64,000 nt of DNA. Origin: Pecten maximus (taxonomy: Eukaryota). This document shows positions 1-64,000 of the stretch, piece after piece. Below the pieces are notes generated by a model. That model worked only from the letters and a program-made list of their open reading frames with translations. It searched no databases and had not been told where the DNA came from. A program made the position numbers and the translations under genes. The stretch lies in the NCBI RefSeq assembly GCF_902652985.1, contig NC_047022.1, positions 21,452,001 to 21,516,000 of the forward strand. The letters are read 5' to 3'. Position 1 is the first letter of the stretch, and each line of letters begins with the position of its first letter.

Positions 1-880
1 GTAACCTATACAGACAGTAACCTATACATACAGTAATCTATACAGACAGTAACCTGTACAGACAGTAACATATACATACAGTAACCTATACAGACAGTAA
101 CCTGTACAGACAGTAGCCTATACAGACAGTAACCTATACAGACAGTAACCTATACAGACAGTAACCTATACAGACAGTAACCTATACAGACAGTAACCTG
201 TACAGACAGTAACCTATACAGACAATAACCTATACAGACAGTAATCTATACAGACAGTAACCTATACAGACAGTAACCTATACAGACAGTTACCTATACA
301 GACAGTAACCTGTACAGACAGTAACCTATACAGACAGTAACCTATACAGACAATAACCTATACAGACAGTAATCTATACAGACAGTAACCTGTACAGACA
401 GTAACCTATACAGACAGTAACCTGTACAGACAGTAACCTATACAGACAGTAACCTGTACAGACAGTAACCTATACAGACAGTAACCTATACAGACAATAA
501 CCTATACAGACAGTAACCTGTACAGACAGTAACATATACAGACAATAACCTATACAGACAGTAACCTGTACAGACAGTAACCTGTACAGACAGTAACCTA
601 TACAGACAGTAACCTGTACAGACAGTAACCTATACAGACAGTAACCTATACAGACAGTAACCTATACAGACAATAACCTATACAGACAGTAACCTATACA
701 GACAGTAACCTATACAGACAGTAACCTGTACATACAGTAACCTATACAGACAGTAACCTATACAGACAGTAACCTATACAGACAGTAACCTTTACAGACA
801 GTAACCTATACAGACAGACACCTGTACGGACAGTAACATGTACAGACAGTAATCTGTACAGACAGACACCTGTACAGACA
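1..880. repeat. 16-bp minisatellite (GTAACCTATACAGACA)n, about 55 copies, runs off the window start
   Basis: Direct tandem periodicity of 16 nt with CTATAC/CTGTAC variants. Confidence 0.97.
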
Positions 881-3491
881 GTAGCCAGCAGATCAATAGT
901 ACGGTCAATGTAAGGTTGACAAGTGTATATAAGGTAGATCAGGAAGCTCTCAATATGAAGCTCGATGTTTTGTAAATATGAGTTATATCTGCATCTATAA
1001 CAGTGCCTGCTATAGTTTCTTTGTCACAAACACATACATGGACATCAACCTCCATGGTTCTTGTTACTCTTACACTTTTCTGTAGAATTACTTGGTTGGG
1101 TTAGTATCCTTTATTTGTAAAGTGATGTGTCAGCACAGCTGCTACCGGAAAAAAAAACACATTTAAATAAATCTTCGTTAAACACGTCGTTTCTGCATCC
1201 TTAAATCTACATATCATTTCCTCTGAGTTCTTGATTCATCCACAACAGAATACCGAAGTCAAACACCTAACTGTAAAATGGGGTACAGAAAATAAAACAT
1301 CGAAAACGAAACACTTGTTTTTTTTAATGCGTACGTTTGTAGATCTTGCTGGCACATTTGTAAGACACAGTAATTAACTCGAAGGTGTTTCCTTATCGTT
1401 ATAGATATGATTCCATACCGACTTCTGTTTATCATAAACTGATTAGCATGAGGTTTACCTCAAAAAGACTATATTTAGGATACACAGATAACTGGTCCGA
1501 GTTTGATATATAATTGAGTCCAGATAATTGATAATTCCACCTCGCTCTCTACTGATCTTTACGTAACATCGATCATCGAGGCGTCAAAAGATGGATTTTT
1601 TTTTATCTGTAGCTAACCTTAGAACACTACCTCTAAATAAATAAAACACATCCTGTGTTTTCAGAACTGTCGATACTCCTAAAACACTAATCACATTCCT
1701 GATATAAGTTATAGGCCCTTTGGAACAAGTCTGGTTTCTCACACCAGACCTGTGAACGAATTATTGGTAAATGTTGCTGGATTCGTTTGTCGTCTATGAC
1801 CTTTGGACGTTAAGGTAGCGTGGAATGTGTTTAGTATCAGACGATAAGATGTGCGCCTCCTACCTACCCTCCGAGTCTGATTTAACAATTACCACAGCAG
1901 GAAAAAAGAACGCTTCAACAAAACTCATCTTCTGTATTTATTTTAAGACACAAACTTCCGTATTGTATAAATATATAACCAACAGGCATTCAAAAAACAA
2001 TGATATCAAGTTAAATATCCAATACAGTGTCTGTTCTGTCTAGGTGTTTATTTTTGGTGTAACCTTTAATTATACCAGGCTATATACTAGGTGTTTATGA
2101 CAGAATACATGCCTCTTGTTGCGGCTAATGTATATACATCACAAGATTACGCCAACTTTAGCTACAGCAAGAATGTAATTCTAAAACATTCATAACTTAT
2201 TGTAAGCCTCTGTATCTATTCATAGATATCTACTTTCACTTTGCCTTGCGAACAATATAATTCAATAAAATCACACATAAAAGTTAGCCTGCCCTTCTGT
2301 TAATGTAAAAACTAGGTTAGGCGATGTTAAATTACAATGTCCAGATACATCTATTAGAAAAAATTAACTAAGTAACAGTATATAACAAAAATAAAATATT
2401 CTATATGTTAATGAAAATAAATAGATTATTAATTGAATATATGACGGCACTGTAAGTCACTTCATTGTCGCGAAATAAAACGCACACAAAAATAGAGTGC
2501 TTTACAGTAAAACGTTTTGTTAAGACACAGAAATAGAGACACAGCAGTGTTATGTAAAACAATTTAAACATCGATATAAATATTACACTACTAATCATAT
2601 CAAATGCGCTGCACATTTATCAACAATATTTTAATTTCTTCGAACAAATGGACGGAGGGATCCATTAATAACAAGGTATGCTTCCTCGTTAAAGTAAAAC
2701 TTGTACGTTAATCAGACTGTCACGCTTATTAGATACAGACAAGTTTCCATGGTGAATTTTATTGCATACAGACACCGGTAAACTATTTTTGGGTAATATC
2801 ATTTAATTACCGGCCATTTTGAGCCCTCAGTGAAGACATTAGATATAGAAGAACTGAGATAAATATGTCTTCGTGTTTTAACGAATGAACGATATGGAAC
2901 ACGGGCACCATTCTGGCATGAGCTACCATCGTATAAACAAACACTTAATCGGGCCGAAGACATATTAGTAAAACACTACAAGCCAGATATATGTGTAGAA
3001 AAAACAGCCATGCACAGATAGTACGTAGGTTGTATATCAACAAGCTGATAAATGTTATATCAATTACCAAGGGGCGAAAGACCTTTCTGTTCGGTGTAGT
3101 GACATATTTTAATGTAGCTATCAGTTCAATTGATGCATTAGATTAAAAAAACAACATGTCCCCCTCCCTACAGAGATGTTTTCGGTTAAAGTAGCAGGGT
3201 AGATTCATAAGGTCAACGCCTTCCTCTTACCAGTATCAATAAGTCGTTATCACAGACAACATTCTAACTTAATTACCTGTATACGATCGGCACCCATTCC
3301 ATCAAAACAAGGAGTTGGTTGTCCTTCCGGTTACCGTTACAGGGCAAGCTGTGTTGTTAAATGGCACTTACTGTCTGGTGAACACCTACAGCCGAGTTTA
3401 TATCTAGATATTCCAAAACTAATCTCTGCCATCACTGGGATAGCTTGCTTTAGAAACACTCTCAAATATTAAAACAGCTAAATGTGACATT

Positions 3492-3620
3492 TGATGAACT
3501 CTTCATTAAAGTTGTCTGACTCCACATTTTCTGAACAAAGGAGTCCTCGTCTGATGAACTGTTCACTAAAGTTGTCTAACACTACATTTTCTGAACAAAG
3601 GAACTAAAGTTGTTTGACTG
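3492..3620. repeat. Short tandem duplication (about 60 bp x2 plus a partial copy)
   Basis: TGATGAACT..TTCA.TAAAGTTGTCT...CATTTTCTGAACAAAGGA occurs at about 3492 and 3552. Confidence 0.7.
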
Positions 3621-4574
3621 TGCATTTTGATACATTAAATAATGAACAGAGCTTATCAACAAAATCAGTACATTTCTACATCAAAAACACTTTCCAACTG
3701 CACACGAGCATGGTAACACGAGCGTGGTATATTTATTCCACGATTAGTTATATTCTAATTCAATTACTAATTCCTTACTTTATTCGATAGCGAGTTACCC
3801 GGCTTTATTTACAACGGTTTATTTATTTTATATTCATACATTTATATTTATCTTTTATATTTATATATCTTACATATATAAATATACATTTATTTCAATA
3901 ACACAGCGCCCAATGGGTAACGACAATGACACGTACAATGATTTAGGTGGAGAAATTAAACTACTAAATAATTTAATTGTCTGGCTATTTATATCATAAT
4001 ATTGCACGAGGAATCTAAATTTTCAAATGCAAAGGAACAATGATTTTTCCTGTATAGTTTAGTATACAGAACATGATTTTTTTTCTACATCCTCGTGTCT
4101 CACGACCCTGGAGTATAATAATATTTCTGGATATCGACAAACTGACAAATTCATACCCTTTACACAAATAACATCACTAGTAAAATACATTTCTTAATAT
4201 GAAGTATTCTTTCGTTAGGCACAATCAACTGTACGTTGTTTAAAATCACAGTCAATAGCGGACGGACTCCTGGTAAATAATGACGTTCATAGATAAACAT
4301 CGACATGTGTAGACAATGTAATCACATGATGTCTGTGTATAGTTAACACATTAAAACAGAGTTTGCATAAACATAATTAAAAATCACTCAGCGAAGTCAT
4401 GCATCTAAGGATATCTTTAAACAGTTACATCTATTGCGTCACCAAACACGTAAACATCCTCACTCAATCTGAACTCTATATTAATCAAAATATATATGTC
4501 GAAGCAACAATGAGCATGCGCACGTGTTGTATCAGCTGTTCACCCACTTGCACACGTGTACTATACTTATATAT

Positions 4575-4948
4575 TTATTTGTCTTTCTTTTCTTCCAGAT
4601 TAGTTTGGTTGTGTGTCTCTCCTTGGTCGCCATTGACCGTGACGGTGTTTACTTCCGGTGTGGGTTCATCATCAGAGACATTCGGTTCTTCATCTAAGTC
4701 ACACAAACGTAAACTTTTATTCCACAGCTGTCGACCTTTAGCTTTATCCTTGACAAAATCCTTTGTTTTCAATGGTTTACAGTTCTCAAACATTTTCCCG
4801 GATTGATCTCTGATACCTTCTGCGACTGCGCAGTAAACGACTGTCTGACATCCTTCCTCTGGGGTCTTGAAGAGAAACCTTGCAGCTGCACGTAAGACTT
4901 GTCCAAAAAGTCCAGGCCAATTCCTCAGAAGTTCCGTGTGAACACAGC
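4575..4948 (-). CDS. Retinol dehydrogenase 11/12/13/14-like SDR, exon 4 (last)
   Basis: Acceptor ttcag at 4949-4953; G|GC restores HPG-CVHTELLR; KTPEEGCQTVVYCAV and LWNKSLRL are typical of the RDH C-terminus; stop at 4575. Confidence 0.93.
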
Positions 4949-5676
4949 CTGAAGCAGACATTAAACCAATTTAATAACGCTGTGTGGTCGTTGTATGGCG
5001 CGTTCATGAATATATCCTTATCTGCTATATTAATCATTTAGTCATTAAGTATCAAGGACGAGCAAAGCAGTACCTTGGAAAACTATTTATTTATATGATT
5101 AGATGTATGTGAATATTATCTGCCGACCAGCGTTTCTACACATGGAGATTAATTGCTTTTTTCCTGCGCTACCAGTAATTTGTTTTTCGTACTCCAGAAA
5201 CTACTTTACAATATATGGCCATATGTTTTAAGCTCTAACAGCATATTGATGTATGATGGCGAAAACATATACCACGGATACTACAAGGAGGACATGTACA
5301 ATGGTGTACTGTAGTATCGAATTTGATGATCTCGTCATTTTCTCTTTAACTTCACGAAAGGTTTTCGTGCCAAAGTACATTTGTATAGATCCTTAAATGT
5401 ATATTTCAGATTAGTAGAGCAAGAAAAAGTTGGTTAGTTATTCATTATTAGAAATGATTAACAACATTTAAACATTACTTGGCTTATATGGTCAAAATGG
5501 CGACATACATGTATGTATATGTTTTGTAGAATTCTTTGTATTTTGAACATCAGCTACATCGTACATGACATTATGAAATGACCCTTGAGCGGTCAACCGT
5601 TTTCGATTGTCGTCACATGACATCGGTTGTTACAAGGATGACAAGCCCAAAACAAACAAACAGTATCGATACTTAC

Positions 5677-5982
5677 CTGGATGTACAGCATAGCAGAGCA
5701 CGACGTCGGGGAACCAGCACCTATGAGCCTCCACTGTGAACTGCGCTATTGCAAGTTTACTGCGTGCGTATGCACCGTAAATATCGTAATTCTTCATCGA
5801 GAGGTCCTCAAATTCCAGCCTGCCCTTTTTATAGGAGTCAGAACATACATTGACGATGCGACTTGGTGCACATTTCTTCAATTTGTCCTTAAGAAGATAG
5901 GTCAGATAGAAGTGGCCCAGATAGTTAACACCAAAACTCCTCTCGTAGCCGTCCTCTGTCGTGGCGCGGGGGCCCATGTAAG
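5677..5982 (-). CDS. RDH-like SDR, exon 3
   Basis: caacag acceptor and g|gtaagt donor; TEDGYERSFGVNYLGHF, SRIVNVCS, catalytic YxxxK (YARSK), VHPG. Confidence 0.95.
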
Positions 5983-6451
5983 CTGTTGACAAACGTATCG
6001 TATTCAATTTACTCGTCACAGAAACATGGTTATGATGTTTAGCAGCAACGATATAATTATCTCCAATCACAATTTCATTGGTTACATTTTTGTGTAGAAA
6101 ATGCTTTATACAAACACAATGACGTCACGAAATAAATTAAAGTGAATTTGATTTAAAATGGGCATCTTTAAGTAATTGATTAAAAAAGAAATGGAATACA
6201 TAAAAATGACAGTAGAGTTTTTCATTTAATGATGAGATAATATCTTATCATCTTTATTATGTTCGTCCAGGGGACCCAGATGACCCAGGGGACCTAGTCT
6301 GACTCATGGACGGTAATACTCCAACATTACCAACTATCGAATTACAGGGGATTAAAACTTTTATTTACATGACCTTGACCCAGTAATTTGTCTTAATATT
6401 CCAAAATATATATCTATACGTACAAATGTATATGACGGCATATGAACTCAC

Positions 6452-6694
6452 CAGCATTATTGATGAGGATGTCTAGTTTCGGCTCCTTATCCTGGAAGTC
6501 TTGCACAAATTCCTTCACGGTTCGCAAACTTCCAAGATCAATGTAAGATGCGTACACGTCATCGTTATGTGTCTTCATACGTATTGCCCTGGCAACTGCT
6601 TCCGCTTTCTTCAAGTTCCGACAGGCAAGGATGACCTTGGCACCTCTTTTGGCGAGATCATACGCAGTAGACTTTCCAAGTCCTCCAGACGCTC
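6452..6694 (-). CDS. RDH-like SDR, exon 2
   Basis: ttttag acceptor completes TG|ASGGLG (TGxxxGxG); KVILACRN, DLGSL, LDILINNA; donor gtgagt. Confidence 0.95.
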
Positions 6695-7751
6695 CTAAAA
6701 TGAGAATGCAACAGTTTTATCGTGAAGTTAATTCATTCAATGCTTTGAATGTTAACAGTTTTGTGCTATTCTTTCCGGTAAATGACTTTGGTCGAAACGA
6801 AAATTAGCCAATGTACTTCTTTTGACAGTTAATTATATGTGCTCAGGAGAGTGTGAGCCGAACTTTGGAGCCTGAACTTTCAATATAATATTGTGTATTC
6901 TAAAAATGAAGGAAGACGCATGCAACTGTCATTCCAAATGTATTCTTATCGATATTAACGTTATCTCATTGCCATAGAAACACAAACACTAAAGTTTATG
7001 TAGGCGATGTTAAAGGGCCTGTTTCCAAAATGGCCCCTTCTCTGATTCAAATTTCCTGTTGGCGGTGCATTGCCCATGCCGTTGTGGTCACAAATCTATA
7101 AAGTATAAAGATTTAGGTCACTTGGTTTGTTTTTTATGGCTCCTCAAAGTTGTACCTTTCAGAAGCTGTCTAAGTGTTGATAAAATGTGCATGTTATGTA
7201 AAATATTAATGAAAATCTAATCAAATGATGGTCACCGTAAAGAATACATTCATGGCATGATTGTGACAAAAAATCATGTTTCCATCGCGCCATTTGGCTG
7301 TTTTATGGAAGAAACAATCTCAAAAATGCCATTTTCGATGATAACATTTTAGACACAAAAACCCTTTGAGATTGTCACGCTAGGTTTTGAATTCCATTTC
7401 ATCAGAACCGCAAGATAAATAGTGAAAATACATTGTCTAGATACTATCGTTCTGGGTGTTTCCTGAAATGCGTTTAAACTATGATTTAAACCCAATAAAT
7501 GTTTTAAGAAATTAATTCAAATCTTGTATTGAGCGGACATTTACAGCAATGAGGTCATTAAAATCAAATGCGGAATCGTTACAATGTTAAAGAGAACCCG
7601 AGAACAAACAACGGACTGTTAATATCGCTAGGCGGACATTTCAGTTCAGACCTAACACAGCAACTTTTTAATTCAAGTGTTATGATCACGCGATGTAACG
7701 GGTAAACATTCTGTCATGTAGGCTATACATAAAGGTTTCATAGGCAGTCTT

Positions 7752-10700
7752 CCAAACAGTATGATGATCTAATGTACCGGTGGGGCGGACCTTCTCAAGT
7801 TAACAGTATGATGTTATAATGTACCGGTGGGGCCGACCTTCTCCAGTAAACAGTATGATGATCTAATGTACGGGTGGGGCCGACCTTCTCCAGTAAACAG
7901 TATGATGATCTAATGTACCGGTGGGGCCGACCATCTCCAGTAAACAGTATGGTGATCTAATGTACCGGTGGGGCCGACCTTCTCCAGTAAACAGTATGGT
8001 GATCTATTGTACCGGTGGGGCCGACCTTCTCCAGTAAACAGTATGATGATCTAATGTACCGGTGGGGCCGACCTTCTCTAGTAAACAGTATGGTGATCTA
8101 ATGTACCGGTGGGGCCGACTTTCTCCAGTAAACAGTATGATGATCTAATGTACCGGTGGGGCCGACCTTCTCAAGTAAACAGTATGATGATCTAATGTAC
8201 CAGTGGGGGCCGACCTTCTCCAGTAAACAGTATGATGTTATAATGTACCGGTGGGGCCGACCTTCTCTAGTAAACAGTATGATGATCTAATGTACCAGTG
8301 GGGGCCGACCTTCTCCAGTAAACAGTATGATGTTATAATGTACCGGTGGGGCCGACCTTCTCTAGTAAACAGTATGATGATCTAATGTACCGGTGGGGCC
8401 GACCTTCTCCAGTAAACAGTATGATGATCTAATGTACCGGTGGGGCCGACCTTCTCCAGTAAACAGTATGATGATATAATGTACCGGTGGGGCCGACCTT
8501 CTCCAGTAAACAGTATGGTGATCTAATGTACCGGTGGGGCCGACCTTCTCCAGTAAACAATATGGTGATCTAATGTACCGGTGGGGCCGACCTTCTCCAG
8601 TAAACAGTATGATGATCTAATGTACCGGTGGGGCCGACCTTCACTAGTAAACAGTATGGTGATCTAATGTACCGGTGGGGCCGACCTTCTCCAGTAAACA
8701 GTATGATGATATAATGTACCGGTGGGGCCGACCTTCTCAAGTAAACAGTATGATGATCTAATGTACCAGTGGGGCCGACCTTCTCCAGTAAACAGTATGA
8801 TGATCTAATGTACCGGTGGGGCCGACCTTCTCAAGTAAACAGTATGATGATCTAATGTACCGGTGGGGCCGACCTTCTCCAGTAAACAGTATGATGATCC
8901 AATGTACCGGTGGGGCCGACCTTCTCCAGTAAACAGTATGATGATCTAATGTACCGGTGGGGCCGACCTTCTCCAGTAAACAGTATGATGATCTAATGTA
9001 CCGGTGGGGCCGACCTTCTCCAGTAAACAGTATGATGATCTAATGTACCGGTGGGGCCGACCTTCTCCAGTAAACAGTATGATGATCTAATGTACCGGTG
9101 GGGCCGACCTTCTCAAGTAAACAGTATGGTGTTATAATGTACCGGTGGGGCGGACCTTCTCAAGTAAACAGTATGATGATCTAATGTACCGGTGGGGCCG
9201 ACCATCTCCAGTAAACAGTATGATGATCTTATGTACCGGTGGGGCCGACCTTCTCCAGTAAACAGTATGATGATCTAATGTACCGATGGGGCCGACCTTC
9301 TCAAGTAAACAGTATGATGATCTAATGTACCGGTGGGGCCGACCTTCTCCAGTAAACAGTATGATGATCTAATGTACCGGTGGGGCCGACCTTCTCCAGT
9401 AAACAGTATGATTATCTAATGTACCGGTGGGGCCGACCTTCTCCAGTAAACAGTATGATGATCTAATGTACCGGTGGGGCCGACCTTCTCCAGTAAACAG
9501 TATGATGATCTAATGTACCGGTGGGGCCGACCTTCTCCAGTAAACAGTATGATGATCTAATGTACCGGTGGGGCCGACCTTCTCTAGTAAACAGTATGAT
9601 TATCTAATGTACCGGTGGGGCCGACCTTCTCCAGTAAACAGTATGATGATCTAATGTACCGGTGGGGCCGACCTTCTCCAGTAAACAGTATGATGATCTA
9701 ATGTACCGGTGGGGCCGACCTTCTCCAGTAAACAGTATGATGATCTAATGTACCGGTGGGGCCGACCTTCTCCAGTAAACAGTATGATGATCTAATGTAC
9801 CGGTGGGGCCGACCTTCTCTAGTAAACAGTATGATGATCTAATGTACCGGTGGGGCCGACCTTCTCCAGTAAACAGTATGATGATCTAATGTACCGGTGG
9901 GGCCGACCTTCTCAAGTAAACAGTATGATGATCTAATGTACCGGTGGGGCCGACCTTCTCCAGTAAACAGTATGATGATATAATGTACCGGTGGGGCCGA
10001 CCTTCTCCAGTAAACAGTATGATGATCTAATGTACCGGTGGGGCCGACCTTCTCAAGTAAACAGTATGATGATCTAATGTACCGGTGGGGCCGACCTTCT
10101 CCAGTAAACAGTATGATGATCTAATGTACCGGTGGGGCCGACCTTCTCAAGTAAACAGTATGATCTAATGTACCGGTGGGGCCGACCTTCTCTAGTAAAC
10201 AGTATGATGATCTAATGTACCGGTGGGGCCGACCTTCTCCAGTAAACAGTATGATGATCTAATGTACCGGTGGGCCGACCTTCTCAAGTAAACAGTATGA
10301 TGATATAATGTACCGGTGGGGCCGACCTTCTCCAGTAAACAGTATGATGATATAATGTACCGGTGGTGCCGACCTTCTCCAGTAAACAGTATGATGATCT
10401 AATGTACCGGTGGGGCCGACCTTCTCCAGTAAACAGTATGATGATCTAATGTACCGGTGGGGCCGACCATCTCCAGTAAACAGTATGGTGATCTAATGTA
10501 CCGGTGGGGCCGACCTTTTCAAGTAAACAGTATGATGATCTAATGTACCGGTGGGGCCGACCTTCTCAAGTAAACAGTATGATGATCTAATGTACCGGTG
10601 GGGCCGACCTTCTCAAGTAAACAGTATGATGATATAATGTACCGGTGGGGCCGACCTTCTCAAGTAAACAGTATGATGATCTAATGTACCGGTGGGGCCG

Positions 10701-11849
10701 ACCTTCTCAAGTAAACAGTATGATGATCTAATGTACCGGTGGGGCCGACCTTCTCAAGTAAACAGTATGATGATCTAATGTACCGGTGGGGCCGACCTTC
10801 TCAAGTAAACAGTATGATGATCTAATGTACCGGTGGGGCCGACCTTCTCCAGTAAACAGTATGATGATATAATGTACCGGTGGTGCCGACCTTCTCCAGT
10901 AAACAGTATGATGATCTAATGTACCGGTGGGGCCGACCTTCTCCAGTAAACAGTATGATGATCTAATGTACCGGTGGGGCCGACCATCTCCAGTAAACAG
11001 TATGATGATATAATGTACTGGTGGGGCCGACCTTCTCAAGTAAACAGTATGGTGATCTAATGTACCGGTGGGGCCGACCTTTTCAAGTAAACAGTATGAT
11101 GATCTAATGTACCGGTGGGGCCGACCTTCTCAAGTAAACAGTATGGTGATCTAATGTACCGGTGGGGCCGACCTTCTCCAGTAAACAGGGTGATGATCTA
11201 ATGTACCGGTGGGGCCGACCTTCTCCAGTAAACAGTATGATGATATAATGTACTGGTGGGGCCGACCTTCTCAAGTAAACAGTATGGTGATCTAATGTAC
11301 CGGTGGGGCCGACCTTTTCAAGTAAACAGTATGATGATCTAATGTACCGGTGGGGCCGACCTTCTCAAGTAAACAGTATGATGATCTAATGTACCGGTGG
11401 GGCCGACCTTCTCAAGTAAACAGTATGATGATATAATGTACCGGTGGGGCCGACCTTCTCAAGTAAACAGTATGATGATCTAATGTACCGGTGGGGCCGA
11501 CCTTCTCAAGTAAACAGTATGATGATCTAATGTACCGGTGGGGCCGACCTTCTCCAGTAAACAGGGTGATGATCTAATGTACCGGTGGGGCCGACCTTCT
11601 CCAGTAAACAGTATGATGATCTAATGTACCGGTGGGGCCGACCTTCTCCAGTAAACAGTATGGTGATCTAATGTACCGGTGGGGCCGACCTTCTCCAGTA
11701 AACAGTATGATGATCTAATGTACCGGTGGGGCCGACCTTCTCCAGTAAACAGTATGATGATCTAATGTACCGGTGGGGCCGACCTTCTCCAGTAAACAGT
11801 ATGATGATCTAATGTACCGGTGGGGCCGACCTTCTCCAGTAAACAGTAT
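7752..11849. repeat. 47-bp minisatellite, about 87 copies, in SDR intron 1
   Basis: Unit GTAAACAGTATGATGATCTAATGTACCGGTGGGGCCGACCTTCTCCA, highly homogeneous. Confidence 0.98.
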
Positions 11850-12094
11850 AGGTATAAGTACATGTATACCATAAGGGAGTTGTATGATAGATCACACAGT
11901 TCATAGTTCACTTAATCATGGAGTCGTTTAATCTCTTGCTCGTCATCTTAGTCAAATGTCGGATTAATTAGTGTAAAACAACTGCAGTTGGAAAGTACTT
12001 TGTAGCTTTAAGAAATTACAGGGAATTGTGCGGATATAATCTGCTTCATAACGGAATGCACAACGGAGAAAGTATGTGGTGATATGTACAGTAA

Positions 12095-12390
12095 AACCCA
12101 GCTGTAGAACAAAATATATCACTACATCTCACAAATAGTGTACAGGTTATCCTGGCTGGAGAACAACACACATCACTACATATCACATATAGTGTGCAGG
12201 TTACCCTGCTGTAGAACAAAACATATAACTACATCTCACATATAGTGTACAGGTTACCCTGGCTGGAGAACAAAACATATCACTACATCTCACATATAGT
12301 GTACAGGTTACCCTGCTGTAGAACAAAACACATCACTACATCTCACAAATAGTGTACAGGTTACCCTGCTGTAGAACAAAACATATCACT
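12095..12390. repeat. 53-54-bp tandem repeat, about 5.5 copies
   Basis: Unit GCTGTAGAACAAAACATATCACTACATCTCACAAATAGTGTACAGGTTACCCT. Confidence 0.92.
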
Positions 12391-13559
12391 TTTTATATTA
12401 ATCATCTGTCAGATTGAAGTATTCACCACCTAAGAGTCCTTCACATAATGATAGGAGTTGAATTAACAAAACACAATCAAAATTTATTATAAATTAATTG
12501 TTGATGACATTGTATGTGACCATATTGGTTCTGAACCCTTCTTGGTGACTCTACATTGCACGTGACCATATTGATTCTGAATCCTATCTACTACGCTCGC
12601 AGGTAACCTTCTGTTCAACAAGATTAACATTTCCCCAGCAGCCTCAGTTCTGCCATGACAGTTTCCACAGGTTATATGACAACTTGAAAGTCTTAACCTG
12701 CTAATTTATTCCTCCAAAATATGACAACTCAAATATAGCATGACAGTCCTCCTGGTCACATGGTATTGATAATGTGCTAAATACGATGTAGACCATGTAC
12801 CCACCTAAACTGAGCGTCAATATAACATCCGTTTGTCTTAGTTAGTTAACAAAAATCATCCCTCACTATGGCGTACGCTCCAAGGTAGGAGGATAGGGGA
12901 TTAAAAGGTCTCAGGTAATAGAAGTTAAAAGTCTGGGTCAAATGAAAACTACCACAAATGTTGCAATGTGTGAATCAGATTAAGATTGGTCGATTCCTTG
13001 ATCTCGACAACATCAGAGGAAATACCTAACTCCGAAAGAGGGTCTCACAATTATTTGGGTTATAAAATTGTTTTCGTACGATGGAAGTGATATAATCTTC
13101 ACTTGTACAAGTGAGAAACGTATCATCATATCGTGTGCCAATTTCACACCTCATTCCCTCTCGGTTTCGTGTCACGTGTGTTAACTTACCTGTATCTTCA
13201 CAACTACAGGAAAGATCGCGTAACAAACACTCCCCAAATGTTGACGTTTAAGATTGAGTCCTTTACTAAAGTGTACAATAATGCATTTCTACATTTTTCG
13301 TCTCGGTCGATAATTTTCATGTTAATTTAACCACCTATTAGCCACAAGTCACATAACTGATACATACATGTAATACAGCACACGCCCCTATCATGTCATA
13401 CAATACTGTACATACAAAATAAAACAATGTAACAAAACGTATATATGTAACCAAAGTAACACAATATAGTTATTATCTTGCTAAAAAGTAAGTGCAAAGA
13501 ATTACAATGTCCGTTCAAACTAGTTAAATAATATGTGTATAAAGTAATACAATGTATAT

Positions 13560-14570
13560 ATACCTATCTCACAAAATATTATGTACCCATCTCACAAAAT
13601 ATTCTATAATCATCTCACATAATATTATATACAAATCTCACAAAATAGTATATACCCATCTCACAAAATAGTATATACTCATCTCACAAAATAGTATTTA
13701 CCCATCTCACAAATAGTATATACTCATCTCACAAAATAGTATATACCCATCTCACAAAATAGTATATACCCATCTCACAAAATAGTATATACCCATCTCA
13801 CAAAATAGTATATACCCATCTCACAAAATAGTATATACCCATCTCACAAAATAGTATATACCCATCTCACAAAATAGTATATACTCATCTCACAAAATAG
13901 TATTTACCCATCTGACTAAATAGTATATACTCATCTCGCTAAATAGTATATACCGATCTGACTAAATAGTATTTACCCATCTCGCTAAATAGTATATACC
14001 GATCTGACTAAATAGTATTTACCCATCTCGCTAAATAGTATATACCGATCTGACTAAATAGTATTTACCCATCTCGCTAAATAGTATATACCGATCTGAC
14101 TAAATAGTATATACCCATCTCGCTAAATAGTATATACCGATCTGACTAAATAGTATTTACCCATCTCGCTAAATAGTATATACCGATCTAACTAAATAGT
14201 ATATACTCATCTCGCTAAATAGTAATACCGATCTGACTAAATAGTATTTACCCATCTCGCTAAATAGTATATACCGATCTGACTAAATAGTATATACCCA
14301 TCTCGCTAAATAGTATATACCCATCTCGCTAAATAGTATATACCCATCTCGCTAAATAGTATATATCCATCTGACTAAATAGTATTTACCTATCTGACTA
14401 AATAGTATATCATCATCTAGCTAATAGTATATATCCATTTCGCTAAAAAGTATATACCCATCTCGCTAAATAGTATATACCCATCTGACTAAATAGTATT
14501 TACCTATCTGACTAAATAGATATATATATCCATCTCGCAAAATAGTAGATACCCATCTCGTTAAGTAGTA
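13560..14570. repeat. 23-bp minisatellite with an internal 46-bp higher-order segment
   Basis: ACCCATCTCACAAAATAGTATAT, then alternating CCCATCTCGCTAAATAG / CCGATCTGACTAAATAG units. Confidence 0.95.
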
Positions 14571-16209
14571 TAATCTTAATAATATATTATATACAAAGTA
14601 ATATCCCTTGTAGTGTACAATGTATTACATATTAAGTAATAACCCTTACGTTCCTATCTCGCTGCTTACATTGTAGTATACATTGTTAACGAAAGAACAT
14701 TAATGACTGGAAGTCGTACTTGATATACCTACAAAATCATGTACATGTAATATGATGCTACTGTGGGAAAACAGTGTGTATTTGTGTTTCCTGTCAAACA
14801 GGTTTGCTTCAAAATCCTTAAATTTTTAGTGACAGGTTTCGCCTAGTACTGCCAAAAAATATCCGCAACTTATTCTTTTACTTTGTATGGTGTTTCGGTG
14901 GATGATTGAATGCATCGTTATTATCAGCAATGCAGTATTTTCTCTTCATCATTGCACAAAGATTGTTTTTGAAAAAAATATGTCTTATTGGCTCGACTAA
15001 ATTTTATTTCATATTGATTTTGAAGCATGTTTTCGGGGGAAAAAATTATAATTCAATAGCATTGTTTCGTTTTGTTTAGACAAACGAATTATATTAAGCA
15101 CTAGAAAAATGTTTTCGAAGGCTTGAATTCACAAGAAAGAAACTGGTAGGTCGCACCAGCAAGACAACTTGATACATGCATATGCATAATTGCGTTTCGT
15201 GCGGATAATACTGGCGACTATATGTATGTATTATGTTTAAGTTGACATTACACTCGAGGTTATTCTATATCATCACATGCTATCCAAATGTAGCTCTTCT
15301 GGATATATACTATGGAGTCAAAGGATTTATAGCTGACTGACACGACGCAATATTAATTTCCCAAGGACAAATAGTTTAAAAGCTCTCTATGCATAAGCCT
15401 ATCTCAGTAAGGTAAGAAGAACCATAAGCCTATCTCAGTAAGGTACGTAAGAATGAACCTTACGACAAGACAATGGTCTTTGAAGGTGCAACGTCCTCAA
15501 TATTATAAGATATTCAATTTGATGTCTAATGTGAGAATATACAGGGTGCACTATTTATCATCAGAAGACACGGTTAAGTTCTGTTTCCTTTGCTGATATA
15601 AAGAGGGCGTGTTGGACCATCATGTCGAGCACGTGACATTGTCTGGATCTGACCTGTATTTAAATGGCGGATGTCGTCAATGACGCGGAAGACACCCTGA
15701 GTACCTATTCCTATTTGTCTTTGCATTATGTGATAGCCTCGGTACAGATTATCGATCTTCATAATTACGGTTTTGTTTCATATAGATAATATCTGGTTGC
15801 CTTTGTTTATATATATATTTATATATAATGACAGTAGAAAAAGAATTTCTCTGGCGCTTCATGTTAAATTTGTCTTTGTTCAGTTGGCATTAACAGTCCA
15901 TAACTACAAACTGAAAGCAGTTCAATGCGATTTAAAACAAAGTTATTATAATTGTAATTAATGGAATTCAATTTCCCCCGCCATTTTCGGCTGTAAGCCT
16001 GTTTTACAGCCAAACCATTTTGCTCCGCGTAAAAAAAGTAGTGGGTAACAGAAAACCAGACAAGGAAAAATAATGTATTTAATATTTTTTCTGCAATGGT
16101 AGTGTGCTTCACTTGGCACTTTATCAATGCACCGGTTGTCAGTTTATGAGATGGTAATGCTTAACTACTGTTTGTAAGGTTGTAAAGTTTTGATGATGTT
16201 TATGTTTTG

Positions 16210-17325
16210 TTCATATAACAACAGTGAAATAATATGTGTGTCTCATACATATGTAACAACAGTTGAAGAAGATGAGTAGCTCATTCAGAAATAACAACAG
16301 TAGAATAAGAAGTGTGTGTCATACACATATAACAACAGTAGAAGAAGATGTGTGGCTCATACACTTATAACAACAGTAGAATAAGAAGTGTGTGTCATAC
16401 ACATATAACAACAGTAGAATAAGATGTGTGTATCATACACATATAATAACAGTAGAATCAGAAGTGTGTCGCATACACATATAACAACAGTAGAATAAGA
16501 AGTGTGTGTCATACATATATAACAACAGTAGAATAAGAAGTGTGTGTCATACACATATAACAACAGTAGAAGAAGAAGTGTGTGTCATATACATATAACA
16601 ACAGTATAATAAAATGTGTGGCTCATACACTTATAACAACAGTAGAATAAGAAGTGTGTGTCATACACATATAACAACAGGAGAATAAGAAGTGTGTGTC
16701 ATACACATATAACAACAGTAGAATAAGAAGTGTGTCATACACTTATAACAGCAGTAGAATAAGATGGGTATCGCATACACATATAACAACAGTAGAATAA
16801 GAAGTGTGTGTCATACACATATAACAACAGTAGAATAAGAAGCGTGTGTCATACACATATAACAACAGTAGAATAAGAATTTGTTTTTTGTATATACAAT
16901 TATAATGACAGTATAATCAGTATTTGTTTTTGTTTTTATATACATTATAACGACATTAGAATAAGATTTAGTTCTTGTTTATATATACATTATAATGACA
17001 GTAGAATTGTTTTATATATACATCATAACGACACTAGGATATGATTTTGTTGTTGTTGTTTATATACATTATAACCACATTAAAATAAGAATTTGTTTTT
17101 GTTTATATACACATTATAATGACAGTAGAATATAATTTGTTTTTTTATTGATATACACATTATGATGACGTTAGGATATTAATTTGTTTTTGTTTATATA
17201 CACATTATACCGACATTAGAATATTATTTGTTTTTTATTTATATAACATTATGATGAGAGTAGAATAACAATTTGTTTTTGTTGATGTTAATGCTATAAC
17301 GACATTAGGATAAGAATTTGTTTTG
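16210..17325. repeat. About 38-bp minisatellite grading into a degenerate T-rich variant of about 42 bp
   Basis: ATAACAACAGTAGAATAAGAAGTGTGTGTCATACACAT to about 16880, then TATACATTATAATGACAGTAGAAT..TTTGTTTTT units. Confidence 0.93.
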
Positions 17326-17394
17326 GGACATCAAGGTATTTACTTCGCAACAGAACAAAAAAGATTTACTTCTAGATTTACCACATAACATATA

Positions 17395-17800
17395 GCAGGT
17401 GACGAAGTGTTATTACGCTACGAGACCCACCGCGGTGTTGTCAAGACTCGCGTTGTCTAACTGCCTGTCCCAGTTGTTTCTCAGAAGTGATATTCAGGGT
17501 CTGCCTCATACAGTTTATATATATTATATATTATCCATGTATGTAAATACATTGCGATCCAGGTATTCATATCATCTAATAGACGACTTCCACAATGATC
17601 ATGTCATGGTATCGGGCCTTCACTGCGCCATTGAAGCGGTATAAGCTGCGGGTATTTCTGGCTAGGCGATTGGGTGCCGTAGATCGTGAGTTCGAGGCCC
17701 GGTCAGGGCACGAGTCAAAAAGTCGTCTTCCTTCGTCATTTGAGTTACTATGTTATATATTCATATATATTATGGAAAAGATTAAATAGTATATAATATG
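17395..17800 (+). repeat. Probable interspersed repeat with a tRNA-like B box
   Basis: GC-richer island containing GTGAGTTCGAGGCCCGG (B-box-like); no cloverleaf found. Confidence 0.35.
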
Positions 17801-18789
17801 AAAGGTTATATAAAGCAATCTTTCCATGTACTCCATAAAGTAAAACATATACATGTTTAAGTCATAGGATCTACGACATTGACGTGAGAAGTATATGTCC
17901 ACTTTAAATGGAAACGCATCAATAAATTAATTAAAAATAAATACCTTCCATTGTTTTTACTGTCATCACATTCAGGAGATATTGGCGATTGTTTCCCGGA
18001 AACTCATTAATATTGTATCGATAATTACCTGACAATTTTGAACATACAAAAACGCATTTCTCTCGTAATATTCAATGTAAGAAAGATACCATATGTTTTT
18101 TTTTTTTGTTATACATTATACACTTATATCAAATAAAACATTTAAATTATACTGTGAGGAAAATATCATAGATCATTTGCGTTTTATAATCTGATACAAA
18201 ATGATTTTCAAAGACAATTTGACATAACTTACAAAATCCGGTATTTTGTATGTCGTATTATGTACATTGTACATACATATGTATTTAATTCGTTTGATGT
18301 GCTTTATTGTTGTAAAAAAAATCAAAAATAAATCTTGGATCTGCAATCAATTTCCCATGCATATTAAATTCACGAGAACGTTTTCTTTCTTGACGATTCA
18401 TTGCACTCAACACCTTGCAGTGGTAAGGTCATAATTTAAACAACGGAGCGTAAAGCCAAACACAGATCCACCAGACGGTGTAAACAGACGGTGTAAACAT
18501 GTGTTAATTATACTTTTTTTTTTAAATATTAAAAATATTGTACTGCAACACAATGTTGTGATGACGTGTTGAATGCTGACGTGACGTGGTTGTTGCCAGC
18601 ACGTAATATACCCTAGGAGTTGACAGAGCAATCACTACATATGGATGATAGAAATTAAACAGGTACACGAGAGACAATTGTGTGATTGATCAGAGAAAAT
18701 CAGGTCTGCGTTTAAGATGTTACATGATGGAGTGTTATTATTTAGTCGTTCCGCAATTATGTCACATATGTAACGAACATGCCTCTGAT

Positions 18790-19190
18790 AACAATACTAT
18801 ACCAGAGAGTAATAACATCACACTGGTGATGAACGTAATCCTTACACGTGAATTGAGCGTACCAGTGTGATGACAATAACGATACTATACAAGAGAGGGG
18901 TGACGTCACACTGGTGATGAACGTAATAGTTACACGTGAATTGAGCGTACCATTGTGATGACAATAACGATACTAACATGAGAGTGGTGACGTCACACTG
19001 GTCACGTGAATTGAGCGTACCTGTGATGACAATAACGATACAAAACATGAGAGTGGTGACGTCACACTGGTGATGAACGTAATCCTTACACGTGAATTGA
19101 GCGTACCAGTGTGATGACAATAACGATACTAACATGAGAGTGGTGACGTCACACTGGTCACGTGAATTGAGCGTACCTGTTATTATGACA
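18790..19190. repeat. Alternating 70/86-88-bp tandem repeat spanning the SDR exon 1/intron 1 junction
   Basis: Minus-strand GTACGCTCAATTCACGTG starts at 19176, 19106, 19020, 18950 and 18862. Confidence 0.93.
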
Positions 19191-19402
19191 GTTTTACCGT
19201 TGAGCTGGCGCGAACTCTGACATGGGACGGTCCAGCGCAGGTAACGTCTCCAGAAGAAGACCAACAGGAGGAAGAATGAGATGACCACTGGTATGAGGAG
19301 AACTGTAGAATAGCTCTGAATCACTTGTTTCATCTCCAGTCGGATTTGTCGCCACAGTTCCTTGGAACTTGTCATGTTCTTGACTCCAGCCGATGGCTCC
19401 AT
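19177..19402 (-). CDS. RDH-like SDR, exon 1 (N-terminal TM anchor plus first Rossmann strand)
   Basis: MEPSAG...VLLIPVVISFFLLLVFFWRRYLR...LNGKTVIITG; donor acag|gtacgc in phase 1 matches exon 2. Confidence 0.9.
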
Positions 19403-19830
19403 ATTGTATTTCTTAGTTTCACAAGTTAAAACTACTCACACATATTGATAAAGTTTTAAATGTTCAGTATAAACTCGGGGGTCCTATGCGTAGCTACTTG
19501 TGTGCTGTCCGATTGTAAATCGGTACTGCGGAGGAGCGGTATCAATCGTGTTATAGTGATGGATCTGCCTTCTGCTACACCTATCTCGTGGCTCCCCCTC
19601 CTCCCACGGCCCGGGTTGTATAATGTTACTCCACACAACAGCAGACCGACACAGCCCGCGTGGCTGTCTCTTATCTTTATTACGAGTAAATTGAGCCCCC
19701 TTTCCTGTTGCTCCGGTGTATCATAGTATAAGTTTAAAACAGCAGGTACCTTATACATCCTCTCGTATATACTCTACTGGTGCATAACGAACGGGGAACA
19801 TTATGTTTACGCTTTACAGAAGCATTCCAA

Positions 19831-19897
19831 TACATACATACATACATACATACATACATACATACATACATACATACATACATTACATACATACGTA
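19831..19897. repeat. (TACA)n microsatellite abutting the assembly gap
   Basis: Visible directly. Confidence 0.97.
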
Positions 19898-20226
19898 NNN
19901 NNNNNNNNNNNNNNNNNNNNNNNNNNNNNNNNNNNNNNNNNNNNNNNNNNNNNNNNNNNNNNNNNNNNNNNNNNNNNNNNNNNNNNNNNNNNNNNNNNNN
20001 NNNNNNNNNNNNNNNNNNNNNNNNNNNNNNNNNNNNNNNNNNNNNNNNNNNNNNNNNNNNNNNNNNNNNNNNNNNNNNNNNNNNNNNNNNNNNNNNNNNN
20101 NNNNNNNNNNNNNNNNNNNNNNNNNNNNNNNNNNNNNNNNNNNNNNNNNNNNNNNNNNNNNNNNNNNNNNNNNNNNNNNNNNNNNNNNNNNNNNNNNNNN
20201 NNNNNNNNNNNNNNNNNNNNNNNNNN
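19898..20226. other. Assembly gap (N run)
   Basis: Run of n characters. Confidence 1.
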
Positions 20227-20869
20227 TAAAAACGATTGGCAATCAAGCTATAGCATAAAACATGTGGTATTGTGAATGAGGCAGAACCGTTTCTTCCAAC
20301 GTCATGTGTAAGTAAGAGTATTAATTGTCACCTGACATTAAACCTCGGGAACGTTATCGCATTCAGATAGATTCCAGAGACGAGTTGCGAGTCTCAGCAG
20401 AAAACGCGCTTTTCACCCTTCTACAATACACGCGCATTGGCACGGCTAACATTTTCTTTCGCGCACTTTTAAAAATCTCATTATCATGAAACATTGTCTG
20501 TGCAGAGCGCGTGTTTTCCTCGTCAGGAGTTAAAGGGTTATCGTGTGTTCCTACTCCGCGAGGTCTTACAATAGATACTCACAGCAGTTATATAAACAGT
20601 GCTGTGGCGCGGAGAATTTCATCTAAATGTCAAAGTATTTGCGTATATGATCACGACTTATAAATGTGCATGTATTTTCGTTATCTTTAGTTTTTTTTTT
20701 ATCAGGGCACATGTCATATTTTCGTTATAAAGTTGGCAGTGTTCATGTGAAACATTTGTAAATATGATTCCTGCTGTTTTGTTTAATTTTAAAATGACGT
20801 GTGTGTATAACAGCCAGAAGATATACAGCGAATACTGACATACACACGATGACCGATAGCAGCCTGACA

Positions 20870-21400
20870 CGAATATAGTAAAGTAAATGTGTTCCGCTAA
20901 TTAACGGCAACATCATGACACAAAAATCTATGTAAATTAAATTTGTACCGATAATTAGTCCAAAACATCATGACACAAAAATCTCTAGTTAAGTAAATGT
21001 GTTTCGATAATTAGTCCAAAAACATCATGACACAAAAATCTCTTGTAAGGTAAATGTGTTTCGATAATTCGTCAAAAAACATCATGACACAAAAATGTCT
21101 AGTTAAGTAATATGTACCAATATTTTGTACAGACACATAATGACACAAAAATCTCATGTGAAGTAAATATTTACCGATAATTCGTCCAAAAACATCATGA
21201 CACAAAAATATCTTGTAAAGTAAATGTGTCCCAATATTTTGTACAAAATATCACGACAGAAAAATGTCTTGTAAAGGTGAACGTGTCCTGATATTTTGTA
21301 CAAAACATCATGATACAAAATCTATCAAAACGCAAATGTGTTGCAGTTAAATATCATGACACAACAATCTCTGATGTTATCAGACACCAAAATATATGTC
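20870..21400. repeat. Degenerate tandem repeat of about 57 bp, about 9 copies
   Basis: Recurring AAACATCATGACACAAAAATCT...AAGTAAATGTG...GATAATT. Confidence 0.88.
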
Positions 21401-21779
21401 TTTTCGTGGAAATATGTCAGGTAATCCAATACGACAGCCCATTAGACAGTCTCAGTGTCGTTAGAGAAATAAGATATATGTGCCTATATTGGTATCAAAA
21501 CAACATAAATATTGATCAGCTTTTCGTTTTTATAACCCATTTCATTCCCAAAAAATCTGATACAAAATACTCATCATCTAAACTTAAGAAATAATTCGAA
21601 CTGCCTTTTGTTATTTATAATGCAGAAAATATACACACCTATCAGCATGCCAAACGTAATTTGGCCCAGCAGAGCAATATACTTTTCTGTGGATGTGTCT
21701 TATATGACGGAAGCTCATTGCAATGAGTTGAGTACTCTGAATACACTGAATACCTGCACGACAGCATTTGTTGTTGTTT

Positions 21780-21784
<5 letters not shown>

Positions 21785-21810
<26 letters not shown>
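21785..21810 (+). repeat. Poly-G tract (26 nt)
   Basis: Visible directly. Confidence 0.95.
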
Positions 21811-22599
21811 TACCTAGCCAGCTATCTGTTATAGTTTTTACTGTACTGTTTATAGTTTATATATATTTTTTAGTTGTTTTTCTTTTGACTAAACTAGAGG
21901 TGTAAGAATTTCCGATAAGTTTTAGGGTTTGCTTTTCTTTCGACTAAATTAAAGTCTATATTTTCGTAGAAAAGTTCCTTTGAGCTTTTTATCATATTAT
22001 TTGTTTATATTTCATTGCATTTGTTATTATCTATTAGTATCTTTCTCTCGTTCGTATTTGTCTACGAGTGATATTACTAAACCAGGTCGTGATTTCTTAT
22101 CTACACATATTTGGGAGGTATGCATGGATCATTAAGCATAGTAGCAGTCAGAAAATCGCACAAGACATTTACATCATTACACATAATAATTTTGGGATTC
22201 CCATGGTATATCTGTAATAAAATGGTTAAGCTTTTCCATATCGGTTTATGTCATAAAACCATACCTTTAGTTTAAAACCTAACGACGTTATTTAATTTTG
22301 GCAATTCAATTATTGTTTTGTGGTTACAAGTACGTTTTGATCTTTAATATTTACTTCTATTAAAGATTAAAAGTATTGAACTAAGTATTAGGTGTTGATC
22401 ATCTTACTGACAATTACTGGATCTAATCATGTAGCTGAGTAATTCTAGTGGTTTCGGACATGTTATTTGTCATTTGATATGAGGCTTGTAAGATATATAA
22501 TATGTATGTGGGTTCCAAGCTCTGTTAGAATTGTGTGTGAATTCATTCCAACGACTTGGAGTCAGGATTACTATCATTTACATGTTCAAAAAGACCAAA

Positions 22600-22790
22600 T
22601 AGTTTCAAATTGCAGTAATCTTTTAAATCAAAGCACCTACAAGCCAATCCTGACAAATTCCATGTCACTTGTAGAGGGAATCGTACTCTAAATGATAAAT
22701 AACCATTTATTGTTGTGCAGCCATTGTTCCTGAATAGTAATACAACTTCTCGGTGTAAATTTTGACTCATTTAAACTGTGACGCTCGTAC
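22600..22790 (+). mobile_element. Small degraded LINE RT fragment
   Basis: Translates to QANPDKFH and IQLLGVNFDS, resembling non-LTR RT motifs (NPxK; LLGVxxD). Confidence 0.45.
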
Positions 22791-22979
22791 GTAGGGTAAC
22801 ATGTAGGGAAGCCTCCCAACAACTGTCTATCTTAACGAGAATTGAATGTTTTTAACCTAACAGAGTCGTCTTATAAGTTACATTTTTATTGCATCTAACT
22901 TTAATTACTGCCCCTTTTATGTTGCACTTCTATTCCATGTTCCATATTCTACTCATTTTCATAATTACTGGACAAATCG

Positions 22980-23610
22980 ATAGTTTATATGTAAAGCGTG
23001 TGAAGACCTTCAAACCTATCGGTTACGCCTCTGTATCACCACTGGTTCACGATAATGCTAACGATTATGCCGAGGACAGCAAGCAGAAATGTGAGCTTCT
23101 TAATAAATATTTTCTTCCGTTTCTAGTTTTTCGAAGCCGAAGCCGATGTAAGTAAACCTACACTAACATCGGAAAACGCACTGCCTCTTCCTTATTAGAA
23201 AGCATTATAACGCCTTCCGAGATACATTGTAGTGGCCATTACTGCTATTCTAGATACAAATAAGGCAACAGGGCCGGATGGAATCAGTCGTCGTATGCTT
23301 AAACTAGTAGCAAATGAAATTACCACTCCTCTCTCTCTCTCTGATTGTAATCACTCACAATGGTATGTACCTCGATATGTGGAAGTTAGTCAACGAATTT
23401 TAAGTTTGGCGACCAACGTGACGTTTCGAATCAAAGACCAATGTCATTGTTTTCTGTGCTTACAAACTACAATTATTAATATCACTCTTGATTTCTACTT
23501 AATCATTCTTGTTTGCACAAATCGTTGAAATGTATCAATCCATGATGCTGGCATTAGAAAACCGTGAATATATAGCTTTAACTTTTTGCGATTTTTCAAA
23601 AGAGTCTGGC

Positions 23611-23612
<2 letters not shown>
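22980..23612 (+). mobile_element. Decayed host LINE (CR1/L2-group-like RT), 5' half
   Basis: KQKCELLNKYF, LDTNKATGPDGISRRMLKLVANEITTPL, frameshifted FCDFSK..RVWH just before the nested insertion. Confidence 0.8.
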
Positions 23613-23643
<31 letters not shown>

Positions 23644-25443
23644 TTATTTATTTCCTCTTTACAGAGATTTCAAAACAATGCATAAATACAATACATTAGT
23701 TACGAGATACAATACATAAATTATTTGAATCAAATCATCAAATCATTAGAATGTTTTAGTTTCTAAATCAGATTACACTGATTCAGTTTTTTTATAGTTT
23801 CGAGTTCATATCAGAGAGCAGCACACCAATCCCGTCTGAGACTACCAGCATTAGGTGTTTACATTCCTCATCATCCAATTGAACCTGCGTACGACATCCT
23901 AGTAAAAAATCAGTTTGGACATTGTCTTCAAGAAATGAAAATTTTACATAGTCTTTTACGTTTATTACATTAACAACTTGCTCTAAGATAGCATCGCGTG
24001 TCATATAGAGTACTGGGCATTCAGTAAGGAAATGCGCAACGATATCGATGCTTTTTTCGTTTAAGTGTGTTGCCATAAATAACCTACATAATCTGACGAA
24101 AATAACAGGTACCACAAAAATGACACATTGCCATTTGCAAGCTTATTCCAAAAGTTCAGCTTTCTCTCTTCTACCATACTCCACAGATCCATCAGACCGA
24201 TACATTGCGAGGTAACCGCAGTAGATGATCGTTGCGGTAGACCAACGCAGCGCCTACACGCGTGTCTTAATGTTACATTTACTTGGTCAGTTGCTTTTTG
24301 GGTATAATTATTCCACAATTCGCATCCATATACTATCCCTGGAATAACCACAGAAGTCAGTATAGTCTTAATCGTTAAAGGGTCTAACCCGTTATAATGG
24401 ATGCCAACACCTACAAGGGAATTAAGCGTGCGTCGTCCTTTTCTACGCGAGTCGAGTATGCCTTCATCGTCTTTCAGGTTATATGCGAAGCTAACTCCCG
24501 CGTAGATGGTGCTCGTTACACCCAGGACAGTTCTTTCTCGCCAAGATGAACAGTGTGATTAAATGTCAGCTTCTGACGATTAGTGTAAACTGCATAGCGT
24601 TACTCTTTTGTGAGTTATAATTAAGTCGCCATTTGCATGAATATGTATGTACAATGTCTAATTCATGTTGAAGATGGTCCGGGGAAGCGGCCAGGACCGT
24701 GGTATCGTCCGCTAACAAAACACCCGGAACATGTACGTTTCCCACTTTCAAATCGTGATTGTAATTGTCAAGTTCAGCTATCAGATCATTTATTATAACC
24801 AACCAACACCAAGCAGATAAAGTTCTTCCTTGTCCGACGCCTTGCAACACCGGATACCGTTTGCTCGGGATTTGATTATAAAGCACAGACGCTTCAACGT
24901 TTCGATAAGAGTCAAACAAAAGACGTCAAAATTTCAAATTGAAACCAAGATGGTATAGTTTGTACATCATTCCGGTTATCCATACACTGTTAAATGCCTT
25001 CTGGTTGTCTAAAAAGGCAGCGAATACTTTTGAATCATGTTCTTAGTAATGAGAGATTGATTCTTTTGCCACAAATGCTGCAGTTATACTACCACAGCGA
25101 CTACGGAAGCCCTGCTGTAGCGGGCGACTACGGAAGCCTTGCTGTAGCGGGCGACTACGGAAGCCCTGCTGTAGCGGGCGACTACGGAAGCCCTGCTGTA
25201 GCGGGCGACTACGGAAGCCCTGCTGTAGCGGGCGACTACGGAAGCCCTGCTGTAGCGGGCGACTACGGAAGCCCTGCTGTAGCAGATGAGGAAAATCCAG
25301 TTCAGAACATTTCTTCCATACTCTTTGATAGATGATTTTTTCAAACAATTTTGGAATAACAGGAGTGAGGGTGATGTCTCTATAGCTGTTCGGATCTAGT
25401 TTGTTCTCCTTCCCTCCTTTGAACAGATTGATCACAACACCAT
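23613..25443 (-). mobile_element. 5'-truncated LINE (RT plus C-terminal Cys/His region), pseudogenised, nested antisense in an older LINE
   Basis: NSYRDITLTPVIPKLFEK, QQGFR, FLDNQKAFNSVW, GVGQGRTLS, LLADD, W.LNYNSQKS, IPGIVYGCELW, HFLTECPVL; AATAAA plus (TGTC)n 3' tail at 23613-23655. Confidence 0.92.
25095..25285. repeat. 27-bp tandem repeat x7 inside the LINE RT (PLQQGFRSR)
   Basis: GCGGGCGACTACGGAAGCCCTGCTGTA units; ORF 25043-25435. Confidence 0.96.
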
Positions 25444-26300
25444 TATAACACTCATTTACAAATTATGTATACACGACAATTTTCTTAATTGGATAACCAA
25501 TTATCTTTTTGGGCGTAAGCAATCCATTTTAATCAACGATTCCTGTTCTAGTGTGAAAAAGCATTAATGCCAGTGTCACTCAGGGTTCAGAGCTAGGCCC
25601 TTTAGTCTTCCTGGTTTGTGTAAATGGTATATCAATAGAATTCTCTCAATTATCCCGTCCTTTTACCGATCACACCTCGTTGTCATACTCATCATCTAAC
25701 CAAGAAAATACTGTAAGTGGAGTTAAAGAAGATTTAAAAACTCTTAGGAAATGGTAAAAAAAATTGGCCAAGTCCTTCAATCCGAAAAAAAATCACTGAA
25801 ATCAATAAAATAATAACTGGTCCTTACTCTCCCAATTAAGTTTCAATGAAGCCTCTATTATTATAACACACAGCCACAAACACCAAGGAATAACATTAAG
25901 CAGTGATGATAAATGGAATAAATATCAGACGGAATAATAGAAAAAAGTGTAGCCTAACAAAGTCATTAAGGTTTTAAAATATCCAGTTTGATGCTGGACG
26001 TATTGTCGAAACTACTGGGATCCGCTTAGTACTAGAAGGAAACACAGAAAACCATCTCTATTCTTCACTATCATAAAAGCCAAAACCCCTAACTATTTAA
26101 GTAATACCATACCAGAAAGCGTTGGGGATACTTCCCGTTTATACTTCAGAAATTCCCATCAGAGATCGGTATTTTGTTTTCTTTCCCTCGACTTTAAATG
26201 ATGTGGAAGGACCTTGATATTACAAAAAGGAATTCGTCTACTGTCAATTCATATTAAGGAAGTATAACTAAGAATGAAGGAAATCACAACAAGCGTTCCT
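25444..26300 (+). mobile_element. Decayed host LINE, 3' half
   Basis: LIYKL, NWITNYLFGRKQ, NASVTQGSELGPLVFL (GVPQGSxLGP-like), FTDHTSL (FADDT-like), FNPKK, HKHQGITLSSDDKWN. Confidence 0.82.
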
Positions 26301-27149
26301 TGGTGCGGGTGGGACCCATAAATTAAGCATACCAACCCAATTGCCGTTTGAGGAACCGTGCAAGCTACATCAACCGAGATTTTTTTCCAGTAGTTTAAAG
26401 ATATCCTTGTGATTGTAGAAGTTCCAACCCACAGCCCTACTCGCCCCACTACATATTGTCTTATTGAGTTTTATCAAATTGTATTTTAAGACCCGATACT
26501 TGTTCAACCCCTCCAAAATATTTAAGGTTGCTTCAAGGGATACTGGGATAATATAAAAGAGATGTCATCCGCAATTCGGTTTATCATTTATTCTGAATTG
26601 TTAATAATAGTGCCGTTTATATTTAGATTAATTTTGAACACTGAAGTTTATATGTCTACGCATAGAATAAATATAATCCATTTCATAATGGAAGGCCCAA
26701 AACCATAAAAATGTAGAGAATCAAAGATACAAGTCAAATGGTTGTTGAAAGCCGATCAATAAAAGAAATCCGGGAATATGATTTTTGTGTTTTCTAAAGT
26801 CTTAAATCAATCTGGCACATTCTCCTATCTATCTTACTTTTATCAATATTTTTTTGTGTATCACTTATAAGAGTGTCTAATTGTGAAATATTGGTTATTT
26901 TCCCATGTTTTATTTCTAAGTATCATTTTTCATTTCAACTACATTTTCTTATATGTTATTATTATCATTTTAAGAATTGGAAATAATGTTTCTACCGAAT
27001 ACAAAACAATTTTGGTTGTTAAATCTTTGTTACCAAGACAACAGGGACGAACCCGTCATTCTGACTTAGAAAAAGTAAAAACAACAAAAATATAAGGAAA
27101 ACATTGCCAGGTTGCTCCGGAAGGGTCAGCGTCTTCTGATCCACCGCCA

Positions 27150-28125
27150 CCAGCCACACCCAGAATGGTCACGACAACACCCACCACACCCAGCATGGTC
27201 ACTACGACACCCGCCACACACAGAATGGTCACTACGACACCCGCCACACACAGAATGGTCACTACGACACCCGCCACACACAGAATGGTCACTACGACAC
27301 CCGCCACACACAGCATGGTCACTACGACACCCGTCACACACAGAATGGTCACTACGACACCCGCCACACAGAGTATGGTCACGACGACACTCGCCACACA
27401 CAGCATGGTCACGACGACACCCGCCACACACAGAACGGTCACTACGACACCCGCCACACACAGAATGGTCACTACGACACTCGCCACACACAGAATGGTC
27501 ACGACGACACCCGCCACACACAGAACGGTCACTACGACACCCGCCACACACAGAACGGTCACTACGACACCAGCTACACACAGAATGGTCACGACGACAC
27601 CCGCCACACACAGAATGGTCACTACGACACCCGCCACACACAGAATGGTCACGACGACACCCGCCACACACAGAACGGTCACTACGACACCCGCAACACA
27701 CAAAACGGTCACTACGACACCCGCCACACCCAGAATGGTCACGACGACACCCGCCACACACAGAATGGTCACGACGACACCCGCCACACACAGAATGGTC
27801 ACTACGACACCCGCCACACCCAGAATGGTCACTACGGCACCCGCCACACAAAGCATGGTCACTACGACACCCGCCACACACAGAATGGTCACGACGACAC
27901 CCGCCACACCCAGCATAGTCATGACGACACCCGCCACACACAGAATTGTCACGACGACACCCGCCACACACAGAATTGTCACGACGACACCCGCCACACA
28001 CAGAATGGTTACAACGACACCCGCCACACACAGAATGGTCACTACGACAACCGCCACACACAGCATAGTCACGACGACACCCGCCACACACAGAATGGTC
28101 ATGACGACACCCGCCACACAGACTG
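27150..28125 (+). repeat. 30-bp minisatellite, about 32 copies; the + frame reads as mucin-like (MVTTTPATHR)n
   Basis: Unit CAGAATGGTCACTACGACACCCGCCACACA; coding status unproven. Confidence 0.95.
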
Positions 28126-28334
28126 GAATATATAAATGTCATTATCATTGTTTTGTTTGTGTGTGTTTGTAGTTGGTATCAACACTGACTGATTGTTATT
28201 GTCGGTAACAAGAACCATTTAAATCTATCACATATATCAAAGGTTATTAATTTAGAAATGGCATGAATTTATAGCTGGACAAGTCGATTGGACACTTTAA
28301 TGAATATATATTATGTCGAATAACCAATTGATGA

Positions 28335-28545
28335 CTTAAACAGGATATTGATGTATTGATAAACAGGATATAAATGTATTGATCAACGGGATATTAATGT
28401 ATTGATAAACATGATATTAATGTATTGATAAACGGGATATTAATGCATTGATAAACAGGATATCAATATATTGATAAACAGGATATTAATGTATTGATAA
28501 ACAGGATATTAATTTATTGATAAAAAGGATATCAATGTATTGATA
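28335..28545. repeat. 23-bp tandem repeat, about 9 copies
   Basis: TATTGATAAACAGGATATTAATG. Confidence 0.92.
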
Positions 28546-28591
28546 TTCACTAATCAATATGATATCCAGTGACAATTAAGAAATTTTGAGA

Positions 28592-29812
28592 TTAGACCAA
28601 ACCCGACCAGACCAGACCATACCAGACCACAGACCAGACCACAGACCAGGCCACAGACCAGACCACAGACCAGGCCACAGACCAGGCCACAGACCAGGCC
28701 ACAGACCAGACCACAGACCAGACCACAGACCAGGCCACAGACCAGACCACAGTCCAGACCACAGTCCAGATCACAGACCATAGACCAGACCACAGACCAG
28801 ACCACAGACCAGACCACAGACCAGACCACAGACCAGAACACAGTCCAGACCACAGACCAGAACACAGACTAGATCATAGACCAGACCACAGACCAGACCA
28901 TACCAGACCACAGACCAGGCCACAGACCAGACCACAGACCACACCACAGACCAGACCACAGACCACACCACAGACCAGACCACAGACCACACCACAGACT
29001 AGACCATACCAGGCCACAGACCAGACCACAGACCAGACCACAGACCAGACCACAGTCCAGAACACAGACCATAGACCAGACCACAGACCAGACCATAGAC
29101 CAGACCACAGTCCAGACCACAGACCAGAACACAGTCCAGACCACAGACCAGACCACAGACTAGATCATACCAGGCCACAGACCAGACCACAGTCCAGACC
29201 ACAGACCATAGACCAGAACAGACCACAGGCCAGACCACAGACAAGACCACAGACTAGACCACAGACCAGACCACAGACCATACCAGACCACAGACTAGAC
29301 CACAGACCAGACCACAGACCAAACCACAGACCAGACCACACACCAAACCACAGACCAAACCACAGACCAAACCACAGACTAGACCACAGACCAGACCACA
29401 GACCAGACCACAGACCAGACCACAGACCAGACCATACCAGGCCACAGACCAGAACACAGTCCAGACAACAGACCAGACCACAGTCCAGACCACAGACCAG
29501 ACCACAGACTAGATCATACCAGGCCACAGACCAGACCACAGTCCAGGCCACAGAGTAGACCACAGACCATACCACAGACTAGACCACAGACCAGACCACA
29601 GACCAGGCCACAGACCAGACCACAGACTAGACCACAGATCAGACTACAGACTAGACCACAGACCAGACCACAGACCAGACCACAGACTAGACCACAGACT
29701 AGACCATACCAGGCCACAGACCAGACCACAGTCCAGACCACAGACCAGACCACAGACCAGACCACAGACCAGACCATACCAGGCAACAGACCAGGCCATA
29801 GACCAGACCATA
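28592..29812. repeat. 12-bp minisatellite (CCACAGACCAGA)n, about 100 copies
   Basis: Direct periodicity with occasional GACCATACCAG interruptions. Confidence 0.97.
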
Positions 29813-31014
29813 TTTTGTGGTATGCCCTCTATGCGAGATATCTGTGTCAGCTCGCCATGAAGCTGATTTGCGATAGTGCGTGACTATTTTGTATATGATA
29901 TTGGTCTATCTGTAGGTCATCTTCCACCACATTACTGTCAGACAAATGTATTACTAGTCATGTTGTAACCGAGACGAGCAGTATTCAGAAAGCCTTCACT
30001 TGTTTGGGACATCATCGTGTTGATTTCGTACCAGGTACCAACCCGTACGGTGGTGACTTCGCGCTTCTCCTCAGTTCAAGATGGTCATGTCATTCAGAAC
30101 AAAGTCCCCGTTCCCCACTTTCATTCGGCGACCAGACAAAGTAATTGCCCGTTCCTCAATACGGTGAAATTGTTCGTTAAATAATGTAAAAGTTTATAAC
30201 ATATTTGACCCTTGTGGCCCTCAACGCATGTTCAACTTACATCTAATTAAAGTCATTTATATGAGAAATTACGATATACAGCCGATGTACATAGCGTGGA
30301 AAAGGGCCCCGGGCTTTACATTTTTTAGATTTGTTATACAAAGGAAAAAAGTTGATTGGTAGATGGACGCTGCACCTTACCACAGTCAGTACAAGGTGAA
30401 CTGATTATTATGTACACATATTATCTCTGGTAATATATATTAGGTAAGCATTCTTAAGAACTCAGAACAATGCCTTCTTATGTTGTATCGGGATTTCCAT
30501 ATACTGATTAATGTTGTTAGATGCGAGTGAAATCTTATGTCGTAAATACTACAGTGAATGTGTCTGTGTAACTCTAGGTCGAAAGCTTAAGATGGCGGGA
30601 ATTTTAAGAAAACCGTGGATGCACCGGAGCGAATTTTGATGTGCCATCGTTGACCAAAAGGAAGTTTAGAGCACTTGTGTATTTGTTAAGAGGTGTGCAC
30701 CTGAATTTTCAGGACAAGTCAGGGATTGGTTCTTCCTGGTTCCAATTTCGTTTGAGATGACGTCATTTCAAGTTTTAATCCACTTATAGAGCTCCATTGA
30801 TCAAGATATTCTACAATTTTGTCCCTTCACTTGTGATAGCACCTTTACATATCGACCTTTACATGCGTAATATCGCGTTAATTTCGTGTAATAACGCGTA
30901 AAAATATATTTTCCTCCTACGAAAATCATTCCAACCGGTTTCTGTACATGTGTGAGAAAATTACCAATGCCTAATGTTTAAAGATTTGTACTTAGTGGCG
31001 ATAATTTGAGTTTT

Positions 31015-31028
31015 TTGTTGTTATTGTT

Positions 31029-31064
<36 letters not shown>

Positions 31065-31070
31065 TGTTGT
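31015..31070. repeat. (GTT)n microsatellite
   Basis: Visible directly. Confidence 0.9.
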
Positions 31071-31589
31071 TCTTTCCGTTACTGGGAATACTTGTTTTTA
31101 GCTATTACATTTTGTATGTAACATTTATTTCTATTTCCTATTTGAGTCAACAAAACACTTTAACATTACGCACATAAAGACCAAGGTTAATCTACATTAA
31201 GAGAAACAAACGTGTCTCGTCTTTTATTTTGTATTTGTTACCGAAACAAACGTGTCTCGTCTTTATAAGATATTTTGACCTTAAAGTACGTATTTGTTAC
31301 AGAAAGAAAGTTTCTTGTCTTTATAAGATTTTTTGACTTTAAAGAACGTATAATTTGTTACCGATTATAGACACGATCATATAGATCTATTTACCCTTAA
31401 AAATATCTGACCGTAACATAAGATGAAATATTCTACACTTAAGGTCAAATCATTTGACGTTAAATATAATATTATATATTTCCACTGCAAAATCTTATAT
31501 TTTCACTGCTCATCGCAGCGATGAAAATACAAGTTTTATCACTTTACTAAATTTCTTTATTTCACTGGCATAAGTGCAATAAATAAAGC

Positions 31590-33000
31590 ATATCTAATTG
31601 TGTTCAAATCAAATATACATGTATTTCACGAGTGTGGCTAATGTGTTTATGTTTTTCGCCAGTGCGTAGCACGAGTGAAAAAAATATCACAATTAAATAT
31701 TAGCCACACGAGTGAAATATATTTGGTATTACTGAATATATCGTTAGATATTCTGTTTATTACATTATATTTACATTTTGGTGGCAAAGCCACGATATAA
31801 ACTAAGTAAAAAGATTTGCAGTCTATGTGACCATAATTGACACCCAAAACGTGACGACAATCCATGCCGCGCATGAATATATTCACCCACCGGAACTACT
31901 TGTAACTAACGTAAATCGTTTTTTATGTTAATTAAAAAGTATCAAAAAGACATTTTATACAATAATGTTATACAAATAACAAAAATAATTGAACAGACTT
32001 TGTTTTTTTCCTATTATTTCAATGCATTTTTTTGTTTGCCAATCTGCACGTGACAAATGAATTTTGAAAAAATAGGCTGTTCTATTTGTCGAACCCCATT
32101 GACGAAATCGCTGAATATTGGCATTTTTATGCTAACTCAATTTCAATTTTCAAAAATAACAAAACGAATATGTCGAGAATGTAAATAGCGCACAATATGA
32201 CGTTTGTTTGCAAAGCTCTGGCATCTACATTTGTATATCGACCATAGACACCAAAAAAGACAGTTTAATTAAGCATTGATGTCATTTTTTTTTAGTTTCA
32301 TCGGGGTATGAAACAAATTTTGTTTGCAAACTGAATTCATACAGTTTGCAAACAAAATTTGTTTCATACCCCGATGAAACTAAAAAAAAATTGACACCAA
32401 CGCTTATAATTAAATTTTGAAAATGATGTTCTAATTTAAAACATGTTTTATGTACAATTTTACTGGTTTAATACGCAACGTCAATTGTCGTATTGTGACG
32501 TCACATTTTTCGCGCCATTCTCGGAATTTCTTTCATAGAAGAATGAAAAGAATTTTTCGATCAATCACATTTGAGTATTTACCATAAAAACAAAGAAAAA
32601 AATAATTATTCCTTAAAAATACAATGTAGCAAAATATACTGAGACAGCCCAATCTCTTCCAGAATGCATTGCGATCCCCTGTCAACGGCTCAGAAAATTA
32701 AATGTACGCCATTCAACTCGTGACGTTCTGTGTTCTATCTTACATTGTGACGTCATATTAATTACGCGCCTAAATATGTGCAAATTTTAATTTCCCCATT
32801 GAAGTTTGTATTAGCAGTGTTCTGATTGGTCAAATCATAAAAAAGTGTTTCGGTACTGAGACATATACAGACTCAGAGACTTGTATATCTAATATACAAG
32901 TCCCTGACAGACTGTATATTTGTCTCTGTTTTCACTGGTGAAAAATATCACTTTCATGAATGAATACTTTTCGATATTTCACCGGTAAAAATGTAATAAA
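31590..33000. mobile_element. Probable non-autonomous element(s) rich in internal inverted repeats
   Basis: IR ATTTCACGAGTGTGGCTAAT (31623) / ATTAGCCACACGAGTGAAAT (31699); central long hairpin; terminal TTCACTGGTGAAAAATATC..GATATTTCACCGGTAAAA. Confidence 0.45.
32271..32405. repeat. Long hairpin with arms of about 63 bp and an 8-nt loop
   Basis: TTTTAGTTTCATCGGGGTATGAAACAAATTTTGTTTGCAAACTG followed by its exact reverse complement. Confidence 0.95.
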
Positions 33001-33580
33001 AAGTCTTATAAGTCTTATATCTTATTGATATTAGATATCTTAAAGATAAATAAGATTATGATATAGAATCTATAAGATAAATTATAAAAGATAGTCATAA
33101 GATAACTCATTAGATTAGCTTTAGATAAGATATAGAAGTTCTATCTTATAAACATGTAATATACAATGGAAGTGTTATCAATGAAATTCGAATTTCATAA
33201 ACCTCATGATCATGCATACTAAAGAGAAATCATAGGTAATACATGTACAATAGCAAGTCACCTGACCTGAATTGTCATGTGTTTCAATCAGAGACCTATA
33301 GTATATAGGTCTCTGTTTCAATGGAACCAGAGACGTATATATTATAGAAGTCTCTGATAGAACTTAGTGCTAAAGACGATAATCGCTCTCATTATACAAG
33401 GGGTATAACTCCGAACCTATAACTCCAGCTTATTAGCGGAACTCTTCTTTGAAGAAGGGGGCCTTTTTATTTCCAAACAAATGGCGGGTTATCGGCAGTA
33501 GGGCAATATAATAATGCGTTTGGAGTAGACTTTTTTTAATGATGGGATCTTGTCTGTTTTGACAAGCGATGCCAGGTGAA

Positions 33581-33691
33581 ATGGCCTTGTCGACTCAGCC
33601 AGATGATCATGACAGCCATTATGTCTTACTGGCTAAAATTGACAACGCTAGAAACGTGTCTAATATCCTCAAAGCTATACATTTCAAAGAG
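33581..33691 (+). CDS. RAD1: Cell cycle checkpoint protein RAD1 (9-1-1 clamp), exon 1
   Basis: MALSTQ...YVLLAKIDNARNVSNILKAIHFKE|gtaaac; alternative in-frame ATG at 33569. Confidence 0.93.
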
Positions 33692-34305
33692 GTAAACAAA
33701 TGTGTTCGTCAAATAAGTGTAGCTAGCCGGCCTATGTTATCAACGGTATTTTAACAGTAATTCATGCATATTTTTCATTCCCCGCTTCCATACGATCTTT
33801 ATTCCAGCTACAATTTATGTCTGATCTATAATCGTAAAGCTGTGTCAACCCTTCCTATTTGTTTATAATAAAAATCTATATTGATAATATAGTCTATAAA
33901 ATACGCTTTACAAATAAGTATACAGGGTATTTTTATGGATTATTATATATTCTTATTGAAAAGAATGTCAAACTCCTATAATTTGTTTGATCTGTACTTC
34001 ATGATCAGCTAGCTGAATATATATAGCTATGTCAATAACATTTTATTTAGAGTCATTTTACATAGTTAAACAGATTTTAAAACCTCACACATGTATCTAC
34101 TGTTCCTACCTTGATAGAAAACTCTTTTTTTTTTTTTAAATTAGATTGAAAATAAGACATGCTTTTCATTATCCACAGCATAATCTTTTAGGTTCAATTT
34201 CTTTTTTAACTGTGTTGCTGTACATTTTCTCTCCACTTTTAAAAACCTGACATAGGTCTATACAGTTACTCCAACAGCAGCTAGTCTCTCAAAACCTGAC
34301 AACAT

Positions 34306-34376
34306 AATTAATTTCTGGACCTATCAAAACTTCTGAAGGTCATCTTCAGAAGTTTTGATGGGTCCAGAAATTAATT
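34306..34376. repeat. Hairpin with 33-bp arms and a 5-nt loop
   Basis: AATTAATTTCTGGACCTATCAAAACTTCTGAAG-gtcat-CTTCAGAAGTTTTGATGGGTCCAGAAATTAATT (one mismatch). Confidence 0.93.
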
Positions 34377-34438
34377 TTGTTATGCAATGTACATATATGT
34401 AACAAATATGAGAAAATCAGTGTGTGATAATATAAGTA

Positions 34439-34704
34439 TGGGGCGCCGTTTTACTATTTATTCCCATTTGGTGATATCACCTATTCGAATGAGTGATATC
34501 ACCTATTCGAATAAGTGATATCACCTATTCGTTTCATTAAGTGATATCACCTATTGGAATGGGTGATATCACCTATTCGAATAGGTGATATCACTTATTT
34601 GAAAAATGAATTGGTGATATCACCTATTCGAATAGGTGATATCACTGATAATGATTGAATAGGTGATATAACCAAATGGGAATAAATAGTAAAACGGCGC
34701 CCCA
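34439..34704. mobile_element. MITE with TA target duplication and internal palindromic tandem repeats of about 22 bp
   Basis: TIR TGGGGCGCCGTTTTACTATTTATTCCCATTTGG and its reverse complement; TA on both flanks; internal GTGATATCACCTATTCGAAT units. Confidence 0.9.
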
Positions 34705-34847
34705 TAGATAAGAGGGAAAGTCTGTTACAAATTAATGTATATCGTGTGATTGCAGGCTTCTGTATAGATTCAGTTATTGTTGTATTTCACCATTTGATTG
34801 AAAACTTGTTATAATCAGCTGACATTGTAATTATTTTTATTCTTAAG

Positions 34848-35003
34848 TCCGCCACTGTGTTTGCCAGTTCCATGGGTTTAAAGGTAACCGTGGAAGATGC
34901 AAAGTGTGTACAGGCCAACGCCTTCATCCAGGAGGGACTGTTCCACGAGTACCACATCAGGGAGGACCAGGTCACATTCAAGATCAATCTCACCGTGTTA
35001 CTT
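34848..35003 (+). CDS. RAD1: RAD1 exon 2
   Basis: SATVFASSMGLKVTVEDAKCVQANAFIQEGLF...FKINLTVLL|gtgagt. Confidence 0.95.
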
Positions 35004-35405
35004 GTGAGTTCTAGATATATATGACAGCAGCACTAACATCGATCTCTGTAAATCAGATCATTATCACAAGGTATTCGTAGCATTATAACAGCAATAATAT
35101 TACTCATGCAATGCAGTCAACATATCTGAAAATATGGCCTCCTTCCTTCATGTATTAGTAGTCGAATCAGAAGAGATGGCATATAAATATGTATATGGAA
35201 ATGTAATTTTAAAGTTTTCGATATGTTTTGTGTGGTTTTGAAAGCTGTATGTGTATGTATTTATCCTGCAGTAAGTCCAGGAACAACACAATATTTGACT
35301 CAAAATGAATAGACTTTTTGCGAACAATTAAATGACTTTGATCATTATAGCACACGTGTCTATAGTTTTTATAAGTATTTATAAAACAGTAGGAGCATGG
35401 GCTCA

Positions 35406-37137
35406 TTTTGAGCTTGTCATTTTGAAGAAGAGGGAGAGCTTATGTTGTCACTCCTACGTTGGCGTTGGTTTTTCAAATGTTAAGTTTTTGGTGCAAGTGT
35501 TGAAAGGCATAGTAATTTATGGTAATATGCATATGGTCCCTTTGGGGGTAAACTATCCCCTGCCGGAGTTAAACTAAAAGATTATTTTGGGAAAAAAACA
35601 GATTTTTCAAATTGTTGGACTTAGAATATTTCTGCGTTAAGTTTTTGGTGCAAGTCTTGAAAGGTAATAATACATCACTTTATAATTGTACTAGGGTGCT
35701 GATATTTGGCAATAGAGTCCCTATGGAGTAAGACTATCCCTTCCTGGAGTAAAACTAAAAAAAATGGATTTTTTCTTTTTAAATCTGTTGTTTTTTTTAA
35801 TCCTTGGACTTCTAAAGTTACATTATCCCTTCTTGGAGTGAAACTGAAAAAAAAAACCAATGTGAAAATGCTCACATTAGACAATTTATACCGGCCCACA
35901 TTTTTCAAGGGAGACAACTCTCATTAGGTTAATATTTTATAAAAAAAAATGAAGAAATAGGTCCAAAAGCAATTACATTTGTGTTTAATATATTTATTCA
36001 ATCTACAACACCATAGCTTGTCTCCTGAATGTTTGTCAATACATAATTTACTTATATATATAATTGGTATGGTTTTGAAAATTGCATGAATACACAAAAC
36101 ATAATCTGATCAAGTAAACAATATACAGTTGTGTGATCGCATAACGTTCCAAAAACATTGTGCAGACATCATGCAGACATCGTGCGCACAAATGTGCGAT
36201 GTGCGATACAAACAGCAGAACTGTGCGATGTAAACAGCACAGCTAATGATCGGTTTATAAATATTACGAAATAACTAGTTATACGAAAACATATACGAAA
36301 AATATTAAAATTTTGATATAAGATGGTCGCTATTATATATATTCGGTGCATAACAATTGTTTTCATTCATGGACCATGTATGACCTGTTTATTTTTCGCC
36401 ATTTAAGTACCGTCATTTTGCCTCACAAGTATTCGTGATGACGGCCTGGTGATACATGTACATGTTCATGTACCAGAATGGTAGACGGACTCCACTACAA
36501 TTAGTTATCTTACTTAATACATAAATTACATATAATATGTATTTTTAAACAAAAAAGAAGTGTTTCTATTCAAAATAAGTCGTTTTATCTGTTGTTTAGT
36601 TTTACATGTATTAAGTAGCCTGTATATAATCTCGCCGAATACACATTTCTTCGACTTGGCCTGGAGGTGTCCTCGACAACGTCCGAGCAAATTATATAAA
36701 GTTCTTTAAAAATAACTTATTTAATTATACATCATTATTTAGTTTCATTCCTAATAATTATTGCATATATTTCAACAAAAATATGGTAATTAGCTGCCTC
36801 GTAAAATGTTAATCGTTGTATATATCTTTTACAATCGTTCCACACATTTAAAAAAATAGATGATGCATCCCTCATTTTATATCTACCACGATACCTATCA
36901 CACATGTACCGTTCCAATCGCCCATCGTGTGCACATTTTCCTGCACGATCCATATCGCACATCGTGCAGACTTCGTGCGCACATCGTGCAGACATAGCGC
37001 ATCGTGGAACGTTGTGCGATCACTTAACTGTAAATATTATTAATGCAATTTGCGAAACCATGCCAATTGATTTATTTTCATTATTTATTGACAAAAATTT
37101 GCGAGACGAGCTATGCTGTTCTCCAACAGCTCTTGTT
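35406..37137 (+). mobile_element. Helentron-type non-autonomous element (HINE), family A copy 1, interrupted by a DNA transposon
   Basis: 5' GAAGAAGAGGGAGAGCTTATGTTGTCACTCC; 3' GAGACGAGCTATGCTGTTCTCCAACAGCTCTTGTT; near-identical to 45443-47735. Confidence 0.8.
36126..37030. mobile_element. Non-autonomous TIR DNA transposon (Tc1/mariner-type TA TSD), 905 bp
   Basis: TIR CAGTTGTGTGATCGCATAACGTTCCA / TGGAACGTTGTGCGATCACTTAACTG; TA flanks; empty site in the paralogue at about 47625. Confidence 0.9.
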
Positions 37138-37555
37138 TTTTTTATATGTTTACTAACCAGATACAGAAGCCTGTAATTACCAGGGATAGCAATTAACTGC
37201 AATTATGTACAGGTGGGCAAATTCAAGGCACATGTTTATCTACAGATATATAATAATGTAGCTGTGAGATAGTGATACATTTTTAATTTATATTTTAAGT
37301 TTCTGTCACTTAATTCTGTCATGCTGTATTAGTCTGGTTCTGATTGATATCCATGAGCTCCAAGTTCATTGCATAATTATTTTCAATATAAAATTTGTGA
37401 TTTAATTTATTTGTCCTCTGATATAGTACTGTGTATACACATATCTATAGATATGAAAATTAAATGTACTGAAATACCACTATGTTCAAATTGACCTTTG
37501 TTATGTCCAGACATACAGGAATTTACTATTCAGCTTATTTATTTCCATGTGATAG

Positions 37556-37650
37556 GAATGCCTGACCATTTTCGGGACGAGTCCGGTACCTGGTATGACC
37601 ACCACACTGAAGATGTGTTATGGTGGCTATGGGTGTCCACTCATCCTCAT
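37556..37650 (+). CDS. RAD1: RAD1 exon 3
   Basis: ECLTIFGTSPVPGMTTTLKMCYGGYGCPLIL; donor gtaagt, phase 2. Confidence 0.95.
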
Positions 37651-38180
37651 GTAAGTGTATAGTTCTTCGCCCAGATGTTCAAAAGGTGATTTGAAGGGAC
37701 ATCATGGTAAAAACATTATCTTTTTTGTTGATTGTACATGTTTTATACACTTCAATTTTAAATTTCATTTCCATGTTCTCAAAATACTCGCATCAGTTTC
37801 CAGTGTCCAGCTTGACCACACAGTTAAGTTGAGAAACCCCTCTCGAATATAGAGCTGATAGAGCACATGTCTGTTTTGAAAATGAGGCAGTGATTTTGTA
37901 AACAGAAACACCTGATGCAGAGACGCTGTATATATATGTAAACACCTGTTTTTCAACAACAGGTTTGGTTATAGTTGTGGCAGATGTTATTTAATAACTA
38001 AAGTCAATTCAGAATCATCAAAAGGTGACATTTACACTGACCAAAAACAAAAACAAAAACATTTCTGATGATTTGTGTCAGTATTGTCAAAAATGGCTTC
38101 AATGGTGACATGGTACCTGAATAAATGGTAGGATGTGATGTAATTTGACTCCAGAATGAGATTGACAGTTCTTGTTTTAG

Positions 38181-38292
38181 GTTAGAAGAAGATGGAGTGC
38201 TGACTGACTGTAGCATTAAGACTTTGGAACCTGATGAAGTTCTAGATTTCAACTTCAGTAGCACAAATGTTCTCAACAAAATTATCATGAAG
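38181..38292 (+). CDS. RAD1: RAD1 exon 4
   Basis: LEEDGVLTDCSIKTLEPDEVLDFNFSSTNVLNKIIMK. Confidence 0.95.
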
Positions 38293-38667
38293 GTACTGTT
38301 TTGTTAGTGGTTGTTGGAATACAGTCCATCGATATCTGGAGCCTATTTCGTACTACTGTACAACTATAGTACATACCCGGTATTTATAATCCACTCTGAG
38401 ATATATGTATAAAATGGATCAAATGAACAACTTTTAAAGGAAACAAAAATGAAAATTTCATGGATTTTTGTATAATGTTTTTGTCTTATTTTAAATGTAA
38501 GTCCACAGACTTTGTGACACCTATTTTGTATGGAATGGAGCTCAAATTGGATCATATACAAATGTACTTTAATTAATATGAAATCTATTTCGGTTCACTC
38601 AAATAAATTTAAATATCAATACACTACTGGCTAGGTGTCTTTTAAGATCTATTATTTCCTGTTACAG

Positions 38668-38790
38668 TCAGAGTGCCTGAAGGAAGCATTCAGTGAGTTA
38701 GATATGACCAGTGACATCCTTCAGATCCTCTTGTCCCCAGATCAGCCATACTTCAGGCTGTCCACCTACGGCAATGCTGGCAGTACCCAT
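38668..38790 (+). CDS. RAD1: RAD1 exon 5
   Basis: SECLKEAFSELDMTSDILQILLSPDQPYFRLSTYGNAGSTH. Confidence 0.96.
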
Positions 38791-39340
38791 GTATGTACTA
38801 GGTACCAAAGATCTACTAACCTATTCTTGTATTGAAAGTCAACACATGCTTTATTCTACATCATGAATATTTCTAGTACAAGTAATGTTTTAGGAAATTT
38901 AGCCTTGTTGAAAAAGACTGATTTTGAATGAGGACAGCATTCTAAAATTAATAAATATCAAAAATATCCAGCCGCCCTTGTGTATTTTCTGTTTTAAGAG
39001 TTTGATTCTAAACCATACTGAAAATATTGACAAAATAAAGGATTTGGTTGACAACTGACAAGAGTTACAGTGTAATAATCGGATAAAGCAAGAAATACAA
39101 AAAAAAAAGTAGAAAAAATAATAGAATAGAATTAAAAGCAAGGTAGCAATTGAAACCGATTTATTTCTAAATCTGTATTATCCTTCTCCTTGTAAATAAG
39201 TGTGCATATAACCATTGTTTTGCTACTTTGTATACAAGATGGCCATTGCTTTTCTGGTTTTGATTGTTATTAAGATCCAATTAGCAACTTTATTCATATT
39301 AGTGTGTAACTGTTTACCTGTCGTCTTACAACAAGAACTT

Positions 39341-39575
39341 GTTATAGTCATTAGCAACGTGTTAACATTAACAGAGCCAACACCGATGTATAGTCATAAG
39401 CAACGTGTTAACATTAACAGAGCCAACACCGATGTTATAGTCATAAGCAACGTGTTAACATTAACAGAGCCAACACCGATGTTATAGTCATTAACAACGT
39501 GTTAACATTAACAGAGCCAACACCGATGTTATAGTCATAAGCAACGTGTTAACATTAACAGAGCCAACACCAGAT
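39341..39575. repeat. 47-bp tandem repeat x5
   Basis: GTTATAGTCATAAGCAACGTGTTAACATTAACAGAGCCAACACCGAT. Confidence 0.95.
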
Positions 39576-39672
39576 GTAAATGGGATGCTGCATATATTCA
39601 GTGTTTGTCATTTTCCACGTACTCAAGCATATTCGGTTTAATAAGTGGATTCTTTGTCTGCTGGCCAGAAAA

Positions 39673-39937
39673 CAAATAATCCACTTTCTGGGCCCAGTTG
39701 TTCAAAAGGTGATTAGGTTAATCACATATTAACAACATTTTTCAAATCCTGATATAATAATTTTTGGTATAACTAACTTAACGAAACTTTAGGAAACTCT
39801 AAAATTCTTAATTCTCTTCCAACTGGCATAATTTAAAGATGATATACTCATAGGTTTTGCAACAAATGAGAAATGAAATTTTCACTAATCAAGTGATTAA
39901 GCTAATGAACAACTTGGCCCAGAAAGTGGATTATTTG
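39673..39937. mobile_element. MITE-like element with terminal inverted repeats of about 32 bp
   Basis: CAAATAATCCACTTTCTGGGCCCAGTTGTTCA ... TGAACAACTTGGCCCAGAAAGTGGATTATTTG. Confidence 0.8.
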
Positions 39938-40100
39938 GTGTTTAGTATATTGTGATTAAAAAAAAAATCACATGCCTTTGAATTATGTTGTTAACTTATA
40001 TTTGTGTTACTGCAAAAATATTAAAATATGGCAACATGCAAGCCCAACAAACTTGAATGAGTTGTCAATGTGGTTAGGTATTGTTTGTCTTATATTTCAG

Positions 40101-40165
40101 TCTGATTTTCCTAAAGATTCGGATATGGTGGAGTCTTTTTTATGTACACAAACACAAACCAACAG
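40101..40165 (+). CDS. RAD1: RAD1 exon 6
   Basis: SDFPKDSDMVESFLCTQTQTNR; ttcag acceptor and gtaaaa donor. Confidence 0.94.
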
Positions 40166-40359
40166 GTAAAAACAATATTTTAAAGGTATATGTCCAAATT
40201 TTGAACTTGATTGTTTATAATATTTTGACTTTTGATGTCAGTTTTAGGACTGAAAAAACTCTGAAAATTACTCATGAAAAACGTTGCTTTCTCCAAAAAA
40301 TAATCACCTATGTTCTTGGTTGTCAACATATCAAACCATTAAATGGTTGTCAGATTGGT

Positions 40360-53159: not shown

Positions 53160-53833
53160 CTAAAGTAAACATACTTCATATGACATTCTATACAAGCACA
53201 CCAAGGCCGTTTTTATTTTTGCGGTCCAAACAGTTGGATAATTTAGACTGGTGTTGTTCGTTTATGAAACAAAGACGGACCTGGTGATTTTATATTGTTT
53301 TCAGATGAGCCTGGACAAAGACTTTCAAGGCCTGTATTAACATTTGCAGGTCCGTCAATATGTTTGAAATATTACATATTACAAATATTACATAAACAAA
53401 CTGGCCCCAACACTATACTGATTTCAATGTTAATTTATACTAAGGGAGATAACTACTCAAATTCTTATCAATCTTGTAACCTGTGATAGTGAATTCATAC
53501 GAAAGAAGAGAAAATGAACATGAATAAAAAGACAGTTTTGTGTTTTCCTCATTTTTTTTTTATTCCCTTGTCTATAAACAATTATATTTGACTCTGTATT
53601 GTGATGTTTGCGCTGATGATGATCTACAGATTCATATACCAGTTAACTGTAAACATCTGACCACCACTTCAGATCTAAGAGCAATTAACCAACAGTTAAA
53701 CAACCACATATTGATTACACCTTTTTGCTCATTGAAATATTCTTTCAATTGATTTTACTAACAATTGCTTGAGTACTAATGAAATATATATCTGAGCCTT
53801 AACAATACAAAATTACTCTACCTTTTATTTTAC

Positions 53834-53898
53834 CAAGTCGCCGATTTTCTCTGATGCTTTTTACTTCAGCAATCTTGTCAAGAGCTTTTCGTAGTAAC
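53834..53898 (-). CDS. SGF29: SGF29 coding exon 4 (alternative donor extends it to 53822)
   Basis: LLRKALDKIAEVKSIRENRRL. Confidence 0.9.
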
Positions 53899-54416
53899 CT
53901 GTAAAATCAGAATCCAAATCAATAGAAAATAACGAAATTTAAGATACACATATTGTAGGGATTTCAATTCTAAACTACAATATATGTTGAATTGTGTCAA
54001 TTTACTATACTTCACATACATTGTATATGTATGAATGTATGGTAAACATTTTAAAGAATAAATTATCTTATGTAGTACAGTAAAGACAACACTGATGTCT
54101 GAAATATTGAGTTTGCAGAAATACTTATGGTCTATAGCTAGAGACAAGTGGGTCTAAAATTACATTTGCTGGCAAAGTAGTAACAGTGCACCCAAAGTTA
54201 GTATCTGAGTATGTATTCAATGTACATGTTTAAATATCACTGTAACTATACACTAAAGCATTAGTGTCATTTTCATTTAAAAAAAAAAGCTATTCAACCT
54301 GTGAATATATTATGAGACACAAAGCGGTTTGCTCAGAGTATTGTGATATACATCTGATTCGGATCATTGTACAATATTGGACTAACAGACACGTTTTCAG
54401 ACCATATTTTACTTAC

Positions 54417-54489
54417 TCTGCTTCTAGTTCAGCATCTTGCATGGCTGTTTTGTACAGACCTTTTAGCTTGTTCTTGTAATAAGGAGTCA
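54417..54489 (-). CDS. SGF29: SGF29 coding exon 3
   Basis: TPYYKNKLKGLYKTAMQDAELEAE. Confidence 0.94.
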
Positions 54490-55178
54490 CTGGGAAAAAA
54501 AACAGACAGCAATTAATAAAAACTGTATTTTCTGGAACAGCTATTTTCATGGGATAAAAAAACTTAGTATTTTCTGGAACAGGTATATTCATAAGATTTC
54601 TTTTATTGAGAGTCTGACTGAAGTATATTAGGAAAAACTGGGGGCGAAATTGCATTTAACTTGAACAATTTATTCAGCATTACTTTGTAATATTTATTTG
54701 TCACCTGCTACTGATGACTTTAAGTGGTTGTAGAAACATATACATTTAGTACCTGTATGTTTCAGCTGAGTTTCAGGTACAGTGTGGTTATATATAAAGT
54801 ATCTTATAGTGTACATTGCCAAATCTGTAATTTACTTCATATTTTACAGGCTCTAAGTTGTCATAGGATATGTCACCAATATATACTTCATTGACTTTAA
54901 AGAGAGTTTGTATGATAATACTCTACAATATTCCATCCCCTCCACACTAATGATCTTCAGTCTTCTTATAGGGACAGAGAACTACCAGTACATCTGTATC
55001 ATTGTAAAGTAAGTGCAGATTTCACATAGTTTATGTGTGGGGCTTTTTTATATGGCTCTAGTGATTTTCCCTTAATATGTTCTGATCATAATTTGTAGAA
55101 TTTAGGTATGCATTTGCAAAGCCCTGGAAACATTATCAAATTCTTTCCAATTATTTAACTCATTATCATATCCAAGGT

Positions 55179-55740
55179 AACAAGAGGCCTATGGGCCTTA
55201 ATGGTCACCTGAGTTTTGATATATTTTAGCATATTTGGCCGCTTTGACCTTGAATGAAGGTGAAGGTCATTCATTTGAACAAACTTGGTAGCCCTTTGTA
55301 CCAGCATGCTACAGACCTAATATTGGGTCTCTGGGCCTTTTGGTAAGATTTTAGCATATTTGACCCATGTGGCCTTGAATGAAAGTCAAGGTCATCCACT
55401 TGAACAAACTTGGTAGCCCTTCACCCCAACATGCTACATACCTAATATTGGGTCTCTTGGCCTACAGACCTAATATTGGGTCTCTGGGCCTTTTGGTTAT
55501 CAAGAAGTCGTTAAAGATTTAAGCATATTTGACCCCTGTGACCTTGAATGAAGGTCAAGGTCATCCACTTGAACAAACTTTGTAGCCATTCATCCAAACA
55601 TGCTACAGACCCAAAAATCAGGTCTCTGGGCCTGTTGGTAATTGAGAAGAAATTGAAAATGTAAATTGTTTATGACGGACGAGGCACGGCGAACGCCGCC
55701 GGACAAAAGCGATCACAATAGGTCAACTGAGACTTTGTCT
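55179..55740 (-). mobile_element. HINE family B-related copy in an SGF29 intron
   Basis: Reverse-complement monomers TGACCTTGAATGAAGGTCAAGGTCA..GAACAAACTTGGTAGCCC; terminal AACAAGAGGCCTATGGGCCT hairpin. Confidence 0.85.
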
Positions 55741-55791
55741 AAAAGAAGAGAGTGAAAAGACTGAGTGAGAATATTGTATAAACAGATATAC

Positions 55792-55867
55792 CTTTTTGTT
55801 CCTGCTGCATTCGTTCGTGTGTTTTTGAGATATTTGTGAGGTTGTGCTCTCCCCTAGCTCTTTCATC
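55792..55867 (-). CDS. SGF29: SGF29 coding exon 2
   Basis: DERARGEHNLTNISKTHERMQQEQK. Confidence 0.94.
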
Positions 55868-56204
55868 CTGAAACAATAATTCATAAACATAATCACAATG
55901 GTAGATTATCATTCATAGCAGTATATTTATAAACATTGCCTTTCAAATCAGTATATTTGTAAACAAATAATTGCCTTCCTAGCTGTATATTTGAAAAAAA
56001 AAATGTTTACTTTGGATTATTAAAAGATGTCTTATGTTGACTAAATTTTATTCTGAAAATCAATTAACCAAATTTAATTTTGGCTGATTTGGTATAATTA
56101 TAATATAACATACTGCTTGAAATACTCAGGATCATGGTCACATGGAATAAATGTGATAAGTGAAATTTCTCTCTCCAGATATGGCCATTTCTACTGATGT
56201 GCTG

Positions 56205-56410
56205 GTTTAATTTATTTATGGTTTATTTTGTTTAAAGTCTTATTAACAGCCAGTATCATTTAAGGACATGCCTGGTTTTGGAGGTGAAGGAAAGCCGGAG
56301 TACCCCAAGAAAAACCACTGACCTACGGTCAGTACCTGGCAGCTGCCCCACGTGGGTTTTGAACCCGCAACCCAGAGGTGACATTCTAACCACTCAGCCA
56401 CCGTGGCCCC
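56205..56410 (-). mobile_element. SINE copy (same family as 48728-48941) with an internal deletion
   Basis: TATTAACAGCCAG..CATTTAAGGAC..GAAAGCCGGAGTACCC..CTACGGTCAGTACCTGGC..CCACCGTGGCCC. Confidence 0.88.
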
Positions 56411-56489
56411 TGAGGTGCAGTATGATAAGGTTTTGATATATCTATGTAAGGATTGGCTTATTTATACACTGTTACATTTATTTTTGTAC

Positions 56490-56645
56490 CTGTACTTGGT
56501 GAATGAGATGATAAAGCTCCTTCAGCAGGTCTTTGATGCGAACCTCGGCCGCTGCAGTACTGCTTGTGGAGTTCGTATCAGAAGATGGACTATGACTACT
56601 GCCAGCCACGTTACTTCCTCCACCTCCAGACTTTGTGCGACCCAT
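56490..56645 (-). CDS. SGF29: SGF29 coding exon 1
   Basis: MGRTKSGGGGSNVAGSSHSPSSDTNSTSSTAAAEVRIKDLLKELYHLIHQVQ|gtac; ATG preceded by TAG-GAA. Confidence 0.88.
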
Positions 56646-57536
56646 TTCCTATATTCTTAAGCCTTCTTTTTCGTCACATGAAAGTGGCGGTCTTAGAGCT
56701 GATCACAACGATGTATTTCCATCTAGGTATAAATAATCAAAAACCTGGTCAAATACATCACAATGTAATTATATTACATGCATAAAATATTTGTCCTGCA
56801 TGGTTGCAGATGTGGATAAAATACTCCCAAGGTATTTCAAGTAGATCTACACATCATCATCTTTCATTCAGACTAATTTATACAGTATTACCAGTATGAA
56901 ATGGTCCCTGTGTATTGGACCAAGCCACATATATATGTGAATCATATATAACAAGCAAGCATAGGATTAATTTGCCATTTGTACAAGCTATGTACATGTG
57001 CTGATAATCTCATTCTGCCAATATGCAGTTTTTCTTGGATAAATATTTGTTACCAAATTAAACTTTCCTATTTCAGTCCATGAATGGGATTATGCTCTTT
57101 TCTATGTAATAGTTGATAGGAGTTTAGAATATGCTGGTGGTCAAGTGAATGATGGAGTTTTCAGATGAAAGGATGATGAGCAATTAATCTACTTATGTAT
57201 GTCAGCAGGTTCAAACTAAGCAGTCTACTGGTGCATCAGAAAAGCATTTGACACTTTTGGCTGTGTCAAATGCTTTAATTTCCCAATACAACAGTGAGTA
57301 CAATGATGTAGTTAAGAGTACTGGAGAGTGGTAATCCAGATTTTTTATGTATGTGTATTCGGCTTAAAAAAAACTTTATTTACTGATGTCAATCATTATT
57401 GTTGGCCCAGATGGAAGCACATAATATAAGGGGTCTTATCAGGGAGGTAAAACCAGAGCACAAAATTAAAGGAAAAACCATATGCATGTGCCTTGGTCAA
57501 GCAGATGACATGGAATGCTTTATTTACACATTTGAT

Positions 57537-57636
57537 CGGTAATGCTTGCCTTTCACATAGGCGTCTGGGGTTTGATTAATGATCGATGATCAGGAAATCA
57601 AACCCCAGACGCCTATATGAAAGGCAAACATTACCG
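57537..57636. repeat. Hairpin with 41-bp arms inside a degenerate SINE
   Basis: CGGTAATGCTTGCCTTTCACATAGGCGTCTGGGGTTTGATT ... AATCAAACCCCAGACGCCTATATGAAAGGCAAACATTACCG. Confidence 0.9.
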
Positions 57637-58177
57637 CTGTGCCACCCAGAAGCCTTGGCTAGCGAAGATGCCCGATGACCACCCTAATTTCTATTTGCCA
57701 TACAATTCAAAAGGCAGATGAAACATCAGAACTATTCGGAGAGGAAAGGAACATTTTGTTTATTATTCAAATTTTATATATATATTAGTCATAACTGACA
57801 TCTACAACATACAAGTACCACAGCACAGGTAAATTTATTTACATCCAGAGTTAATATTACATACCTATAACAGAGACATACATGTATATAATAGCTATCG
57901 TTGAAATTGAATTTTAATTCTCGGTTTCGGATAAGACGGCGACCCATTATATTTCACCGACTGCTAGTTAATTGATCCATTCGTACTGTACTTTACTGTA
58001 CAGTACAGTGTTAGTCACTATAAATAATTTATAATTCAGCTTTAGAATCAGCTGACTCAGTAGCTGGCCATAGTTTTTATCTGAATACAAACCTTTTTTC
58101 ATAAATTCAGAACTTAAACATAGGGTAATGAATAAACATAAAATGTGAAGATGAAATGAATAAAAGACAATAAATAC

Positions 58178-58418
58178 CTAGCTGATATTATGATGCCTCC
58201 CTGACCAGCAACTCAAAGATCATAAACAAAGCATACGCCGGAAATTGGACAGAAATAGACGTTTGGTACTTTTCTTGATAAACGATGAAGAGAAATAAAA
58301 ATCCCGAGGGTATTCCGATAAAACCTACTGTTTCCTTACAAGATCAGCGATTGGTCAAATATTCCGTCGAAGCCTTAAACACATTACCATTGGTCAAAAG
58401 ACCGGTACAGCTTCCAAC
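58178..58418. promoter_or_regulatory. Candidate bidirectional promoter for SGF29 and the TLCD3-like gene, including the putative SGF29 5'UTR exon donor
   Basis: Minus-strand donor TAG|gtattt at 58178; CCGGAA ETS motif at 58238; ATTGG (inverted CCAAT) at 58244, 58350 and 58389; divergent ATG at 58419. Confidence 0.55.
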
Positions 58419-58549
58419 ATGGAGGAATTGTTGCTTCTTATCTGCGGAACATCATTCTATTCTTCTTCGTTTTTCATTACGAAGCAAACTTTGTTTGGAT
58501 TATTTAAAAAGAGACTCACTGAAGCAGACATTGTTACAATAAGTGAAAA
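58419..58549 (+). CDS. TLCD3: TLC domain protein TLCD3/FAM57-like, exon 1
   Basis: MEELLLLICGTSFYSSSFF...LTEADIVTISEK|gtaagt. Confidence 0.85.
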
Positions 58550-59438
58550 GTAAGTCCTACTTTTGGACGTATCTAGCGAAATGAAACACACATTGTCGAA
58601 AAAAGTCGTTGTGTGCAGTAACGTTACATGTAAATAATAATTAAAATAATTGTCAAAATAGTTAGACAGTATACAGCGTTTCTACATACATGTGTAAACA
58701 AAAAAAAATTCAAAAATTTACTAACAGAGAGCATGATCATTTTTTATCACTGGCTCTGCTATGGATCAAACCTTGGACCTGTGGATTACTACATGTAGTT
58801 TTACACTCAACCCATTGACCTTCAGAGAAGTTCTCCCTATAGTCAAACCATATATTGCAGCTAGTTTTTATGAGGCATGAAAACTCCCCTTCCAGGAAAG
58901 AACTCATCCATGAGTTCTATGGGTTACAGTGATGCTGTCACTAGTAACACTAAATATTAATTATTGCTGAGTCCCTACGTGAACACCAATGCAATGGAGA
59001 GCATGATAAATTTATTTCACTGCTCCATCCACAAGGCATTCAAAGCCGATACCTCAGAATTATCAATCTTACACGTGTACTCAGGTGATTGAGCTAAAGA
59101 CTCCCAAGAGAAGATTTCCTAGCAGAGTGTTATATTTTGGCTAGTATTTATACTTAAATATAGTGAATCTCACAAATCAAGAAGCTCTGATCATTCAGTG
59201 CTGTAATTAGGGAAGCGTAATCATATGCTGAACCATATTGTTTTGGCTCCAAATGGAGTGAACTGCATTGACATTGTTTGTTGTTATAGATTGTTACATA
59301 AAACATTCCATTTGATTGAACCGTTGATATACATATACTGTTAAGTCTAAAAGTTTGTTGATGTAGAACATTGCATTGTCAATAGATTATGTATCATTTG
59401 AAATTTCTGAAACTCCTTTTCACATTTTTACATTGTAG

Positions 59439-59525
59439 GGTTGTAAATGGCATTCATGGTATAGTGTCTGTTTACATTGGTGCTACTATATCTTCTCAGT
59501 GTTATGATGACATCTTGTATAGCAG
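59439..59525 (+). CDS. TLCD3: TLCD3-like exon 2
   Basis: VVNGIHGIVSVYIGATISSQCYDDILYS; phases 2/2. Confidence 0.87.
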
Positions 59526-60524
59526 GTAGGTACAGTAATTTGATCACCATAGGGTATAGTCAAGTGTTAAAACATTGTACATGTAAATATGTCTGTACAT
59601 CATCAACGTATTTGGCTTATTGTACTATTTTGATAAAACTTTGCATGCCTAGATGTTAACAAATAGAAAATATTAATCAAGGTTTTATATTAAATGTCTA
59701 ACCCCTAAGTATAAATATAGAATTTGACTTTACATTATTATTACACAAACAATGAAACACTAATTTTGTCAGAGAGTCATGGGACTATAAACATGGTTGT
59801 GATTTTGTTACGTTATTAATCTTAGTTCAGGGGAGAACAACAAATCAATGTGACCGGAGCGAAGTTGAAGGTCAGAGTGAAAAGTTATAAGTCACAGTAA
59901 TCAGGATTTGTTTCTCTTAATTGGAAGGCATTTTGTTAAGGCATTCAGAAGCAATTAAAGTTGTTCATAGTTCATGAACAACAAGTTATGTGACCAAAGG
60001 TCAAGGTCACATGTCAGATTTGTATTTTGTTCCTTCTGAATGCCTGACACGGTTGCCAACTATTACAATTACATTGCTTATTATGAAACTCAAGTAGTAA
60101 GTGTAATAAGTTACTTAATTCCAAGGACCAATTTAAAATGTACATATGAAACTACTTAGTGACAATATAAAAGTTATTCATTGGGCATGAGTCCTACATG
60201 TATGTCAGTATAGAAAATTTAAGAGGAATGAAAGTAGTTTAATAATCTTGTATCAAAATCATTTGGTAGTTATACCCAAATGTAATGTGGTAACCGTGGT
60301 ATGAAGCTGAAAAGGAAATTTGAACAAATTAATTTTGTGGAAAACTGGCCTCATTATTTACAAATTAATAACCTTATAGTACCCATGTTGTATTAAAACA
60401 TATTGCTTAAATATACATCATATGTACTTCAAGAGTGATGACACATGTAAACTACTTTATACTATATATATATTTTGTACACCCATTTATCATTCTATTA
60501 CAGTATTTAATTTTGCATTTTAAG

Positions 60525-60730
60525 CTCCTGGCTGACCAATGCATTTACCTGGTTTGCACTGCCCTACTTCATCTATGACCTTGTGGTGATGTATCTAGGT
60601 CATCTGTTGACCTTTCCCGATGTACAGGACATGACCTTTCTGGATAGGATTCAACACTTTGTCCTCCACAACAAACTAATCACTGTGCACCATCTCGTAC
60701 TACCAGGTGATATTCTTTCCAGTTATTGTG
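60525..60730 (+). CDS. TLCD3: TLCD3-like exon 3 (apparent +1 frameshift near 60706)
   Basis: WLTNAFTWFALPYFIYDLVVMY...LITVHHLVLP, then VIFFPVIV|gtaagc only in the shifted frame. Confidence 0.82.
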
Positions 60731-61142
60731 GTAAGCAAGGATTATATAATTCAAAACTAATGGTGTATTGTTCTTCAGCAATTACATTGATCAAAATAAC
60801 TTTCACAAAAGTCAGTAAAAAAATCATATTTCCATTTTGCCGGCTCCCCATTTTTAGAGGGAGACTCTTGAATTTCAACCCTAATTTAAGACACAAATTA
60901 TCAGTGAAACTTTAGTATTCCAAATCTGATTGGCTCTGACTTAAACAAATTCATTTAGTGAAATTATAAGTTGAAAAATGTGAGATTTCTTGATAAAGAA
61001 TATGCATACATTGCAGTTATGTAATTAAAATGTATTCAAAAGGTATTTTAGCGTACATTCTTAGCTCTGGCTAGCACAAATCATATGATGAATTCCAACT
61101 ACAATGTCTTAAGTAATGATGGATTGAATTGTTCTGTTGCAG

Positions 61143-61238
61143 TTTCTTCGTAGAGGTATGGGTGATTTCTTCGTTGGGGTGTTCTTCCAAATAGAAATTT
61201 CCCTCCCATTTATAGCAGCACGGAGCATTATGGTTCAG
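61143..61238 (+). CDS. TLCD3: TLCD3-like exon 4
   Basis: FLRRGMGDFFVGVFFQIEISLPFIAARSIMVQ (FAM57 GDFFVG..ELSTPF region). Confidence 0.9.
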
Positions 61239-61796
61239 GTAAGAAGTGCATTGTAAATAAAATAACACCATTTTATAAACTTATATAGGATTCAAATTCA
61301 CTATGTGAACACTTTACAAATGTGTTTACTTTTAAATTAATATTGTATACAGTAGAACCTGTCTCTAATTTCTCAGTAAAAGGCTTTGATTGAATTTCAT
61401 ACCTAATGTAATAGTTTTCTCATTGGAATGATAGATTATAAGAAATAATTAAATAAATAACTATAAGCATAGTTATTCATATATATAGTATATATATATA
61501 TATACATATTGTTTATAGATGAGTGGAAATGAATTTCAATTATTTTCTTGATTAAAGGTGGTCATTTCCCATGTAATAAAATATCAGGAAAATATGATCA
61601 CACATCAATACATTTTGCTCCCCAGAATGTTCCTATAAGTAGCCCCATCTAAAGGTTATATTTGACAGACTGAAATATCAAGGTGAGCAATGTAGGCCCC
61701 ATGGACCTCTTGTTAAGGCAAGTGATCCCTAGCGAATCACTGTCATTATCTATAGACTTGTGCCTTCTGATGTTGAATGTATTATGTCTGTTTTAG

Positions 61797-62114
61797 CTCC
61801 AGATGAAACACACTGTGCTGTATGTGGTCGTGGGTATCGTGATGATAATAACATTCTTTGTGAGCCGGATTCTGGTATTCCCCTACCTGTACTGGCGGTA
61901 TGCAGTGTACAAAAATATATCCACGTGGAGAGTGCCTTTCTTTATTCCATTAAAGTGTAGCACTGGTTGTGCCCTCATTCTCTGCCTCCAGTTGTATTGG
62001 ATGTCCAAGATGATCAAAGGTGCCATGAAGCTTTTATATAAGCTGAGGTCAGGTAAAAGGCCGTCCACCGAACAAACTAACTGTGATAGATTTGCCACTG
62101 AGAAGATGAGCTGA
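61797..62114 (+). CDS. TLCD3: TLCD3-like exon 5 (last)
   Basis: LQMKHTVLY...TFFVSRILVFPYLYW...VPFFIPLKC...LQLYW; stop at 62114. Confidence 0.92.
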   Translation, partial: LQMKHTVLYVVVGIVMIITFFVSRILVFPYLYWRYAVYKNISTWRVPFFIPLKCSTGCALILCLQLYWMSKMIKGAMKLLYKLRSGKRPSTEQTNCDRFATEKMS

Positions 62115-62169
62115 TTTGAAATACTGCACACTCTGATCTTTGTATATAATTATGAGGTAATCATAATTA

Positions 62170-62882
62170 CCGTATTTGACCTAATAAGGGCGCCTGCCCT
62201 AATAAGGGCGCCCCTACCTTTTTCAAGGAAATAAATCTTTGACTGAGGGTCAAAATGGTGTTCAAAAGTAATAATTTATGAGAAATATTTTGCTACTTTA
62301 TGTGTTCAATTTTCTTCAGCAAATTAAGTAACTGGAACACATGTTTTCGCCACATTTTGTGTATTCCTACAGGCTACAGATGACATGTCAGTGCAAAGAG
62401 CACCCAAAACTTAACACACATACAAATAATAACTTACCATCTTTATTTGAAGATAAACTAAAGACTTCATTCTAAATAACTTTTGTTCAGAACAGAAAGC
62501 TAGTAAAAGACATTGTAAATCAATTATAGGTCAAAGAAAACGATGTCTGATATGATCTGGGAAATTACCTGTTTCTATAAATAGAACACAAAAGAGTTCC
62601 ATTTAACATAAATGGTGGAACACACATTCTCTGGTCTAAAGATCAGCTGGCATGGTTTACAAGTTTACAGGAATATTCAAGTGATGTTTAAGCTTAATAT
62701 ATGATAATGAATAGATATCTTCATCTGGAATAATTTTATGACTGAATATTTTACCGTTTCCACAACCTTGGGTATTCTGCTATAAGGTATAGTCTGTTTC
62801 ATAAAACTTCAGAATAACTAATCTTAATAAGGGCGCCCCCACTGTCAATTACTCGCGCCCTGCGCCCTTATTAGGTCAAATA
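62170..62882. mobile_element. MITE (pogo/Tc1-like) just downstream of the TLCD3-like stop
   Basis: TIR TATTTGACCTAATAAGGGCGC / GCGCCCTTATTAGGTCAAATA; subterminal TAATAAGGGCGCCCC repeats; right tip eroded. Confidence 0.85.
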
Positions 62883-63516
62883 ATAAGTGTTTTATTACTT
62901 GTGAAAGAAAGATTTTGAAACTAATTATGTTCAAAATTTGAAAAGTGCAATTTTAATTGTCGTTTTTTTTTTTTTTTTTTTTAATATTTTATTTTGGAGA
63001 TACCTGAAGGATACTAACACCTTATAATTAGTACTCTCATTCAAGCAATTGACCTATGTTATGTTGATACACACCAGAATTGATGTTCTTGATATATTTA
63101 AACACATCATATTCAATCTCTTTATATTATTATTATCATTATTTTTTATAAAGCAATAAAAGTTCTGTTGAAAAAGAAATAAAATGAAATGTATCTCTCC
63201 ATTGGAGAAATGATGAATTGATTGTTACTGTGTTGATACCCGTCATTATTATAATCTGTACTTTTATTGTCTTTCCCACCTATAAAACTGCCTAGCAGTG
63301 TATATGACATGTCTTCATGGTCAATATTGTTAATGTTTCTTTTTCAATTGTTCAGTGATATTTTCTACTCTTTTACTGATATTTTTATTATGATTTATTT
63401 TTACTCTGCCAAGCAATCAAGTGATGTACGTTAATTCTTTATAAGTGACTCATAACACTTTGAAATGTCGCAATGAAAGATAACTTAACTATAAACATAC
63501 TCTCATAACTACTGTC

Positions 63517-63625
63517 ATTGTAATCACTTATTGTAATCACTTATTGTAATCACTTACTCTCATTGTAATCACTTACTCTCATTGTAATCACTTTCTCTCA
63601 TTGTAATCACTTACTCTCATTATAA
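63517..63625. repeat. Short 13/19-bp tandem repeat
   Basis: ATTGTAATCACTT(ACTCTC) units. Confidence 0.85.
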
Positions 63626-64000
63626 CATCTTGTTACCCTTGGTAAATTCCAAAAGATCAGGTTCATTTGTACATGTGGCAATCATATTTTCTGAATCATA
63701 ATATTTTGCTGGTGATCAGTTGCTTTTATCAAGTCTATTTTACAGGATTAAAAGTTTACATTTTGATCATCATGAACAAATATTGGATATCATATCAGAA
63801 CTTTTTTTTATATTTCAAGAATCACTAAAACTAGATTATGGCAGCCACCATCTTATCAATAATAAATGATGTTTACCTTTAAATAGGGATTTGACCCTGT
63901 TGCGTACCTTTTTGTTACACTCAAGGTTAACATTGCTTCAGTAAAAATCAGAAATCCAAATGGTATTTTGATATCTATTGTGGAAAGATATCAGACATTT

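What the first reader, a model, noticed from the sequence alone, without database searches (positions are those of the whole stretch)
56550..56645. SGF29 (H3K4me2/3 reader) starts with its own histone-H3-like tail: M-GRTKS-GGGGS
Seen: coding exon 1 encodes MGRTKSGGGGSNVAGSSHSPSSDTNSTSST before the conserved coiled-coil start (EVRIKDLLKELYHLI). The ATG is preceded in frame by TAG-GAA both in genomic DNA and if spliced to the putative 58178 donor. Established: the SGF29 tandem Tudor binds the free H3 N-terminus (A1) plus K4me2/3, Met is removed before Gly, and human SGF29 has only a few residues before this helix. Inference: the mature end G1-R2-T3-K4 is in exact register with H3 A1-R2-T3-K4 and sits on a flexible Gly/Ser linker of about 25 aa. 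It could be a methylatable histone mimic that autoinhibits or oligomerises the Tudor reader and so tunes SAGA/ATAC recruitment. I do not know of this being described.
Basis: partly seen in the sequence, partly recalled or inferred. Interest (0 to 1): 0.85.

Follow-up and report, generated by a model that had tools for sequence, protein, structure and literature searches.

The report
Conserved H3-like start of scallop SGF29
The scallop gene for SGF29, a protein that reads a histone H3 mark, really does begin with a short H3-like peptide (Gly-Arg-Thr-Lys) on a floppy linker; the peptide is conserved across molluscs, so it is probably functional, but whether it acts as a self-binding histone mimic is untested.

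Summary
On the minus strand, an ATG at 56645-56643 with an in-frame TAG two codons upstream opens exon 1 of a single-copy, 9-exon, 315-codon SGF29 gene of a pectinid scallop. It matches Mizuhopecten yessoensis SGF29-like at 96-100% over the coding part of each exon. Exon 1 encodes M-GRTK, about 30 Ser/Gly/Ala-rich residues, then the coiled-coil helix.

In 17 mollusc genera, G, R and K of residues 2-5 are invariant. Mean pairwise identity is 0.88 for residues 2-5, 0.38 for the linker and 0.81 for the folded rest. Every bivalve and cephalopod sampled has GRTK.

The wider picture weakens the strict H3 register. Some gastropods have GRSK or GRNK, heterobranchs PRxSK, annelids GRPK or GRVK, sea stars MRRTK or MRRAK and amphioxus MRRGR. 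Vertebrates, insects, ticks, a chiton and nemerteans lack the motif. The selected core is therefore an N-terminal x-R-x-K-[S/T/G] motif that happens to be in H3 register in most molluscs.

Binding to the protein's own Tudor pair and lysine methylation are untested. The complex prediction gave no verdict and AlphaFold2 leaves the tail disordered. No RNA reads could be obtained. The papers retrieved did not describe the motif.

The parts
56649..56651 (-). In-frame TAG stop two codons upstream of the start codon
   Evidence...TAG GAA ATG GGT...
56643..56645 (-). Start codon of SGF29 (G at -3, G at +4)
   Evidence: The RefSeq Mizuhopecten model P0227 and more than 25 transcript-derived ORFs of relatives start at the same Met.
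56631..56642 (-). Codons 2-5, G-R-T-K: the conserved N-terminal motif (mature residues 1-4 if Met is removed)
   Evidence: Invariant in 12 of 12 exon-1 ORFs of relatives. G, R and K are invariant in 17 mollusc genera, mean pairwise identity 0.88.
56541..56630 (-). Codons 6-35: disordered Ser/Gly/Ala/Thr-rich tether with a Gly run and a single conserved S-P site (S19-P20, 56586-56591)
   Evidence: Linker identity 0.38, length 22-48 aa, composition S 27%, G 15%, A 14%, exactly one SP in each of 17 molluscs. AF2 pLDDT <50 for residues 3-27 of P0227.
56490..56540 (-). Codons 36-52: start of the N-terminal coiled-coil helix; the exon 1 donor GT follows at 56488-56489
   Evidence: AF2 helix 28-76 in P0227.
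55792..55867 (-). Exon 2 (coiled coil)
   Evidence: tblastn; splice sites
54417..54489 (-). Exon 3 (coiled coil)
53822..53898 (-). Exon 4 (coiled coil)
53057..53159 (-). Exon 5 (linker helix before the Tudor pair)
52369..52551 (-). Exon 6: Tudor 1 with the acidic A1-binding pocket (DVDDID)
   Evidence: PDB SGF29 E=1e-22; PF07039
51487..51580 (-). Exon 7 (inter-Tudor segment and start of Tudor 2)
51188..51256 (-). Exon 8: Tudor 2 with the equivalents of cage residues Y238 and Y245
50580..50696 (-). Exon 9: Tudor 2 with the equivalents of F264 and D266, and stop TAA at 50580-50582

Best explanation
Shown: the ATG at 56645 is the true start of a scallop SGF29. The protein begins M-G-R-T-K on a roughly 30-residue disordered Ser/Gly-rich tether, ahead of the coiled coil that (in the literature) anchors SGF29 in the SAGA/ATAC acetyltransferase module. 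The tetrapeptide is under purifying selection across Mollusca. It is the molluscan form of an older bilaterian N-terminal basic motif, x-R-x-K-[S/T/G], that has been lost repeatedly (vertebrates, insects, chelicerates, a chiton, nemerteans). Inferred: Met is removed before Gly, leaving a free G1-R2-T3-K4 end. Inferred mechanism: the motif is a tethered, histone-tail-like ligand. It docks its Arg/Lys, and in molluscs its free amine, into an acidic histone-tail pocket inside or next to the complex. Candidate pockets are the SGF29 Tudor A1/K4 site, the ZZ domain of the ATAC subunit ZZZ3 (which reads unmodified H3 1-4), and WD40 or PHD tail readers. Docking would compete with real H3 tails and tune recruitment. 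The exact H3 register is a lineage-specific refinement, or a coincidence, laid on the R-x-K core.
For: Start and stop codons. Gene identity and structure; single copy. All 12 exon-1 ORFs of relatives start MGRTK. Bivalves from Solemya to Mya and Octopus have MGRTK. Gastropods have MGRTK, MGRSK or MGRNK, annelids MGRPK or MGRVK, Lingula MRHKSG, sea stars MRRTKSG or MRRAKS, urchins M-K-M-RRGKS and amphioxus MRRGRG. Identity is 0.88 for residues 2-5, 0.38 for the linker and 0.81 for the rest. The tail is disordered and the helix starts at residue 28. Tudor pocket residues are conserved. For precedent, PAF15 VRTK and H3 ARTK are both read through the free N-terminal amine by the UHRF1 PHD finger (PMC9757060). 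ZZZ3 ZZ in ATAC binds H3 residues 1-4 through the free Ala1 amine regardless of K4 methylation (PMC6138639). Basic N-terminal peptides of FOG1, SALL4 and BCL11A bind the acidic RBBP4 surface (PMC10679446).
Against: There is no binding, modification or expression data. Complex prediction was uninformative and AF2 gives no sign that the tail docks on the Tudor pair. The motif was lost in many lineages without visible change in the Tudor pair, so it is dispensable for core SGF29 function. Gly lacks the Ala methyl group that fills the A1 pocket. An N-terminal Gly may be acetylated, which would block readers of the free amine. The conserved R-x-K-S/T could equally be a kinase or other modification site.
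Confidence: 0.45

Rival explanations
1. After Met removal, the lysine (mature K4) is di- or trimethylated by a SET1/MLL- or SET7-type enzyme. The SGF29 tandem Tudor then binds G1 plus K4me2/3 in cis (autoinhibition) or in trans (oligomerisation).
For: The register with H3 A1-R2-T3-K4 is exact in the window and in all bivalves, cephalopods and some caenogastropods. The Tudor cage and A1-pocket residues are conserved. ARTKme3 and the A1 site suffice for binding (PMC4589357). The tether of 22-48 aa plus the coiled coil could allow reach in cis or in trans.
Against: T varies (S, N; P or V in annelids). Heterobranchs shift the lysine by one (PRxSK). Deuterostome forms start MRR, where Met is probably retained. 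There is no evidence of methylation. Gly replaces Ala. No support came, and neither counts as evidence against.
Confidence: 0.12
2. The motif is a basic regulatory site unrelated to histone mimicry. It could be a phospho- or acetyl-acceptor cluster (R-x-K-S/T plus the conserved S-P in the tether), a weak NLS-like patch, or an arginine anchor for DNA or the nucleosome acidic patch.
For: The widest conserved core is R-x-K-[S/T/G], with RRxK in deuterostomes, which resembles K/R-K/R-x-K/R. One S-P site is kept in all 17 mollusc linkers. The peptide also matches H2A/H4 GRGK-x-GG at 5 of 7 positions (my knowledge of histone tails), so the likeness is to basic tails in general.
Against: The motif keeps its position at the very N-terminus in most lineages. 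Gly after Met is invariant in the mollusc genera that carry the G-R form and in four of the five annelid-like sequences, though heterobranchs have Pro and Owenia Arg. Neither fact is explained by an ordinary internal kinase site or NLS. The scallop form has only two basic residues and fails the classical NLS consensus.
Confidence: 0.25
3. The conserved feature is the N-terminal glycine itself, as a signal for N-myristoylation or the Gly/N-degron (CRL2 ZYG11B/ZER1) pathway.
For: The MG start is invariant in molluscs other than heterobranchs and the chiton, in four of the five annelid-like sequences and in two of the three myriapods. Ser or Thr at position 6 fits the NMT preference.
Against: Arg directly after Gly is excluded by the PROSITE myristoylation pattern (my knowledge). 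Deuterostome orthologues have Arg and heterobranchs Pro in place of Gly but keep R-x-K. SGF29 is a nuclear chromatin protein.
Confidence: 0.05
4. The resemblance to H3 is a chance feature of a neutral, disordered N-terminal extension with no function.
For: A 4-residue match is short, and the extension is absent from vertebrates, insects and ticks.
Against: Conservation of residues 2-5 equals that of the folded domains, while the adjoining linker diverges, across lineages separated since the early Palaeozoic.
Confidence: 0.05

Closest known systems
PAF15 (PCLAF) N-terminus V1-R2-T3-K4, read by the UHRF1 PHD finger like H3 A1-R2-T3-K4
   Same: It is a non-histone protein whose mature N-terminus is x-R-T-K after Met removal. 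Recognition depends on the free amine of residue 1 (PMC9757060).
   Different: Here the first residue is Gly, the carrier is itself an H3 reader, and no binding is shown.
Histone H3 tail as ligand of the SGF29 tandem Tudor pair and of the ZZZ3 ZZ domain (ATAC)
   Same: Both pockets read the free N-terminal amine plus the first four residues (PMC4589357; PMC6138639). The scallop peptide shares R2, T3 and K4.
   Different: The scallop peptide has G1 instead of A1. The Tudor pair needs K4me2/3, which is unknown here. An AGSGSG peptide did not bind ZZZ3 ZZ, so residues 2-4 matter.
N-terminal basic motif of FOG1, SALL4 and BCL11A (RRK core) binding the acidic face of RBBP4/7
   Same: It is a short basic motif at the extreme N-terminus of a chromatin regulator, docking into a pocket that also binds the H3 tail (PMC10679446). 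Deuterostome SGF29 forms (MRRxKS) look most like it.
   Different: The scallop form has G-R-T-K, not R-R-K. RBBP4/7 are not known SAGA/ATAC subunits (my knowledge). No binding data exist.
Autoinhibited readers and automethylated histone mimics (UHRF1 tandem Tudor blocked by its own basic linker/PBR; G9a ARKT automethylation), from my knowledge
   Different: Those peptides are internal and mimic H3K9. Neither was checked with the tools here.
Histone H2A/H4 N-termini (S-G-R-G-K-x-G-G)
   Same: The scallop G-R-T-K-S-G-G matches G-R-x-K-x-G-G at 5 of 7 positions (my knowledge of the histone sequences).
   Different: The register relative to the free amine differs by one residue. Thr replaces Gly after Arg, so the PRMT-type GRG context is missing.

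Membership tests
SGF29 (SAGA-associated factor 29) | C-terminal tandem Tudor domain (Pfam PF07039) | tested here: met
   PDB SGF29 chains at E=1e-22. PF07039 hits on exon 6 (39.2 bits, above the 23.8 cut-off); weaker partial hits on exons 7 and 9.
SGF29 (SAGA-associated factor 29) | Kme2/3 cage (human Y238, Y245, F264, D266) and acidic A1 pocket (D194/D196 region) | tested here: met
   The motifs LALYPQTTCFY, VLFEDTSY and VDDID are present in window exons 6, 8 and 9. Residue roles are from PMC4589357.
SGF29 (SAGA-associated factor 29) | N-terminal coiled coil, and orthology to annotated SGF29 | tested here: met
   AF2 helices 28-76 and 81-128 in P0227. The coding part of each exon is 96-100% identical to Mizuhopecten SGF29-like. 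The gene is single copy in the genome.
Free-N-terminus histone H3 mimic (PAF15 type) | Small residue after the initiator Met, so that Met is removed and residue 1 carries a free amine next to Arg | not testable with these tools
   The sequence is M-G-R. Met removal before Gly is established MetAP specificity, but the acetylation state is unknown.
Free-N-terminus histone H3 mimic (PAF15 type) | R2-T3-K4 in register and conserved in orthologues | tested here: inconclusive
   The register is exact in bivalves, cephalopods and some gastropods. G, R and K are invariant in the 17 mollusc genera analysed, but T varies. The register is lost in heterobranchs and deuterostomes.
Free-N-terminus histone H3 mimic (PAF15 type) | Demonstrated binding to an H3-tail reader, and lysine methylation for the Tudor model | tested here: inconclusive
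   Complex prediction gave no verdict (score 0.01). AF2 shows no docking. Modified residues cannot be modelled here.
N-myristoylation signal | Gly 2, an uncharged residue at position 3, a small residue at position 6 | tested here: not met
   Position 3 is Arg. The PROSITE PS00008 pattern, recalled from memory, excludes R there.
RBBP4-binding N-terminal RRK motif (FOG1/SALL4/BCL11A) | Contiguous R-R-K core at the N-terminus | tested here: not met
   The scallop has G-R-T-K. Only deuterostome orthologues have RRxK.
Classical monopartite NLS | K-K/R-x-K/R | tested here: not met
   Only R3 and K5 are basic in the first 35 residues.

The most novel reading that the evidence does not exclude
Invertebrate SGF29 carries a true H3(1-4) mimic at its mature N-terminus. 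The mimic would be read inside the acetyltransferase complexes, either by the protein's own Tudor pair once the lysine is methylated, or without modification by the ZZ domain of ZZZ3 in ATAC. This would give a built-in competitor that gates SAGA/ATAC engagement with H3K4me3 promoters. Vertebrates, insects and ticks would have lost this regulatory layer.
Probability: 0.15. Interest if true: 0.8.

Novelty: new variant of a known kind. Interest (0 to 1): 0.55.

Why it matters
SGF29 links H3K4me3 to H3 acetylation by SAGA and ATAC. It would also be the first case I know of in which an H3K4me reader carries its own ligand-like N-terminus. Even if mimicry fails, the analysis defines a previously unremarked N-terminal motif, x-R-x-K-S/T, with a conserved S-P site in its tether. 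The motif is ancient in bilaterian SGF29 and has been lost repeatedly. That gives natural with-and-without comparisons and a cheap peptide-binding experiment.

Tried and rejected
- **Source contigs:** No codon-level test was possible.
- **Names for the exon-1 ORFs:** The listing of cluster members gave no names for them. Cluster member P0177 is unrelated.
- **Domain search:** Pfam finds nothing in exon 1.
- **Complex prediction:** Complex prediction of the Tudor pair (P0227 160-316) against the tail (2-36) scored 0.01, below the mark, with no verdict. It is evidence neither for nor against.
- **Monomer model:** the AF2 model of P0227 with a 56-sequence alignment leaves residues 3-27 at pLDDT <50, with no sign of docking.
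- **Papers:** Bian et al. 2011 (PMC3160252) is not held. Literature searches for SGF29 with 'histone mimic', and for its N-terminal region, retrieved no paper describing this motif.
- **Earlier scan notes:** nothing relevant.
- **Joined model:** Searches used single exons by reference, or the database orthologue P0227 as a proxy.
- **Rejected readings:** myristoylation (Arg after Gly), a classical NLS (too few basic residues) and a neutral chance match (conservation argues against it).

Full report
**1. The observation**

- The feature lies on the minus strand. Translating 56487-56660 gives a stop, Glu, then M-G-R-T-K-S-G-G-G-G-S. A Ser/Thr/Ala-rich stretch follows, then the helix RIKDLLKELYHLIHQVQ, with a GT donor at 56489-56488.
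- The in-frame TAG is at 56651-56649. The start codon has G at -3 and G at +4.
- Only the AG that ends this TAG could serve as an acceptor between stop and start. Its upstream tract is purine-rich.

**2. The gene**

- Exon 6 (52369-52551) matches the human SGF29 tandem Tudor crystal structures at E=1e-22 and Pfam PF07039.
- tblastn of SGF29 proteins maps nine exons from 56645 down to 50580. I fixed the boundaries junction by junction. All are GT-AG, and the phases add up to 945 coding bases, or 315 codons.
- The coding part of each exon is 96-100% identical to the RefSeq protein 'SAGA-associated factor 29-like isoform X2' of the scallop Mizuhopecten yessoensis (P0227, 316 aa). That protein starts at the same Met.
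- A second pectinid protein (P0235, 97% to P0227; 88-100% to the window over the coding part of each exon) comes from 1.5-kb contigs that encode the whole spliced protein. This is indirect transcript evidence that exon 1 joins exon 2 as modelled.
- The gene is single copy in a genome of 918,306,378 bases in 3,983 contigs. From memory, that size fits the Pecten maximus assembly. This is a recollection, not a test.
- The human cage residues Y238, Y245, F264 and D266, and the acidic D194/D196 region, are conserved in the scallop (residue roles from PMC4589357).

**3.

- A search with the exon-1 ORF found 12 short ORFs from other assemblies. All begin MGRTK, then two to three variable residues, a Gly run, a drifting Ser-rich stretch and the same helix.
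- Two full-length searches gave named orthologues:

| Group | N-terminus |
|---|---|
| Bivalves (Solemya, Tegillarca, Mytilus, two unionids, Mactra, Mya, Dreissena, pectinids, an oyster-like group) | MGRTK |
| Octopus and a second cephalopod-like sequence | MGRTK |
| Pomacea, Babylonia | MGRTK |
| Littorina, Haliotis, Patella | MGRSK |
| Lottia, Gigantopelta | MGRNK |
| Heterobranch gastropods (Physella, Elysia, Bradybaena) | MPRxSKGKG |
| Chiton Liolophura | short start, no motif |

- In 17 mollusc genera, mean pairwise identity is 0.88 for residues 2-5 (G, R and K invariant). It is 0.38 for the linker (22-48 residues), 0.63 for the first 18 helix residues and 0.81 for the rest.
- The tetrapeptide is therefore as constrained as the folded domains. 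Chance resemblance in a neutral tail is rejected for this lineage.

**4. The wider picture**

| Group | N-terminus |
|---|---|
| Annelid Paralvinella and unnamed annelid-like sequences | MGRPK, MGRVK |
| Owenia | MRKAKS |
| Lingula | MRHKSG |
| Myriapods | MGRAG, MGRVN, MRRAA |
| Sea stars | MRRTKSG, MRRAKS |
| Urchins and one unnamed sequence | M-K-M-RRGKS and M-T-K-M-RRQKS (a Met directly before RR) |
| Crinoid | MSSARRGK |
| Amphioxus | MRRGRG |
| Trichinella | MPRQKGS |
| An unnamed group | MSD-x-KSRR-x-KGS |
| Vertebrates, insects, ticks and other chelicerates, hemichordates, nemerteans | no motif |

- The element shared most widely is a basic x-R-x-K-[S/T/G] motif at, or within a few residues of, the N-terminus, followed by a Ser/Gly-rich tail.
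- The exact H3 register (small residue, R, T, K at a free amine) holds only in most molluscs. Where residue 2 is Arg, the initiator Met is probably retained (established MetAP specificity), so a free amine next to the Arg cannot be the ancestral requirement.
- The scallop peptide G-R-T-K-S-G-G also matches the H2A/H4 pattern G-R-x-K-x-G-G at 5 of 7 positions (my knowledge of those tails). The likeness is to basic histone tails in general.

**5. Structure**

- AlphaFold2 on P0227 with a 56-sequence alignment gives a mean pLDDT of 85.5.
- Residues 3-27 are below pLDDT 50. Helices run 28-76 and 81-128, and the Tudor pair is confidently folded. The tail is a flexible tether, and nothing suggests it docks.
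- Complex prediction of the Tudor pair against residues 2-36 scored 0.01, below the mark, with no verdict. It counts neither way. Modified lysine cannot be modelled with these tools.

**6. What is known**

- The SGF29 Tudor pair has an acidic pocket for H3 A1 and a cage for K4me2/3. The first four residues, ARTKme3, are essentially all that is needed (PMC4589357).
- Human SGF29 has its coiled coil at residues 3-98 (PMC10630320).
- There is a precedent for an N-terminal x-RTK mimic: PAF15 V1-R2-T3-K4 is read like H3 by the UHRF1 PHD finger through the free amine (PMC9757060).
- The ATAC subunit ZZZ3 reads the first four H3 residues through the free Ala1 amine. K4 methylation has no effect on that binding. 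The TADA2A/B ZZ domains do not bind H3 (PMC6138639).
- Basic N-terminal peptides of FOG1, SALL4 and BCL11A bind the acidic face of RBBP4 (PMC10679446).
- The papers retrieved by searches for SGF29 with 'histone mimic', and for its N-terminal region, did not describe this motif.

**7. Interpretation**

- Shown: a true start codon, a conserved N-terminal motif, a disordered tether with one conserved S-P site, and an intact reader domain.
- Inferred: Met removal, a free Gly amine, and a role as a tethered histone-tail-like ligand for an acidic tail-reading pocket. I put this general reading at about 0.45.
A non-mimic modification or basic-anchor site gets about 0.25.
- Glycine-specific signals (myristoylation is disfavoured by Arg at position 3) and neutral chance each get about 0.05.

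**8. Limits**

- One oyster-like transcript ORF (P0254, 89 members) has an in-frame upstream ATG 21 codons before MGRTK. In that taxon the motif could be internal if the upstream ATG is used.
- Against that, the Met directly before G-R is kept in every molluscan sequence that carries the G-R form, and there is a stop codon upstream in the scallop. Both argue that this Met is the initiator.

**9. Verdict**

The mechanism is open. This is a new, untested variant of the histone-tail-mimic idea, worth a peptide-binding experiment.

Noticed in passing
window 56586-56591 (-), codons S19-P20: Each of the 17 mollusc SGF29 linkers contains exactly one S-P dipeptide, usually as [S/T]-x-S-P-[S/A]. This may be a conserved proline-directed phosphorylation site in the tether.
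   Followed up: partly
window 56693-56722 (-): An upstream ATG sits directly after a possible AG acceptor (tacctag|ATGGAA...). It opens a 9-codon uORF in another frame (ATG GAA ATA CAT CGT TGT GAT CAG CTC TAA), which would matter if this stretch is part of the 5'UTR.
   Followed up: no
window 48734-48941 and 56226-56409: Two same-orientation copies (83-90% identical) of a roughly 185-nt dispersed repeat. One lies in SGF29 intron 1 and one downstream of the gene. It looks SINE-like, but ARAGORN finds no tRNA.
   Followed up: partly
window 45620-46931 and 55214-55632: A 145-bp satellite (9 copies, 93% matches) lies downstream of SGF29. Related 125-nt units lie in intron 2 in the opposite orientation. 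Both give repeated short ORFs beginning MKVKVIHLNKLGSP.
   Followed up: partly
window 43062-43931: A C/T-rich minisatellite (periods 19, 27 and 54; about 870 bp) produces long artefactual ORFs of 284-309 aa in three frames.
   Followed up: no
window 57537-57636: A 41-nt inverted repeat, 95% complementary with an 18-nt loop, looks like a MITE hairpin. It lies in the region between exon 1 and the candidate 5'UTR exon.
   Followed up: no
P0254 (oyster-like transcript ORFs, 89 members): This ORF extends 21 codons upstream of MGRTK from an in-frame ATG (MNKAKEPS...). In that taxon the 5'UTR is open in frame, unlike in the scallop.
   Followed up: no
P0335 (Dreissena polymorpha isoform X2, 286 aa): This isoform keeps MGRTK and part of the linker but skips the first helix segment, probably through an alternative donor in exon 1.
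   Followed up: no
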